From assembly GCA_963790305.1 (NCBI GenBank), contig CAWBOC010000009.1, positions 800,001-864,000 of the forward strand: DNA of 64,000 nt, given 5' to 3'. Origin of the DNA: an uncultured Gemmatimonadaceae bacterium (lineage in GTDB: Bacteria > Gemmatimonadota > Gemmatimonadetes > Gemmatimonadales > Gemmatimonadaceae). A model generated the notes under the pieces. It did no database searches, was not told where the DNA came from, and was given only the letters and a program-made list of their open reading frames with translations. This document shows positions 1 to 64,000 of the stretch, one piece after another. Position 1 is the first letter of the stretch. The number at the start of each line of letters is the position of its first letter. A program made the position numbers and the translations under genes.

Positions 1-2005
1 CTCGATGCCGATCCTCTCGTTCTCCAGTCCTGTCGTAATCGACCGAGCGTCCATCGGATTGCTCGCCGCATCGAGCAGGTCGAGCGCGAAGGGCAGATTG
101 TCCGCGAACATCTGCGCCAGGCGCTGCTCATTGTCGGGGAACTCGAACCCGTAGTAGCCGTTGTTCTCGAAGCCGCTGGTCAGCTCTGGCGTAAACGCAA
201 TCGTCCCGAACGTCGCGTACGCCCAGTCCGTGTACTCCCCGTTCGTGGGATACAGATTCCACCCCCACGCGGGGTGGTAGTGGTTGCGCTCGGACCCCGG
301 AATGTTGTCGCGGACGGCGGGACGAACGTCGGTTCCTCCGAGCGCGCGGAAGATGCCGTCATCGCCGGTGATGCGACCGAAGTCGTCCCCCCACGGCCAC
401 AGGATGAGCCCGGTGAAGGTGTGATAGCTCACCGAGATCACCGGCACATGCGTACGATGAAATTCGGCGATCGCCTGCGTCTCCAGCTCCGATTCCGCGA
501 ATGGCCCCCGGTAGGTCTCCGCCTGCGCGAACGATGACGATCCAACTTCGTCGGCGCCCCAATGCTCGGAATGGTTGCGATTGAGATCCACGCCGTACGT
601 GCCGTCGGTGTTCGCGCGCCGATTCTTTCGCCAGAGCCGGTCGGTCGTGAAGGTGTATTCGTATCCGTCGGGATTCACCACCGGCACGATCCAGAATGTC
701 GCGCCGCCTGACGAGCGAATCGACTCGCGGACCCGGAGCGGGGCTCGTCGCAAGGTACCGGATGAGCCGCAACGCCATCTCGGTGGCGGCCCACTCGCGC
801 GCGTGATACGTCGCCATGAACAGGACATTCGGCCGCGACGGAGCGTCATCGGCCTCGCCAATCTTTACGGCGAACATGGGCCGTCCGCCGAGCGTTCGCC
901 CTATCGTGTCGAGATGGATCCGCGGATTCGTGCGAGCGAGTGAATCCAGCCACACGGGAATGCCGCGCACAGGGTCGTCGTACGACCGGTAGACCCGTGT
1001 CACGGTGACCGCCGACAAGCCGAGCTGCCGCTCCCGACTGGTTCCCGGTGCGACGACGGGAGACACGCGCGCCCCCAGAAGGTCGAGCTGACCGCGCCGG
1101 TTCGCTTCGATAACCACCAGTGCGTGATCGCTCGCCTCGAACACGACATCGAAGCCACGAGCGATCAGCGTGTCCGTCGAGACCCCTTCGACACGCAGCG
1201 TGACGTGCTGGGCGGCAGCCGCGGCCGGGAGGAAGAGCGCCAGCGTCGCACCGAAGCGCAGTCGCCGCCACCAACGCCGCTTCCGAGGCGTGACACTGTC
1301 GCGCAATACCGGGTGCATCGCGAACCAGCACCGATCGGCGGAGTCAATGACGTCGTGCACCGCGTCGCGCCAGGCGCGCCAACGCGCCAGCTGCACCTCG
1401 GGCGGGCTCGTTCGAACGGCGGCCGCGGCCGCCTCGAGTCGCTCGAGCCTCCGCACGACATCGTCGGTGCATTCGCCGAGGATGGCCTCGGTGGCGCGCC
1501 GGTCGGGCGGCTGATCGGGATAGCGTGTCCTGGCGAAGTCGAGCACCTGGCGCTCCACCGCGTCGCGGAGTCTCGCGGCGTCGAACGCCTCGAGCCGCAC
1601 CGATGGCTCACTCGTCCGCTCCGCCTTCGCGCGGGCCGAGATGAACGGCGCGAAGAACCGATCGTGATCGTCGTCCGGTCGCGCGCGGTGCGAGCCGAGG
1701 CCGCGGAGAGATCGCGTGAGCTCGGGGAGCGCGTGGGCCGAGTTGAGGATCGTGCGCGCGAGCACGTCCAGCCCCGAGGACGCGTACATCGCGATCGTGT
1801 CGCCGGTATCGGCGTAGAGCTCGAGCGAGCCCGCGCCCTCCCGTAGTCCATCGAGGCGGCTGAATGCCACCAGCGCCCGCCGCTTGCCCACCGTCACCCC
1901 AAGCGCTTCGCCGACGACCTCGACGGTCCCCTCGCCGCCGAACTCGACGCCGCGCAGAAAGGCGTCGATCGTCGCGTGAAAGATCGGCCCCGATCGCTCA
2001 GGCAT
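1..2005 (-). CDS. M14 zinc carboxypeptidase (carboxypeptidase T-like) with a long in-frame N-terminal extension; +1 frameshift near 695; runs off window start
   Basis: HAREW zinc motif in ORF 359..2005. After removing one base at ~695 the frame reads DIWIVPVVNPDGY...WRKNRR...GVDLNRN...SYHTF...EL, all M14 motifs. Confidence 0.8.
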
Positions 2006-2591
2006 CTTCGAGGGCGTAGGGGTGCTCGCCGCTCAGCTCCCGATCGCAGAGCGCAGGGCTCTCACCGGTGCGTTCCTGCCAACGGCGCACGAAATCGAAG
2101 AGCCGCTCGGAGGTGAATGCCTCACGAGGAAGCCCGATCGCCTCGATCGCTCGCTCAATGGCGCCCGGATCGCCCTCGACCTCCACCAGATCGTCCATCC
2201 GCGGATACCGCTCGAACCGAACCGTCGCGCCTTGCAGGTCGTACTGAATGATCTCGCGATCGATCTCGCGGGTGAGGACAAACCCCATGCGCTCGAGGAT
2301 CTGGCGCAGCGCATCTGCATCGGGCGACCCGGCACCAATCTCGTCACGCACTTTGTAGCCATCCTCATAGCGCGTGGGGCCCTTCCAGCCAAGCTCGGCC
2401 CGCACGCTCCGTTCATCGCGGTACACGCGCAGCCGCAGAACATCATCGCGGGAGCGCAGCTGCCGATCGGCAGTGTCATACCGACAGTCTTCGAGACGTC
2501 CGCGGAAAACCAGCCGGCCGCCCGCCCGCTCGACGTTGGCGATGCGTGCCGGCATCGAGTCGACGACCGCCTTGAGCTCGACCTCACGCAT
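1998..2591 (-). CDS. CYTH-domain protein (class IV adenylate cyclase-like)
   Basis: N-terminal EVELK motif, LRLR, WKGP and LVEVEG. Confidence 0.85.
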   Translation of the reverse strand: MREVELKAVVDSMPARIANVERAGGRLVFRGRLEDCRYDTADRQLRSRDDVLRLRVYRDERSVRAELGWKGPTRYEDGYKVRDEIGAGSPDADALRQILERMGFVLTREIDREIIQYDLQGATVRFERYPRMDDLVEVEGDPGAIERAIEAIGLPREAFTSERLFDFVRRWQERTGESPALCDRELSGEHPYALEDA

Positions 2592-3288
2592 CGACGATCG
2601 CGCTCACGACGCGGTCGGTATCGGCGAGCGTCTCGAACGCGGCGTACGCGCCGCAGCGGAGCAGCTCATCGACCGTATACGCCCCGGTCGCGACGCCAAT
2701 CGCTCGCACGCCGAGGGAGCGGCCGCACTCGACGTCGGCAGGCGTGTCCCCGATGACGACGAGATCTTCCCCCTCGAGGTGGACGCCGAGCTCGGCTCGT
2801 GCCCGGCCCCGCGCGAGCGCGGGCAGCTCCGGGCGGTGCTCGTGATCGCTGCCGAACGCACCGACGCGAAAGCAATGGGGATCGATCCCCGCCGCGCGAA
2901 GCTTCGCGTAGGCGCCCTCTCGCAGGTTGCCGGTGAGAAGACCGAGGATCGTGTCCGCGCGTCCTTCGAGCGCCGCGAGGAGCTCGAAGATTCCCGGATG
3001 CACGAGTGTATCGACGTGCTGCAGCTCGTGCTCGAGGTGGGAGAGATAGAGCGACATCAGCACGTCCATCCGCTCATCAATGTGCGCGTCATGATGTCCC
3101 TCCATCCGCATCACCTCGCGAACGATCTGCGGGTCGGTCTTGCCGTCATAGCGATGATCCTCCGGGCCCGGACTCCCGAAGACTTCGCGGAGCGCGGTCA
3201 GCATGGCGCGTCGCCCGGCGCCATTGCTCTGCAAGATGGTGCCGTCGATGTCGAACAGGACGAGCCGCGTGGGGTGGTCGGTCATCAT
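2584..3288 (-). CDS. HAD-superfamily hydrolase (phosphoglycolate phosphatase-like)
   Basis: FDIDGT motif I, LTGN, IGDTPAD. Confidence 0.9.
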   Translation of the reverse strand: MMTDHPTRLVLFDIDGTILQSNGAGRRAMLTALREVFGSPGPEDHRYDGKTDPQIVREVMRMEGHHDAHIDERMDVLMSLYLSHLEHELQHVDTLVHPGIFELLAALEGRADTILGLLTGNLREGAYAKLRAAGIDPHCFRVGAFGSDHEHRPELPALARGRARAELGVHLEGEDLVVIGDTPADVECGRSLGVRAIGVATGAYTVDELLRCGAYAAFETLADTDRVVSAIVDA

Positions 3289-4224
3289 TCCGGCAACGGC
3301 TCCGCCGTTCGCGTGAGGAGCACGCCGGCGATGATGCCGACCGCGCCAACGAGCTGCCAGGCGCTGGGCTTTTCACCCAGGATTACGCGCGCGGCCGCCA
3401 GCGCGAAAATCGGCTGAAGGTTCCCGAACGCAGCCGTCCGCGTGGGCCCGAGCAGTCTCACACCGCGGTTCCAGAACAGGTAGGCAATCACCATCGAGGC
3501 GAGCCCCGCGTACACGATGGCGCCCCACGTCGCGAACGATAGCTGGTCCCAGGCCGTCCGTTCGAGTGCGGGAAGGGCGAGGAGTGACAGCGGAAGCGTT
3601 CCCCCGACAATCGTAATGGCGGTAACGACGCGCCCATCGAGCCGGTTCGCGTACGGCTTGATGAGCACCGCGAACAGCGACCAGCAGATACATCCGATGA
3701 GCACGAGTGCGCTGCCAAGAAGCGTTGCGCGTCGTGTCAGCGCCTCCGGCTGCGTGAGCGCGACGAACGCGATGCCCGCCATCGACAGGCCGATCCCGAT
3801 CATTCCTCGGCGCGTGATGCGCTCGACGCCGAGGATGCGCCCGAACAGGGCGACGAAGGCCGGCCCCGAGGAGAGGATGAGCGCCGTCGTGCCCGCCCTC
3901 GTGCGCGCGAGCCCCTCGATCATGAAGAACTGGTAGAGACCGGTGCCGAGCACACCCAGGACGAGGAGCATGCCCACATCGCGGCGCGTGAGGTGCGTCT
4001 CCCGAACGGCGAGCGCGAGGGCGACGAGCGCGATCGAATGCGAGGCCGAGCCGCGCGGCGTTGAAGACGAGCGGTGGCATCTCGCTGACGGCGAGCTTCA
4101 TCACACTCGCGTTCACACCCCAGATGAGCGCCATGCCGACGAGCAATCCGTCGGTGAGGGTCGCGCGCGGGCGCACTCCGCTCGGTGCTGACGCAGCGAC
4201 GTCTTCGGTGGCTGTGGAGCTCAT
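3285..4224 (-). CDS. EamA/DMT family transporter; +1 frameshift near 4038
   Basis: ORF 3373..4224 gives the N-terminus (LIWG...P...R) and 3285..3977 the C-terminus. Deleting one T joins them (ARLGLASIALVALA...). Confidence 0.85.
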
Positions 4225-4280
4225 CCGAGAAAGTTAGACGGGCGCTCGACAGGGCGACAGCACGCCCGTAGCTTGCGCGC

Positions 4281-4703
4281 ATGAACGTCTCCTTTGCGCT
4301 CTTCTGCGACGCCGCCAATCTCTCCCAGGAGGGGAAGCTGAACATCCTCGGCGTCTTCAATGCGGTTCAGGTGGGGACGGTCCCCACGATTCATCCCCGC
4401 GCGCACCTGGTGGTGCGGTTCAAGGGCCGGCGCACCGACATCGGAACGCACTCGGTGGTGCTTCGCTGGACGGGGCCCGAGGGGAAAGAGCTCTGGTCGA
4501 GCGGCGGTGAGCTCGACGTCGGCACGCCGCCGGCGGGCGTGACCGAGATGGATCTCCCGTTGATCGCCGCGATCGATCTCCCGATCGAGACAACGGGCGC
4601 ACACACGATGACGATCGCCCTCGATGGCGCGAGGCAGGCTGACATCACGCTGCAGGTTCGGTCGGGGCCCGCCGTTGCGACGCCCGGAGGAATGATGAGC
4701 TAA
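4281..4703 (+). CDS. Hypothetical protein (DUF6941-like)
   Basis: FALFCDAA...GKLNILGVF pattern. Confidence 0.7.
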   Translation: MNVSFALFCDAANLSQEGKLNILGVFNAVQVGTVPTIHPRAHLVVRFKGRRTDIGTHSVVLRWTGPEGKELWSSGGELDVGTPPAGVTEMDLPLIAAIDLPIETTGAHTMTIALDGARQADITLQVRSGPAVATPGGMMS

Positions 4704-4725
4704 GGGTGCTCACCTTTAGCACCCT

Positions 4726-5475
4726 TCACACCACTCGCCGCGCAAAGAGATACCGACCAACGAGCGCCTTCACGTACGGATCGCCGTCGTCGGTCAGATC
4801 CTCGACCCGATACCCGCCGCGGCCGAGTGCCAGGTGAACGAGGCGCGGGCCGCCGAGTGAGATCGCGACGTGGGTGATGCGACGGTCGGGGCGGTCGGAG
4901 AAGAAGAGCAGGTCGGCCGGAGATAGCGCTTCCGGCGAGAGCTGAACCGGCAAGCCGACAGCGGCCTGCTGTGAGGAGTCGCGCGGAAGACGGACGCCGT
5001 GCAGGGCAAAGATCGTTTGCGCGAGGCCCGAGCAATCGGCGCCCCACGGCGTGATGCCTCCCCATTGATATGGCGTGCCCGCGAAGTGGCGTATCGCGCT
5101 CCGTACGATTGCGTCCGCGGTTCGGGGAAACCGCTGCGGCAGCTCCGCGGCATCGACCGCTTCGCCGCTCGCCAGTCGCGCGTCGTCAGGCAGGATGGCT
5201 CCCAGCGGCAGCGGACAGGGCCAGCCGCGGGAATCCCGAATCACACATCCGAGGGAGGTGCGCGTGCGATCGAAGCGCGCCGAGCCGTCGGCATCGAGGT
5301 AGCCGCGGTGCACCCAGCCCTCGTAGTCGTCGGATCCGCGAACCCGCATCCACGGCTCCCGCTCCTCGAGAACCGTTAGGCGATGCCCCGCGAGCCGCTG
5401 CGAGACCTGCTCGCTTCCGGCCGCGGGCTGGGACTGGAGTGGGGCGATGGCAGCACTCACGATCATGGTTTTCAT
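4726..5475 (-). CDS. SH3b + NlpC/P60 (C40) peptidase, YkfC-like
   Basis: SEQVSQ and YEGWV SH3 segment; PYQWGG, DCSG, LPRDS, HVAI. Confidence 0.9.
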   Translation of the reverse strand: MKTMIVSAAIAPLQSQPAAGSEQVSQRLAGHRLTVLEEREPWMRVRGSDDYEGWVHRGYLDADGSARFDRTRTSLGCVIRDSRGWPCPLPLGAILPDDARLASGEAVDAAELPQRFPRTADAIVRSAIRHFAGTPYQWGGITPWGADCSGLAQTIFALHGVRLPRDSSQQAAVGLPVQLSPEALSPADLLFFSDRPDRRITHVAISLGGPRLVHLALGRGGYRVEDLTDDGDPYVKALVGRYLFARRVV

Positions 5476-6449
5476 TGTGCACCCTGATCGGCCAGACCGG
5501 GGATGCCATCGCGGCCGCGAGCCATGCGCACCGCACGCTCGATCGCGCCCTCGAGTGCCGCGACGGCGAGCACCTCCACCTGCAGCGCTGTCGCCACCAG
5601 CCCATTCAGGGGTGAGGTCGCGAAGACGACATCCCCATCGTAGGAGGTTCCGACCGGCGTGATGCGCCTTCCGAGGGCCACGCTCGCTGCCAATGCGAGC
5701 TGCGCCAGCTCCTCGCGCGACATGGCGGCATTCGTCATGACCACCGCCAGAGTCGTATTGTGCAATGCCCTGGTGGCGAAGCGGGACTCAGCCGGCAGCG
5801 ATCCGTCGGCGAGTGAGCGCGACAGATCGACGAAGTCCCCCGCGTCGCTCCGCGCGCCGGCAATGATGCGTCCCTTCCCATCTCTGACGTCACCGAGGGC
5901 GTTCACGACGGCCAGCGCCGCGACCTGAAGCTCACCGGCGCGCTCCAGCTGGAGTCCGACGCCCCCTTTCATCGCGCGGGCAGGGCCAGCCGCCTTGCCC
6001 ACGGTCGTTCCCGTGCCTGCTCCAATACTCCCTTCTGCGATACCGTTAGGCTGTGCCTGCTCGCAGGCCTCGTAGGCCATGAGCGCGGTGGGCCGAGCCG
6101 TCGGCGAGCCGCACGGAGACAGGTCGAACACTACCGCCGCCGGAACGATCGGGACGACGCCGACGCCGACGGGAAATCCCCGACCACGCTCCTCCATCCA
6201 TCGCATCACGCCGCCGGCCGAGTCGAGCCCGAACGCCGAGCCTCCAGTGAGCACGATGGCGTCGACGCGGTCGACGAGATGGCGTGGCGAAAGCGCATCG
6301 AGCTCGCGCGTTCCGGTGGCTCGGCCGAGCAGCGCACACCCGGCGCGGAACGGTGCGTCCACGCCGCGCACGACCGTGACCCCGGTGGCGCCAATGGCAT
6401 CCGATGCGTGGCCGACCGCCATGCCCAGTGCGCGCAGATCAGCGCCCAC
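5472..6449 (-). CDS. P1/S58 family (DmpA/NylC-like) self-cleaving peptidase
   Basis: VGH, TGGSAFGL, GSIGAGTG, NTT, DGD motifs; start reassigned to GTG at 6449, overlapping the upstream gene. Confidence 0.85.
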   Translation of the reverse strand: MGADLRALGMAVGHASDAIGATGVTVVRGVDAPFRAGCALLGRATGTRELDALSPRHLVDRVDAIVLTGGSAFGLDSAGGVMRWMEERGRGFPVGVGVVPIVPAAVVFDLSPCGSPTARPTALMAYEACEQAQPNGIAEGSIGAGTGTTVGKAAGPARAMKGGVGLQLERAGELQVAALAVVNALGDVRDGKGRIIAGARSDAGDFVDLSRSLADGSLPAESRFATRALHNTTLAVVMTNAAMSREELAQLALAASVALGRRITPVGTSYDGDVVFATSPLNGLVATALQVEVLAVAALEGAIERAVRMARGRDGIPGLADQGAQ

Positions 6450-6738
6450 GCTTCTTGTTGGAGCGAATCTTGGGGAGCGGAAGGTCGATCGCGCGCAACG
6501 CGGCGGCGATCTTTTCATCGTCGAGCTCACGAATCGCGGCGAGCAAGTCGTCACGACGCACCGTGCTGCTCACGGGCGCGCTGCTGAGCGGCGTCGAAAA
6601 GGAGCGGTCGAGGGAGAGAAAGACGAGCGTCGCCTGCCACATCCCCTTGGCGGCGTCGAAGGCGGGATCGGCCATTACCGTATACGCGCGATCGTCGAGG
6701 TCGAACCGCTCGCGCACGAGCAGCAGCTCGCCGCTCAC
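6439..6738 (-). CDS. Hypothetical protein (~99 aa)
   Basis: GTG at 6738 overlaps the TGA of the upstream zinc-finger ORF (ACGTGA), and its 3' end overlaps the next gene. Confidence 0.6.
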   Translation of the reverse strand: MSGELLLVRERFDLDDRAYTVMADPAFDAAKGMWQATLVFLSLDRSFSTPLSSAPVSSTVRRDDLLAAIRELDDEKIAAALRAIDLPLPKIRSNKKRGR

Positions 6739-6914
6739 GTGGGTTGCGTTACCCCGCGCTTCTCCTGACACGCCTTGCAGAGGGTGACTCCCCGCATCTG
6801 GCACACCAGGCAGATGAAGGTGCCGCACTCGTCGCACGGATACCCTTCAGAAGCCCGCTCCTCGTTGCCGCAACTACGGCACTTCATGCTGTCTTTCTCT
6901 TTGAGCTCGGTCAT
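6735..6914 (-). CDS. 59-aa Cys-rich protein with four CxxC motifs (not in ORF track)
   Basis: MTELKEKDSMKCRSCGNEERASEGYPCDECGTFICLVCQMRGVTLCKACQEKRGVTQPT; GGAGG RBS upstream; stop coupled to the next start. Confidence 0.85.
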   Translation of the reverse strand: MTELKEKDSMKCRSCGNEERASEGYPCDECGTFICLVCQMRGVTLCKACQEKRGVTQPT

Positions 6915-6952
6915 TGACGTGCGTCCTCCCTGGATCCTTTTAGTCTCAAACT

Positions 6953-7077
6953 AGGGTCAGGAGTCAGGAGTCAGGAGTCAGGGGGGATCAGGGAGTGGGT
7001 TACAGGAGAGAACGACCTCGCTCCTGACACCTCGACCCTGACACCCCCTGATCCCTGACTCCTGACTCCTGATCCCT
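6953..7077. repeat. Inverted tandem-repeat element, family A (TCAGGAG)n...(CTCCTGA)n, copy A1
   Basis: Heptamer arms in inverted orientation around a spacer containing AGGAGAG. Confidence 0.9.
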
Positions 7078-7082
7078 GTTTT

Positions 7083-8426
7083 TCATCGCCGCTCCAACCC
7101 ATACCCACGAATCTTGTTGATCAACGTCGCACGCGAGATGCCCAGTTCCTTCGCTGCTCGCGTCCGGTTGTCGTTATGGGCGCGCAGCGTCCGCTCGATG
7201 TGCGCGCGCTCCACCTCCTCCAGCGACTTGGGGACGTGGCGCTCCACGCCGGCGCCGGTCGCGTTGCGAACCTCGGGCGCCAGGTGCTCCGTGCCGATCT
7301 TCCGCGCACCGCGTCCCACGATCATCGCCCGCTCGAGCACGTTCCGCAGCTCGCGCACGTTGCCCGGCCACGAATACCGCAGCAGCTGCTCGAGAGCGCC
7401 CTCTGACAGCTCTACCGGCGCCTCCGGCAGCTGCACGTGAAGCTCCTCGAGTGAGCGCGCGATGAGATCGAGCATGTCGTCTCGCGCACGTGCTCGCAAC
7501 GGCGGGAGATGAACCGGCATCACGCTCAACCGGTAATAGAGGTCCTCGCGAAAACGGTCTTCGACCACCTCGCTCGCGAGATCCCTGTTCGTCGCCGCGA
7601 TCACCCGCACATCGACCGTGATCTCCTGCGAGCCCCCGATTCGCCGAAAGGACTTTCCCTCCATGACCTTGAGCAGCTTGGGCTGAATTGCCGCATCGAG
7701 CGCGCCGATCTCGTCGAGAAACAGGGTTCCACCGTCCGCCACCTCGAACAAGCCGAGTTTTCGCTCCTTTATGGCGGCGGTCGAGCCGGCCTCGTGGCCG
7801 AAGAGCTCCGCCTCCAGCGCGGCCGCCGATAACCCCGCGCAGCTCAGCTCGACGAAGGGCCGTGACGATCGCGGGCTCGACGCGTGAATCGCTTCGGCAA
7901 CGCGCCCCTTCCCCGTTCCCGTCTCGCCAATGAGCAGCACCGTCGTTCGCTCCGCCGTCGCCAGCAGCTCGATCTGGTGCGCGAGCTCGCGCATCGCGGG
8001 CGATGGGCCGAGCAATGCCGTCGTACGTGCGCCACGGCGCTCCAGGAGATGCCGGTTGAGCTCACGGAGCCTCGCCTTCTCCAACGCCCGCTCGGCCGCC
8101 ACTCCGAGATGCGGAAGCTCCACCGGCTTGGTCAGAAAGTTCTCGGCGCCGCGACGCATCGCTTCCACCGCCAGCGGAATGTCACCATGTGCGGTCACCA
8201 TGATGACGACGCGCTGCTCCGGTTGCAGCCGCTCGAGCAACTCGAACCCCTGAACGTCGGGAAGCTTGAGGTCGAGCAGCACGAGATCGGGGCGTACGCG
8301 GAGACACGCGTCGAGTCCGTCGTCTCCGGTATGCGCGCGGATGACCTGGTGCCCCATACGCTCGAAGAAGGCGCCGAGGGCAGCGGCGAGCTCGACTTCA
8401 TCGTCGATGATGACGATCGTTGCCAC
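7083..8426 (-). CDS. NtrC/AtoC-family response regulator (REC + AAA+ + Fis HTH) with degenerate GAFTGA loop
   Basis: IIDDE receiver, GETGTGK, LFLDEIG, WPGNVREL, HTH; start reassigned to GTG at 8426. Confidence 0.9.
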   Translation of the reverse strand: MATIVIIDDEVELAAALGAFFERMGHQVIRAHTGDDGLDACLRVRPDLVLLDLKLPDVQGFELLERLQPEQRVVIMVTAHGDIPLAVEAMRRGAENFLTKPVELPHLGVAAERALEKARLRELNRHLLERRGARTTALLGPSPAMRELAHQIELLATAERTTVLLIGETGTGKGRVAEAIHASSPRSSRPFVELSCAGLSAAALEAELFGHEAGSTAAIKERKLGLFEVADGGTLFLDEIGALDAAIQPKLLKVMEGKSFRRIGGSQEITVDVRVIAATNRDLASEVVEDRFREDLYYRLSVMPVHLPPLRARARDDMLDLIARSLEELHVQLPEAPVELSEGALEQLLRYSWPGNVRELRNVLERAMIVGRGARKIGTEHLAPEVRNATGAGVERHVPKSLEEVERAHIERTLRAHNDNRTRAAKELGISRATLINKIRGYGLERR

Positions 8427-8427
8427 G

Positions 8428-11400
8428 CTACCGGCGCACCTCCGTACAGAGCAGCTCGGCGACGTCTTCGAGGGCGAACGGTTTCTCAATGTACGGGCGC
8501 CCACTCTCCGCCAGGAAGGACCGCGCCCCCTCGCTGTCCACGTCACCCGTGGCGAACACCACACGAGCGGCGTGCTCGGGGTCGCTCGCCTGTAGCTCCG
8601 CGAACAGGACATCGCCCGACATGTCGGGCATGCGCAGGTCGAGCAGAATCGCGTCGTACCGACGGGAGCGAGCATGCTCGAGAGCTTCGCGTCCGCTGGC
8701 GACCGCGTCCACCGTGTGCCCCTCGCGCTCGAGATACAGTGACAACGCGGCGCGGAGCGCGGGCTCGTCGTCGACGATGAGCATGGTGCGAGGCGCCGTC
8801 GATCGCTCGGGCGCCACTGGGATCTCGCCGGTGCGAGGGGCGGGCGCATGGACGATCGGCAGCTCGACGGTGAAGATCGCACCCTCACCGAGGCGCGAGG
8901 TCACGCGAATCTGCCCGCCATGCTCGCGAATGATCGCGTCGGAGATCGAGAGGCCGAGCCCCGTTCCTTCGCCGACCGGTTTCGTCGTGAAGAACGGGTT
9001 GAAGATCTGATCCAGCTCCTCCGCGGGAATGCCGGGACCGGTATCCGCGACCGACGCAACGATGAATTCTCCTTCGCGGCGCGTGCGCAGCGTAATCCGC
9101 TTGTCGCCACCGTGGTAGCGGAGCGCCTGCTCGGCGTTCGTCAGCAGATTGAGGATGACCTGCTGCACCTGGAACGCGTCCGCCCACGTGAGCGGAAGGT
9201 CCGGGTCGTAGTCGGTGTCGACCTCGATCTGGTGCGTGCGGAGCGAGTACCGCCGGAGCTCGAGCGTGTCCTGGAGTACCTGGTTGAGATCGGCGTCGGT
9301 GCGCTCGGGATGCCGCTGGCGCGCGAAGATGAGCAGGTTCGAGACGATCTTGGCGGCGCGCTTCGCCTCCTTGTGAATCGTGACGAGCGCGTCCTGCTGG
9401 TCGGGATTCGCGCTGGACATGGCGAGCATGAGCTGCGAGAACGCCATGATGCCGGCGAGCGGATTGTTCAGCTCGTGCGCGACACCGCTCACGAGCTGCC
9501 CCACCGCCGCCAGCTTCTCGCGCTGGAGCAGCTGCTCGGCGAGCGTCCGCTCTTCGGTCATGTCACGCACAATGCCGAGACATCCGGTGACACGCCCCTC
9601 CTCGACGATCGGCGTCATCGTCACCGAGCCGACGCGCAGCGACTCGTGCGCATCCCGATAGCGGATCTCACCACGGACGCGCTCGCCGCGAAGGGTCGCC
9701 TCGAAGTGCGACCACACCGAATCACGGTCGGACGCTTCAATGAGGTCGATGAATCGCATGCCGAACATCTCACCACGCGAGCGACCAATGGCGCGCTCGA
9801 GCGCGCGATTCACCGAAGTGACGCGGCCGTCGGAGTCGATGGTGAAGATGGCGTCCAATGCCGATTCCACGAGGCGGAGGTAGCGCGCCTCGGAGCGAAC
9901 CAGCGCCTCCTCACGTGCGCGATCAGCCGTCAGGTCCCGAACAATGGCGAGCACGCCGATCACATCGTTGCCGCGAAGCATTGGCGTGTTCGTGACGGAG
10001 GCGACGCGACGATCACCGGTCTTCCGGTAGAAGTGGCACTCGTAGCGCTCGGCGGTACCGGCGAGCGCCTCGTTGAAGTGCGTCTTCACCGTGGCCACCT
10101 CTTCCTCTTCGAGCAGGCCGAGGATCGAGCGGCCCAGGAGCTCCTCCCGCCCGTACCCGGTGATCTGACAGGTGGCAAGGTTGGCCGAGGTGAAGGTCGC
10201 GCGCTTGTCGAGCGTGAAGATCGCGTCGGGAGCGGTCTCGAACAGGTTGCGATAGCGGGCTTCCGATTGCGCCACGGCATCGCGCGCCCGACGCTCTTCG
10301 GTGACATCGCGCAGCGAGGCGACGACGCCGGTGATCTGGCCAACCTCGCGCAGCGGTGCGGTACTGATCGCGACGGTACGACGATCGCCGTCGGCGCACA
10401 CGATGATCGTCTCGTAGCGCTGCGGCTCCCCGGCGAATGCCATCTCTTCACGACGCGCGACGTCCTCCCGCAGCTCGGGAACGACGAGCTCGCCGGCGGG
10501 CATGCCCATGATCGCGCCATCGGCATAGCCGAACAGATCGTCGGCCGCGGGATTGGCGAACTCAATGCGCTTCGCGCGATTGGTGATGACGATCGCGTCG
10601 CGTGACGTCTCCACGACGCGGCGGTACCGCTCCGCGAGCATGTGGAACGACGTGACGTCATCGAAGGTGACGACGGCGCCACCGCTGGGATGCGGCGAGG
10701 CCACGACGTCGAATACCTTCCCACGCGCCATCGAGCGCTGGGTCCCGTGACCGGTATGTCCCTCGACCAGCGCCTTGCCGATCACGCAGTCGCTCGGCGG
10801 GTGATGCTCTCGCAACACGGCTTGATAGAACGGATGGCCCACGAGATCCTCAGCGCGCGTGACGTTCGCGAGCTGAAGCGCGCGGGCGTTGCTGCGGACG
10901 ATCCGGCCCTCCGTGTCGAGCACGACCATCCCGCCGGCAATGGCGTCGAAGGCCACCTGCCATTCGCGCGTCGCGCTCGCCACCTCCTCGAACAGTCGTG
11001 CGTTCACGATGGCGACGCCGACGTGATCGGCGAGGCGTTGCAGAACGCGCGCGTCGTCCTCCGTGAAGTCGGCCGCACGGTTGATCGCCGCCAGCGTCCC
11101 AATGGCTCCGCGTGCGGTGATCAGCGGTACGGTGATGGCCTTGTAAATTCCGGCGGCTTCGTGCGCCGGCCCGTATACACCCTCTTCCGGGGCCCGGTTG
11201 GCGATTACGTAGGCGTGACTGAGAAATGCGCGACCGTTGAGGCTGCCAGCGATGGGGAGCCGCATGCCCCGCAGCGCCTCGGTGGCACCAACGGCCTCGA
11301 CGACCTCGAGGTCGTCGCCGTCCTGAAGCGCCACGCAGGCCCCTTCAACGCGCAGCAGGGCGGACGTGTGCCGGAGCGTGAGATTCAGCACATCGCTGAG

Positions 11401-12594
11401 ACGCAGCGACTCATTCACGGCGCGGGCGACATCGGCCAATGCTTCGCTCTGCCGCCGCTCGCGCTGGCTCTCCGCGTACAGGCGCGCATTGGCCAGAGCC
11501 ACCGCGGCCTGCGCGCCCATCGTGAGGAGGACTTCCTCATCCTCGTCGGTGTAGCCGTCGTGCTGTCTCGTGTACGCGGCGAGCACGCCAAGGAGCTGGA
11601 TGCCGACCATGATCGGCACCGCAATGAGCGCGCGCGGCGGCTCATCATCAGCCACCACGTCATCGTCGGCGAGTGCGGTGATCTCGGCCTGTTTCAGTCG
11701 CACCGAGCGACCGGTTCGCGCAACGGTGGCGATCGGGCCACCGCCTAACGGCACCGGAGGCCGCGCCGACGGCATCGAGCGCACCAGGCGCACCAACGTG
11801 ACAATGCGGCGCGTGTCGAGCTCCGGCCGGGCAATGACGATGCCATCGGCGTCGATGACGCGCGCGACCTGGCGCGCGAGCTCGCGCAGGATTTCCCCTT
11901 CCTCGAGCGAACGCGACAGGGCGCTCCCGACGTCGTGCAGGCGTTGCAGCCGCTCCGCGCGCCGGCGGGCGACGTCCGCGAGCGTTGCCTCGGTCACGGT
12001 GAGTACCACCTGGCGGCCAAGCAGCTCGGCGGTGCGCACGAGCGACTCGCTGACGGGTCCCTCCTCCGTCCCGGCGAGGACGAGCAACGCCACCAGGCGC
12101 CCGTCGCGGCGCCGGAGCGGAAGGAGGAGGATCTCCGAGGCATCGAGCGCAACCGCCCCGAGCTCCCGCGTGACCCACGCATCGCGCGTGTCGAGGCGGA
12201 ACGAGGCGCCCGTTCGGAAGCGCGCCAGCTCATCGAGGCGCCGCGGCCATGCCCCCGGATCGCCCAACGCGCGTCTGACCACCGTCTCCGCGTCGGCTAC
12301 CGCACCGGACGCCGCGACGTGCACTGATTGGCCGGGCTCGTCCTGCAAAGCCACCGCCGCACGCGCAAAGCCCAGCGCGCGCATCCCGCGTAGCAGCACG
12401 CCAAGGCGCGCGTCGAGCGATCCCGAGCGCTCCAGGTCACGCAGGGAATCCTGAAGCACCAGCAATCGATCGCGTTCACGCGCCAGCTCGCGCATCGCCC
12501 GCGCCTGCTCCGGTGCGAGCCCCTCGAGCAATGGAAGCGGAGCGGGCGCGGTCGGACGCGACACGGACGTGGCTGACCTTGAGACGTCGGTCAT
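8428..12594 (-). CDS. Hybrid histidine kinase (GAF domains, multiple PAS, HisKA, HATPase, REC)
   Basis: AHELNNPL, NLLTNA, DTGPG, FFTTK...GTGLGL, C-terminal receiver. Confidence 0.92.
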   Translation of the reverse strand: MTDVSRSATSVSRPTAPAPLPLLEGLAPEQARAMRELARERDRLLVLQDSLRDLERSGSLDARLGVLLRGMRALGFARAAVALQDEPGQSVHVAASGAVADAETVVRRALGDPGAWPRRLDELARFRTGASFRLDTRDAWVTRELGAVALDASEILLLPLRRRDGRLVALLVLAGTEEGPVSESLVRTAELLGRQVVLTVTEATLADVARRRAERLQRLHDVGSALSRSLEEGEILRELARQVARVIDADGIVIARPELDTRRIVTLVRLVRSMPSARPPVPLGGGPIATVARTGRSVRLKQAEITALADDDVVADDEPPRALIAVPIMVGIQLLGVLAAYTRQHDGYTDEDEEVLLTMGAQAAVALANARLYAESQRERRQSEALADVARAVNESLRLSDVLNLTLRHTSALLRVEGACVALQDGDDLEVVEAVGATEALRGMRLPIAGSLNGRAFLSHAYVIANRAPEEGVYGPAHEAAGIYKAITVPLITARGAIGTLAAINRAADFTEDDARVLQRLADHVGVAIVNARLFEEVASATREWQVAFDAIAGGMVVLDTEGRIVRSNARALQLANVTRAEDLVGHPFYQAVLREHHPPSDCVIGKALVEGHTGHGTQRSMARGKVFDVVASPHPSGGAVVTFDDVTSFHMLAERYRRVVETSRDAIVITNRAKRIEFANPAADDLFGYADGAIMGMPAGELVVPELREDVARREEMAFAGEPQRYETIIVCADGDRRTVAISTAPLREVGQITGVVASLRDVTEERRARDAVAQSEARYRNLFETAPDAIFTLDKRATFTSANLATCQITGYGREELLGRSILGLLEEEEVATVKTHFNEALAGTAERYECHFYRKTGDRRVASVTNTPMLRGNDVIGVLAIVRDLTADRAREEALVRSEARYLRLVESALDAIFTIDSDGRVTSVNRALERAIGRSRGEMFGMRFIDLIEASDRDSVWSHFEATLRGERVRGEIRYRDAHESLRVGSVTMTPIVEEGRVTGCLGIVRDMTEERTLAEQLLQREKLAAVGQLVSGVAHELNNPLAGIMAFSQLMLAMSSANPDQQDALVTIHKEAKRAAKIVSNLLIFARQRHPERTDADLNQVLQDTLELRRYSLRTHQIEVDTDYDPDLPLTWADAFQVQQVILNLLTNAEQALRYHGGDKRITLRTRREGEFIVASVADTGPGIPAEELDQIFNPFFTTKPVGEGTGLGLSISDAIIREHGGQIRVTSRLGEGAIFTVELPIVHAPAPRTGEIPVAPERSTAPRTMLIVDDEPALRAALSLYLEREGHTVDAVASGREALEHARSRRYDAILLDLRMPDMSGDVLFAELQASDPEHAARVVFATGDVDSEGARSFLAESGRPYIEKPFALEDVAELLCTEVRR

Positions 12595-12664
12595 TCGGGC
12601 GGGATCAGGGAATCACCGGCCACGCGGTGGGGGGAGGCCAATGTAGAGTTTCTTGACAGCAGGG

Positions 12665-13558
12665 TCAACCGACCCGAGGCAGCAACAGACGTGCGGCGCG
12701 AGGATAGACTTCGATCTCCACCGGCGTCATCCCAACGAGCTCGCCGTCGGCCTGCGCGTCCTGCGGAGGGTAACACTCGATTTGAAAGCGTCTTCCGGAT
12801 CGATACACGACCGCGCGATGAGGGCGGAAGTCCTTGCGTAGCAACCGCCAGGCAATGCCCAGAGCCTCCCACGCGCTCGTCGGAGAAAAGACGCATAAGT
12901 CCAGCTTGCCGTCATCCCGCGCAATGCCGGGGCCGAGCACGATCAAATCGCTGAGGACCGCGCCGAAGTTCGCGACCATCACGGCGGTCGCATCGCGCTC
13001 GACGGTGTCGCCATCGACCGTCGCGCGTACGCGAAAGGTGACGTTGCGCAACGAGGCCCGCAGGGCGACGAACGCGTAGGCGATAATCCCGAGACGCCGC
13101 TTCCAGATCGGTGGGGTGTCGCGGATCATGCGAGCATCGACGCCAACTCCCCATGAGAAGGCGAAGCAACGCCCGGAGGCGAGTCTCCCGAGGTCGACGT
13201 CGGCGACTTCGCCCTTGAGAAGGGCCGTGGCGGCGCGGCGGGTGGCAATGGGGATTCCGAGCGCGCGCGCAACGAGGTTACCCGTTCCGCCGGGGAGGAT
13301 TCCGATTGGGATGCCGCGGCCGGCGAGCGCTCCGACGACCTCCATCGCGGTGCCATCACCACCGAGCGTGAACACCGCCTGGTAGTTCCCGGCGCGCTCG
13401 GCCGCGATCTGGGCGGCGTGGCCAGGCCGCTCGGTCGTGACGACATCGACACGTGCGCCCCGGGCGCCTAACGCGCGCGCGGCCGCGGCGAGGCGGCGAC
13501 GAGCACGACGCGCGGCGGGGTTGGCGACGAGGAGGAACGGCCCCCTCAGAAGCTCCAT
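12665..13558 (-). CDS. Diacylglycerol kinase-family (YegS/BmrU) lipid kinase
   Basis: LVANPAA, GGDGT, PGGTGN, ADGE; start reassigned to ATG at 13558. Confidence 0.88.
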   Translation of the reverse strand: MELLRGPFLLVANPAARRARRRLAAAARALGARGARVDVVTTERPGHAAQIAAERAGNYQAVFTLGGDGTAMEVVGALAGRGIPIGILPGGTGNLVARALGIPIATRRAATALLKGEVADVDLGRLASGRCFAFSWGVGVDARMIRDTPPIWKRRLGIIAYAFVALRASLRNVTFRVRATVDGDTVERDATAVMVANFGAVLSDLIVLGPGIARDDGKLDLCVFSPTSAWEALGIAWRLLRKDFRPHRAVVYRSGRRFQIECYPPQDAQADGELVGMTPVEIEVYPRAARLLLPRVG

Positions 13559-16500
13559 TCCCGGAACAGATCGAGACCGAACTGCCGGGGCCGATTGAAC
13601 TCGACGGCGTCGGTGCGGCAGAGCGCGGCGCTGGTGGCTGGCTCCACGCTCATCTGGAGGGAGAATCCGTGATTCAGCCGGTGCTCGAGGGTAAGACCGA
13701 ATGCGTCGAGAAAGCGGTGGTTCTGCGCGTCCTGTCCGCCAATGGAGCACAGGCCCGCGTTGGCGCTCAGGAAGGTGCGCTCGGTGAGCTGCTTCCCGAA
13801 AGCGATGCGGGACTGCCACAGCAGATTGAGCGGGTCGGTGTCGACCTGGTAGAACTGCCGGTTCTGCGTCGTCTGCAGCTGAAACATGTCGAGAAAGCGC
13901 AGCTGATCGAATATCGCTCGCTCGGCCAGTGCGCCGAGTGTCGGGACCAGCGTGGCGAACGCGGTCTGGAGCTGGCCAGTGTTCTCAGCGACGAACGTCG
14001 GCTGGCCAGATACGAGGTAGCTGAGGATCTGCGTCTCGGAGATCTGGATCCGCTCGTCGCTCGACAGCGCGAGCCGCGGCTGCGAAAGGGTGCCGCCGAT
14101 CGTGACGCGAATGCGGACGTCACGACGGTCGCTGCCCGCCTGACGCACCGTGTGCACGGCGACGATGTCGAGCGCGGGATCGATCACCGGACCGCCGAAG
14201 AAGGTGATCACTCCGCGCTGCACCTCGAACGTGCGGATCACGCCGGGGGCGAGATACATGCGATACGTGCCCCGGTTGGCGAGAAGCGGTCCCTCGAGCG
14301 TGATCTGGTCACCCGTGAGTGTCACGCTCACCGAGCCCTCGAGCTTGATGCTCGCCTCCTGCGAGCGGAGCCATACGTCCTCGCCGATCGCGATGTCAAC
14401 GTTGCTGACCGACATGTTCCTCTTCAGGTCCTCCATCCAGCCCGGCCCGCGCCCGATGGGAGTAATCGCGCTGAAGGATGTCGTATCGATGAACGCACCG
14501 AACTCATCGTCCTCCAGCCGGTCCACGTTGACGATCTGCTTCCGAAGGCGCTCGCGCAGGTATACGGCTCCGCGCTCCACGCGCAATCCGCCGGTGAGGA
14601 GCGAGCCCTCGTAGTTCCCCGCCAGCCGCAGGTCGCCGCTGATGTCGAGGTCGGCAATGCGGCGTTGGCGAATCGCCTGAAAGTTGTTCGCTCTGAACAT
14701 CACATCGAAGGCGGACCGCCGCGCGAGGCACTCCACCAGGGAGATCGACGCGCAGGCACTGTCCTCGCTTTCCGAGAATCGCACACTTCCGCTCAGGAAC
14801 GCGCGGCTGTCGCGCGCCTCACCGCTGGCCATCACCAGACTATCGAGCCGGATCGTCGGGACCGAGTCGCCGGTGAGGGTGAGGCTCCCGTTGATGCTGC
14901 GGAGCAGCGTACCCGTCGAGGCGAGCGCCATCTGCCCGTCGCGAATGAGCACGTTCCCCGCGAAGCTCGGTCGCGTCCACGTTCCGGCGACGTCGAGCCG
15001 AGCCTGCAAGCGGCCGGTCGCGTTGGTCACTCGCGGGACCATCGTTTCTATCAGCGCCAGGTTCATGCTGTCGGCGCGGAGGCTGAGGCGCAGGGAATCG
15101 TCGATCATCCGCTTCTCGACGCTCGTCAGCGCCAGATCGAGCGGGAGGCTCGCCAACAGACTGATCGCCGGCTGGTTGTCACGGACGAGCAGCACCTCAC
15201 CGTCCAGGCGCCGTCGAGCGTAGGTCGCGCGAGCATCGAGCCGGGGAAAGCGAATCTCATCGACGCGCACCGTGTCGCCGGTCGCGCTCAGCCGCATCGT
15301 GGGATCGTCCCGCATGCCGGTGATCGCGAGCTCGAGCGTGAGCAACCCACCTAACGGCGACCGGCTCTGCGCCAGTGCGCCAAGGTCGGCGAGCGGCACC
15401 TGATGCAGCCGGAACGACGCGTCGACGGGCCGATTGGCGGGAAAATCGCCGGCCAGCACGACCCGCGCGCCGCCGTCGGCGACCAGCGCCAGCGAGTCGA
15501 TGCCGATGCTGGTGGAATCGAGCATCACGCGCGCGGGCGCCGCCATCGTCCACTGGCGATCGCCGATCACCGCCCCGAGCGTGTCCACGAGCAGACGGGT
15601 CGTGTCACCGCTGAACGCGTACGCGAGTGACATCCGCCCGCGAGGACCGGTCGCGCTGCCAATGCCGAGCGCCAGCCGGCCCGCGTTGGGGCCAGCGGCG
15701 TCGAGCGCCACGCGCGCCGAGTCGAGGCGCACGCCTGCGACGACGACTGTGTCGAGGGCCAGCGTGAGTAGACCGGCCGGCGTGCGTGGCAGACCCCGCA
15801 CCGCATAGTTGCCGCGCAACGATCGCGCGCGATCGCCGGCGATGAACAGGTCGCGTCCCTCGACGCTTCCGGAAGTCGCGAGCGAATCGATCGAGCCGCT
15901 GAGCCAGCCACTCATCTCGAAGCGTCCGGCGAGGGAATCCTGATAGGCGGTAACGAGCGAGTCACGCCGCGCGCCGGTGGCGGTGTCCTCACGGGCAAGT
16001 GCGCGAGCGCCGCGCCCCGCGCGATCCGTCGGGATCCAGGGACGGAGGCCGCCGAGCGAGTCGACGACGATCGTGTATCGAAGCGAGTCGGGGCGCATGT
16101 CGGCGAGCGAAAGCGCGCCAGATGCGGTCAGGGTGGCTGCCGTCGTTTCGACGCGCATCGTGTCGACCCGCAGCAGCCCGCCGGCGAAGGTGAGCGCGGC
16201 CGTAGAGGGGAAGATGCGGACGCCACCGACCGTCGATCGGTCGAGATCGATCGCAAGCGTCCCATCGAGGTTGGCGAGCGAGTCCCCGCTCAAGTTCGCG
16301 CGGTATTGTCCGGTGAGCCGCGAAGCGAGGATATCCGCGCGCGCGAGCAAGGCTCGCGGGTCGAGGTCCTCCACCGCCCCGGTCATCTGGGCGGCAAAGC
16401 GCGGGGCGGTCATGTCGAAGCGCCCGTCCACGCTCATCATGCCGGCATCGCCGCGCATCGTCGTCGCGAGGACAAGATCCGCCATCGTCCCCTGCACGCG

Positions 16501-18159
16501 GAGCGGACCGGTGTGCGGCCCGCGCGCGGGAAGCGCGGGATACGAACGCGCGAACTGAGTGAAGTCGATCGGCTGCGCGAAGAGGTCGACATCGAACGCC
16601 ATGAGCTCCTCGCCGTACGTCACCCGTCCCGACCCCGTGAACCGCGACTCTCCCGGGCCACCGTCCCGCAGCGTGAGGTCCGCGTCGCTGAAGCGGACGT
16701 CCATCCACGACGAGTCGAGCACGGCCGTGCCCGAGATCGTACCGCGGAGCCGTGGAAAGTCGGCGAAGAGATACTGCGGCGTGCGTAGATCGAGCGTCTC
16801 GATGTCGAGCGAGAGACTGAGAAACTTGGCGAACGCCGGGTCGAGAATGTTGATGCCGCCACTGGCCGTCGCGCGCGTCACCGCTCCCGGCACGTGCTTG
16901 TCGCGGAAGGTGATGTTCGCCTGGTCGACCATGAAGCGGTCGAGGCGACCACCGCGTCCGCGGACGTTACCCGTCAGCGTTCCCTGCCAGTCGACGGGAA
17001 ACGGACCGCCCGCCAGCGTGCGAAAGAGGTCGAAGTCCACCGGCTCCGCGCGCAGGTCCACGTCTTTCACGACAAGCACCGGGCCGCCGACGCCGAACGT
17101 CCAGTCACCGACGAGGTGAGACTTCGCCGCACGCACGTCCATGCGCGTGATGCGATAGTCGATCACGCGTGGGTCGCGCTCGTCGTTCACGATGTGGAGC
17201 AGCATGCGACCGCCGCCCTCCCGCGGGAGCGTCGGGTACACCCACGCGATGTCGGCGAGGGCTACGGTGTCTCCCGCCACCTGCACATCGTATCGCACCG
17301 GGCCCCGTTGCTTCCAGTGCACCATACCGCGCGCGCGACCGGTGGAGCCGGGCAGGTCGAAGTGCGTGATGTCGAATCGCACCGTGTCGTCCCCGATGCG
17401 AACGGGACCGCGCACGTCGCGGAACTTGAATGGGGGATCGCTCTCGTCCACATCCATGTCGCCGACGACGATGAGACGGCCCGCGCTGTCGGGATCGGCG
17501 ACGCGAGCGAACGGCGCCTCGACCTGGAGTCCCGTCCACCGCCACGTCTTCTTCAGCCCTTCCTTCGTCTCACGAATCTCGTGACCACCCGTCGTGCGCG
17601 CATACGCGAGCGCCGAATCGCGCTGGCGGGCGGTGAGCGTGTCGGAGGGCGACCACGGCATGGTGACGATGACGGTACCGTCACGAATGGTCGCGCTGTC
17701 AATGACGATGTAGTCGCCGAAGCGGCGATCGGGAGTGCGAACGCGCGGGGCACCCTTCGGGAACACGCGCCGGTAGTTCCATACGCCGTCCGAGTGCCGG
17801 CGCAGGTTCACGAAGGGCTTGTGGATGACGATGTGCTCGATGAGCAGGCGCTTGTCGATGATGTCGCGCGGATCGTAGTTGATCTCGATGGGCCCCGCGC
17901 TGACGAAGAGGGAATCTTCCTCGTCGCGGATGGCGAACGAGTCGACGACGACGCCGGTGAGGAGCCCGCCGCTGATGCGCCCGATGTGCATCGTGCCCCG
18001 CTTGCCGAGCTTCGACGCGACTTGCGCCTGGAGGTAGCGGCGCACGTAGTCCCGTCCAAGATCCGTCTGCGTCACCGATAACACAGCCGCCGCCGCGACG
18101 ACTCCAATGAGGAGCATCGCGGCGGCGCTGATGATGGCGACGAGACGGCGACGGGACAT
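13546..18159 (-). CDS. tamB: TamB/AsmA-like translocation-assembly module protein
   Basis: N-terminal membrane anchor, long beta-rich body, C-terminal DUF490-like region (IGGTLSQPRLALSS...ILSYL); adjacent to an Omp85 gene. Confidence 0.8.
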   Translation of the reverse strand: MSRRRLVAIISAAAMLLIGVVAAAAVLSVTQTDLGRDYVRRYLQAQVASKLGKRGTMHIGRISGGLLTGVVVDSFAIRDEEDSLFVSAGPIEINYDPRDIIDKRLLIEHIVIHKPFVNLRRHSDGVWNYRRVFPKGAPRVRTPDRRFGDYIVIDSATIRDGTVIVTMPWSPSDTLTARQRDSALAYARTTGGHEIRETKEGLKKTWRWTGLQVEAPFARVADPDSAGRLIVVGDMDVDESDPPFKFRDVRGPVRIGDDTVRFDITHFDLPGSTGRARGMVHWKQRGPVRYDVQVAGDTVALADIAWVYPTLPREGGGRMLLHIVNDERDPRVIDYRITRMDVRAAKSHLVGDWTFGVGGPVLVVKDVDLRAEPVDFDLFRTLAGGPFPVDWQGTLTGNVRGRGGRLDRFMVDQANITFRDKHVPGAVTRATASGGINILDPAFAKFLSLSLDIETLDLRTPQYLFADFPRLRGTISGTAVLDSSWMDVRFSDADLTLRDGGPGESRFTGSGRVTYGEELMAFDVDLFAQPIDFTQFARSYPALPARGPHTGPLRVQGTMADLVLATTMRGDAGMMSVDGRFDMTAPRFAAQMTGAVEDLDPRALLARADILASRLTGQYRANLSGDSLANLDGTLAIDLDRSTVGGVRIFPSTAALTFAGGLLRVDTMRVETTAATLTASGALSLADMRPDSLRYTIVVDSLGGLRPWIPTDRAGRGARALAREDTATGARRDSLVTAYQDSLAGRFEMSGWLSGSIDSLATSGSVEGRDLFIAGDRARSLRGNYAVRGLPRTPAGLLTLALDTVVVAGVRLDSARVALDAAGPNAGRLALGIGSATGPRGRMSLAYAFSGDTTRLLVDTLGAVIGDRQWTMAAPARVMLDSTSIGIDSLALVADGGARVVLAGDFPANRPVDASFRLHQVPLADLGALAQSRSPLGGLLTLELAITGMRDDPTMRLSATGDTVRVDEIRFPRLDARATYARRRLDGEVLLVRDNQPAISLLASLPLDLALTSVEKRMIDDSLRLSLRADSMNLALIETMVPRVTNATGRLQARLDVAGTWTRPSFAGNVLIRDGQMALASTGTLLRSINGSLTLTGDSVPTIRLDSLVMASGEARDSRAFLSGSVRFSESEDSACASISLVECLARRSAFDVMFRANNFQAIRQRRIADLDISGDLRLAGNYEGSLLTGGLRVERGAVYLRERLRKQIVNVDRLEDDEFGAFIDTTSFSAITPIGRGPGWMEDLKRNMSVSNVDIAIGEDVWLRSQEASIKLEGSVSVTLTGDQITLEGPLLANRGTYRMYLAPGVIRTFEVQRGVITFFGGPVIDPALDIVAVHTVRQAGSDRRDVRIRVTIGGTLSQPRLALSSDERIQISETQILSYLVSGQPTFVAENTGQLQTAFATLVPTLGALAERAIFDQLRFLDMFQLQTTQNRQFYQVDTDPLNLLWQSRIAFGKQLTERTFLSANAGLCSIGGQDAQNHRFLDAFGLTLEHRLNHGFSLQMSVEPATSAALCRTDAVEFNRPRQFGLDLFREWSF

Positions 18160-18163
18160 GGTG

Positions 18164-18252
18164 AAGGGCGCTAGGGGCGCTAAGGGCGCTAGGAGCGCTA
18201 ATGTGGTTAGGGTTTCAGCGCCCTTAGCGCCCCCAGCGCCCTTAGCGCCCTA
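18164..18252. repeat. Inverted tandem-repeat element, family D (AAGGGCGCT)n...(AGCGCCCTT)n
   Basis: 9-mer arms filling the space between the TamA-like and tamB genes. Confidence 0.9.
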
Positions 18253-20469
18253 GAATGCTTGTCCTATCGAGAAATGAAACGTCAGCTTCTGAAAGAAGGA
18301 ATCGTCCCGGCGCGGCGTGAAGGATGTCGGGCATCCCTCGCCGAATCCGTTCGGCAGCGTGTTCCCTGGGCTGACGCACCGGAGGCGGCTGGGGTTTCCG
18401 GTGATCTCATCACGGACGATCGTGTACGCCGAACCCCGCTGCTGCGCATATCTGTTGTACGCGAGATCGAACCGGATAGGTCCAACTGGTGATGCGATCC
18501 GGAGTCCCACCCCGGGCGTCCAGCGAAACTGGTCGAGCCGAACGGTTTCCGCACGCCGGTTGTAGACCTGCCCGCCGTCAACGAAAAGTGCGAATTGGAG
18601 CAGATCCCGAAGGAAGGGCGGCCGCATCCGCAATTCCGCGTTGACGATAGCCAGCGCGTTGCCACCGGTCGGTGAGGTGCGGATGACTCCAATGGTGTCG
18701 TCCGCCACAAAGATCGTGTCGCCGGACGGAAGAATCGAGTCCACTCGAGCCGCGTTGACGAGATACACGAGCGGCCCCAGCTCGTTCTGCCGATAGCCGC
18801 GAACGGAGTTCGGCCCGCCTCCGTACATCCGCTCCTGGGGGGGCACGAAGTCGTCAGCCCCCCGCAAGGTACCGAGGGCCAGCACTCCGCCGAGCTGGAG
18901 ACGGGAGGCGAAGGTGATCCCAGGGCTCAATCCCTTATACCAGTTCGCTTCACCCGTCCACTTGTTGAAGCGAAAATCCGACCCGATGAGCCGTGACGAG
19001 TGGCGCCATTCGAGGCGTACAATGTCGCCGCGTCGCGGGTCGTACAGATTGTCGGTCCGATCGCGCGAGAGACTCACGCGGCCGGTGGCGAGCCGCGTGT
19101 TCTGCGTGAGCTCGCTGATCGCCTGCAGCTCGCAGACGTTGAACACGGCGCAAAACACGGCGTCCGCCGCCTGTGTGCGCCCATACTCGAGTTGATAGGC
19201 AAGGGTGAGCGGCGTTCGCGGACGCGTCTCGCGCGTGACCGAGGCGACACCACCGATCGTCGTGCGGCGCAGATACGCGTCGAGCTCGGAGTAGCGCTCG
19301 CTGAAGAGCGTCAGCGTCGGCGCCAGCCGCAGTCCGAACAGCAGCGGCTGCCTCAGCGTCGCGCCGGCGTAGTAGTTCACCGTGTCGCTGAAGACGTCGT
19401 TCCGCACCTGCAATGCGCACAGCTGCTCCACGCCGTCGAGCGGGTAGCCCACGCCGATCTTCGAGAGTCGGCCATTCACTTCGAGACGACGGGCGCCGCC
19501 AATGAAATCCCGGTCGACGAAACGACCCTGCGCTCGAAAACAGTCCAGCGTCGCCCACCCCGCGCCGAGGCGGACCGAGTGCATCGCCGCCTCGCTCAGG
19601 AGCACGCGGACTGCAAGCAGCGAATCGCCGGGCGGCTGCAGGCTGTCGGGCGCGGGGCGGATCTCGACGTGCGCATACGTCTCGAGCTGATAGAGATCGC
19701 GTTGGCTGCGAAACAGATCCTGCTCGCGAAAGATCTCGCCGACCCGGAGCGAGATGAGCCGCCGCACCTCCGCTTCGGAAATCTCCTGGCGCTTTCCTTC
19801 GCGCGGCTGGATCTCGACGTCGATGCGCGCGATGCGCGTCACGCGACCGGGGAGGAACTGCAGCTCGACGTTCGCCCGGTTGCGCAGCGTGTCGACCACG
19901 TAGTTACGCAGCCGCTCCGCGCGGGCGAGGCCCTGGTCCCGGAGGCGGTCAATGACGGAGGCGACACGGCGCTCCAGGTCCAGCTGGTCGAATCGGCCCC
20001 CGCGCATCTGCTCCAGCGCGCGCGCGAAGCGTGGACCGTCGCGCACCGAATCCAGACCGCTCACGCTCATGGAATCGATGAGGACGGGAGGTCCTTCGCC
20101 GATGTCGAAGCGGATGTCGACGCGACCAGGCTCCTTCACCGCCACCAGTGTGTCGACGGTTGCCTTGTAGAAGCCGCGCTGCCGGTAGAAGAGGCGGAGC
20201 CGAAGGACATCGCGCTGGAACTCGACGCGATCCAGACAACGTTGCGCGCCGAAGAAGAGGCCGACCCGACGCCAGAAGCTCGACGGCGTCGTGGCGATCG
20301 CGGCCTCGAGCTCATCGTCGGGAAAGGTCTCGTTGCCGCGAAACTCGATATCGTCGACCCGAACATCACCAGGGTCGCATTCGAGATCCTGCGCGCCGGC
20401 CGCGGCCGGCACTACGAGGAGGAGCGCGACCGCTAGTGGCGCGACATGTCGTGTGACCCGACAGCTCAC
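18250..20469 (-). CDS. Omp85-family (TamA/BamA-like) outer membrane protein with POTRA domains
   Basis: Signal peptide, IEFRGN POTRA, GGPNSVRGY, SPVGPIRFDLAY, C-terminal FHFSIGQAF. Confidence 0.9.
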   Translation of the reverse strand: MSCRVTRHVAPLAVALLLVVPAAAGAQDLECDPGDVRVDDIEFRGNETFPDDELEAAIATTPSSFWRRVGLFFGAQRCLDRVEFQRDVLRLRLFYRQRGFYKATVDTLVAVKEPGRVDIRFDIGEGPPVLIDSMSVSGLDSVRDGPRFARALEQMRGGRFDQLDLERRVASVIDRLRDQGLARAERLRNYVVDTLRNRANVELQFLPGRVTRIARIDVEIQPREGKRQEISEAEVRRLISLRVGEIFREQDLFRSQRDLYQLETYAHVEIRPAPDSLQPPGDSLLAVRVLLSEAAMHSVRLGAGWATLDCFRAQGRFVDRDFIGGARRLEVNGRLSKIGVGYPLDGVEQLCALQVRNDVFSDTVNYYAGATLRQPLLFGLRLAPTLTLFSERYSELDAYLRRTTIGGVASVTRETRPRTPLTLAYQLEYGRTQAADAVFCAVFNVCELQAISELTQNTRLATGRVSLSRDRTDNLYDPRRGDIVRLEWRHSSRLIGSDFRFNKWTGEANWYKGLSPGITFASRLQLGGVLALGTLRGADDFVPPQERMYGGGPNSVRGYRQNELGPLVYLVNAARVDSILPSGDTIFVADDTIGVIRTSPTGGNALAIVNAELRMRPPFLRDLLQFALFVDGGQVYNRRAETVRLDQFRWTPGVGLRIASPVGPIRFDLAYNRYAQQRGSAYTIVRDEITGNPSRLRCVSPGNTLPNGFGEGCPTSFTPRRDDSFFQKLTFHFSIGQAF

Positions 20470-20717
20470 CGGGGCGCGGACGTCCCAGGCCGTTTTTGGG
20501 GAGTGCGCCTCACGATGGCGCCGCGCTCGTCGATCTCCGGAATGCTCGTCTCGCGCGCGATGGGCGCGCGCTGGAGCATCATCCGCGCGAGGTAGAAGGC
20601 CGCGAGCCCTGCCCCGACGGCGAGTCCCGCCGCCGTGAGCGTCTCGCGCGCGTCGAGCTGCCGGCGGATGTAATAGACGGCGGGGGGAAGAAGACGAGAG
20701 CCGGTGTCGGGCTTCAT
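20466..20717 (-). CDS. Small hypothetical membrane protein
   Basis: One hydrophobic helix; 4-bp overlap with the Omp85 gene. Confidence 0.6.
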   Translation of the reverse strand: MKPDTGSRLLPPAVYYIRRQLDARETLTAAGLAVGAGLAAFYLARMMLQRAPIARETSIPEIDERGAIVRRTPQKRPGTSAPR

Positions 20718-20741
20718 GGTCGCGGGTTAGGGAGAAAAGAT

Positions 20742-20869
20742 TGCGGACGCGAATGCGGAATTCGGAATGCGGATTCTTATGATTGACCTACGGGTATCGA
20801 CAGTTCATCACAACTATCCGCATTCCGCATTCCGCATTCGAGTTCCGCATTCGAGTTCCGCATTCGAGT
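20742..20869. repeat. Inverted tandem-repeat element, family B (GCGGAAT)n...(ATTCCGC)n, copy B1
   Basis: Heptamer arms, with a 13-bp variant unit (TTCCGCATTCGAG) in the right arm. Confidence 0.88.
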
Positions 20870-20870
20870 C

Positions 20871-21791
20871 CTACACCGTATGCACGAGAATCGTCCCCGG
20901 TCCTCTCTGCTTCGCCCGTCGCTTGACGTCCGCGGCGAGCGAGCCGATCTGGCCAATGGACGTGAAACGGTCGGGCTGCACCAGAAGAATCGCAACCGAG
21001 AGACGAGCGATCGGAAATTCGCGCGCGCGGCCGTCGCGGTCGATCCCCATGAAGTGGCCTCGACGCACAGCCTCCTCGCCCACCGCATGGGCCGCCACCT
21101 CGACGAACCGGCTCGCCGTCTCCCGTCCGATCGCCTCGGCGCGCTCCGCTACCGTCACGACAATGAAGTCGTCACCACCGATATGACCGACGAAGTCGCG
21201 CGGCGTGCCCACCGCCTGCACTGCGGCACGCACCGCGGCGCCCATCTCGCGAATCACGGTATCCGCCGCCGTGAAGCCGAACGTGTCGGCGAACGGCTTG
21301 AAGTTGTCGAGATCAATGTAGCACACCGCAAACGCTTCATTCTGCTGCGCGCGCCGCGTGATCTCTTCCTCGATCGCCGTACCACCGGGTAGCCCACTCG
21401 TGGGGTTGCGATCCCCTTCGCGCCGCACGATGCGCAGCAGTGCGACGACACGCGCGCGAAGCTCACGCGGATCGAACGGCTTGGCCAGATAGTCGTCGGC
21501 GCCCGCCTCGAAGCCGGCGACCTTGTGGTCGACGTCTCCCTGCGCGGTCAACATGAGAACCGGAATTCGAGCGGTGAACGGGTTACGCTTGACGGCACGG
21601 CAGACCTCGAAGCCCGACATCCCGGGCATCACGAGATCGAGCACGAGCAGGTCCGGCTCCCGCTGCTGAATGGATGCGAGAGCCGTCACGCCATCGGCGG
21701 CGAGCGCCACCTCGTGTCCCGCTGACTCGAGGATGTCGCGCACCACGAGGCGCATGTCCTCGTTATCGTCCACGAACAGCAGGTAACTCAC
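20871..21791 (-). CDS. Response regulator with GGDEF-type domain (GGDDF variant)
   Basis: REC domain; DLDNFK and GHIGGDDF. Confidence 0.9.
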   Translation of the reverse strand: MSYLLFVDDNEDMRLVVRDILESAGHEVALAADGVTALASIQQREPDLLVLDLVMPGMSGFEVCRAVKRNPFTARIPVLMLTAQGDVDHKVAGFEAGADDYLAKPFDPRELRARVVALLRIVRREGDRNPTSGLPGGTAIEEEITRRAQQNEAFAVCYIDLDNFKPFADTFGFTAADTVIREMGAAVRAAVQAVGTPRDFVGHIGGDDFIVVTVAERAEAIGRETASRFVEVAAHAVGEEAVRRGHFMGIDRDGRAREFPIARLSVAILLVQPDRFTSIGQIGSLAADVKRRAKQRGPGTILVHTV

Positions 21792-21886
21792 GATTGACGC
21801 TGCGCTTAGGGCGCGATAAGGTTCACCGGCGCGGACGCCCGTGTCAACGGTACGCGATCGTGCATCCCCCGATAACGATCCGACCC

Positions 21887-23437
21887 ATGCGCCGACTGCT
21901 CTCCGCGCTCGTTCTCTTCATCGTCATCGCCTGCCGGGGCGGCGAATCCGCACCGCAACGCCGGACGCTGATCGATTCCCGGGATACCTACGACCCGAGA
22001 ACGCTCGATCCCGCGCTCGCCACCAATGTGCCGAGCGGACGCGCCGTCGCATATGTCTTCGATGGGCTGACGCGGTTCACCCCCGACGCGCGCCTCGAGC
22101 CGGCGCTCGCCGAGCAATGGGACGTGTCGCCCGACGGGAAAGTATACACGTTCCATCTGCGCCGCGGCGTGCGCTTTCACGACGGAACGCCATTCCTCGC
22201 GCGGCATGTGGTGAAGAGCTTCCATCGCGTTCTCGATCCCACCACCAAGAGCACGGGGCCCTGGGTGCTCTACCCCATCGACGGTGCGCGCGAGTTCGCC
22301 GATCGCCGGAACCCGTCAATTCGCGGGATAGTTGCTCCCAATGACTCGACCGTCCGCATCACGCTCGCCCAGCCGCTGGCGATCTTCCTCAAGCTGATGG
22401 CGATGCCGGTGGCCTCGATCGTTCCCGATTCGGTCGGGGCGGACTTCCGCGAGAACCCGGTCGGCACGGGACCGTGGAAGTTCGTCGAGTGGCGGCACGA
22501 CGACTACCTGCTGTTCGCGAAGAATCCGGACTACTTCGACGGAGCGCCGAGGACCGACTCTCTCCGCGCCCGCATCATTCGCGAGCCGAGCACGGCGGTC
22601 GCCGAGTTCGAGGTCGGCAATGTCGACCTGCTCTACGTTCCCGAGGCGGAGACGCGCCGATGGGAGCAGACCGACGAGCGAAACGCCACGCTCGCCGCCG
22701 CGCCGGCGCTGCGCCTCTGGTACGTGGGCATCAACACGACGCGCGGACCGCTGCGCGACGTGCGCGTGCGCCAGGCGATCAATCACGCGATCGACGTCGG
22801 CGTCATCCTCGACCGGTTGGTCGGCGGACGGGGGCGCCGTGCCGCCGGCGTCATCCCCCCGGTGCTCGACGGCGCGGACACGACGCGGGTTCCCTACGCA
22901 CATGACATCGGCCGCGCAAAGCAATTGCTGACTCAGGCCGGCTTCCCGAACGGCATCGACATTGACCTCTGGCATTCGGACAACGAGAGCTTCTCGCGCG
23001 TCGCCCAATCGATCCAGAGCTATCTCGCCGAGGCCGACATTCGCGCGCGGCTCGTGCAGCGCGAGGCGGCGGCGATGCGTGCCGCGGCACGCAATGGCGA
23101 GACCGACATGGTCCTGAAGGACTGGTACGCCGACTACCCCGACGCCGAGAATTTCTTGTATCCGCTGCTCCACACCGCGAATCGCGGTCTCGGCGGAAAC
23201 GTGTCCTTCTATTCCAATCCCGAGTTCGACCGTCTGGTGGACCAGTCGCGCGTGGAGCTCGACAGCGCGCGGCGCGTGGAGCTCTATCGACGCGCCGACT
23301 CCATCGCGTTCGCCGACGCGCCAATGGCGTTTCTCTTTTTCTATAACGAGCTGTATGCGGTGCAGCCCTGGGTTAGAGGCTTCCAGGTTCCCGTCATCTT
23401 CAACGGGCAGCGGTGGGTTCTGGCGGAGCTTCGGTGA
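21887..23437 (+). CDS. Peptide ABC transporter substrate-binding lipoprotein (DppA/OppA family)
   Basis: Lipobox VIAC, YTFHLRRGVRFHDG, PVGTGPW, VRQAI; start reassigned to ATG at 21887. Confidence 0.9.
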   Translation: MRRLLSALVLFIVIACRGGESAPQRRTLIDSRDTYDPRTLDPALATNVPSGRAVAYVFDGLTRFTPDARLEPALAEQWDVSPDGKVYTFHLRRGVRFHDGTPFLARHVVKSFHRVLDPTTKSTGPWVLYPIDGAREFADRRNPSIRGIVAPNDSTVRITLAQPLAIFLKLMAMPVASIVPDSVGADFRENPVGTGPWKFVEWRHDDYLLFAKNPDYFDGAPRTDSLRARIIREPSTAVAEFEVGNVDLLYVPEAETRRWEQTDERNATLAAAPALRLWYVGINTTRGPLRDVRVRQAINHAIDVGVILDRLVGGRGRRAAGVIPPVLDGADTTRVPYAHDIGRAKQLLTQAGFPNGIDIDLWHSDNESFSRVAQSIQSYLAEADIRARLVQREAAAMRAAARNGETDMVLKDWYADYPDAENFLYPLLHTANRGLGGNVSFYSNPEFDRLVDQSRVELDSARRVELYRRADSIAFADAPMAFLFFYNELYAVQPWVRGFQVPVIFNGQRWVLAELR

Positions 23438-23440
23438 ACG

Positions 23441-23565
23441 AGGGGTCAGGAGTCAGGAATCAGCGGTCAGGGGGTGTCAGGGTGAAGGTTCGAGGAGAGA
23501 GCTCGCGCGATTCACAACCTCTTCCCTGACACCCCCTGATCGCTGACTCCTGACTCCTGACCCCT
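23441..23565. repeat. Family A element, copy A2
   Basis: GGGGTCAGGAGTCAGG...CCTGACTCCTGACCCC between the binding-protein and permease genes. Confidence 0.9.
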
Positions 23566-23567
23566 AG

Positions 23568-24489
23568 ATGCTCTCCTTCGTCGCTCGCCGGCTCCTCCTC
23601 GCGATTCCCACGCTGTTCGGCGTTCTCGTCGTCGTCTTCCTGCTCCTGTACATCGCGCCGGGTGATCCGGTGATGGGAGATGGTCGGCGAGCGCGCGGAC
23701 GCCGAGACCATCGCGCGGCTGCGCGCGGAGCTGCGGCTCGACGATCCCGTTCCGGTGCAGTTCGCGCACTACGCCGGAGGAGTGCTCAAGGGCGACCTCG
23801 GAACATCCTACATCACCGGGCGGCCGATCGCGCGCGACATCCTCGAGCGGTTCCCCAAGACGTTGCAGCTTGCCACCGCCGCGATGCTGCTCGCCGCATC
23901 GCTCGGCATCACCATCGGCGTACTCAGCGCGCGACGGCCGGGCAGCACGTTCGACCGCCTGGCAATGGGCGGTGCCTACCTCGGCATTTCGTTCCCGGTC
24001 TACTGGGTGGGGTTGATCCTCATCCTCGTGTTCGCGGTGTCGCTGCGCTGGCTTCCGCCGTCCGGGTTTGGACGCATCGAGTATCTCGTCCTTCCCGCGC
24101 TTGCGTTAGGCACGCGGTCGATCGCCTTTCTCGCCCGCATGACGCGGTCGGCGATGCTGGAGGTGCTGGGCAGCGACTTCATTCGAACCGCGCGCGCCAA
24201 GGGGTTGCGCGAGCGGGTCGTGCTGGGGCGCCACGCGCTCCGCAATGCGCTCATCCCCATCATCACGGTGCTCGGCCTCGACTTCGGCTACTACCTCACC
24301 GGGAGCATCCTGACCGAGACGATCTTCTCGTGGCCCGGGATCGGTCGCTATGTAGTCAACGCCATCGCGCGCCGCGATCTCCCCGCGATTCAGGGCAGCG
24401 TCCTCTTCTTGAGCGTCGTCTTCGTGCTCGTCAACCTCGTCACCGATCTGCTCTACGCGAAGGCGGATCCACGGGTGCGGTACGACTGA
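23568..24489 (+). CDS. Peptide ABC permease (DppB/OppB); +1 frameshift near 23676
   Basis: RRLLLAIPTL...PGDPV N-terminus joins ORF 23680..24489 (TARAKGL, HALRNALIP, DPRVRY) if one G is removed. Confidence 0.88.
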
Positions 24490-24493
24490 ATTT

Positions 24494-24620
24494 GGGGTCA
24501 GGAGTCAGGAGTCAGGGGTCAGGGGTGTCAGGGTTGGGGTGTCAGCAGAAGTACACGCAGTTCTCTCCTGCAACCCATACCCTGACACCCCCTGACCCCT
24601 GACTCCTGACCCCTGACCCC
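24494..24620. repeat. Family A element, copy A3 (spacer in opposite orientation)
   Basis: Same arms; the spacer reverse-complements to GGGTATGGGTTGCAGGAGAGAA. Confidence 0.9.
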
Positions 24621-24624
24621 GAGT

Positions 24625-25650
24625 TCAGACGCCGGCCTCTTCCTTTACGCCGAAGACGGCCATGTGTGACGAGTGGCCCGGATTCACCTTCTTGTCCGGG
24701 TAGATCCAGTGCACGGCCTGGTTCACGGCGATTGCCGCTTCCGAGTAGCCGGTCGCAATCAGCTTCAGCTTCCCGGGATACGTCGTGATGTCACCCGCCG
24801 CCCAGATTCCCTGGCGGCCAGTCTCCATCGCGCTATTCACGACGATCTCGTCCTTCTCGAGACTGAGCCCCCACTCCGCCATCGTGCCGAGGTCGCTCAC
24901 GAAGCCGAGCATCGGCAGAATCGCATCGCAGTCGATCGCGACGGTGGTCTTGGCCTTGATGTCCTTGAGCACCACACCGGAGAGATTCTCGCCATTGCCG
25001 GTGATGTCCTGCAGCTCGTGGAAGGTGAGCATCCGCGCCCGCCCCTCTGCGGACGCCGCGCGAATCTCTTCGACGGTTGCCGCATGCGCGCGAAAGCGGT
25101 CGCTGCGGTGCGCGAGCGTGACTGACGAGGCGCGATCGAGCAGCTGATGCGCCCAGTCGAACGCCGAGTCACCGCCGCCGATGATGAGCACCTGCTTGCC
25201 ACGGAACCGCTCGGGATCGAGCACCCGATCGTGAATGCCCTTGCCGTACCAGGGCTCGGCGCACGGCTGCGGAAGCCGGCGCGGCGAGAACGCCCCGATG
25301 CCGGCGGCGATCACGATGGCCTTCGTCGGAAACCGGTCCGTTTCGGTGACCAGCGTGAAGGTCCCGCCGTCCTCCTCGAGGGAGACGACGCGCTGATCGA
25401 AATGCATGGGTGCGCCGAACTGCTTTGCCTGCTCGAGCTGCCCCGCCACGAGGTCCTTCGCCAGCACCCGAGGAAACCCCGCGACGTCAAAGATGTACTT
25501 CTCTGGGTAGAGGGCGGTCAGCTGACCCCCGGGTTCGGACAGCGCGTCGATGACCTGCGCGGAGACTCCGCGCATGCCTGCGTAGAAAAGGGCGAACAGT
25601 CCCGTGGGGCCGGCGCCCAAAATGGTGATGTCTTTAGGGTCGTGCTGCAT
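24625..25650 (-). CDS. Thioredoxin-reductase-like ferredoxin-NADP+ reductase (YumC type)
   Basis: GAGPTG, GGQLTALYPEKYIFDVAGF, GGGDSA, YPGKLKLI, PGHSS; no CxxC. Confidence 0.88.
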   Translation of the reverse strand: MQHDPKDITILGAGPTGLFALFYAGMRGVSAQVIDALSEPGGQLTALYPEKYIFDVAGFPRVLAKDLVAGQLEQAKQFGAPMHFDQRVVSLEEDGGTFTLVTETDRFPTKAIVIAAGIGAFSPRRLPQPCAEPWYGKGIHDRVLDPERFRGKQVLIIGGGDSAFDWAHQLLDRASSVTLAHRSDRFRAHAATVEEIRAASAEGRARMLTFHELQDITGNGENLSGVVLKDIKAKTTVAIDCDAILPMLGFVSDLGTMAEWGLSLEKDEIVVNSAMETGRQGIWAAGDITTYPGKLKLIATGYSEAAIAVNQAVHWIYPDKKVNPGHSSHMAVFGVKEEAGV

Positions 25651-25671
25651 GCGATAAAAGTTAACACCCGA

Positions 25672-25764
25672 AGACGTCAGGTGTCAGACGTCAGGGGATC
25701 AGTAGCCAGGGAAGCGCGACGTAGTTGTCAGTTCTGAATTCTGAAATCTGTATTCTGAACTCTG
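25672..25764. repeat. Degenerate or hybrid heptamer element (TCAG-periodic left arm, CTGA-periodic right arm)
   Basis: GACGTCAG/GTGTCAG/ACGTCAG ... TTCTGAA/TTCTGAA/ATCTGTA/TTCTGAA between divergent genes. Confidence 0.6.
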
Positions 25765-25770
25765 TCATCT

Positions 25771-26841
25771 TTGCCGTTCATGCAAACCACGGGCGAAGAC
25801 CACATTCTCGACTATGCCGGCGCCTTCCGCCTCCTTCGCAAGGTCGCGGACGGCGGCATGGCGACCGTCTATGAGGCCGAGCAGCTGGGCCCGGCTGGAT
25901 TCGCCAAGCGGGTCGCGCTCAAGGTCATTCATCCGCAGTACGCGTCAGAGCGCCACTGGCTCCAGCTCTTCATCGACGAGGCCAAGCTCTCCGCCAACCT
26001 CGCGCACGGCAACATCGTGCAGATCTACCAGCTCGGCGAAGTCGATGGGCAGTACTACATGGCGATGGAGTACATCCAGGGGCCGACGCTGCGCTCGATC
26101 ATCGATCGGCACGCCGAGCTGCGGCAATCAATGCCGCTTCCGATCGCCGCCTACATCGCGTCGCGCGTGTGTCGTGCGCTCGACTACGCGCACAACTTCG
26201 TCGCACCCGGTGGCCAACGGCTGGACGTCGTGCACCGCGATGTCTCTCCCGGAAACATCATGGCGTCGTGGGACGGACACATTAAGCTGGCCGACTTCGG
26301 CATCGCCAAGGCGCGGACCTCGTTCGATCCCGCCGCCGAGCGGCACATTCTCATGGGGAAGAAGCACTACATGTCCCCGGAGCAGGCGCTCGCTCTCGCC
26401 GTCGACGCACGCTCCGACGTCTTCACGTTAGGCGTCGTGCTCTACGAGATGCTCACCCTCGAGCCGTTGTTCAAGGAGGACATCACGGACCTCCTCCTCG
26501 ACGAGGTGACGGTGCATCCGCTCCCGAGCGTCCGGGCGCGCGTGCCGCAGCTGCCCGGTGAGATCGAGGACGTGCTGACGCGTGCGCTCTCGCGCGACCC
26601 CAACCGCCGGCCCACCGCCGCGGCGATGGGCCACGCGCTCGACCGATGGATCGAGCGCCAGCGTCCGGTCGCGACACCCGATCGATTGCAGGAGCACCTG
26701 GCGACGATCTTCCCCACCTCCCAGAAGCGAATCTCGGGATCCTCGAGCAAGGCGGAGACGCCGACGAAGTTCTCGAACTTCAAGCGCGGGTTGAGGCGGC
26801 CGAGGAAGCCCGGGTTGCTCTCGAGGCTGTTCGGGCTGTGA
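25771..26841 (+). CDS. Hanks-type Ser/Thr protein kinase (cytoplasmic, no sensor domain)
   Basis: GGMATV, VALK, HRDVSPGN, DFG, YMSPEQ. Confidence 0.92.
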   Translation: MPFMQTTGEDHILDYAGAFRLLRKVADGGMATVYEAEQLGPAGFAKRVALKVIHPQYASERHWLQLFIDEAKLSANLAHGNIVQIYQLGEVDGQYYMAMEYIQGPTLRSIIDRHAELRQSMPLPIAAYIASRVCRALDYAHNFVAPGGQRLDVVHRDVSPGNIMASWDGHIKLADFGIAKARTSFDPAAERHILMGKKHYMSPEQALALAVDARSDVFTLGVVLYEMLTLEPLFKEDITDLLLDEVTVHPLPSVRARVPQLPGEIEDVLTRALSRDPNRRPTAAAMGHALDRWIERQRPVATPDRLQEHLATIFPTSQKRISGSSSKAETPTKFSNFKRGLRRPRKPGLLSRLFGL

Positions 26842-26845
26842 GGGC

Positions 26846-26930
26846 AGGTCGTCGAGGATGTCGAGGATGTCCATGTGATCGAGGCGCCTTCACCTTGATC
26901 ACCTCGATCACCTAGACGACCTCGACAACC
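26846..26930. repeat. Inverted tandem-repeat element, family C (GTCGAGGnn)n...(nnCCTCGAC)n, copy C1
   Basis: 9-mer arms just after the kinase stop codon. Confidence 0.85.
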
Positions 26931-26979
26931 CGCGAGCGCCACTCTTCACGCGCGTCCCCGCCCGCGTTAACGTGCCCGC

Positions 26980-27525
26980 ATGAAGATCTACACCAAGACG
27001 GGCGACAAGGGCGACACCGGGCTGTTCGGCGGTGGGCGGGTTCCGAAGAATCATCCGCGCGTCGAGGCCTACGGCGACATCGATGAGCTCAACGCCATCC
27101 TCGGGATGGTGCGGTCGGTCGAGATGATGCCCCGCATCGATGAAGTCCTGGTGCCGGTTCAGCGCGATCTCTTCTCGCTTGGCGCACTGCTCGCCACGCC
27201 GCACCCGGAGAAGGTCAAGCAGCAGCTCGAGAAAGCGCGCATCGATGACGCGCGCATCGCCGAGCTCGAGCGCGCGATCGACGAGGGCGAAGCGGAGCTC
27301 GAGCCACTCGAGGCATTCATCCTCCCGGGGGGAACGCCCAAGGCGTCGGCGCTGCACGTCGCGCGCACGGTGTGCCGCCGCGCCGAGCGCCGCGTCATCG
27401 CCCTCGGCGCCGAGGTCGAGGTCCCGCAGATCGTCGTCATGTACCTCAATCGTCTCTCCGATCTTTTGTTCGTGCTCTCGCGTGTCGCGAACCGGCGGGC
27501 GGGCGCGGGGGAAGTCACGTGGTAA
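26980..27525 (+). CDS. PduO-type ATP:cob(I)alamin adenosyltransferase
   Basis: KIYTKTGDKG, FILPGG, RTVCRRAER, YLNRLSD. Confidence 0.95.
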   Translation: MKIYTKTGDKGDTGLFGGGRVPKNHPRVEAYGDIDELNAILGMVRSVEMMPRIDEVLVPVQRDLFSLGALLATPHPEKVKQQLEKARIDDARIAELERAIDEGEAELEPLEAFILPGGTPKASALHVARTVCRRAERRVIALGAEVEVPQIVVMYLNRLSDLLFVLSRVANRRAGAGEVTW

Positions 27526-27526
27526 G

Positions 27527-27632
27527 GCGAATGCGGATTGCGGAATGCGGATTCGATGCATGCCAAGATGATTCCAACGTGTCGCGAGGCATCCCGACGT
27601 CCCAGAATCCGCATTCCGCAGTCCGCATTCGT
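27527..27632. repeat. Family B element, copy B2
   Basis: GAATGCGGATTGCGGAATGCGGATTC...GAATCCGCATTCCGCAGTCCGCATTC. Confidence 0.9.
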
Positions 27633-27640
27633 CCCTGACC

Positions 27641-28723
27641 GTGCATTCAATCTCCCTCCCCACCTACGACGTTCTCGTCAAGCACGGCGCTCTCGCCAGC
27701 GTCGCCGACATCGCTCGCGCGGCCACGCGCGCCAATCGTTATGCGGTGATCACCGACAGCAACGTCGTGCGCGGGCACGCTGAGCGCGTCGTCCAGGCGC
27801 TGGGGTCGGTGGGGACGAGGACGTTTACGGTGCCGGCGGGGGAGGCCTCGAAGACTCGGGAGACATGGGCACGGCTCACCGATGAGCTGCTCGAAGCGGG
27901 CTTCGGGCGCGACGCGGCAATCATCGCCGTGGGCGGTGGCGTCATCGGTGACCTGGCAGGGTTCGTCGCCGCGACGTTCATGCGCGGAATCAAGTACGTG
28001 CAGGTGCCGACGTCCTTGATCGCGATGATCGACGCCTCCATCGGCGGCAAGACCGCCGTCGACACGCCGCGCGGGAAGAATCTCGTCGGCGCCTTCCACC
28101 AGCCTGCGGCAGTCCTCGCGGATCCGGCGGTGCTCGGCACGCTCCCGCCCGCGCATTTCCGCGCTGGACTCGCTGAAGCGCTGAAGCACGGCGTGATCGC
28201 CGACGCCATGTACCTCGAGCGAACGATCGCGGACACGCCGATGCTGCTCGAAGCGGCAACGCGCCGGGCCGACGCAACGGAGGCGCTCGTCGCCCGGAGC
28301 ATCGAGATCAAGGCCGAGATCGTGAGGCGGGACGAGCGCGAGCAGGGGCTACGTCAGGTGCTGAACTTCGGACACACGATCGGGCACGCGATCGAGGCGG
28401 CCTCGGGCTACACCCTCCTCCACGGCGAATGCGTCGCCGTTGGCATGGTGTACGAAGCGACCATGGCGGTGAAGATGGGAGTCGCCGGCCCCGGCACCGC
28501 GCGCGATGTGCGGCGCGCGGTAGACCGGGTCGGTCTTCCGACCGCGCTCCCCGCCGGCGTAACGATCGACCGCCTGATCGCCCTCATGCGCGCGGACAAG
28601 AAGGTCCGCTCCGGCGCGCTCCGGTTTGCGCTGCCGCGCGAGATCGGCGCGATGGCGAGCGGCGATGGGACGTGGTCGGTTCCCGTCAATGAATCGGTCG
28701 TTCGGGCGGTGCTGGCGGCCTGA
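27641..28723 (+). CDS. aroB: 3-dehydroquinate synthase
   Basis: GEASK, GGGVIGD, DASIGGKT, KNLVGAFHQP, LNFGHTIGHA, HGE. Confidence 0.95.
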   Translation: MHSISLPTYDVLVKHGALASVADIARAATRANRYAVITDSNVVRGHAERVVQALGSVGTRTFTVPAGEASKTRETWARLTDELLEAGFGRDAAIIAVGGGVIGDLAGFVAATFMRGIKYVQVPTSLIAMIDASIGGKTAVDTPRGKNLVGAFHQPAAVLADPAVLGTLPPAHFRAGLAEALKHGVIADAMYLERTIADTPMLLEAATRRADATEALVARSIEIKAEIVRRDEREQGLRQVLNFGHTIGHAIEAASGYTLLHGECVAVGMVYEATMAVKMGVAGPGTARDVRRAVDRVGLPTALPAGVTIDRLIALMRADKKVRSGALRFALPREIGAMASGDGTWSVPVNESVVRAVLAA

Positions 28724-28817
28724 CGTCTCGATGAACGGTTGGTCCCGGAAGGGGGCACCTAACTTGCCAGAACCCCCTTCGATCGCTCCAACGGAGCGCA
28801 AACCCTCGGAGGCATGA

Positions 28818-28997
28818 ATGTCTTCGTTCTCGACGTACATCATTGGCTTCATCATTCTCATCATTGGTCTGGCGCTGGCGGCCTATCTGCTCAACGTGCC
28901 GGCAATGTGGATCGCCGTGGGAGTGGTGGTCCTGATCGGGATCGGGGTGCTTATGGCCACGAGCAGGACCAAGCCGCGAGATCCGCCGGCTGTGTAA
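28818..28997 (+). CDS. 59-aa two-helix membrane protein (not in ORF track)
   Basis: MSSFSTYIIGFIILIIGLALAAYLLNVPAMWIAVGVVVLIGIGVLMATSRTKPRDPPAV; GGAGG at 28808-28812. Confidence 0.8.
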   Translation: MSSFSTYIIGFIILIIGLALAAYLLNVPAMWIAVGVVVLIGIGVLMATSRTKPRDPPAV

Positions 28998-28998
28998 C

Positions 28999-29142
28999 TA
29001 GGGGTCAGGAGTCAGGAGTCAGGGGTCAGGGAAGGAAAGGCGCGGCAGCTTCGCTGCCGCGCTCATCGGATGAGGGCCGCTGGCGCGAAGCGCCGCGGCC
29101 CCTTTCCTTCCCCGACCCCTGACTCCTGACTCCAGACCCCTA
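28999..29142. repeat. Family A element, copy A4, with a three-hairpin interior
   Basis: TAGGGGTCAGGAGTCAGG...CTCCAGACCCCTA arms enclosing three internal palindromes. Confidence 0.9.
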
Positions 29143-29279
29143 ACCTTTGATCCGCCAGATCCCCGGTTAACAACGCCACAGTTGACCTTTCAATGCCGGC
29201 GCTATTATCCTGCGCGTCCCCGACTGAGCTAGCCTGCACGACGGCCAACCGGCCCACACCATCACCTTCCATGTAAGGG

Positions 29280-30179
29280 GTGTGTATGCAGCATGTGACG
29301 GAGAGCAGGTCCAAAGGTTACTTCCGTTCCTCTCCCTCCACCGCTTTCGACCAATACCTCCAGGACATTCAAAAGCTTCCTCTCATCGAGGACCCCGAAG
29401 AAGAGCGGCGACTCGCCCGCCGCGCGCAGAAGGGTGACGAGAAAGCCGCCGAGCGGCTCGTCACGGCGAACCTCAGATTCGTCATCTCGTACGTCAAGAA
29501 ATACCAGGGTCACGGCCTCGACCTCTCCGAGCTCGTTGCCATCGGCAACGAAGGACTCCTCAAGGCCGTCAAGAAATTCGATCCCGACCAGGGCGTGAAG
29601 TTCATCTCGTACGCCGTCTGGTGGGTTCGTCAGGCAGTGCTCAAGGCGCTCGCCGAGCAGACCCGATCCGTCCGCATCCCCCTCAATCAGAATTCGCAGC
29701 TCATCAAGCTCGCGCGCGCCGAAACGGTGCTCGCGCAGGTGCTGAAGCGCGATCCGACCGACAATGAGATCGGCCGGCTGATCGAGGAGACGCCCGACCA
29801 GGTGCGGGCTGCGCGCCAAATGTCCGCCACCGAAGTCTCGCTCGACGCTCCCATCGATCGCTCCGACCGCGAAGCCTCGACGCTCGGTGAGCGCTTCGTC
29901 GGCGTCGACGGCCGCGACATCGAGGACGTCACCGACTTCAAGCTGATGCGCGAGTTCATCGACCGCGTCTTCACCAAGTACCTCACCCCTCGCGAGCGGA
30001 AGATCCTCTACCTGTATTACGGGCTCGAGGAAGGCTCCGAGGCAATGACACTCGAAAAGATCGGCGCGCTCATGGGCGTCACGCGCGAGCGGATTCGTCA
30101 GATCCGGGAGCGTGCATTCGAGAAGCTGCGGGAGTCGCCCGACGGCCGGGCGCTGGCTGGATTCTGGAATTTCGCCTGA
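29280..30179 (+). CDS. RNA polymerase sigma-70 family factor (RpoD/RpoS-like, lacking region 1.1)
   Basis: ANLRFV, KFISYAVWW, RSVRIP, SLDAP, TRERIRQI. Confidence 0.93.
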   Translation: MCMQHVTESRSKGYFRSSPSTAFDQYLQDIQKLPLIEDPEEERRLARRAQKGDEKAAERLVTANLRFVISYVKKYQGHGLDLSELVAIGNEGLLKAVKKFDPDQGVKFISYAVWWVRQAVLKALAEQTRSVRIPLNQNSQLIKLARAETVLAQVLKRDPTDNEIGRLIEETPDQVRAARQMSATEVSLDAPIDRSDREASTLGERFVGVDGRDIEDVTDFKLMREFIDRVFTKYLTPRERKILYLYYGLEEGSEAMTLEKIGALMGVTRERIRQIRERAFEKLRESPDGRALAGFWNFA

Positions 30180-30195
30180 CCGGTCGTCAGCCTGA

Positions 30196-30235
30196 CGAGA
30201 GGCGGGGGCTCGGCAATGCCGGGCCCCCGCTCTCG
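30196..30235 (+). terminator. GC-rich hairpin downstream of the sigma factor gene
   Basis: CGAGAGGCGGGGGCTCGGC-AAT-GCCGGGCCCCCGCTCTCG; no clear U-tract. Confidence 0.45.
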
Positions 30236-30254
30236 CATTCGGCACTCTCGCGTT

Positions 30255-30680
30255 ATGTTGGGCACCGTGAGCTCCGAGCTGAATGCGCCGGCGAAGCCCA
30301 GCGTCCTCGTCATCGATGACGAGTCGACGATTCGCGCCGCGCTCCGCCGCTACTTCAAGCGTCGCGACTGGATCTTCGACGAAGCCGAAGATGGCGCGCG
30401 CGGGCTCGAGAAGATCCTCGCGCCGGGCGGCGACTATACCGCCATCATCTCCGATCTGCGCATGCCGGGCATGTCGGGAATGGCGCTTCACGACGAGCTG
30501 GCGGAGCGACGCCCCGAGCTGCTCGACCGGCTGGTGTTCTCGACCGGCGACGTCACCTCCAAGGACACGGCCGAGTTCGTGCAACGCACGCGATGCATCA
30601 TCCTCGAGAAGCCGTTCGAGTTGAGCAAGCTGGGTGAGACCCTCGAGCGCATACGGACCGCTACACCGCCTCGCCCCTGA
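30255..30680 (+). CDS. Single-domain response regulator
   Basis: VLVIDDE, SDLRMPGMSG, LEKPF; start codon uncertain. Confidence 0.85.
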   Translation: MLGTVSSELNAPAKPSVLVIDDESTIRAALRRYFKRRDWIFDEAEDGARGLEKILAPGGDYTAIISDLRMPGMSGMALHDELAERRPELLDRLVFSTGDVTSKDTAEFVQRTRCIILEKPFELSKLGETLERIRTATPPRP

Positions 30681-31564
30681 CCGCCACCAGTCTTCCGCTG
30701 CTCATCAACGCCTCCGCGCCGCGCGCGCGAGAGGTGACCGAGGCCGTCCACAAGAGCGGGCTCTCGATCGAGGCGCGCGAGCTGCCCGCCGGGGAGCTGG
30801 GGCGCACGATCGAGGAGCTGGCGAAGAACGGCGTTAGGCGCGTGGCCGTCGCTGGGGGAGACGGCACCATTGCGATCGCTGCCGGCCTCGCGTCGAAGCT
30901 CTCCTTCGAGCTCGCCGTGATCCCGGGTGGAACGCTCAACCACCTTGCCACCGACCTCGGCATCCCGGACTCGCTCGAGGAGGCGCTGCGCGTGGCGATC
31001 ACCGGAGATGCACGACCGATCGACGCCGCCACCGTGAATGGCCAGCTCTTTCTGAACACCAGCTCGGTCGGCACGTACGTCACATTCGTCCGCATGCGGG
31101 ACCGCCTCGAGCGCTACCTTGGCTACCGGATTGCGAGCCTCGTGGCGGGCATTCGTCTCCTCCTTCGTCCGCGACTCTTCACCGTCGAGGTCGAGGTCGA
31201 AGGCCAAATGCGATCCGCCGTGACACCCCTCGTGTTCATCGGCGTCGGCGAGCGCGAGCTGAAGCTCCCGACACTCGGCGGCCGCGCGAAAGACGGCCGG
31301 CGTGGATTGCACCTGATGATCGTTCGCGGTCGATCCCCCGCGCGAATAGCGGCGCTGGCCTTCGCCGCGGCGGCACGCGGAACGCGATCTGCCGCGCAGA
31401 GTCCCGCACTCGACGCGTTCGTGGTAAATCGACTGACGATTCGAATGCGCCGCCCCCGAGGAAACGTCGCGACCAATGGCGAGCTTCACGCGATGTCGAG
31501 TCCGCTCGAGTATCGGTGGGTGCCGGGCGCGGTGAAGGTGGTACACCCGAGGTCGTCGAAGTAG
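30677..31564 (+). CDS. Diacylglycerol kinase-family protein (second copy); start probably upstream of 30734
   Basis: GGDGT, PGGTLNH; in-frame upstream LPLLINASA strand begins at CTG 30677. Confidence 0.8.
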   Translation: MTATSLPLLINASAPRAREVTEAVHKSGLSIEARELPAGELGRTIEELAKNGVRRVAVAGGDGTIAIAAGLASKLSFELAVIPGGTLNHLATDLGIPDSLEEALRVAITGDARPIDAATVNGQLFLNTSSVGTYVTFVRMRDRLERYLGYRIASLVAGIRLLLRPRLFTVEVEVEGQMRSAVTPLVFIGVGERELKLPTLGGRAKDGRRGLHLMIVRGRSPARIAALAFAAAARGTRSAAQSPALDAFVVNRLTIRMRRPRGNVATNGELHAMSSPLEYRWVPGAVKVVHPRSSK

Positions 31565-31670
31565 TCGAGGTCGTCGAGGTGAGCAAGGGAACGTCGTCGC
31601 CTCGATTACCTCGACGACCTCGACACCCTCGACGACCTCACATTGACCACCTCGAGCACCTCGAGCACCT
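31548..31670. repeat. Family C element, copy C2
   Basis: GAGGTCGTCGAAGTAGTCGAGGTCGTCGAGG...CCTCGACGACCTCGACACCCTCGACGACCTC; supplies the kinase stop codon. Confidence 0.88.
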
Positions 31671-31676
31671 TTAGAA

Positions 31677-32345
31677 GTGGCCGCGCGCACACTTCCGATC
31701 TTCCCGCTGCCGCTGGTCCTCTTCCCAGGCGTCACGATCCCGCTGCACATCTTCGAGCCACGGTACCGCCGAATGCTCGCGGATTGTCTCGAGCGTGATC
31801 GGGACTTCGGCATCGTCTTCCTCGCCGAAGGAGCCTCCGAGGAGAGCCTTGGCATCGGCGGCGACGTCGGCTGCGTCGCGCACGTTCTGTCCCACGAAGA
31901 GCTGGCTGACGGGCGATCGAACATCTCCGTCGCGGGCCGGGATCGGTTCACCCTGCGCGCGTTCGTCGCCTCGCCACTGCCCTACCGCGTCGGGATGGTC
32001 GTGCCGTACGAGGACACGCCGGAGCCGGTGGCGTTGCTGGAGCCGTTGGCTACGCGTGTGCGGGAGCGCTTCGAGCGCATTGCGCACGCGGCACGCAAGA
32101 TCTCGGATGACGACGATGCCATTCCCGAGCTGCCCGACGATCCGGCGCTGCTCGCCTTCCGCGTTGCGTCGTTCATCGACCTGAACGTCGCGGAGCGCCA
32201 GGGGCTGCTCGCGTCGACATCGCCGGGAGAGCGGCTGCGGACCGTCGACGGTGCGCTCGCGCCGGCGGTGGATCCCATGGAGCAGCGCGCCACCGTGCAT
32301 GAGCGCTCGAAAACGAACGGCCATGGCGGCGTTGCCCATCTCTAG
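31677..32345 (+). CDS. Lon N-terminal (substrate-binding) domain protein
   Basis: LPIFPLPLVLFPG...LHIFEPRYRRM. Confidence 0.92.
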   Translation: MAARTLPIFPLPLVLFPGVTIPLHIFEPRYRRMLADCLERDRDFGIVFLAEGASEESLGIGGDVGCVAHVLSHEELADGRSNISVAGRDRFTLRAFVASPLPYRVGMVVPYEDTPEPVALLEPLATRVRERFERIAHAARKISDDDDAIPELPDDPALLAFRVASFIDLNVAERQGLLASTSPGERLRTVDGALAPAVDPMEQRATVHERSKTNGHGGVAHL

Positions 32346-33807
32346 CGCGGCGGAGGCCGCGCTCTCGCCGCAGCTCGAGCGCGCTGCCGCTCGCCTCGCA
32401 TCGATCGTGGGCCCGAAATCGATTCTCTCGCGCCCGAGCGAGCTCGTCACCTACAGTGCCGACGGCCTGCCCTTCTATCGCAAGCGGCCGGCGCTCGCCG
32501 TGTTCCCCGAGACGCGCGAGGAGCTCATCGCCATCGTGCGCGCGCTGGCGCAGGAGGGCGTTCCCTTCGTGCCGCGCGGCGCGGGCACCGGACTCTCTGG
32601 CGGCGCGCTCGCCGAGAACGACGCGGTGGTGATCGGCCTCAACCGGCTGCGGCGCATCATCTCGATCGATCCGGAGAATCGGCGCGCTGTCGTCGAGCCC
32701 GGGGCGGTGAACGCGGCGCTCACGCGGGCGGTGAGCACCTACGGTCTGCATTACGCGCCCGATCCTTCCAGCCAAACGGCCTGCACGATCGGTGGCAACG
32801 TCGCCGAGAATGCCGGCGGTCCGCACTGTCTGAAGTACGGCGTGACGCTGAATCATGTCATCGCACTGACGGTCATCCTTCCCGATGGTGAGCTCGTTTC
32901 GTTAGGGTCGACCGAGGGAGAGAGCGACGGATACGACATGCTCGGCGCCTTCGTCGGCTCCGAGGGGTGCTTCGGCGTCGCCGTCGACGTGACCGTCCGC
33001 CTGGTCAAGAACCCCGAGGCCGTGCGCACGCTGCTCGCCGATTACACCGCCATCGTCGACGCCGCACGGGCCGTGTCGGCGATCATCGCATCCGGCGTCG
33101 TACCGGCGGCGATGGAGATGATGGACGGCCCGACGATTCGCGCCGTCGAAGCGTCGATCTACGCCGCGGGGTACCCGGTCGATGCCGATGCCGTGCTCCT
33201 CGTCGAGCTCGACGGGCTTGCGGCGGGACTCGAGGAAGACGTCGCGCTCGTCGAGCGCCTCTGTCGTGAAGCGGGCGCGCGATCGGTTCGCGTCGCGCGC
33301 GATGAGGCCGAGCGTGCACGTCTCTGGCAGGGACGAAAGAAGGCGTTCGGCGCGATGGGACGCATTTCGCCCGACCTCGTCGTCCAGGACGCCGTCGTCC
33401 CCCGCACGCGGCTGCCGGAGATTCTGGCGGAGATTCATCGCATTGCGCAGGAGACGGGCGTCATGGTCTGCAACGTCTTCCATGCCGGTGATGGAAATCT
33501 GCATCCCAACATTGCGTACGACGCGCGGGACGCCGAGGCGACGGCGCGTGTCCATCACGCGATGCGCGCGATCATGCGCGCATGTATTGCGGCCGGAGGA
33601 ACGATCACCGGCGAGCATGGCGTGGGACTCGACAAGCTCGACTACATGCCGCTCGTGTTCACCGAGGACACGCTCGAGGCCATGTGTCGCCTCCGCGACG
33701 TATTCGACCCCGAGCGTCGCGCCAATCCGGGCAAGGTCGTGCCGGTGCGGTCCTGCCGCGAGTGGCACATGGCGCCGAACGTGAGTCGTGAGGCATCGTC
33801 GGTATGA
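32323..33807 (+). CDS. glcD: Glycolate oxidase FAD subunit
   Basis: PRGAGTGLSGGA, PDPSSQ, ENAGGPHCLKYG, HAGDGNLHP, GEHGVG. Confidence 0.88.
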   Translation: MAALPISSAAEAALSPQLERAAARLASIVGPKSILSRPSELVTYSADGLPFYRKRPALAVFPETREELIAIVRALAQEGVPFVPRGAGTGLSGGALAENDAVVIGLNRLRRIISIDPENRRAVVEPGAVNAALTRAVSTYGLHYAPDPSSQTACTIGGNVAENAGGPHCLKYGVTLNHVIALTVILPDGELVSLGSTEGESDGYDMLGAFVGSEGCFGVAVDVTVRLVKNPEAVRTLLADYTAIVDAARAVSAIIASGVVPAAMEMMDGPTIRAVEASIYAAGYPVDADAVLLVELDGLAAGLEEDVALVERLCREAGARSVRVARDEAERARLWQGRKKAFGAMGRISPDLVVQDAVVPRTRLPEILAEIHRIAQETGVMVCNVFHAGDGNLHPNIAYDARDAEATARVHHAMRAIMRACIAAGGTITGEHGVGLDKLDYMPLVFTEDTLEAMCRLRDVFDPERRANPGKVVPVRSCREWHMAPNVSREASSV

Positions 33808-34919
33808 GCGCGAACGAGGTGCGCGACGCGGTGCGCGACGCAGCAGCCGCTCGCGCGACGCTGCGCATCGCCGGCAGCGGAACGTGGCTCGACGCGGGAC
33901 GACCGGTCGAGGCGTCCCGCACGCTCTCGCTCTCGCATCTCACCGGTGTCGTGCATTACGAGCCGGGTGACTTCACCCTCACCGCTCGCGCGGGGACGAC
34001 GCTCGCCGAGCTTGCGAGCGCGACACTTCCCCACCGGCAGTTCCTTTCGCTCGACCCCTTCGGGGACCCCAACGGTACGCTGGGCGCGACAGTCGCAACG
34101 GGCGCCAACGGTCCAATGGCGTATGCATTCGGCGGTCCGCGCGACAACGTCATCGGTCTCGAGGCCGTGACTGGTGACGGGGCCGTTGTGCGATGCGGCG
34201 GCCGCGTCGTCAAGAACGTCGCCGGCTTCGACCTCACCCGCCTCTTCACCGGCTCCTGGGGGACGCTCGGCGTCGTCACGGAAGTCAGCGTTCGGCTTCG
34301 TGCGCTTCCGCAGGTGGACGAAACATACTCGATTACGGTGGACGACCTGCCCGGGAAGATCGGTGAGCTCATCGCAGGGATTCGGTTCGTTTCCATCGCT
34401 CCGCTCGCCATGGAGCTCATCTCTCCGAGCCCTGCCTTACGAGTCACCACCCCCACGCTACTCGTCAGGCTCGGAGGGAACGCAACGTCAGTGCGTGCCC
34501 AACGGCGCGTTCTCGCGGGCTTCGGGGATGTTCAGCAAGCGTCGCCAGACGTCTGGCGCCTCCTGCAAGGGGCGGAGCCGGCAGCTGCGATCGTCGCGCG
34601 CGTGTCGACGCGTCCCTCGCGCATGATTGACGGCTGGACGCAGGCCCGGGAGGCGGTCGAGAGTGCCTCCGGCGCGGTGTTGATCGCGTCGGTGGGGCGC
34701 GGTGTCGTCCGCTGCATCGTTCCCGCGGATGCGCACGACGCCGCCCGCAAGCTCGCGCGCTGCGATGCGACGGTGATCTTCGAGCGACTGCCCGCCGAGT
34801 TGTGGAGCGAGCTCGCGCCATCGCCGGTGAGCGATCGCCTCTCGCGCAGCGTGAAGGACCGCTTCGACCCATCGCACGTGCTCAATCCCGGCGTGCTCGG
34901 CGAGGCCGTCCCCCGATGA
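33804..34919 (+). CDS. glcE: Glycolate oxidase subunit
   Basis: GGRVVKNVAGFDL, GSWGTLG, FDP..VLNPG; between glcD and glcF. Confidence 0.88.
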   Translation: MSANEVRDAVRDAAAARATLRIAGSGTWLDAGRPVEASRTLSLSHLTGVVHYEPGDFTLTARAGTTLAELASATLPHRQFLSLDPFGDPNGTLGATVATGANGPMAYAFGGPRDNVIGLEAVTGDGAVVRCGGRVVKNVAGFDLTRLFTGSWGTLGVVTEVSVRLRALPQVDETYSITVDDLPGKIGELIAGIRFVSIAPLAMELISPSPALRVTTPTLLVRLGGNATSVRAQRRVLAGFGDVQQASPDVWRLLQGAEPAAAIVARVSTRPSRMIDGWTQAREAVESASGAVLIASVGRGVVRCIVPADAHDAARKLARCDATVIFERLPAELWSELAPSPVSDRLSRSVKDRFDPSHVLNPGVLGEAVPR

Positions 34920-36187
34920 CCGCCGCCGTGGGACCCTCGTGCGCGCTCCCCAACACGCCGCTCGCCGCCGCGGTGCCGGGGATCATGACCTGCGTTCACT
35001 GCGGCTTCTGTCTTCAGGCGTGCCCCACGTATCTCGCGCTCGGAGACGAGAATGACTCGCCGCGAGGGCGTATTCTCCTCATGCGGTCGCTCGTCGAGGG
35101 AACGCTCGGCATCGATGATCCGGACGTTCACACCCACATTGATCAGTGCCTCGGATGCCGGGGATGCGAGACCGCGTGCCCTTCCGGAGTTCCATACGGG
35201 CACCTGCTCGAGGCGACGCGCGCAACCTTGGCGCTCGCCCGGCCGCTGCCGCTCGTGGCTCGTCTCATTCTGCGGGTCTTCGAGCGGCCGCGCCTCCTCG
35301 CGCTCATACTCGCTGGTGCGCGGCTGTTGCGGGCAACGCGGCTGCCGCGGCTCCTCGGCCGACTCCCAGGACGTATCGGGTTCTCGATGGGGATGCTCGC
35401 GGCCACCGAGGGACGTGTCGATCGGCGAGCGTACACGCGGCGGGGCACCGGCGCACGAGGGGCCACCGCGATTCTCGAAGGCTGCGTTATGCAGGGCCTG
35501 TACGGCGAGACGAATCGCGCGACTGCGCGCACGCTGCGGGCGAACGACTACGACGTCATCGACGTCGAGGGTCAGCAATGCTGCGGCGCGCTGCATGCCC
35601 ACGCCGGTGACCTGGAGGGCGCGCGGCGCCTCGCGCGCATCAACGTCGCGGCGTTCGAGCGCTCAGGAGCTGCCTACATTGCGGTGAACGCGGCCGGATG
35701 CGGCGCGATGATGAAGGAGTATGGCCATCTCCTCGCCGACGATCCGGAGTGGGCGGTCCGCGCCGCGGCCGTGAGCGCGAGGGTGCGCGATGCGACGGAG
35801 CTGCTCGCCGAGGCGGGTCCGGCGCCAGGCGCTCCGATGCCGATGGCCGTGACCTACGACGCGCCATGTCACCTGTTGCATGCTCAACGGCTCATCCGGC
35901 CCCCGCTGGCTGTGCTCGGCGCCATTCCGAGCCTCGAGCTGATTCAGTTGACCGATTCCGACCAGTGCTGCGGCGCGGCGGGCATCTACAACCTGCTGGA
36001 GCCCGAGGTGTCGGCCCTCGTGCTCGAGCCGAAGCTCGCCCACATCGGCGCTACCGGCGCTGAGCTGGTCGTCACCGGCAATCCGGGCTGTCAGATGCAG
36101 ATCGGCGCGGGAATGCTGCGCACCCGAACAGGTCGCGGCACCGTGCACCCGATCGATCTTCTGGATGCGTCCTACTCGCGGCTGTAG
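34916..36187 (+). CDS. glcF: Glycolate oxidase Fe-S subunit
   Basis: CVHCGFCLQACPTY, DSPRGRI, CLGCRGCETACP, two CCG domains. Confidence 0.9.
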   Translation: MTAAVGPSCALPNTPLAAAVPGIMTCVHCGFCLQACPTYLALGDENDSPRGRILLMRSLVEGTLGIDDPDVHTHIDQCLGCRGCETACPSGVPYGHLLEATRATLALARPLPLVARLILRVFERPRLLALILAGARLLRATRLPRLLGRLPGRIGFSMGMLAATEGRVDRRAYTRRGTGARGATAILEGCVMQGLYGETNRATARTLRANDYDVIDVEGQQCCGALHAHAGDLEGARRLARINVAAFERSGAAYIAVNAAGCGAMMKEYGHLLADDPEWAVRAAAVSARVRDATELLAEAGPAPGAPMPMAVTYDAPCHLLHAQRLIRPPLAVLGAIPSLELIQLTDSDQCCGAAGIYNLLEPEVSALVLEPKLAHIGATGAELVVTGNPGCQMQIGAGMLRTRTGRGTVHPIDLLDASYSRL

Positions 36188-36211
36188 CGCTCATGCGCGA
36201 GTCCGATAGAT

Positions 36212-36362
36212 TGCAGAATGCAGAATGCAGAATGCGGAATGCGGAATGCGGATTACAAATGTGGACTGCCAGTCGCGAAGCAGCTTGACGTGCTCCGCTC
36301 GCAGTGCGCACTCGCGTTCCGGATTCCGGATTCCGGATTCCGCATTCCGCATCCCGCATTCG
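36212..36362. repeat. Family B element, copy B3
   Basis: (GCAGAAT)3(GCGGAAT)2 ... (TTCCGGA)3 TTCCGCATTCCGCAT. Confidence 0.9.
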
Positions 36363-36381
36363 TTTTTCTTGACCTAGGCGC

Positions 36382-37455
36382 ATGACCACCCCAGTGACCG
36401 GCGGCACAGCGACGGCAGACGTCGGCGGACAAACCGTCGTGCTGCATTACGGCGACGCCGCGGAGGAGTACGCGGCGCTGCGGTCGGGTGCCATGCTCGT
36501 CGACCGGAGCGCGCGCGGACGTTTGCGCATTGGCGGCCCCAAGGCGACCGAGCTGATCACGGGGCTGGTGACGAACGACGTGAGCGCACTCATGCCCGGT
36601 CAGGGGTGCTACGCCGCCGCGCTCACGCCGAAGGGAAAGATCGTCGCCGACCTGCGCATCTTCTGCCTGCGCGACGCGCTGCTCATCGACTCACCGCCCC
36701 GCGCGCGCGAGGGCTGGATGTCGATGGTGCGGAAGTACATCAATCCACGCATCGCTCGCTTCGACGATGAGTCCGCCTCCACGCGCCAACTCGGCATCTT
36801 CGGCGCGCGTGCGCGCACCGCGCTGGCGACGGCCACCGGGCTCGACGTCGCGCAGCTCGGTGCGCTCCCTCGCTACGGGCATGTCGCGCTCGACCTTCCG
36901 GCCGGCGCCATCATCGCGCGCGTGCCGGAGCTCGAGCTCGAGGGCTACGAGATCATCGTTCCGGAGTCGGCGTTCGAGCCGCTCTGGGAGCGACTGCTCA
37001 CCGAGGGTGCGACCCCCGCCGGACTCGCCGCCTGGGACATCGCCCGCATCGAAGCCGGGCGTCCCGAGTGGGGAATCGACATCGACGACTCGACCATTCC
37101 CCAGGAAGCGAACTTCGACGACCTGCATGCGATCTCCTACACGAAAGGCTGCTACGTCGGCCAGGAGACCGTGGCGCGCGTCCACTTCCGCGGTCACGTC
37201 AACCGGGTGCTGCGCGGACTCATGATTCCGCAGGGACCGGTGGTTCGCGGCGCGCCGCTCGCCGATGCGCAGGCGAAGCCGGTTGGCGATGTCCGCAGCA
37301 CCACGCTGTCACCGCGGCTCGGCCCTATCGCACTGGCCATGGTTCGTCGCGAGGTCGAGCCGGGCGCGACGATCGAGGTGATCGTCGAATCGGACGCCGC
37401 CCAGCGCGTCGCGGTTCCCGCCCAGGTCGTTCGGCTCCCCTTCCCCATCGCGTGA
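36382..37455 (+). CDS. ygfZ: Folate-binding YgfZ/GcvT-family protein
   Basis: KGCYVGQE signature. Confidence 0.88.
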   Translation: MTTPVTGGTATADVGGQTVVLHYGDAAEEYAALRSGAMLVDRSARGRLRIGGPKATELITGLVTNDVSALMPGQGCYAAALTPKGKIVADLRIFCLRDALLIDSPPRAREGWMSMVRKYINPRIARFDDESASTRQLGIFGARARTALATATGLDVAQLGALPRYGHVALDLPAGAIIARVPELELEGYEIIVPESAFEPLWERLLTEGATPAGLAAWDIARIEAGRPEWGIDIDDSTIPQEANFDDLHAISYTKGCYVGQETVARVHFRGHVNRVLRGLMIPQGPVVRGAPLADAQAKPVGDVRSTTLSPRLGPIALAMVRREVEPGATIEVIVESDAAQRVAVPAQVVRLPFPIA

Positions 37456-38456
37456 GGCGAGCGCTCGTCACCGGGGCCACGGGTCTCGTCGGGTCGCACA
37501 TCGTCGAGCGGTTGCACGCAGATGGATGGAGCGTTCGCGCGCTGGTGCGCGACGCCGCACGCGCCAGCTGGCTTCAGCCGTTAGGCGCGGAGCTGTTCGT
37601 CGGCGACGTGCTCGACGCCGGCGCGTTCACACGCGCCGCCGCCGCGTGCGACGCCATCTTTCACTGCGCGGCGGCCATCCTGCCGGAGGTCGCGGAGTGG
37701 GAAGCGTATCGCGCGACCAACCTCGACGGCACGCGGAACGCGATCGCGGCCGCCCGCGCGGCGAATGCACGTCTCCTCCACGTGTCGAGCGTCGCCGTGT
37801 ACGGGGGCGCGAGCCGGTATCGAGACACGCCCACCGACGAGACTGTCGAGCTGCCACCGCTTCCCGAATCGGCGTTCTACGCACGGTCGAAGCGCGAGTC
37901 GGAGGCGATGGTCCTGGAGGCGCACCACCGAGGGGAGATCTGGGCGTGCGCCGTGCGACCCGATGTGATCTACGGCAGGCGTGACCGGCAGTTCGTCCCG
38001 CGCATTGGCAAGGTGATCGCGCGAGGCTTCTTTCCCTTGCTGGGGGGCGGCCGCTCGACCCTCGCCATCGTGCACGCGGGGAACGTCGCCGACGGTGCGG
38101 TGCGCGCCATCCACGCCGAGATCGCCGGCGGGAAGGCGTACAACCTCGCCAACGATTACGATGTCACGGTGCGCGACTTCGTGCGTCTGGCGGCACAGGG
38201 GCTCAGGCGGCGCGTGATACTCGTGCCCGTTCCGATGATTCTGGCGAAAGCGGTATTCAAGGTGATGACGATCCTGATCGGCGTGGCACGACGAGGTGCG
38301 GCACTCTCGCAGGCCGGGGGCGCGGTGGCATTCGTCTCCCGCAACAACCCGTTCTCCTCGGATCGAGCCAAGCGCGAGCTGGGCTGGACTCCTCCGGTTC
38401 GGCCAGAGGTTGGCATCCCAGAGGCGTTCCGCTGGTGGGCCGATCAGCGCGCATGA
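37452..38456 (+). CDS. NAD-dependent epimerase/dehydratase (extended SDR)
   Basis: VTGATGLVG, YARSK; GTG start overlapping the ygfZ stop. Confidence 0.9.
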   Translation: MRRALVTGATGLVGSHIVERLHADGWSVRALVRDAARASWLQPLGAELFVGDVLDAGAFTRAAAACDAIFHCAAAILPEVAEWEAYRATNLDGTRNAIAAARAANARLLHVSSVAVYGGASRYRDTPTDETVELPPLPESAFYARSKRESEAMVLEAHHRGEIWACAVRPDVIYGRRDRQFVPRIGKVIARGFFPLLGGGRSTLAIVHAGNVADGAVRAIHAEIAGGKAYNLANDYDVTVRDFVRLAAQGLRRRVILVPVPMILAKAVFKVMTILIGVARRGAALSQAGGAVAFVSRNNPFSSDRAKRELGWTPPVRPEVGIPEAFRWWADQRA

Positions 38457-39043
38457 CGACGAGCACGACGGTCGAGCGCACCGCGCTCAAGGAGTGGGCG
38501 GTGCTGTGCGACGCGATGGCGCGCGGCGACATCGTGGCGATGGTGCGTAAGGGAGGCATTCGCGAGCACCGCTCCGGCTTCGCGGTGCGACACGACCGCT
38601 TCCTCCTGTATCCGACCTTCTTCCACGCACGTGAGAGCGAGCTCGCCCCTCGTTTCCGGGAGAGCCTCACGAGCGCCGACGCGGGCCAGCCGCCCCCAGG
38701 AGTCGTGAGACTGTCACTGGTCGCCAATGTCGCGGCGGTGTGGCACGTTCACGATCTCGACGCGCTGCGCGCCATCGAGCAGGAGCACGGTCTTGCCTGG
38801 TCGGCGGTCGAGTCGCGCTTCAGCTATCGCGGAGTGCCGGGGGTGCAGGTCGTCGCGGTGCGCGTCTCTCGTCTGGCCGCCGCCGCCGAGCTGCCGGAGG
38901 TGCGCCGTTATGCCGGGTGTGTGTCCTGGGTGGAGCTGGACGATGACGTCGACGTCACCGTCGTTTCACCCGCCCTGGAGGCCTCGACCCTCGATGCGCG
39001 GATCGCGCGCTTGCACTCCGCACTCGGCGAGGCGACGCCGTGA
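38453..39043 (+). CDS. DUF1802-like protein
   Basis: ALKEWA, RKGGIRE, FLLYPT.FH, YAGC.SWV. Confidence 0.8.
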   Translation: MTTSTTVERTALKEWAVLCDAMARGDIVAMVRKGGIREHRSGFAVRHDRFLLYPTFFHARESELAPRFRESLTSADAGQPPPGVVRLSLVANVAAVWHVHDLDALRAIEQEHGLAWSAVESRFSYRGVPGVQVVAVRVSRLAAAAELPEVRRYAGCVSWVELDDDVDVTVVSPALEASTLDARIARLHSALGEATP

Positions 39044-39059
39044 ACGCCCTGATGCACAA

Positions 39060-39086
39060 AGGGCGCGACTCACTGAGTCGCGCCCT
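39060..39086. terminator. Hairpin between convergent genes (likely terminator)
   Basis: AGGGCGCGACTCA-C-TGAGTCGCGCCCT, with a short U-tract on the minus strand. Confidence 0.65.
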
Positions 39087-39107
39087 CGTCGTCCGAGCGG
39101 TGGGCGA

Positions 39108-39287
39108 TTACGGCCGGCGGGCGGCGGTGTCGCGCAGACTGTCGCGCATCGTCGTGTCACGCATCATCGTATCCGCCGGGGCGGGCGCGGGTGCGACCTG
39201 CGTGGTCGTATCGGCGGTGTTGTCCGCGTCATTCGCCGTGCAGGCGGTGATGACAACCACAGCGGCAACGAGGGCCAGGCGCTTCAT
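39108..39287 (-). CDS. 59-aa low-complexity lipoprotein (not in ORF track)
   Basis: MKRLALVAAVVVITAC-TANDADNTADTTTQVAPAPAPADTMMRDTTMRDSLRDTAARRP; AAGGAG RBS, promoter and terminator present. Confidence 0.85.
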   Translation of the reverse strand: MKRLALVAAVVVITACTANDADNTADTTTQVAPAPAPADTMMRDTTMRDSLRDTAARRP

Positions 39288-39367
39288 TTACGTTCTCCTT
39301 GTGGGGGGCCTTGGGGCTTGGTGTTCGTCCGGCCCGCGCTTGGCGATGCTCGGAGCGAGCGGCAAGT

Positions 39368-39395
39368 ATTCTACGATACTCGGACGTAGTGTCAA
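39368..39395 (-). promoter_or_regulatory. Sigma-70-type promoter of the small lipoprotein gene
   Basis: TTGACA-N16-TAGAAT on the minus strand. Confidence 0.65.
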
Positions 39396-39458
39396 GAGTG
39401 CGGAAACGTACCGAACCGTAAGAAACGCAAGCATTTCGGAGCCATCAGGAGGTCCGCT

Positions 39459-40937
39459 GTGCGCCTGAGCGCGCTCGCCGGCGCGCTCGGTGTGCCTCTT
39501 TCGGGGGCCGATCGGGAGATTACGGGCATTGCGCTCGACTCCCGCCAAGTGCAGCCGGGTCAACTCTTTGTCGCGATTCCCGGCGCCAATGCCGACGGAA
39601 CGCGCTTCATCCCCGACGCCCTCGCGCGCGGCGCCGTGGCGGTGTGCGCGGTACGCGCGTGGGATACCGTGCCCACGCTCGTCGTCCCCGATCCACGTGA
39701 GGCGCTCGCCCGCCTGGCGAGCGAATTCCACGGACATCCCGCACGCGACCTTCGCATGATCGGGATTACCGGATCGCTCGGGAAGACGTCTACTGCGCTC
39801 CTGCTCGAAACGATCGTCGGGACCGCGGGCGAGAAAGTCGGCGTCATCGGCTCGCTCGGGATTCGGTTCGAGGGCCACGTCGTCGAGACGGGAATGACGA
39901 CCCCCGAGGCCCCCTCCATCCATGGCTCGCTGCGCTACTTCGCGGCGCAAGGTGCGGGCACCGCGGTCATGGAGGTGACGTCGCACTCGATTCTGCTCAA
40001 GCGCGTCGACGGACTTCAGTACGACCTTGGCCTCCTGACGAACATCGTCCCGTACGAGCACCTCGAGTTCCATCCCACTCCCGAGCATTACGTCCGCACG
40101 AAGACGCGCTTCTTCGGCATGCTCAAGCCGGGCGCACCGCTCGTCGTCAACGACGACGATCCCACCGCCCGCGAGGTGAGCACCGGTCTCGATCGACCGG
40201 TCATCGGCGTTTCGCTTCGCGCGCGGGCGAGCGCGGCAGTGCACGTGGAGCGCGTTCGCATGGGGGTCGAGGGCTCGACGTTCGCGCTGCAAGTGCGGCG
40301 CCCGCTGCCGATGCTGGACGGCGGAGAGGTCGCCGCGCAGACGATTCCGCTGGCGCTTCCGATCCTTGGTCGGCAGCAGGTGGCAAACGCGGCTCTGGCG
40401 GCAACGGCCGCTCTCATCGCTGGCATTCCCGCCGAGACGATCGCGTTCGCGCTCACCGACGTGGAGCCAATGCACCGCCGCATGCACATCTTCTACGAGG
40501 ATGGGCCGGTGGTGATCGACGACACCGTCGGGAATCCGGAGAGCATCCGCGCCGTCTTCGAGGCCATCCGCTCGATCCCGCATCACAACCTCCGCGTCGC
40601 GTACGCGATTCGCGGCTCGCGTGGGACGGAGGTCAACGAGCGGAACGCCGAGGCGCTCGCGCGAGAGATCGAGCCGATCATCGCGACGCTGGTCGTGACC
40701 TCGAGCGAGGATCACGCGAGCGAGCGCGATCGCGTCGAGGACGATGAGCGTGAGGCGGTCCTGAAGACACTGGAGGCTCGTGGAGTGCCCTTCATCTACG
40801 AGCCGACGCTCGAGGGAGCAGTCACCCGTGCGCTACAGGACGCGGCTCGCGGGGATCTCGTCGCCCTTCTCGGCGCTCAGGGGATGGACAAGGGAGCAGA
40901 GATCGCGCGGAAGCTGCTGCCGCCGCCGGTGGATTAG
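39459..40937 (+). CDS. Mur ligase family protein (MurE-like, divergent)
   Basis: DSRQV, ITGSLGKTST, TTPE, MEVTSH; lacks DYAH and DNPR motifs. Confidence 0.85.
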   Translation: MRLSALAGALGVPLSGADREITGIALDSRQVQPGQLFVAIPGANADGTRFIPDALARGAVAVCAVRAWDTVPTLVVPDPREALARLASEFHGHPARDLRMIGITGSLGKTSTALLLETIVGTAGEKVGVIGSLGIRFEGHVVETGMTTPEAPSIHGSLRYFAAQGAGTAVMEVTSHSILLKRVDGLQYDLGLLTNIVPYEHLEFHPTPEHYVRTKTRFFGMLKPGAPLVVNDDDPTAREVSTGLDRPVIGVSLRARASAAVHVERVRMGVEGSTFALQVRRPLPMLDGGEVAAQTIPLALPILGRQQVANAALAATAALIAGIPAETIAFALTDVEPMHRRMHIFYEDGPVVIDDTVGNPESIRAVFEAIRSIPHHNLRVAYAIRGSRGTEVNERNAEALAREIEPIIATLVVTSSEDHASERDRVEDDEREAVLKTLEARGVPFIYEPTLEGAVTRALQDAARGDLVALLGAQGMDKGAEIARKLLPPPVD

Positions 40938-41056
40938 GGGTCAGGAGTCAGGGATCGGGGGGGCTCAGGGTGGAGGTTCGAGGAGAGACGCTCGCGCACT
41001 CCTGGAACCACTTCCCTGACACCCCCTGACTCCTGACTCCTGACTCCTGATCCCTA
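40935..41056. repeat. Family A element, copy A5
   Basis: Starts in the Mur ligase TAG; spacer very similar to that of A2. Confidence 0.9.
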
Positions 41057-41068
41057 TATTGTTCAGCT

Positions 41069-43159
41069 ATGGCTCCGACCATCGTCCGAGCGGCCTGCCC
41101 CCACGATTGCCCGGATACCTGCGCAATGCTGGTGACCGTCGAGGACGGCCGCGCCACCAAGGTCGCCGGCGATCCCGACCACCCCTTCACGCAGGGATTT
41201 CTCTGCACGAAGGTCAATCGCTACCTCGAGCGCACCTATCACCCCGAGCGTTTGCTTCGCCCGATGCGTCGCATCGGCCGCAAGGGAGACGGCCGCTTCG
41301 AGCCGATCTCGTGGGATGACGCCCTCGACGAGATTGCCGAGCGCCTGACGAGCATCGCGGGCTCGCCGGACGGTCCGCAGGCGATTCTGCCGTACTCGTA
41401 CGCGGGCACGATGGGCTACGTGCAGAGCGCATCGATGGACCGGCGCTTTTTCCATCTGCTCGGCGCCTCGAAGCTCGATCGCACCATCTGCTCGATGGCC
41501 GGCACGGTCGGGATGCGGATGACGGTCGGTGCGAACATTGGCGCGGACGGTGAAGGGCTGCCCGAGAGCGATTTCGTCCTCTTGTGGGGGACCAACACGC
41601 TCACGTCGAATCCGCACCTGTGGCCGTTCGTCCTTCAGGCACGCGCGAACGGGGCGTCGATCATCGCGATCGATCCGCTTCGCACGCGCACCGCCGCCCA
41701 GTGCGACGAATGGTTCGGCATTCGGCCCGGCACCGACGCGGCGCTCGCGCTGGGCATGATGCACGTGCTGTTCGCGGAGGGGATGGAGGACCAGGAGTTT
41801 CTGACGAACTACACGCTCGGTGAAGAGCTGCTGCGCGAGCGCGTCCGCGAGTACTCTCCGGCGCGCGTCGCGTCGATCACCGGCCTCGAGGAAGCACGCA
41901 TCATCGGCCTCGCCCTGCGGTACGGTCACTCGCGCGCGGCGTTCATTCGCGTCAACTACGGGCTGCAGCGGCACAAGGGCGGCGGAATGGCCGTCCGTAC
42001 GATCGCGTGCCTTCCCGCGGTCGTCGGGCATTGGCGCCGTCCGGGTGGCGGCGTCCAGCTGTCCACCAGCGCGAACTTCCAGTTCGACAAGAACACGCTC
42101 GAGCGCCCCGACCTCTCACCGCCGGTGCGCACGATCAACATGATCCGGCTCGGAGAGGCGCTGACGACACCGAATGCGGGCGTCGGCGGGCCGCCGGTAC
42201 GGGCGATGGTCGTATACAACTCGAACCCCGCCGCGGTCGCGCCCGATCGCAACGCGGTGATGCGCGGATTCGCGCGCGACGACCTGTTCACGGTGGTGCT
42301 CGACCACTTTCAGACGGACACCGCCGACTGGGCCGACATCGTGTTGCCCGCGACGACGCAGCTCGAGCACTGGGACATTCACTTCGCGTACGGTCACCAC
42401 TACGTCACGCTGAACCGACCGTCGATCGCCCCGCTCGGCGAAGCGAAGCCCAACTCCGAGATCTTCCGCCTGCTCGCCGCACGCATGGGAATGCATCACC
42501 CCGCTCTCCGCGACGACGATCTCACGCTCATCCATCAGGCGATCGAGGGCGCGACACCAGGCGCGTGGAACGCGGAGAAGCTGCGCGGCGTGACGCTCGA
42601 CGAGCTGCTCGAGCGCGGATGGATGCGTCTCAACGTGCCGAAGCCGTACCTGCCATTCGGGAACGGCGAGTTCCTCACGCCCAGCGGCAAGTGCGAGTTC
42701 TATTCGGAGCGGATGAAGGAGATGGGACTCGACCCCCTTCCCTCGTTCACGGCGCCTTACGAGTTCCCGGAGGAGGCTCCGGAGCTCGCGTCACGCTTCC
42801 CGCTCACGTTGATCTCCTCCCCCGCGCACCAGTTCCTGAACTCGACGTTCGTGAACATCGGCGCCCTCCGCCGCGCCGCCCGCGAGCCGGAGCTGATGAT
42901 CCACCCGAGCGACGCCGAGCCGCGCGGCATCGCCACCGGCATGCGTGTGGTGGTGCATAACGATCGCGGCGAGTTCACCGCCGTGGCCCGCGTCGACGAA
43001 TCGGTCCGCGAAACGGTGGTGTGGGCCCCGTCGATCTGGTGGGCGAAGTACGCCGCCGACGGCCAGAACGCGAACGCCACCACTTCCCAGCTCGAGACGG
43101 ACATGGGGCATGGTCCCGTGTTCTACGACAATCTGGTGGAGGTGATGGCGGCGGATTGA
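41069..43159 (+). CDS. Molybdopterin-dependent oxidoreductase (cytoplasmic, DMSO reductase superfamily)
   Basis: CPHDCPDTC...LCTK Fe-S motif, IRPGTDAAL, ADIVLPAT, C-terminal molydop-binding domain. Confidence 0.9.
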   Translation: MAPTIVRAACPHDCPDTCAMLVTVEDGRATKVAGDPDHPFTQGFLCTKVNRYLERTYHPERLLRPMRRIGRKGDGRFEPISWDDALDEIAERLTSIAGSPDGPQAILPYSYAGTMGYVQSASMDRRFFHLLGASKLDRTICSMAGTVGMRMTVGANIGADGEGLPESDFVLLWGTNTLTSNPHLWPFVLQARANGASIIAIDPLRTRTAAQCDEWFGIRPGTDAALALGMMHVLFAEGMEDQEFLTNYTLGEELLRERVREYSPARVASITGLEEARIIGLALRYGHSRAAFIRVNYGLQRHKGGGMAVRTIACLPAVVGHWRRPGGGVQLSTSANFQFDKNTLERPDLSPPVRTINMIRLGEALTTPNAGVGGPPVRAMVVYNSNPAAVAPDRNAVMRGFARDDLFTVVLDHFQTDTADWADIVLPATTQLEHWDIHFAYGHHYVTLNRPSIAPLGEAKPNSEIFRLLAARMGMHHPALRDDDLTLIHQAIEGATPGAWNAEKLRGVTLDELLERGWMRLNVPKPYLPFGNGEFLTPSGKCEFYSERMKEMGLDPLPSFTAPYEFPEEAPELASRFPLTLISSPAHQFLNSTFVNIGALRRAAREPELMIHPSDAEPRGIATGMRVVVHNDRGEFTAVARVDESVRETVVWAPSIWWAKYAADGQNANATTSQLETDMGHGPVFYDNLVEVMAAD

Positions 43160-43177
43160 TGGTGTGCGCCACGGTCT

Positions 43178-43648
43178 TGGAACCGCAGATTGCCGCAGAT
43201 GGCCGCAGAGACGGTTCCTCCTGGCGATCGAGATCCTTACCGCCACGCTGGCATCACCAGGAAGCTGTTGGATTGCTTCTTTGATGTCTACCACGAGCTT
43301 GGCCTTGGCTTTCTCGAGGCAGTTTATTCCAATGCGTTCGCGATTGCGTTGACGCAAGCCGAAATCTCGTTTCGACGAGAATTCGATGTACCGGTGTTCT
43401 TCCGGGGGATTCCCATAGGCGCCTACAAGGCGGATTTCCTCATCGCCGACGACATCATTGTCGAGTTGAAGGCTGCACGAGCCATCGACCCAGTTCACAT
43501 CGCCCAGCTTGTCAACTACCTGCGTGGTTCCAAGGTCGAGTTGGGGTACATCCTGAATTTCGGTCCAAAGCCGTCATACAAGCGCTTTATTTTCTCCAAC
43601 GCACGCAAGAACAGTTGCGGCCATCTGCGGCCATCTGCGGTTCCATAG
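43178..43648. mobile_element. Putative element: GxxExxY gene bounded by 30-bp inverted arms of tandem CCGCAGATGG units
   Basis: 43178-43207 and 43616-43645 are reverse complements at 29/30 positions. Confidence 0.6.
43199..43648 (+). CDS. GxxExxY protein (PD-(D/E)xK nuclease superfamily, PDDEXK_3-like)
   Basis: GFLEAVY motif, ADFL, IVELKA, AQLVNYL, ILNFG; more AT-rich than its neighbours. Confidence 0.92.
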   Translation: MAAETVPPGDRDPYRHAGITRKLLDCFFDVYHELGLGFLEAVYSNAFAIALTQAEISFRREFDVPVFFRGIPIGAYKADFLIADDIIVELKAARAIDPVHIAQLVNYLRGSKVELGYILNFGPKPSYKRFIFSNARKNSCGHLRPSAVP

Positions 43649-43707
43649 CACTGGCGCGAATAAGTACGCCCGGCCATCCTGAGTAACGACTCAAAACGGA
43701 GCAGACG

Positions 43708-45180
43708 TTGTCGAGCAAGCAGCACCCCACAACACTCGGCGCCCTCAAGCGCTCACCCTACGCCGCACGCGCCAAGCGCACCGTCAAGGACGAGCTGCGC
43801 GAGAATCTTCTCGAGCGGCTGGCGCGCGGCGGGCCGCTGTTCGAGGGCGTCGTTGGCTATGAAGACACCGTTCTTCCGCAGCTGGTCAACGCCATTCTCG
43901 CCAAGCACAATTTCATCCTCCTCGGGCTGCGCGGGCAGGCCAAGTCGCGCATTCTGCGGTCGCTCGTCACGCTGCTCGATGACGCCATTCCCATCGTCGC
44001 CGGGAGCGAGATCAACGACGATCCGTTCGCGCCGATCTCGAAGCAGGCGAGCCAGGTGATCGAGGAGGCGGGAGACGACACGCCCATCGCGTGGATCGGA
44101 CGCGACCAGCGCTACGTCGAGAAGCTCGCTACCCCCGACGTCACCATCGCCGACATCATCGGCGACGTCGATCCCATCAAGGCTGCGCGCGGCGGACATG
44201 TGCTGTCGGACGAGCTCACCATCCACTACGGCATGCTGCCGCGCGCCAATCGCGGCATCTTCGCGCTCAACGAGCTTCCCGATCTCGCCGGCAAGATCCA
44301 GGTGGGATTGTTCAACATCATGCAGGAAGGCGACGTCCAGATCAAAGGCTATCCCATCCGCATCCCGCTCGATGTGCTCCTCTGCTTCACCGCCAACCCC
44401 GAGGATTACACCGCGCGCGGGAAGATCATCACGCCGCTCAAGGATCGCATCGGAAGCGAGATTGCGACGCACTATCCGGAGTCGGTCGAAGTCGGGATGG
44501 AGATCACGCAGCAGGAGGCGTGGACCGCTCGCGGCTCTCTTCCCGTGCGTGTCCCGGACTTCATCGCCGAGGTCGTCGAGCGCGTCGCCTTCGAGGCACG
44601 CACCGACAAGCGCGTCGACAAGCGCTCCGGCGTCTCACAGCGCATGCCGATAACGGTTCTCGAGAGCGTCGTGTCGAACGCCGAGCGGCGCGCCGTCGAG
44701 CGGCGCGAGTGCACGGTCGTGCCGCGCGTGTCGGACATCTACGCGGCGCTGCCGTCGATCACCGGCAAGATCGAGCTCGAGTACGAGGGCGAGCTCATCG
44801 GAGGACAGGTCATCGCGCGTGAGCTGATTCGTCGCGCTGCCGACGCGACGTTCCAGTCGAGAGCAGGCGGCTCCGATACCGACGAGATCGTGATGTGGTT
44901 CGACACGGGGAACGCGCTCGAGGTGCCCGACGACGCCGCCAGCGAGCCGCTGTCGCAGGCCTTCGAGGATGTCCCGACGCTTCTCGATCTCGTGCATGGC
45001 GTCGGGCTCGCATCGCAGGGCGATACCGAGATGACCGTCGCGGCGTGCGAGCTCGTGCTCGAAGCGCTGGTCGGGCGTCGAAAGATCTCGCGCTCCGACG
45101 CCGGACGGTACGGTCGCGCTCAGCCGCCCGAGCGCCGCCGGCCGAACGATCTCTTCGGCGGCGGTGGCATGACCGCCTAG
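43708..45180 (+). CDS. Mg-chelatase/MoxR-like AAA+ ATPase
   Basis: GLRGQAKS, EKLATPD, PRANRGIFALNELPDL, TANPEDYT. Confidence 0.85.
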   Translation: MSSKQHPTTLGALKRSPYAARAKRTVKDELRENLLERLARGGPLFEGVVGYEDTVLPQLVNAILAKHNFILLGLRGQAKSRILRSLVTLLDDAIPIVAGSEINDDPFAPISKQASQVIEEAGDDTPIAWIGRDQRYVEKLATPDVTIADIIGDVDPIKAARGGHVLSDELTIHYGMLPRANRGIFALNELPDLAGKIQVGLFNIMQEGDVQIKGYPIRIPLDVLLCFTANPEDYTARGKIITPLKDRIGSEIATHYPESVEVGMEITQQEAWTARGSLPVRVPDFIAEVVERVAFEARTDKRVDKRSGVSQRMPITVLESVVSNAERRAVERRECTVVPRVSDIYAALPSITGKIELEYEGELIGGQVIARELIRRAADATFQSRAGGSDTDEIVMWFDTGNALEVPDDAASEPLSQAFEDVPTLLDLVHGVGLASQGDTEMTVAACELVLEALVGRRKISRSDAGRYGRAQPPERRRPNDLFGGGGMTA

Positions 45181-45675
45181 GTGGCCCGCGCCGCGGCGCC
45201 GCGTACGCGCGTGCGCGTTCGCCCGGCGACCATGGCGGACGCCGAACGGATCGCCGAGCTGCGCCTCGCGCTCATCGGCGAGCACCGGTCGAACGCGATC
45301 TACGCGCGCCTGCGCCGCGATGCCCCGTCTCGAGCCGTCGACCTGACGAAGGAGCAGCTCGCGTCGGATCGCGAGGCAATGTTCGTCGCCACCAGAGATG
45401 ACCGGATCATCGGCGTGCTACGCTGCATCGACCAGCGGGGACATCGCCTGTTGCGTCCATCGCGTTTTGCGCTCATCTCCACGGTGTACGTGGACCCTGC
45501 CGTTCGACGGCAAGGCGTGCTTCGTTCGCTGATGGAGGCCGCCATCGGCTGGAGCCGGGAGCGAGGCCTCACCGAGATGCGTCTTCAGAACGCGGCCGAC
45601 AATCCGCTGGCCGTCGCGGCGTGGGAGGCGTTAGGCTTTCGCGTCGTGGAACAGATTCGCCTTCGCCCCCTCTGA
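45181..45675 (+). CDS. GNAT-family acetyltransferase
   Basis: VYVDPAVRRQGV, N..A...WEALGF. Confidence 0.85.
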   Translation: MARAAAPRTRVRVRPATMADAERIAELRLALIGEHRSNAIYARLRRDAPSRAVDLTKEQLASDREAMFVATRDDRIIGVLRCIDQRGHRLLRPSRFALISTVYVDPAVRRQGVLRSLMEAAIGWSRERGLTEMRLQNAADNPLAVAAWEALGFRVVEQIRLRPL

Positions 45676-45684
45676 CGCGACGCC

Positions 45685-46329
45685 ATGGCGATCATCACGA
45701 TCTCGCGCATGTACGGCTCCGGCGGCTCCGACGTCGCCGCACGCGTCGCCCAGCTGCTCGCCTGGTCGCTGTTCGACAACGACTTCGTCGACGCCGTGGC
45801 GGAGCGACTCGGGGTTCCGGTATCGGAGGTGCAGGCGCGCGAGGAACGCACGCCCTCGCTCGTCGAGCGCCTCGCGTCGGCGCTGGCGGTCGCGTCTCCG
45901 GAGATACTGCCGCCTCCAACCGAGCAGGTGCCGCCGAGCGAGGAGCGGATGGCCGAGGTCACCCGGCGCATCATCGAGGAGGCGGTCGCCCGAGGGAATG
46001 CGGTGCTCGTTGGCCGCGGGGCGCAATCGGTGCTGGCCCGCCGGGCGGGGGTGCTTCACGTCTTCTGCTACGCCCCCCGCGACGCGCTCGTCCGTCGAGT
46101 GGCCGAGCGACGGGGTGTGTCGATCGGGGAAGCGGAGAAGAAGGTCGACGAGATCAACAAGCAGCGGGACCAATACGTCCGCGCGGCTTTCAAGCGGTCG
46201 TGGAAGGCCCACGACAACTATCACCTCGCCGTCAACACCGAGTGGCTTGGGGTGGAAGGCGCGGCACAGCTCATTGTCAGTGCGGCCCAGCGGATGGGCA
46301 TTACCCGCCGTGACGAAAATCCCGCCTGA
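45685..46329 (+). CDS. Cytidylate kinase-like protein
   Basis: IITISRMYGSGG, VLVGRGA, YHLAVNT. Confidence 0.88.
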   Translation: MAIITISRMYGSGGSDVAARVAQLLAWSLFDNDFVDAVAERLGVPVSEVQAREERTPSLVERLASALAVASPEILPPPTEQVPPSEERMAEVTRRIIEEAVARGNAVLVGRGAQSVLARRAGVLHVFCYAPRDALVRRVAERRGVSIGEAEKKVDEINKQRDQYVRAAFKRSWKAHDNYHLAVNTEWLGVEGAAQLIVSAAQRMGITRRDENPA

Positions 46330-46391
46330 GCGTTGGTAGAGGCGCCCGCACCTCGAGGTCGCGGTCGCTCTCACACCATTTCTCAGGATTT

Positions 46392-46739
46392 ATGCGCCGC
46401 TTTCTCGTAATCCCCGCCGTCATCGGCGTGCTATCGGGCTGCACCTCGTTCCGTCTGGTACAGGCAAACGAGCCCCTTCCCCCGCACGCGACGGTGGCGA
46501 TTACCTTCGACGAGCCGCGGAACCTCGACGCTCGGCGCAACTCGACGGTGTACTCCCTCCGCGAGGTCAGCACGGTGTACGGCGAGCTCGAGGACGTTCG
46601 GTCGGACACTCTGGTGCTTCGCGTCCTCAGCATCGAGTCGAGCCGACGCCAGCCGCGCCTCCCCGCTGAGGCACGGCTTGCGGTCGTGCCGGGCGCGTCG
46701 GCCCAGCTTTCGACGAGCGGAGTTTCCGAGCAGAGGTGA
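46392..46739 (+). CDS. Hypothetical lipoprotein, paralogue 1 (lacks the C-terminal helix)
   Basis: Lipobox LSGC; aligns by eye with 48732 and 49648. Confidence 0.75.
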   Translation: MRRFLVIPAVIGVLSGCTSFRLVQANEPLPPHATVAITFDEPRNLDARRNSTVYSLREVSTVYGELEDVRSDTLVLRVLSIESSRRQPRLPAEARLAVVPGASAQLSTSGVSEQR

Positions 46740-46828
46740 TCGAGGCTGTCGAGGGTGTCCAGGTGATCGAGGGAAGGCAACGACGTTCCTGGATCACCTT
46801 GACGACCTCGACACCCTCGCCTACCTCG
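46733..46828. repeat. Family C element, copy C3
   Basis: 9-mer arms; spacer is a near reverse complement of the C2 spacer. Confidence 0.88.
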
Positions 46829-46831
46829 CTT

Positions 46832-47173
46832 TCACGACCGACCCCGCGGCAATTCGTCTCCACTCTTCGTGTACGCGGGCGGCACGTACAGCGTGAGCGC
46901 CTTGAGCAGCGTTCGCCCGGTGTTGCGGATCTCGTGCGTGTCCCCCTTCTCGATGAGCACTAAGGCCCCTTCGCGAAGGGGGAAACGTCGGCCGTTCACC
47001 GTCGCCGACCCCCGCCCGGAAAGCACGAAGAGCCATTGATCGGCGCCGCAATGGCGGTTGTCAGGCCCGCCCTCGCAGTCGCCCGGCTCGATTACCATTG
47101 AGGCGCCTTGCGCGCGTCGATTACCGAGGGCGACGCGAAAGCCCTTGCCGAATCGGAGTGTCGTTCGTCGCAT
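46832..47173 (-). CDS. Cupin domain protein
   Basis: NRH..ADQWLFVLSG.G, HEIRNTG, YVPPAY. Confidence 0.85.
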   Translation of the reverse strand: MRRTTLRFGKGFRVALGNRRAQGASMVIEPGDCEGGPDNRHCGADQWLFVLSGRGSATVNGRRFPLREGALVLIEKGDTHEIRNTGRTLLKALTLYVPPAYTKSGDELPRGRS

Positions 47174-47280
47174 GCGCGAGGCCAAGCGCAAAAACGCAGC
47201 CGGACCGAGCCTCGGCGGCCTTGAGCCGGTCACACCGTCGGCAACATTCTTGTACGGCAGGGTGTCAACCTAGCAGGAAG

Positions 47281-47324
47281 TCACCTCGATAACCTCGACA
47301 CCCTCGACGACATCGACCACCTCG
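47281..47324. repeat. Family C lone right arm (C4)
   Basis: CACCTCGAT AACCTCGAC ACCCTCGAC GACATCGAC CACCTCG with no adjacent left arm. Confidence 0.75.
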
Positions 47325-47340
47325 CATTCCGGAGAAGCCC

Positions 47341-47817
47341 GTGAAGCTGCCAGCACTTTGCGCTCTGGCCATGAGCGCAGCCATGACACTCTCTCTCGGT
47401 GCGCAGGCACGCCCGGATACAGCCACGGCCGCTCAGCTGCCCAGCGTCGAGCTGCCACGCGACCTCGCGCGCGTGCTCACCGACTATGAAACCGAATGGC
47501 GACGCAACGGCGCGGCCGTCGCCCAGCTGTTCACGGAGGACGGCTTCGTGCTCTCGGGCGGGCGTCCGCCGATTCGCGGGCGCGCGGCCATCGCCCAGCA
47601 CTACGGGAGCGGTGGAGGCGGGCCGCTTTCACTTCGCGCGCTCGCTTACGCCGCCGAAGGGTCGGTCGGATACATCATCGGCGGATACACGATGGAGCGA
47701 GGAACGCCGGATATCGGAAAGTTCACCCTGACGCTGCGCAAGCGGCCCGACGGGCGGTGGATGATCGTCTCCGACATGGACAATCCGAATCGACCTCCGC
47801 AGCGACGTTCTCCGTAA
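47341..47817 (+). CDS. Secreted NTF2-like (DUF4440/SnoaL) protein
   Basis: Signal peptide; LFTEDG, IRGRAAI, GKFTL.LRK..DGRW.IVSD. Confidence 0.8.
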   Translation: MKLPALCALAMSAAMTLSLGAQARPDTATAAQLPSVELPRDLARVLTDYETEWRRNGAAVAQLFTEDGFVLSGGRPPIRGRAAIAQHYGSGGGGPLSLRALAYAAEGSVGYIIGGYTMERGTPDIGKFTLTLRKRPDGRWMIVSDMDNPNRPPQRRSP

Positions 47818-47827
47818 TCACGGGCAT

Positions 47828-48601
47828 CTACGTGATGCTCGCCCACGCGCCTTCGCATTCCTCGCACCCGCTGCCGCGCGGGTGAAGGAAGATCACCGGA
47901 TCGCGACGCACTTGCTCGACCACGACGTCGATCACGTCCCGCGAGCGCGTGAGGCGCGCCTGCCCATGTCCCACCGGTCCCTCGCGCTGTAAGCCTCGCT
48001 CGCGAAGCCAGCCGTCGGCGAGCGTGAACCGCTGACAGCAGTGGTCGTTCTCGCCGTACTCGATGCGCACCGGGCGCCCGTCGACCAGGTGCGTGATGTG
48101 CTTCGGCACACGATACGGCGCACCACCGAGCACCTCGGCGAGGTGAATCGTGGTGTTGGCGTCGTGCCCCACGCCGAGCAAAAGGATCTGCGCGTCGAGC
48201 TCCCACGCTCGGCCGATCGCGCTCTCGAGTCGATGCGGTGGAATCGGTAACGGGTCGCTCGTTATGCGCTGGGCTTCGGGACCGAGGGCGGCGAAGGTGA
48301 AAGGATGATCGGTTCGCACGGCGCCCGGCTGTCGCCAGAACGTGTCCGCGATGACACCCAGGTCTACCGCGCTCGGCGCGTTGGGATCGAAGGGATGCTC
48401 GTCATCGCCGGGCCAGGACGGCATCACGATCGTACCCCGCGGGCCGGCGGCCTCGAGCAGCGCATCGATCACGCCCTGCGGGCCGCCCTCGACCGGTCTG
48501 ATCGCGCGGTACGAGGAATGGACGACGAGCACCCCGCCCGGCTCGACCCCGAGGTCGAGGAGCTGGGTCGCGAGAGCAGAGGGTGTGACGGCCGTCGACA
48601 C
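47828..48601 (-). CDS. Aminoglycoside 3-N-acetyltransferase, AAC(3)-IV-like
   Basis: LGV.PGGVL.VHSS, MPSW, LLLGVGHDANTT.HLAE, ENDHCC.RF.LAD, FLHP...GCEEC. Confidence 0.9.
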   Translation of the reverse strand: MSTAVTPSALATQLLDLGVEPGGVLVVHSSYRAIRPVEGGPQGVIDALLEAAGPRGTIVMPSWPGDDEHPFDPNAPSAVDLGVIADTFWRQPGAVRTDHPFTFAALGPEAQRITSDPLPIPPHRLESAIGRAWELDAQILLLGVGHDANTTIHLAEVLGGAPYRVPKHITHLVDGRPVRIEYGENDHCCQRFTLADGWLRERGLQREGPVGHGQARLTRSRDVIDVVVEQVRRDPVIFLHPRGSGCEECEGAWASIT

Positions 48602-48731
48602 ACCGAACTATATGCGCCGGGATGACTACGTAAGATGGCGTATGTCGGCGAGACGCTGACGGACCGATCCTAGAGGGGGAGAGGCGGTTAACGCAGCTCC
48701 GTCGTCGTTACACGAACTGCGCGAGGGGAGA

Positions 48732-49154
48732 ATGCGAAAGACACTCGCTGTCGTGGGCTCGATTACCGTGCTGACGAGCTGCATCAGCTACTACCCGGTA
48801 CAGCCGGGCGAACAGCCCGAACCGGCGTCGACGGTAACGGTGACGTTCGCGTCGCCGCGCGACCTCGAGGCCATGCACGACACGGTGGTGTACGCCCTTC
48901 CCGCCGTCGACAGGGTCCATGGCGAGATGCAATACTCGATCGGCGACACCCTCCTGCTCCGCGTGCTGCTGGTCGAGTCGAACCAACAGCAGCCAGAGCT
49001 TCCGGCCGGCGCCCGCCTAGCGCTGTTTCGCGACGCGTCAACCCGCGTCGCCATGCGCGGTACATCTCCCGGAAAGACGATCGGACTTCTGGCCTTGACC
49101 CTCGTGGGAGTGCTGGCGATCGGTTTGGCGACCGACCCTGTACCGAGCTACTAA
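48732..49154 (+). CDS. Hypothetical lipoprotein, paralogue 2
   Basis: Lipobox LTSC, TFASPRDLEA, C-terminal hydrophobic helix. Confidence 0.8.
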   Translation: MRKTLAVVGSITVLTSCISYYPVQPGEQPEPASTVTVTFASPRDLEAMHDTVVYALPAVDRVHGEMQYSIGDTLLLRVLLVESNQQQPELPAGARLALFRDASTRVAMRGTSPGKTIGLLALTLVGVLAIGLATDPVPSY

Positions 49155-49182
49155 GCCGCCACGCTGGCGAAAAGGAGAACGC

Positions 49183-49623
49183 ATGCCTTGCAAGAGTGCC
49201 GTCATTGCCGCTGGTCTTCTGACGTTGGTCGCGTGCGAGAGCCCGACCGAGCCGGAGCGCTGCGCCGGGATGGTGCAGGAGGGAGAGCTCCACGTCGTGA
49301 TCGGTCCGCGGCCCGGTCTGTTCGGCTATGGTGAGATCGTCTTCGTCGGTGACACGCTGCCCCTCTCGGCGGAGGTGCGTCCGGCGGTGGGTGCGTCGGT
49401 CGATTTCTGGGGCACGGGAGCTTGTGCGGTCGATTATGGCGACCCGATTTCGGCTGCGATCGAATGGTCGTCATCGGATGCGCTGACCGCCACCGTCAGC
49501 GCCACGGGCATGGTCGCCGGCAAGCGCGAGGGAGAGGCGGTCATTACCGCTCGAGCCCCCGCGCAGAACATCAGTGGGAGCCGGGAGATTTACGTCTGGG
49601 TGCGGGGCTCGGGAGCACCGTAG
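49183..49623 (+). CDS. Lipoprotein with Ig-like (Big_2) domain
   Basis: Lipobox LVAC; WSSSD..TATVSATG.V.G...GEAVITA. Confidence 0.8.
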   Translation: MPCKSAVIAAGLLTLVACESPTEPERCAGMVQEGELHVVIGPRPGLFGYGEIVFVGDTLPLSAEVRPAVGASVDFWGTGACAVDYGDPISAAIEWSSSDALTATVSATGMVAGKREGEAVITARAPAQNISGSREIYVWVRGSGAP

Positions 49624-49647
49624 TCACACAATCACGCGGGAGGGAGC

Positions 49648-50070
49648 ATGCGAAAGGCACTCGCCGTCGTAAGCTCGATCACGGTGTTGACGAGCTGCTC
49701 GAGCTACTACCCCAGGCGGACGGACGAGCAGCTTGCCCCGGCATCGACGATCACGCTGACGTTCGCGTCGCCGCGGGACCTCGAGGCCACCCGCGACACG
49801 GTGGTCTATGTCCTTCCCGCCGTCGAAAAGGTCTATGGGAAAGTCGAGCGCGCGACGGGGGACACCCTCGTGTTGCGCGGCCTGCTGCTCGAATCAGACC
49901 GGCGCCAGCCGAGTCTGCCGCGAGAGGCGCGCCTAACGATCGTGCCCGACCCGTCGACCAACGTGGCGATTCGCCGTGCCTCTCGCGAGAAGACGGTGGC
50001 GCTGCTTGGCGGGCTGACCCTCCTGGGCGGAATCGCGCTCGCGTTGGCGACGCTTGCGCGCGGGTCGTGA
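49648..50070 (+). CDS. Hypothetical lipoprotein, paralogue 3
   Basis: Lipobox LTSC, TFASPRDLEA, C-terminal hydrophobic helix. Confidence 0.8.
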   Translation: MRKALAVVSSITVLTSCSSYYPRRTDEQLAPASTITLTFASPRDLEATRDTVVYVLPAVEKVYGKVERATGDTLVLRGLLLESDRRQPSLPREARLTIVPDPSTNVAIRRASREKTVALLGGLTLLGGIALALATLARGS

Positions 50071-50136
50071 GAGATGCATATGCCAGGAGGCGGCTCATCG
50101 ATCCCTCCAGTTCACGACCTCCCGCAGTGGATCCTC

Positions 50137-50859
50137 CTACTGAGGAGGTCGCTGGACGGTCAAGTTCCTGAAGTGCGCAACCGTTCCGGGTCCGATCCAG
50201 AGCGCGACCGAGCCCTTTGCTGACGCACCGGTCTTCACGTCGTTGACGATGAGCGTCGGCTGCTCCTGACCGTGCACGTAGAGGCGCGCGCGGTCGCCGC
50301 GCACCTCGATCCTGATCCTCGTCCATACGCCGGGCTGGAGATCGACGTACGATTCGTACTTCGACGGCGTCTCACGCCGAAGTCGAAACCACGTCCACTC
50401 GGGGTGTGAGATGTATTGAGCGGCGTGATTCCGCCGCTCCTGATCCTCGGCTCGGCCGTTCGTCGGACGGAGGTAGAACGCGTCGTAGGTCTGCATGTCG
50501 TTCTGCAGCCGGAAGGCGATCCCGACGAACCCGCGCGCTCCACCAGCCGCGCCGGGGCCCGGCGCGCCGGCAATCTCGACCTCGATGACGCCGTTCGCGA
50601 ACTCGAGGCCCTCGATGACGGCGAGCTGCTCGAACAGCGCTTGTTGATCCGGCGTCATGCTCTGCAATCGGCGCGAAGCGTCTTCCGAGATCGCAACTCG
50701 CAAGCCCTTCTTGCCTTCGAGCACCGCGGGTTCGGCCGCTACGTTATGCAGGCGAAGGCCGCTCGCAGACTCCAGCGGGAAGCGCCTGACCTGAGCTGAC
50801 GAGCCGGCCGGCAGTGTGATGGCAATCGCGGTGAGGACAAACAGCGGCAGCTTGTTCAT
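50137..50859 (-). CDS. Secreted jelly-roll (DUF1080/LamG-like) protein
   Basis: Signal peptide; FANGVIEVEI, GFVGIAFR, FYLRPTN, AHFRNL. Confidence 0.7.
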   Translation of the reverse strand: MNKLPLFVLTAIAITLPAGSSAQVRRFPLESASGLRLHNVAAEPAVLEGKKGLRVAISEDASRRLQSMTPDQQALFEQLAVIEGLEFANGVIEVEIAGAPGPGAAGGARGFVGIAFRLQNDMQTYDAFYLRPTNGRAEDQERRNHAAQYISHPEWTWFRLRRETPSKYESYVDLQPGVWTRIRIEVRGDRARLYVHGQEQPTLIVNDVKTGASAKGSVALWIGPGTVAHFRNLTVQRPPQ

Positions 50860-51031
50860 GGCTTCTCCACGTGAACGTGAAGGCCCTCACGGGCCACCCA
50901 GTGGATTCTTCACGTTCGGAGGTAGCCTCGTCCAGTGCTCCCGTGTCAGGATTGCTTCAAGATCGCTGTGCGCGGAGATGGTCTCGACCGCTTCGGCGCT
51001 GGCCGCGGGCGAAAGGAAGCAAAGCGTTTCT

Positions 51032-51142
51032 TGAACGCAGAGGACGCGGAGGTACGCAGAGGAACTTTAACTGCGAGTGCTTTGTGGAAAATGCTCCCGC
51101 AGTTGACGTTTCCTCTGCGTACCTCCGCGTCCTCTGCGTTCA
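51032..51142. repeat. Perfect 33-bp inverted repeat of ACGCAGAGG-type units (cargo-less element)
   Basis: TGAACGCAGAGGACGCGGAGGTACGCAGAGGAA at 51032-51064 with its exact reverse complement at 51110-51142. Confidence 0.92.
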
Positions 51143-51296
51143 CAAAAACTCACTCAGATCAATCCTGGCGAGCCGCACCTTCTGCCCCGTCCTCGCCTGA
51201 TCCCCTACCTAACGCGGGACGACTACTACGTACGATGGCGTATTTCGCTCCCTCGCCGGATGCCCGATTGTATCGGTGTCAGGACAAGAGGGGCTC

Positions 51297-52343
51297 ATGC
51301 GCTACATCGTCGTCGTGGCCGCCTGCATCGGAACGCTCGCCGGGTGCCACTCGGATTCACCGACCGGTCCGCCCGTCTACCAGCCGATACCGCCCCCGCC
51401 GCTGGAAGCGCTACCGTTCGACCAGCTCGGCAGTGGGACGTTCGTGTTCATGCGCGAAGGGGCGGGACCGCCGATCTATAGCGCGGCCTACGTGATAGAC
51501 GGCTCTGGCCGCATCACTCTTCCTGCGCTGGGAAGCTCGGGCCGAATAGTAGATGCCCCGAGCGTAGCGCCAGATGGCCGACGGATCGCCTTCCTCGGGT
51601 ATAGTCGCGAGGCCACCGCGGCCTGGGACGTGTACGTCGCGAATCTCGACGGGAGCAATGAGCAACGCGTCGCCACGTTCGACTTCAACGCCGAAGGCCC
51701 GCCATTGTGGACGCCGGACGGAAGCCAGATCGCCTTCGTCGTAGGCGCCGGGGACTACGCGTTTATCTATCGACAGTCGCCAGTTTCATCGCCGACTGAC
51801 CGGGTGGTCGTTCGAAGCCTCATGGGCGCAGCAGACGGCTCACCGTGCCCCTTCATGCATCGCTCGAACGGGCCCATTTCGGTCTCGGGGGAAGGGGTAA
51901 TCGCGCTTAACTGCATCGGCAGCGAGATCGACGTCATACAGGCCGACGGAACGGTGACGGCCTCATACATCCCTCCGGCCCGACCCGCTGGCCACACGTC
52001 GGTCGTTCATGCGCCCGCGTGGTCGCCCGATGGCGAACAGCTCGCCTTCCTCGAGGAGATTCGCAACGCGAGCGGCTTCGTAGGAACCTCCGTCATTGTG
52101 GTAGAGCCATCCCGAGGACCGCCGACAGTCCTCGCAACGGTGCCCTCGAGTGCCGTAGGCGAGTACACCAACTTCGGCCCGTATTCATTGTGTTGGCTGC
52201 CGGGCGGCTCAGGAATCATGTTCACCGCGCCTGATGGGCCAACGGCGACGCATGTCTTCATTGTCGTACTCGAGAGTGGGGTGGTCACGCGAGTGACGTC
52301 GGCAGCGAACGTGCTCGACCACAGCGTTTCGTGCTCTCGGTGA
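51297..52343 (+). CDS. Lipoprotein with TolB/PD40-like beta-propeller repeats
   Basis: Lipobox LAGC; APDGRRIAF, WTPDGSQIAF, WSPDGEQLAF. Confidence 0.82.
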   Translation: MRYIVVVAACIGTLAGCHSDSPTGPPVYQPIPPPPLEALPFDQLGSGTFVFMREGAGPPIYSAAYVIDGSGRITLPALGSSGRIVDAPSVAPDGRRIAFLGYSREATAAWDVYVANLDGSNEQRVATFDFNAEGPPLWTPDGSQIAFVVGAGDYAFIYRQSPVSSPTDRVVVRSLMGAADGSPCPFMHRSNGPISVSGEGVIALNCIGSEIDVIQADGTVTASYIPPARPAGHTSVVHAPAWSPDGEQLAFLEEIRNASGFVGTSVIVVEPSRGPPTVLATVPSSAVGEYTNFGPYSLCWLPGGSGIMFTAPDGPTATHVFIVVLESGVVTRVTSAANVLDHSVSCSR

Positions 52344-52379
52344 CCGGGGCAGTACACTGACGCGACCGGTCCATTCTCG

Positions 52380-55300
52380 CTACTCCGCGGGCGGACCGTG
52401 CATCTCGATGCGGACGCCGCCCTCGCCTTGCTGGCCACGCCCCGGCATCAGTGGGTTCTTCACGTTCGCCGGCAGCTTCGCCCACTGCTCCGGCGTGAGG
52501 ATCGCCTCGAGATCCTTCGCGGCCTGCTCCGCCATCCGGCGGGCCGCCTGGAGGTTGTCGCGCATGCGGAACATTGTCGTCTGGGGATCCGGATTAGCCC
52601 CGACGTTGCCCAACACCTCGGCGATCTTCGCGATGGCTGTGTCGGCGCGGGCCTGAAGCGAGTCCCCCTTCACCGTGAGCGCGGCCTTTTGCTCAGCCGT
52701 CAGCCCCAGCGCCAGTGAATCGTTGAGCTCGATTGTCCGCCGGAATGGATTCGGGATCGTTCGCTGCATGCGCTGGCGCAGCTGCTCGGCGTTCATCTGC
52801 CGGCCACCAGGCCCGCGCGTCATCGCGCGAATCTGCTCGCGCGCTGGATCGGAGCCTAACGCCGCACGCACCTGAACGGCCAGCTGGAATGGCGAGCGGA
52901 ACGCGCTCCGCGACCCCTGCGCTGCACCGAAGCGCTCGTTGATCTCGTATTTGAAGCGCTGCGCGCTCGCATCGAAGCCGCGGACGTACATGAGCGTGCG
53001 ATCGGGGAAGCTCGGCTGGCCCCAGCCGCGGAGGTCGTCGTGCAGCAGCTGATCGAGCCCGGCGAGCGCATTGAGTGCGAGCACCGAGAAGGTGACGCGC
53101 CGGTTGAGCCCCCACCGGTTCGGACGGATGTTGAGCTGAAGGTCGAGCGACGAGCTCCAGGGCGCCGAGCAGGAGTTGCGCGACGCTATCGTCCCGAGCT
53201 GCGATGACAGACACTCGCGCGCGCGCTCCGGCGCCGTCGTCAGCAGGCGCATCATCCCGTGGACGACGGCGGTGTCGTATATGCTTTGCGGGCTAAAGGG
53301 GAGATGAATGAAAGCGCGATCGTTGCGCGCGCCGTCGCCGTTGACGTCGCCGCCGACCATCGGCGTGAAGCGCGCGCCCGAGCTGGCGCGGAAGATGGCC
53401 GAGAGCTCGAGTCCGGGGTTGAACGGCCACATGATCGTGCCGGTGATCGAGTGCCGACGCTCCTGGTCGCTGCGCCCCCAGTCGACGACGCGCGGATCAC
53501 CAGCGACGGACGAGCCGCCAAAGCCCTGCCCGCCACCCATCACCTGATCGCGCGAGCGCGTGAAGGTGTACGAGGTATTGAGCATGATCAGCCGGCGCGT
53601 GAAGAATCCATTCACGCCAAGGGTGAGCTGGCGCGTGTCCGACTTGAGCTTCGATGTGAGCTCGTTGACGAACCCGAACGTCTCGTAGACCCGCGAGGCG
53701 AGGAGCGGAACACCGCCGGTCATGGTGTCGATGGCCGCTGGACTCACGAACACCGGCCGATTCCCTTCCTCGGCGAGCGTGAATCCCGGCGTTGGGACGA
53801 GGTTGAGGTCGGTCGTCCCCATCTGACTCACGCCCCGCGCGAACGACGCGTCGAGCGAAACGTTCACGCGCTGATCCAGCAGTCGCCGGCTCACACCTAA
53901 CGATCCACGCCACGCCCTCGGCGCCCCGAAGCCGGGATCGAACACCGTGACGTTGGGCCTCGCAATGCGCTCCGGCGCCGCCGGGCCGGTGCACTCGGTG
54001 GGGATCCAGCCGGGGTCGCTCACGTACGACTCCCAGTCCGGCAGCGGTATCGACGACCCGATGCAGACGAGCTGGAACTCGCCACTCTGAAGCCCGGTCG
54101 CCTCACGAGCGAGGCCGAACAGGTGCGAGGGCGCGCGTCCGCGGAACTCGCCGATCCCTCCGCGAATGGTGAAGTTCGCCGGGCGGAACCGACCCTCCTG
54201 GCGGTTCTCGACGAGTCCGGGCATCCAGGTAAAGCCGATGCGTGGACTGACGTGCACCTCCGATGGGAATCGATCGGTGCGACGTCCGAACACCGATTCG
54301 ACGGCCGGGTTGTACGTCGCGGCCTCGGGATAGCGCGATGCTTCGAGGCGCACGCCATACGTGAGCTGGAGACGCGAGCTCTTGCGCCAGGCGTCGCCGA
54401 GGTAGAGCGCGGCGTTCTGGGATGCAGACTTGCGGTCGCCGGCGCTGAGCGTGCGGGTGAATTGGGCCGGGTTGTTGTTCTCGAAGTCCTCGAGGCTGTT
54501 GAAGGTGAACGTGCCGTAGCGATTCGGGATGAGGCCGACGTTCGACCGCTCCTGATTGAGCAGGCCGCCGAGCTTCACGCGGTGGGCGCCGTCCGGTGAG
54601 ATCCAGGAGATCTCATCGGAGATCTCGCGAAGCATCGTGCGCGTGGCCTGCGGCAGTGATGGGTTGCCGCCGAACTGAAGCGTCGTGATGCCGCCGGTGA
54701 TCGTGTCGCGCGTCACGACACGGCCGTCCGGGATCGAGATGTAAGGGTCGGTGTCGCGATTGTCGACCGACTGGTAGGCGCGCAGCTCGTTAATGAAAGA
54801 GCCGAGCTGCGACGTGAGCGTGAGCATGCCCCCGCCGCCGGTGTTGTCCCCTTCCCCGCCGTTGTTAGGTACGGCGAGTGGTCCGATGCGGGTGGCTTCC
54901 TGTGCGGACCAGCGAAAGTCGCCGCGCGCCATGAGCGTGTGAGAGTCGGTGAGCCGGTAGTCGGCGCGAACGAGAGTCGAGGCGTGGTCGACGAGGGCGT
55001 CGCGCGGGATGCCGGGAAGCGTGGCCGGGATCCCCTGCGAGTTCATGGCGACGAGGAAGCGATCAACGAGCGCGGGGTCGGTGCCTAACCGCTGGAGCGT
55101 GACCGAGTCGGCGGAGAGGAGCGACATGAGGTCGGTCGTGCGGCGCGAGATCGTGAATGCACCGAACGCGAAAGCCTTGTCCTTGACGATCGGCAGGCCG
55201 AAGCCGCCCGACAGCTGGTTCTGCCGGTATTTGCCGAACGACGCGTCCTCATCGACGAACTCGAGCGACGGATCGCGGAACGAGTAGTTGAAGACCCCCT

Positions 55301-56057
55301 GCTTCATGTTGGTGCCGCCGCGCGTCGTCGAGGCGATCATGCCACCGGTGAACTGGCCGCGGCCGACGTCGTAGGTGCTGGTGATGATGCGCGTGTTGCG
55401 CAGCGCTTCCTGCGGGATCTCGCTTCTGCCGAAGGAGAGCCCGTCGAGGGTGATGCTGTTTTGGTCGGACGGCTGGCCGGCGACGGAGAAGGCCTGCGGC
55501 GTGGAGTCGGTGCCGGCGATGCCGATGACGCCGGGCGCGAGCGTGGCAAGGTCGTTGAGGTTGCCGGCGTCGACGGGCATGCGCGTCGTCTGGCCTGACG
55601 AGAGCAGGCGTTCGGTGTTGCCGGCTTCTGGTCGTGGCGGGCCTTGGGGTCGCTGTTGGCCGCGGACGACGACGGGGGCGAGCTCGTGGGCCTGCGCGCG
55701 GGACATTTGGACGTTGGCGACGAGGCGGTCTTCGTCGGCCTGGCGCTGGACGGTGGTCTGGAACGGCGCCATCCCGAGGTAGGTGACGCGGAGCGTGTAG
55801 GCGCCGCCGCCGTCGGGGAAGACGATGGAGTATTGGCCTTTGGCGTTCGTCAGGCGGTTCCGCGTGATTCCCGACTCAGCCGAGGTGACTTCGACGCGGG
55901 CGTTCTCGAGCGGGAGAGAGTCGGGGCCGGTGACGCGGCCGAGGATGATGTCGGTGGTCGAGCCAACCTGGGCCTTTGCCGGGAGCGGCACTATGACCCA
56001 GCCCAAGGCAAGGCTGAGCATCGCGAGAACACGGACGCCACCAGGAATAGGACGCAT
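52380..56057 (-). CDS. Oar-type TonB-dependent receptor-like protein with N-terminal carboxypeptidase-regulatory-like domain and helical C-terminal extension
   Basis: GRVTG...NARV...TNAKGQY; LATLAPGV; TTRGGTN; YLGDAW..LTYGVRLE; SPRIGFTW. Confidence 0.82.
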   Translation of the reverse strand: MRPIPGGVRVLAMLSLALGWVIVPLPAKAQVGSTTDIILGRVTGPDSLPLENARVEVTSAESGITRNRLTNAKGQYSIVFPDGGGAYTLRVTYLGMAPFQTTVQRQADEDRLVANVQMSRAQAHELAPVVVRGQQRPQGPPRPEAGNTERLLSSGQTTRMPVDAGNLNDLATLAPGVIGIAGTDSTPQAFSVAGQPSDQNSITLDGLSFGRSEIPQEALRNTRIITSTYDVGRGQFTGGMIASTTRGGTNMKQGVFNYSFRDPSLEFVDEDASFGKYRQNQLSGGFGLPIVKDKAFAFGAFTISRRTTDLMSLLSADSVTLQRLGTDPALVDRFLVAMNSQGIPATLPGIPRDALVDHASTLVRADYRLTDSHTLMARGDFRWSAQEATRIGPLAVPNNGGEGDNTGGGGMLTLTSQLGSFINELRAYQSVDNRDTDPYISIPDGRVVTRDTITGGITTLQFGGNPSLPQATRTMLREISDEISWISPDGAHRVKLGGLLNQERSNVGLIPNRYGTFTFNSLEDFENNNPAQFTRTLSAGDRKSASQNAALYLGDAWRKSSRLQLTYGVRLEASRYPEAATYNPAVESVFGRRTDRFPSEVHVSPRIGFTWMPGLVENRQEGRFRPANFTIRGGIGEFRGRAPSHLFGLAREATGLQSGEFQLVCIGSSIPLPDWESYVSDPGWIPTECTGPAAPERIARPNVTVFDPGFGAPRAWRGSLGVSRRLLDQRVNVSLDASFARGVSQMGTTDLNLVPTPGFTLAEEGNRPVFVSPAAIDTMTGGVPLLASRVYETFGFVNELTSKLKSDTRQLTLGVNGFFTRRLIMLNTSYTFTRSRDQVMGGGQGFGGSSVAGDPRVVDWGRSDQERRHSITGTIMWPFNPGLELSAIFRASSGARFTPMVGGDVNGDGARNDRAFIHLPFSPQSIYDTAVVHGMMRLLTTAPERARECLSSQLGTIASRNSCSAPWSSSLDLQLNIRPNRWGLNRRVTFSVLALNALAGLDQLLHDDLRGWGQPSFPDRTLMYVRGFDASAQRFKYEINERFGAAQGSRSAFRSPFQLAVQVRAALGSDPAREQIRAMTRGPGGRQMNAEQLRQRMQRTIPNPFRRTIELNDSLALGLTAEQKAALTVKGDSLQARADTAIAKIAEVLGNVGANPDPQTTMFRMRDNLQAARRMAEQAAKDLEAILTPEQWAKLPANVKNPLMPGRGQQGEGGVRIEMHGPPAE

Positions 56058-56300
56058 TCTGAAATAGGCCTTGTTAAGCGGGAGAGCCCCACCACACCGG
56101 AGTAGTCTCTAGTGTTCGTCACCTAATTACGGGGACCGGGTTTGCCGCGTTGCAACGGACTTTGATCCGCAGGTGGCGGGTTCGAGACGAACGAATCATT
56201 TGGAGCAACCTCATTCGGATAGGCGGCCTGGATTGCCGGCAACCGGCGCGCGTGCCATCATCGCCGTAGCGGTACAGTGGCACTCATACGGAGGTAGGCG

Positions 56301-57644
56301 ATGATCAGGCTCGCGGCGGCAATCCTTCTTCCTCTCGCGGCACTAACCGCCGCTCTCGCCACGCCGACGCAGGCACAATCCCCGCTGAGCAGCCAGCTGC
56401 AGGCGCGCATCACGGCGATCGAGCCCAAGGTCGTCGCCTGGCGGCGTGACATTCACCAGCACCCGGAGCTCGGCAACCGAGAGGTCCGCACCGCCAAGCT
56501 GGTGGCCGATCACCTGCGTGCGCTCGGGATCGAGGTGCAGACGGGCGTCGCACACACCGGCGTCGTCGGACTATTGCGCGGTGGGCGGCCGGGACCGGTC
56601 GTGCTTCTCCGCGCCGACATGGATGCGCTTCCGGTGACCGAGCGCGTCAACCTCCCATTCGCATCGAAGGCGAAGGCGACGTACAACGGCGCGGAAGTGG
56701 GAGTGATGCACGCCTGCGGGCACGACACCCACGTCGCCATCCTGATGGGGGTCGCCGAAGTGCTGGCGTCGATGAAGAACGAGCTTCCGGGGACGGTGAA
56801 ATTCGTCTTCCAGCCGGCTGAGGAAGGTCCGCCGCAGGGAGAGGAAGGCGGCGCGAAGCTGATGGTGAAGGAGGGAGTGCTCGCCAATCCGACTGTCGAT
56901 GCTGCCTTCGCCCTCCACATCTCGTCCAAGCAGGAGGTGAATGGGATCTACTACAAGCCCGGAGGCACGTACGCGAGCTCGGACGATTTTCGCATCACCG
57001 TGAAAGGAAAGCAGACCCACGGCGGATATCCCTGGAACGGCGTCGATCCCATCGTCACGTCGGCGCACATCATCACCGCGCTCCAGACCATCGTGAGCCG
57101 GGGGATGGAGCTCACCTCGAACGCGGCCGTGGTCACAGTCGGGAAGATTCAGGCCGGAGTCCGCGCGAACATCATCCCCGAGCAGGCGGAGATGATCGGG
57201 ACGATCCGCGCCCTGACGCCAGAGGATCGGACACGGATTCACGACCGCGTTAGGCAGATCGCCACCTCGGTCGCGGAGAGCATGGGCGCGACCGCCGAGG
57301 TGCAGATCCCGGTCACGACCGAGTATCCGGTCACCTTCAACAACGAAGCGCTAACGGCTGCGATGGTACCGGTGCTTGAATCGGTGGCCGGCCCGGGCCG
57401 GGTGCGGCTCGTTCCCGCGGAGACGGGAGCCGAGGACTTCTCCTTCATCGCGCAGAAGGTGCCGAGCTTCTACATCCAGCTCGGTGGGCGTCCGGCCAAC
57501 GTCAAGGAAGAGGACGCCGCCGATCATCACACGCCTGATTTCTACATCGATGACAGCGGGCTCGACCTCGGCGTAAAGGCGTTGACGGCAATGACGCTGC
57601 ATTACATGCGCACACGCCCTGCCGCGCGTGCGGCGGCCCCGTAG
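56301..57644 (+). CDS. Secreted M20D amidohydrolase
   Basis: RRDIHQHPEL, LRADMDAL, MHACGHD, FQPAEEG, AEDFS. Confidence 0.93.
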   Translation: MIRLAAAILLPLAALTAALATPTQAQSPLSSQLQARITAIEPKVVAWRRDIHQHPELGNREVRTAKLVADHLRALGIEVQTGVAHTGVVGLLRGGRPGPVVLLRADMDALPVTERVNLPFASKAKATYNGAEVGVMHACGHDTHVAILMGVAEVLASMKNELPGTVKFVFQPAEEGPPQGEEGGAKLMVKEGVLANPTVDAAFALHISSKQEVNGIYYKPGGTYASSDDFRITVKGKQTHGGYPWNGVDPIVTSAHIITALQTIVSRGMELTSNAAVVTVGKIQAGVRANIIPEQAEMIGTIRALTPEDRTRIHDRVRQIATSVAESMGATAEVQIPVTTEYPVTFNNEALTAAMVPVLESVAGPGRVRLVPAETGAEDFSFIAQKVPSFYIQLGGRPANVKEEDAADHHTPDFYIDDSGLDLGVKALTAMTLHYMRTRPAARAAAP

Positions 57645-57653
57645 CGCCCGGCG

Positions 57654-58764
57654 TTAGCTACCGCTGCGGTCGAGCGCGCTCGCGACGTCGCTGATGAGAT
57701 CCTCCGTGTACTCACATCCCACGCTGAACCGCACGAACCCCTCGCTGATCGCGTCACCTCCCCACCGCGCGCGCCGCTCGGCGCTCGAGTGTACGCCGCC
57801 GAAGCTCGTCGCTTCTCGTACGAGCGTGAGCGCGCTCAAGAACGTCTCTGCACGCTCGCGCGTGCCGAGGTCGAAGCTCACCACGGACCCGAACGCCAGC
57901 ATTTGCTCGCGCGCGATCGCGTGCCCAGGATGCTTCGGCAAGCCCGGATAGTACACGTCCTCGACGTCGGACCGCATCGAGAGAAAGTTGGCCAGCTGCT
58001 GCGCTGAGCCGCACTGCTGCGTCAAGCGCAACGGCAGCGTCGCGAGCGAGCAATGCGCGAGCCACACCTCCATCGGTCCCGGAACCGCCCCATGCTGCGT
58101 TCGCCAGGTCCGCAGCGCGGTCGCCTTCTCGGCGTCGCGGGTAGCGACATGGCCTAACACGAGATCGCTATGACCGGTCAATGCTTTCGTGTCCGAGGCG
58201 ACCACGCAGGTAGCGCCAAGGTCGAGCGGTTGCTGAAGGTACGCGGTGGCGGTGGTGTTATCGACGACAACCTGCACGCCCTCGGCCTTCGCCGCTTCAA
58301 CCAGCACGCGGATGTCGCAGACATCGAGCTGTGGATTGGTCGGTGTCTCGATCAGAAGCAGCTTCGCACCCTGGAGCCGATCTGCCTGTGCATTGTCGCG
58401 CGTAGGCGCCAATCGAACCTCGACGCCGAGCTTCTCGAGCCAGCTGGATGCGAGCAGCCGGGTGGTGTAGTAGCAATCGGAGGGCAGAACGATGGCATCA
58501 CCGGCCGCGAGCGTCGTGCCAAAAATGGCGCTCATAGCGGCCATCCCCGAGGCGAACGCGACCGAATGCCCTCCTTCGAGGACGCCGAGCGCCGTTTCCC
58601 ACGCCGTCCACGTTGGATTCTGGAAGCGGCCGTACGTGAGCGCGTGTCCGGCGGGATCCCCGCGCGCCGTGTACGTGGATGAAAATTGCGGCCCACCTAG
58701 AGAATGGACCCTCGAGCTCGGGACCGCGGTAGCCCGCGTGGAGGATGGCTGTGTCTCGATGCAC
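57654..58764 (-). CDS. Cystathionine gamma-lyase/synthase family PLP enzyme; +1 frameshift near 58701
   Basis: YGRFQNPT, FASGMAA, ETPTNP, VDNT, SDTKALTGHSD; the N-terminus (DTAILHAG) is in a different frame. Confidence 0.88.
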
Positions 58765-58833
58765 TAATGTGCGACCTCTCGCATGTTGGCGTTGCCAGAA
58801 ATGGGCGGTGGCTCCGTCCAGTTTAGCATAGGC

Positions 58834-58923
58834 GAGTGGAGAGTGAGAGTGGAGAGTGGAGAGTGGAGAGTGAGGAGTGATACGAATTTCTCACTCTTCA
58901 CTCCCTACTCTCCACTCTCCACT
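58834..58923. repeat. Inverted tandem-repeat element, family E (GAGAGTG)n...(CACTCTC)n
   Basis: Heptamer arms between divergent genes. Confidence 0.88.
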
Positions 58924-59007
58924 GCCGCGGACGACCGGTCCCACTGCGCGGCCAGATCGTCCCTCCATCGTTGCCCGCTCCTGCCACCGGTCTCACATTG
59001 GCCCAGA

Positions 59008-60342
59008 ATGAGACCGATCATCGGCGTCATCGCCCTCGTCGCCGCCGTCTGGACCATCGCGGCCCCCGGCATTGCTGCCGGCCAGCAGCCTCCGCGCCCG
59101 ACGGCGATCGTGAACGTCAACGTTCTGCCGATGGATGTCGAGCGCGTGCTCGCGCGGCAGACCGTCCTCATCGAGAACGGGCGGATCACGCGCCTCGGTA
59201 GCGTCGAGCAAGTAACCGTTCCGCCGGGAGCGGTCGCCATCGACGGCACGGGCAAGTACCTCGTGCCCGGACTGGCCGACCTGCACGTGCACCTGAACTA
59301 CAACCCCGTTGACCACCACGCCCATTTGCTGAAGTTGTTCCTGGTGAACGGCGTGACGACGGTGCTCAACCTCCGCGGCACGCCGCAGATGCTCGAGCTG
59401 AAGGCGAACGTGGCGGCGGGGCCGATCCTGGGGCCGCACGTCTACACCGTGGGCCCCTATATCAACGAGCCGTTCTTCACGACCCCGGATGAGGTGGAGC
59501 GGGCGGTGGTCGAGCAGCGGCGCGCGGGCTACGACTTCGTCAAGCTGCACGGCGACCTTTCGCGCGACGCGTATGCTCGCCTCAACGCCGTCGCACGGCG
59601 CGAAGGCATTCGCGTCATCGGGCATGCACCCCGCAATCTCGGCATTGAGGCATTGTTCGAGGAGAAGCAGTACGCTCTCGTGCACGGCGAAGAGTTCCTC
59701 TACGATCGGTTCAACCGCTCGACGGATTCGTCGCTGCCGCACGTGGAAGCGCGCATTCCCGAGCTTGCGCGCGAGACGGCACGGGCGGGGATCTGGCTCA
59801 TGCCGAACCTCACCGGGTACAAGGCGATCGCGCGAATGGTGCGCGATCTCGATGCGTTCCTCCGCCAACCGGAGATCCGATACCTCCCGCGCGGGAATCA
59901 GATCGGCTGGGGGCCGGCCACGAATCCCTACACCAATCGGATGGCTCCCAGCAGGTACGAGCCCATCATGATGCGATACCGCTTGCTCGAGCACTTCGTG
60001 CGCGAGTTTCGCGCGCGCGGCGTGCGGATGCTCGTCGGAACGGACGCGATGAACACGGGCGTCGTGCCCGGCTTCTCGACGCACGACGAGCTCGCCGATC
60101 TCGTGGCGGCAGGGCTCACGCCTTACGAGGCGCTGCGCGCGGCGACCGCGAATGCGGCGGAGTTCCTGGGAGAACCGAGGCGAGGCACAATCGTCGTGGG
60201 CCAGGATGCCGATCTGCTCCTGCTCGATGCCGATCCTCTGAAGGACATCACCAACACCCGCCGCATTGCAGGCGTAATGCGGGGTCAGCGATGGATGGCC
60301 CGCGCGGATCTCGACGCCATGCTGGCTGAGCCGGTGCCGTAG
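59008..60342 (+). CDS. Secreted metal-dependent amidohydrolase
   Basis: Signal peptide; PGLADLHVH, GVTTV, GTDA, ADLLLLDADPL; start reassigned to ATG at 59008. Confidence 0.88.
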   Translation: MRPIIGVIALVAAVWTIAAPGIAAGQQPPRPTAIVNVNVLPMDVERVLARQTVLIENGRITRLGSVEQVTVPPGAVAIDGTGKYLVPGLADLHVHLNYNPVDHHAHLLKLFLVNGVTTVLNLRGTPQMLELKANVAAGPILGPHVYTVGPYINEPFFTTPDEVERAVVEQRRAGYDFVKLHGDLSRDAYARLNAVARREGIRVIGHAPRNLGIEALFEEKQYALVHGEEFLYDRFNRSTDSSLPHVEARIPELARETARAGIWLMPNLTGYKAIARMVRDLDAFLRQPEIRYLPRGNQIGWGPATNPYTNRMAPSRYEPIMMRYRLLEHFVREFRARGVRMLVGTDAMNTGVVPGFSTHDELADLVAAGLTPYEALRAATANAAEFLGEPRRGTIVVGQDADLLLLDADPLKDITNTRRIAGVMRGQRWMARADLDAMLAEPVP

Positions 60343-60354
60343 CTGCGGCCCGTG

Positions 60355-60861
60355 TCAGCCGCCGTCGGACTGCGCCACGGGAAAGATCAAGCACGTCGTC
60401 GTGCCGGAGGCGAGCAGGTCACCGTTCGAGTCAGTGAGACGACCTTCTGCCGACGCGATGCGCCCACCACGCGAAAGGACCTTCCCCTCGATCCTCACTT
60501 CACCCGTTCGGTGAGTGATGGGCTTGTGAAACGCGATCTTGATCTCGAGGCTCGTGTAGCCTTCCCCCGCCTTGAGCGTCGAGTGAACCGCACAGCCCAT
60601 GGCGGTGTCGAGTAGCGTCGAGGCGTAGCCGCCGTGAATGGACCCGATGGGATTGTAGAATCGCTCGTCAGGCAGGGCGCGGAAGAGAATCCGCCCAACC
60701 TCGACCTCGACAGGCGCAATCGGTATCACCGCCGCCATCGGCGGCAGCGGATAGCGTCCTTCCCCCATCCCCTTCAGGAACTCGAGGCCGGGCTGAGCGA
60801 GAACTTCTTTCAGCGACACGAGGCCCACCTGTAAACCGGTCAGCGGATTCACCGCTGGCAT
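60355..60861 (-). CDS. PaaI-family hotdog thioesterase
   Basis: NPIGSIHGG, LLDTAMGCA; GGAGG RBS before ATG 60861. Confidence 0.92.
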   Translation of the reverse strand: MPAVNPLTGLQVGLVSLKEVLAQPGLEFLKGMGEGRYPLPPMAAVIPIAPVEVEVGRILFRALPDERFYNPIGSIHGGYASTLLDTAMGCAVHSTLKAGEGYTSLEIKIAFHKPITHRTGEVRIEGKVLSRGGRIASAEGRLTDSNGDLLASGTTTCLIFPVAQSDGG

Positions 60862-60907
60862 GCAACCTCCTTGGGAGCGACGCCTGTTCTGCGTACAACG
60901 CTTACCG

Positions 60908-61372
60908 CTAACGCTGCGCAGCTCGCTGCGGGTTCCAGGTATGCACCTCCTCGCGCGCCTTCGTGGCCCACGCGTACAGGGCGTCGTACACCACGAAGCC
61001 GTGCCGGAGCTGCTCGTGGTCGTCTGCGTAGAGTTGGGACAGGCCGAGCGAGATGGCCAACAGCCCCGCGCACTCCGGGGCGAGATCCAGCCGTGCCGTA
61101 TCAGCGCCGCGCACGATCGTCGCCACAACCGCCAGCGCCGGGTCGTCGAGCGCGTACTTCACGAGGAACGCATCGAAGCTGCACCGCGGGCCGTCGTGTG
61201 AAAGCTCCACCCCTTCGACATCATAGGGTATCGCACCACGCTCGGCGGCCACTCGCGTGACCTCGGCCGCCGGCACGAACAGGAACTCCGCCTCCCGATC
61301 GATGAAGCGGCGGATCAACCAGGGACACGCGACGCGGTCGATCTTTGGACGCTCTCGCGTTATCCACCGCAT
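60908..61372 (-). CDS. Stand-alone ChrB C-terminal domain protein (ChrF-like)
   Basis: WITRERPKIDRVACPWLIRRFID, CSFDAF, IVRGADT, YDALY. Confidence 0.88.
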   Translation of the reverse strand: MRWITRERPKIDRVACPWLIRRFIDREAEFLFVPAAEVTRVAAERGAIPYDVEGVELSHDGPRCSFDAFLVKYALDDPALAVVATIVRGADTARLDLAPECAGLLAISLGLSQLYADDHEQLRHGFVVYDALYAWATKAREEVHTWNPQRAAQR

Positions 61373-61406
61373 GGGTACCTCCGCGAATGGAGACCTCGCG
61401 CGGCAA

Positions 61407-62396
61407 TCACTTCCCTCTCCGCGCCGCCCGCGTGCGGCGCTTCCGCGACCCGCTTCGAGAAAGAGCCTGGGAAAACCCCTCGTAGATCCCATCGAACAGC
61501 GCGATGCCATGGGCTTCACGGTCGGCGTCCGAACGCTTCGCCCACCCTCGAAGAACGGCTTCGACGCCCGGCACCTCGGGACGGACATACCGACCGTCGC
61601 GAAGGTCGATTTCATGGACGATCTCCGCGACCGCGTTCATGGCCGAGTCCTCCAGGCCCAACGCTCTGATCATCGTCTCGAACGTGCACAGGTTGCCGAG
61701 ATGACTGAACTGCCCTTCGCTCATGTCGAAGGGCTCCTCCTCCGGTAAGGGGGCAGTCGAATACCGGATCTCGGCGTGCGCGTTGATGAACCGCCGTATC
61801 AGCCACGCACAGGCCAACCGGTCGACATACGGGTCGGGTCGCGTGACCCAGCGTTTGTGGCGAAACGAGGAGCGTGAGACGGGAGCCACGCGCACGTGCT
61901 CCGGACGGCGGGCCGCGAGCGCCTCTTCGATTTTCGCGAATCGTGAAGTGAGGAGCGCTCCCGCCCGAGATCCGAAGAAATCGATCCGCGCGACCTCTCC
62001 GTGCTCCTGCCTGAGCCTGGCCAGAAGCTCGCGCAGCGGCGTCTCATCCTTCGGATCGCGCCTTCGCGATCGGGCGAGCGTCTGCTCGAGCTCGGTTACG
62101 CGCTCGCCAAGCGTCGCGTAATCCTCCCGTCGCGCCTCCTGGAAGAGCGCGACGAGCTGGGCGTCGCTCATCCCTTCGAAGCGCTCGACGCGCATGAGCA
62201 GCGCCTCCCCCTTGGCCCGTTCGACTTCTTGCGCGAGCCATTGGAAGGCCTCGACGCACTCGTCACGCTCCGGGAGCACGTAAATGCTTCCTTTGGGGGA
62301 CACGGCGCCCAACGCGCGCAGACGGCGCCACACGGCGACCCGCGCGCTCGACCGCCCGGCGGACGGCAAGGAGTAGGAGAAAACGATCCAGGACAT
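61407..62396 (-). CDS. chrB: Chromate-responsive regulator ChrB
   Basis: RVAVWRRLRALGA N-domain plus WVTR..PYVDRLACAWLIRRF, CTFE, IVHEIDL. Confidence 0.88.
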   Translation of the reverse strand: MSWIVFSYSLPSAGRSSARVAVWRRLRALGAVSPKGSIYVLPERDECVEAFQWLAQEVERAKGEALLMRVERFEGMSDAQLVALFQEARREDYATLGERVTELEQTLARSRRRDPKDETPLRELLARLRQEHGEVARIDFFGSRAGALLTSRFAKIEEALAARRPEHVRVAPVSRSSFRHKRWVTRPDPYVDRLACAWLIRRFINAHAEIRYSTAPLPEEEPFDMSEGQFSHLGNLCTFETMIRALGLEDSAMNAVAEIVHEIDLRDGRYVRPEVPGVEAVLRGWAKRSDADREAHGIALFDGIYEGFSQALSRSGSRKRRTRAARRGK

Positions 62397-62403
62397 GCGC
62401 GTG

Positions 62404-62450
62404 TTGACGAGTGTAACATCCGTCGCTACTCTGTGCAATAGATGTTACAC
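62404..62450. promoter_or_regulatory. Overlapping divergent promoters plus inverted-repeat operator
   Basis: TTGACG-N17-TACTCT (+), TTGCAC-N17-TACACT (-), GTGTAACATC-N20-GATGTTACAC. Confidence 0.7.
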
Positions 62451-62470
62451 GCGCAGACTGGAGTGACCCC

Positions 62471-63457
62471 GTGCCACACGTGCTGATACCGATCCCCTGC
62501 AGGCCGTGGATGCTGAACGGACTGTCGGAGCGTCTGGTCGTCAGCCATTACGAGAACGAGTATGGGGCCGCGGTGCGGTGTCTGAACGCCATTCAGGAGG
62601 CACTGGCCACCATCGACTTCGAGGCTGCGCCCTCGTACCAGCTGCGGGCGATGAAGCAGGAGGAGCTCGCGGCGCTGGGCTCGGTCGTGCTCCACGAGTT
62701 GTATTTCGGCGCCCTGGGTGGTGACGGTGGCGTCGTCTTCACCGGCTCGGGGCCCGGCATGAAGATCGGGGAGGTCGTATCGTCGGCGTTGGAGGAGCAG
62801 TTCGGCGGCGTCGCCGCGTGGCGTCGCGAGTTCGTCGCACTCGCCCACGCCCTTACCGGCGGCCCCGGGTGGGTCGTGTTGTGCTACGCACGGGGAGAGC
62901 GGCGCCTCTATAACCAGATCGCGTTCGATCACAGCCACGCCATGATCAATGCGGTCCCGCTGCTCGCGCTCGACATGTACGAGCACGCGTACCACATCGA
63001 TTTCGGCGCAAACGCCTCCGCGTACATCGACGCGTTCATGCGCAACATCGACTGGAGCGTGGTCAGCGACCGCCTGGTGGCGGCACGCGGCAATGGCGCA
63101 CACACGCAAGCAAGCCAGGGCCGGGATGATTCGGTGCCGTCGGTCTCAGTCGAGGAGCTGGCAGCGGAACGTGCACGAGGGGAGCGCATCCAGGTGCTCG
63201 ACGCACGCCCCAAACACTATTTCTCCCGCAGCAGCGACATGATGGAAGGAGCGACGTGGCGGGACCCGGATCGCGTCGACGAGTGGTCTCGAGAGCTCTC
63301 GCCGGACGCGCCCGTCGTGGTGTACTGCGCCTACGGATACTCGGTCGGCTGTGACCTCACGGCGAGGCTCCGGGAGCGCGGGTTCGACGCGAAATACGTT
63401 CGCGGCGGACTGGCTGCGTGGTACGCGGCCGGGGGCGAGCGTGCCTTGAAGCGTTAG
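62471..63457 (+). CDS. chrC: Fe/Mn-SOD-like ChrC fused to a rhodanese (ChrE-like) domain
   Basis: SHYENEY, LHELYF, LDMYEHAY.IDFG; VLDAR...VVVYC..G...GGLAAW. Confidence 0.82.
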   Translation: MPHVLIPIPCRPWMLNGLSERLVVSHYENEYGAAVRCLNAIQEALATIDFEAAPSYQLRAMKQEELAALGSVVLHELYFGALGGDGGVVFTGSGPGMKIGEVVSSALEEQFGGVAAWRREFVALAHALTGGPGWVVLCYARGERRLYNQIAFDHSHAMINAVPLLALDMYEHAYHIDFGANASAYIDAFMRNIDWSVVSDRLVAARGNGAHTQASQGRDDSVPSVSVEELAAERARGERIQVLDARPKHYFSRSSDMMEGATWRDPDRVDEWSRELSPDAPVVVYCAYGYSVGCDLTARLRERGFDAKYVRGGLAAWYAAGGERALKR

Positions 63458-63503
63458 AGCGCGGGCGGGAGGCCTGCATGAAATTCCTTCGAACCGTTGC
63501 GAC

Positions 63504-64000
63504 TCAGAGCGCGACGCTCAACGCCTCTGTCAGCTCATCGTCGGTGAGCGTGATCGGATTCCCCTGCATGCTGCTGGCGCGGCGCGCCTGATCGACGATC
63601 CGGAGAATGTCACCGTCCGTCACGCCGTACGACGCGAGCCGAGGTATCGCCATCGCCTCGACGAGCTCCCCCATCCACGCTACCCCGTCCTCGGCTTGAG
63701 CGTTCGCATCGCCCGTAAGAACTCGGGCGATCTCCTCGTATCGCTCGAGCGCCGGAGATCCAGGTGCGCGCGCCTCGAGGGCCCGCACGTTGGCCTCCAC
63801 GATCGGAGCGAGCAAGCGCGCACACGCGACACCATGCGGGATAGGAAACATTCCACCTAACGGGGCCGCGAATCCGTGGACAGCGCCGAGCTTCGCGTTC
63901 GCCAGCGCGAGGCCGCCGCACAGGCTCGCAACCGCCATATCGCGCCGCGCCTCCACGTTGCCGCCATCGGCGTAGGCCCGACGCAGGCCGCCCGCCGCCC
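63504..64000 (-). CDS. Iron-containing alcohol dehydrogenase (3' part only)
   Basis: LANAKLGAVHG, PHGVACA, GNP. Confidence 0.88.
   Translation of the reverse strand, partial: AAGGLRRAYADGGNVEARRDMAVASLCGGLALANAKLGAVHGFAAPLGGMFPIPHGVACARLLAPIVEANVRALEARAPGSPALERYEEIARVLTGDANAQAEDGVAWMGELVEAMAIPRLASYGVTDGDILRIVDQARRASSMQGNPITLTDDELTEALSVAL

What the first reader, a model, noticed from the sequence alone, without database searches (positions are those of the whole stretch)
43178..43648. GxxExxY nuclease gene sealed between inverted tandem-repeat arms: candidate autonomous member of an undescribed element system
Seen: TGGAACCGCAGATTGCCGCAGATGGCCGCA (43178-43207) and its reverse complement (43616-43645, 29/30 match), each made of three 10-bp-period CCGCAGA units. 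The ORF starts inside the left arm and ends with a TAG immediately after the right arm, so the element is just arms plus gene. It is more AT-rich than the host genes and sits between two unrelated co-directional genes. Flanking GCGCCA/TGGCGC extends the stem imperfectly, and no target-site duplication is visible. Known: GxxExxY proteins are PD-(D/E)xK-fold proteins of unknown function, not recognised transposases. Inference: the nuclease recognises or propagates these hairpin elements, analogous to RAYT/REPIN but with a different enzyme.
Basis: partly seen in the sequence, partly recalled or inferred. Interest (0 to 1): 0.82.

Follow-up and report, generated by a model that had tools for sequence, protein, structure and literature searches.

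The report
Swappable nuclease gene in hairpin repeats
A small nuclease-like gene sits between mirror-image repeat arms that also mark gene-less hairpins scattered through the genome, and near-identical strains carry different gene-plus-arm versions at this same spot, which points to an apparently undescribed gene-and-repeat system of mobile DNA whose enzyme activity is still unproven.

Summary
Observation confirmed: 29/30 inverted arms of 10-bp-period CCGCAGA units enclose an intact GxxExxY (PD-(D/E)xK-fold) gene with conserved catalytic residues and pN far below pS. The same arm forms six or seven gene-less intergenic hairpins elsewhere in the genome. One such hairpin in a relative is a clean 221-nt insertion absent from 5 of 5 other genomes, with no clear target duplication. 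37 of 52 GxxExxY loci have inverted arms, against 3 of 398 control ORFs. The gene does not behave as a self-copying transposon: it is single-copy and faithful to its site, but is swapped there. Hosts identical at 848/850 and 122/122 flanking bases carry different nuclease-plus-arm alleles. All 31 scored four-helix-bundle (IVS/Avd-like) genes share the architecture, and in this genome their arms also form gene-less hairpins, so the nuclease may not be the mobiliser. It works like RAYT-REPIN but is not a member (no HUH transposase, tandem rather than palindromic arms, tree incongruent with host). I found no description in eight literature searches. The scan noted this class before on other DNA (at least 30 unchecked notes).

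The parts
43178..43209 (+). Left arm: short leader plus three CCGCAGA units at 10-bp period; contains the likely start codon
43199..43648 (+). GxxExxY / PDDEXK_3 nuclease-fold gene, 149 aa from the ATG in the arm (152 aa from TTG 43190); E43, D82, E92, K94 conserved; both arms are partly translated
43616..43645 (-). Right arm, inverted copy (29/30), followed directly by the TAG stop
43160..43702 (.). Approximate exchangeable block: the whole oxidoreductase-ATPase intergenic slot, which differs as a block between near-identical hosts (boundaries transferred from L136 vs L137)
43651..43658 (+). CTGGCGCG motif kept by alleles with unrelated arms; host flank of the slot, function unknown
41069..43159 (+). 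Upstream host gene, molybdopterin oxidoreductase; its stop codon marks the left edge of the slot
43708..45180 (+). Downstream host gene, ChlI/MoxR-like AAA ATPase (below NCBIfam cut-offs)

Best explanation
This is the gene-bearing copy of one family in a two-part gene-and-repeat system. A single-copy small nuclease gene is boxed by its own inverted tandem arms, and a dispersed population of gene-less hairpins carries the same arms. Shown: the geometry, the paired gene-less population, an intact nuclease-type active site under purifying selection, new insertion of gene-less hairpins, their bias to positions just after stop codons, their nesting in the loops of older hairpins, and repeated replacement of the gene-plus-arm allele at a fixed slot. 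Inferred, not shown: (1) the protein, probably as an oligomer, binds its three helically phased units in duplex, cruciform or fold-back DNA; (2) it nicks or cuts a variable distance outside the arms; (3) host repair (end joining, for which Ku is present, or recombination) pastes the fragment at another break, since this fold is not known to join DNA. That would explain the missing target duplication, the copy-specific flanks and the lack of near-identical copies. (4) Breaks at the slot promote exchange of the whole block between strains by recombination in the conserved flanking genes.
For: All four GxxExxY paralogues of the genome have different arms, and each arm type has gene-less copies: families A 7 pairs (with the gene), B 35, C 14, D 21 (motif census, approximate). 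Inverted-repeat score >=30 in 37 of 52 scored GxxExxY loci against 3 of 398 control ORFs. D82, E92 and K94 are kept in 119, 120 and 119 of 120 homologues. The model (pLDDT 85.8) has a restriction-endonuclease-like fold; Foldseek's best hit is Cas4 SSO0001 at E 3e-4, with Hjc and lambda exonuclease next. pN 0.096 against pS 0.77 to the closest allele. A 221-nt family-A hairpin in G006 is absent from 5 of 5 other genomes at the site. Of 288 intergenic hairpins, 109 lie between convergent and 32 between divergent genes, against 285 and 482 of 2072 gaps >=60 nt; in co-directional gaps the median distance after the stop is 11 nt. L136 and L137 match at 848/850 and 122/122 in the flanking genes but carry different nucleases and arms. 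Hosts of the A allele are rejected as one clade, p-AU 2e-58. No G.U-on-sense bias in stems, 190 vs 186, as expected for DNA-level symmetry. No RAYT, reverse transcriptase or IS110 found in the 94%-complete genome. Two Ku genes.
Against: No biochemical evidence. The same layout surrounds 6 of 6 four-helix-bundle genes here and 25 of 25 scored in the genus, so the architecture does not need this nuclease. G005 has nine four-helix-bundle matches and such hairpins but no GxxExxY match (89% complete). A-type arms persist in G002 (8) and G004 (12), where no A-type gene was found (81% and 90% complete), though they are nearly or wholly missing in G005 (2) and G003 (0). 15 of 52 GxxExxY loci fall under the arm threshold. 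The link between arm type and protein clade rests largely on orthologous loci, which are not independent. No recent near-identical duplicates exist, so present activity is not shown. Only one clean empty site was found among nine sites. A few rve-family transposase matches exist in the genome.
Confidence: 0.45

Rival explanations
1. The arms are the mobile unit, moved by a shared enzyme not yet identified (a host repair protein, or one cargo protein acting in trans). GxxExxY and four-helix-bundle genes are both repeat-binding adaptors or captured cargo that give specificity or simply ride along.
For: Two unrelated small proteins share the architecture; six four-helix-bundle genes have their own 6-9-nt-period arms and gene-less hairpins. 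Hairpins of different families replace and nest in one another at the same sites: of 48 orthologous junctions scored at nine family-A sites, 14 hold family A, 16 another hairpin and 18 fall below threshold (3 more not scored). G005 lacks a GxxExxY match.
Against: The nuclease active site is strictly conserved, which a mere adaptor would not need. GxxExxY arms share a C[ACG]C[AG][AG]A hexamer, 323 inward-facing against 175 outward, that the four-helix-bundle arms mostly lack on inspection. No candidate shared transposase of the RAYT, RT or IS110 type was found.
Confidence: 0.27
2. A domesticated RNA-level system. The hairpins are 3'-UTR or intercistronic mRNA structures, and the protein binds or cleaves the repeats in RNA, or RNase III excises the gene-bearing stem as it does rRNA intervening sequences.
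For: Hairpins sit right after stop codons and avoid divergent promoter regions. Sites tend to stay occupied by some hairpin across species. The four-helix-bundle cargo is the family known from 23S rRNA IVSs (PMC4990558). In 3 of 12 alleles the gene is in frame with the ATG overlapping the oxidoreductase stop.
Against: No excess of G.U pairs on the sense strand (190 vs 186, p 0.88). No Rfam match in 7 loci. The position bias is equally explained by survival of harmless insertions. The family at a site turns over quickly.
Confidence: 0.16
3. A free-standing homing-type nuclease. It cuts rival alleles at its slot and spreads by gene conversion; the arms are its recognition or immunity sites, and the dispersed hairpins are by-products.
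For: Allele replacement between near-identical hosts with intact flanks; near-identical nucleases in hosts that do not form a clade (G002 and L134); site fidelity of close homologues, judged from read-through tails (about 22 of 38 by eye). Precedent: T4 mobE (PMC2790892, abstract).
Against: It does not explain the many gene-less hairpins or the four-helix-bundle families. No empty allele exists in the genus to home into (13 of 13 filled). Plain homologous recombination between conserved flanks explains the swaps without a nuclease. No co-converted mismatch in the last 129 nt of the oxidoreductase.
Confidence: 0.12

Closest known systems
RAYT-REPIN system (bioRxiv 10.1101/2021.07.10.451892, passages read)
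   Same: Single-copy chromosomal enzyme gene flanked by its own repeat and kept in one extragenic slot; about 100-200-bp extragenic inverted doublets with variable spacer; several gene-repeat families per genome; nearly absent from plasmids and phages (8 of 72,556 plasmid records, 0 of 50,697 phage records).
   Different: Enzyme is PD-(D/E)xK-fold, not HUH/tyrosine. Arms are tandem direct units, not short palindromes. The gene lies inside one inverted pair. The allele tree is incongruent with the host tree, whereas RAYTs are described as vertically inherited. A second, non-nuclease cargo family shares the layout.
ORF-bearing intervening sequences of 23S rRNA (S23p / PF05635; PMC4990558, passages read)
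   Same: A small gene in the loop of a roughly 30-bp terminal stem, lower GC, sporadic and horizontally moved; the genome's other cargo family is the same Pfam family.
   Different: Not in rRNA; intergenic between protein genes; arms built of tandem units; has dispersed gene-less copies; no sign of RNA-level pairing selection; cargo here is a nuclease fold.
Insertion sequences with MITEs
   Same: Terminal inverted repeats around one ORF, with short non-coding copies sharing the ends.
   Different: No DDE, HUH or IS110 transposase fold; no fixed ends or clear target duplication at the one clean empty site; no multi-copy near-identical elements; gene stays at one slot.
Free-standing homing endonucleases (T4 mobE; PMC2790892, abstract and outline read)
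   Same: Promoterless small nuclease gene between two conserved co-transcribed genes, exchanged as an allele.
   Different: Single small domain with no separate DNA-binding domain; inverted tandem arms and satellite hairpins; chromosomal rather than phage; homing not shown.
PDDEXK_3 / GxxExxY family (PF13366, TIGR04256; PMC3424549 table row read)
   Same: It is a member; that paper lists function 'Unknown' and notes multiple transfers.
   Different: The passages seen do not mention flanking arms or associated repeats.

Membership tests
GxxExxY / PDDEXK_3 | Score above curated HMM cut-offs | tested here: met
   TIGR04256 115 bits (cut-off 35), PF13366 121 bits (cut-off 22)
GxxExxY / PDDEXK_3 | GxxExxY motif and D...ExK catalytic residues on a restriction-endonuclease-like fold | tested here: met
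   G40-E43-Y46, D82, E92, K94 conserved; fold matches (best VIA Z 7.5, rmsd 2.5, 85 aligned; none >=8)
GxxExxY / PDDEXK_3 | Nuclease activity | not testable with these tools
   No solved sequence relative at E<=1; activity inferred from fold and residues only
RAYT-REPIN | HUH/Y1 tyrosine transposase | tested here: not met
   Protein matches only PF13366/TIGR04256; no Y1_Tnp match in the genome, 94% complete
RAYT-REPIN | Each repeat defined by a short (~14 bp) internal palindrome | tested here: not met
   Arms are direct tandem units and pair with the opposite arm in the folds, by inspection
RAYT-REPIN | Extragenic inverted doublets with variable spacer, many per genome | tested here: met
   (288 intergenic, 11 inside ORF calls)
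RAYT-REPIN | Single-copy gene flanked by its own repeat, rare on plasmids | tested here: met
RAYT-REPIN | Gene phylogeny congruent with host | tested here: not met
   Allele types rejected as host clades, p-AU 2e-58, 0.006, 2e-5; within-population swap
IS / MITE | Recognised transposase in the full-length copy | tested here: not met
IS / MITE | Target-site duplication and fixed ends | tested here: inconclusive
   One clean empty site only; at most a 3-nt direct repeat, insertion extends about 35 and 26 nt beyond the arms
IS / MITE | Several near-identical copies | tested here: not met
   Best nearest-neighbour score 0.56 in family A and at most 0.83 in the others, apart from one pair inside a 5.7-kb duplication
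rRNA intervening sequence | Located in an rRNA gene | tested here: not met
   Between two protein genes; no Rfam match
rRNA intervening sequence | Terminal inverted repeats enclosing an ORF | tested here: met
rRNA intervening sequence | Excision from RNA by RNase III | not testable with these tools
   Only contigs of relatives were available
Free-standing homing endonuclease | Cuts alleles lacking it and is inherited with bias | not testable with these tools
   Needs assay or crosses
Free-standing homing endonuclease | Allelic exchange at a cognate site | tested here: inconclusive
   Exchange seen but its direction and driver are unknown

The most novel reading that the evidence does not exclude
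A class of bacterial mobile DNA with no conventional transposase: small single-domain proteins from two unrelated folds (a PD-(D/E)xK nuclease and an IVS/Avd-like four-helix bundle) each read their own 6-10-nt tandem code in fold-back arms. The nuclease cuts, host repair pastes, and about ten competing gene-repeat families share, nest in and evict one another from the same 3'-intergenic slots, while the gene-bearing copies are traded between strains as cassettes. This would give GxxExxY proteins a function, suggest an origin for ORF-bearing rRNA intervening sequences, and offer a roughly 130-aa nuclease scaffold with many natural specificities.
Probability: 0.35. Interest if true: 0.92.

Novelty: categorically new. 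Interest (0 to 1): 0.78.

Why it matters
About 300 hairpins in this one genome, some 7-8% of its roughly 3,900 gene junctions, belong to families each paired with a small gene of unknown function. GxxExxY matches occur in 42 of 121 genomes sampled across the phylum. If the nuclease mobilises its arms, this is a second, independent solution to the RAYT-REPIN way of life using a different chemistry. It assigns a testable substrate to a widespread orphan nuclease family and links it to the long-unexplained IVS four-helix-bundle proteins. Natural allele series at one slot (A, A2, CCACGG types) supply matched protein-arm pairs for a direct specificity-swap assay.

Tried and rejected
Self-copying transposon: rejected; single copy per gene type, slot-faithful, no near-identical copies. 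Retro-element route: no RVT_1 match in the genome. RAYT or IS110 as mobiliser: no match; genome 94% complete. RNA-stem selection: no G.U bias in any gene context. Ongoing self-symmetrisation of arms: one search suggested it (flanks outside A arms 0.60 within vs 0.39 between elements, n=7), but a stricter test found the own partner better than the best other arm in only 1 of 6 family-A copies and in a majority only in family B (20 of 35), so I do not claim it. Homodimer prediction gave no answer, which is evidence neither way. The search for related loci on genome contigs gave only 2 loci. Sequencing runs held at most 0.15 of the words; laying four of them gave only relatives, one joint skipping 43165-43624 with unknown letters between, and one RNA contig over the oxidoreductase end and left arm, none usable as evidence. 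Longer homologues show fusions to unrelated proteins and no consistent partner (52 hits among 8000 scored). PADLOC gave only weak matches, E>=0.01. No sigma-70 promoter found; one terminator-like site, at chance level. My automatic occupancy label undercounts degenerate hairpins (three at scores 32-35 were called 'none'). The premature stop in G006's allele is not reliable as decay, because the near-identical L137 has an intact codon. A sigma-54 reading of CTGGCGCG (consensus recalled) fits poorly and was dropped.

Full report
Observation. The window is G000:C9:800001-864000. The two arms match 29/30, the ORF begins in the left arm, its TAG follows the right arm, and the element is 55% GC against 66-67% for its neighbours. 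Chance is excluded: 0.00 expected pattern matches and folding z -7.17. The protein is a GxxExxY/PDDEXK_3 member. D82, E92 and K94 are nearly invariant in 120 homologues. The model is confident (pLDDT 85.8) and restriction-endonuclease-like. Closest folds are Cas4 SSO0001, Hjc and lambda exonuclease, but no match stands out (best VIA Z 7.5). Against the nearest allele pN is 0.096 and pS 0.77. The low codon bias of the gene makes pS hard to compare with host genes, but the protein is clearly constrained.

The arm has a gene-less population. The same arm occurs as short inverted pairs of 90-203 nt at C1:81398, C3:131922, C5:699664, C9:109018, C9:294631 and C10:238847, a variant at C5:3224, and a few single or decayed arms. 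The three other GxxExxY paralogues (about 32% identical; one frameshifted, one at a contig edge) each have different arms. Across 61 loci fetched from the genus and phylum plus the G020 locus, 52 could be scored (9 truncated or partial, 1 without a hit). 37 of 52 have an inverted-repeat score >=30, against 3 of 398 long control ORFs of G000. Arm type follows protein clade within the genus, but most of those rows are orthologous loci, so this is not an independent test of co-evolution.

The genome is full of such hairpins. A 16-bp-seed scan found 347 inverted repeats under 700 nt (output partly cut). A motif census sorted about 300 pairs into 11 arm families (motifs chosen by me, gene calls from a simple hexamer model, so counts are approximate). 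Four families match the four GxxExxY genes. Six match the six four-helix-bundle (PF05635) genes, all of which also sit between inverted tandem arms, as do 25 of 25 scored in relatives (1 truncated). One family has no cargo gene found in G000, though its arm flanks four-helix-bundle genes in G002, G003 and G007. Hairpins are intergenic (288, against 11 inside ORF calls), enriched between convergent genes (109/288 against 285/2072), depleted between divergent genes (32/288 against 482/2072), and lie a median 11 nt after the upstream stop. Stems show no G.U bias on the sense strand (190 vs 186).

Are gene-less copies mobile? At nine family-A sites compared across the genus, 48 junctions were scored: 14 hold family A, 16 another hairpin, 18 fall below threshold; 3 could not be scored. 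Sites were chosen for having family A in one genome, and kin are not independent. Newer families often sit in the loop of older ones. One site is clean: a 221-nt family-A hairpin in G006 is missing in G001, G000, G004, G008 and G002. The insert reaches about 35 and 26 nt beyond the arms and has at most an ambiguous 3-nt direct repeat. No two copies in G000 are near-identical, so spread is slow, imprecise, or both. Exact A-arm counts are 13, 30, 24, 10 and 19 in the five genomes with the A gene, and 8, 12, 2 and 0 in the four where it was not found (71-100% complete). That is only a partial dependence.

Is the gene mobile? Not as a transposon. In the genus the oxidoreductase-ATPase slot is filled in all 8 other genomes and all 5 metagenome contigs. 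Four genomes and two contigs share type A, three alleles carry a CCACGG-arm nuclease (about 50% identical), two a third type, and two a gene-less hairpin. Of 8 published genomes from other genera with both flanks, one (G020) has a GxxExxY with related arms and most have a short gap without the gene (unpublished G015 left out). Allele type conflicts with the host tree built from the flanking genes: p-AU 2e-58, 0.006 and 2e-5 for the three types, 8 changes on 15 rows (several rows partial). L136 and L137 are identical at 848/850 oxidoreductase and 122/122 ATPase bases, yet differ across the whole block from 7 nt after the stop to just before the ATPase start. A double chimeric assembly is possible but unlikely. 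About 22 of 38 close homologues show, by eye, read-through tails matching this slot's right flank. The family is nearly absent from plasmids and absent from phages in the collections searched.

Mechanism. My best reading (0.45) is that the nuclease recognises its helically phased units and cuts near the fold-back, and that host repair inserts the piece (two Ku genes; that this fold lacks joining chemistry is my own knowledge). Breaks at the slot would favour allele exchange. Every enzymatic step is inference. The strongest rival (0.27) is a shared mobiliser with both cargo families as adaptors or passengers, because the four-helix-bundle families need no GxxExxY gene of their own and G005 shows them without one. 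An RNA-level role (0.16) and pure homing (0.12) fit less of the data. No RAYT, reverse transcriptase or IS110 was found; four rve matches were.

Comparison and novelty. It works like RAYT-REPIN but fails three defining features (enzyme, palindromic REP units, host-congruent inheritance). It resembles ORF-bearing rRNA IVSs in shape but is not in rRNA. Eight literature searches found no description: 'GxxExxY' occurs in 3 papers (2 listed), one an RT tool paper (one passage read) and one an algal virus genome (listing only). Read in passages: PMC3424549, 10.1101/2021.07.10.451892, PMC4990558. Abstract and outline only: PMC2790892. All others were seen as listings. No supplements were consulted, and subscription journals are largely outside the library, so a prior description cannot be excluded. 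The scan's own unchecked notes report this class at least 30 times on other genomes and the four-helix-bundle version once in this genome. A search of those notes for allele replacement returned nothing; the within-population swap and the clean empty site are what this locus adds.

Verdict. A real, apparently undescribed gene-and-repeat system with good comparative support for mobility of the hairpins and exchange of the gene, and no direct evidence yet that the nuclease does the moving. Interest 0.78.

Noticed in passing
window 6948-7081, 18164-18250, 23441-23565, 24483-24631, 27528-27631, 28999-29142, 31519-31669, 36223-36361, 40931-41053, 51027-51147, 58845-58923: Eleven more long hairpins in this window, nearly all with tandem arms of other families; the one at 40931-41053 lies directly before the oxidoreductase gene.
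   Followed up: partly
G000 C7:167475, C5:70659, C9:163389, C7:228030, C9:787754, C10:203511: Six four-helix-bundle (23S_rRNA_IVP, Avd-like) genes outside rRNA, each between its own inverted tandem arms that also form gene-less hairpins.
   Followed up: yes
L083, L084, L086, L087, L125, L126, L147, L148: Several gene-less hairpins share an internal core of about 40 nt, even across different arm families; no Rfam match. It may be a remnant of an older element or a functional core.
   Followed up: no
L029, L031, L032, L054, L058: A second layout: the GxxExxY gene lies between two complete hairpins rather than inside one pair.
   Followed up: no
G000 C10:30880-31630 and C13:3530-4260: Hairpins at the 5' end of ordinary genes appear to be read in frame as N-terminal extensions; GxxExxY also appears fused to LepA, RecG, kinases and others.
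   Followed up: no
G000 C9:294614-294817 versus L120: About 17 nt of flank is present as a perfect inverted copy on both sides in G000 but only on the left in G008, a possible template-switch footprint.
   Followed up: partly
G000 C5:741837-742145: The D-family GxxExxY gene is frameshifted near its start, yet about 20 D hairpins remain.
   Followed up: no
window 46392-46739 and 48732-49154: Two related small lipoprotein-like ORFs close together.
   Followed up: no
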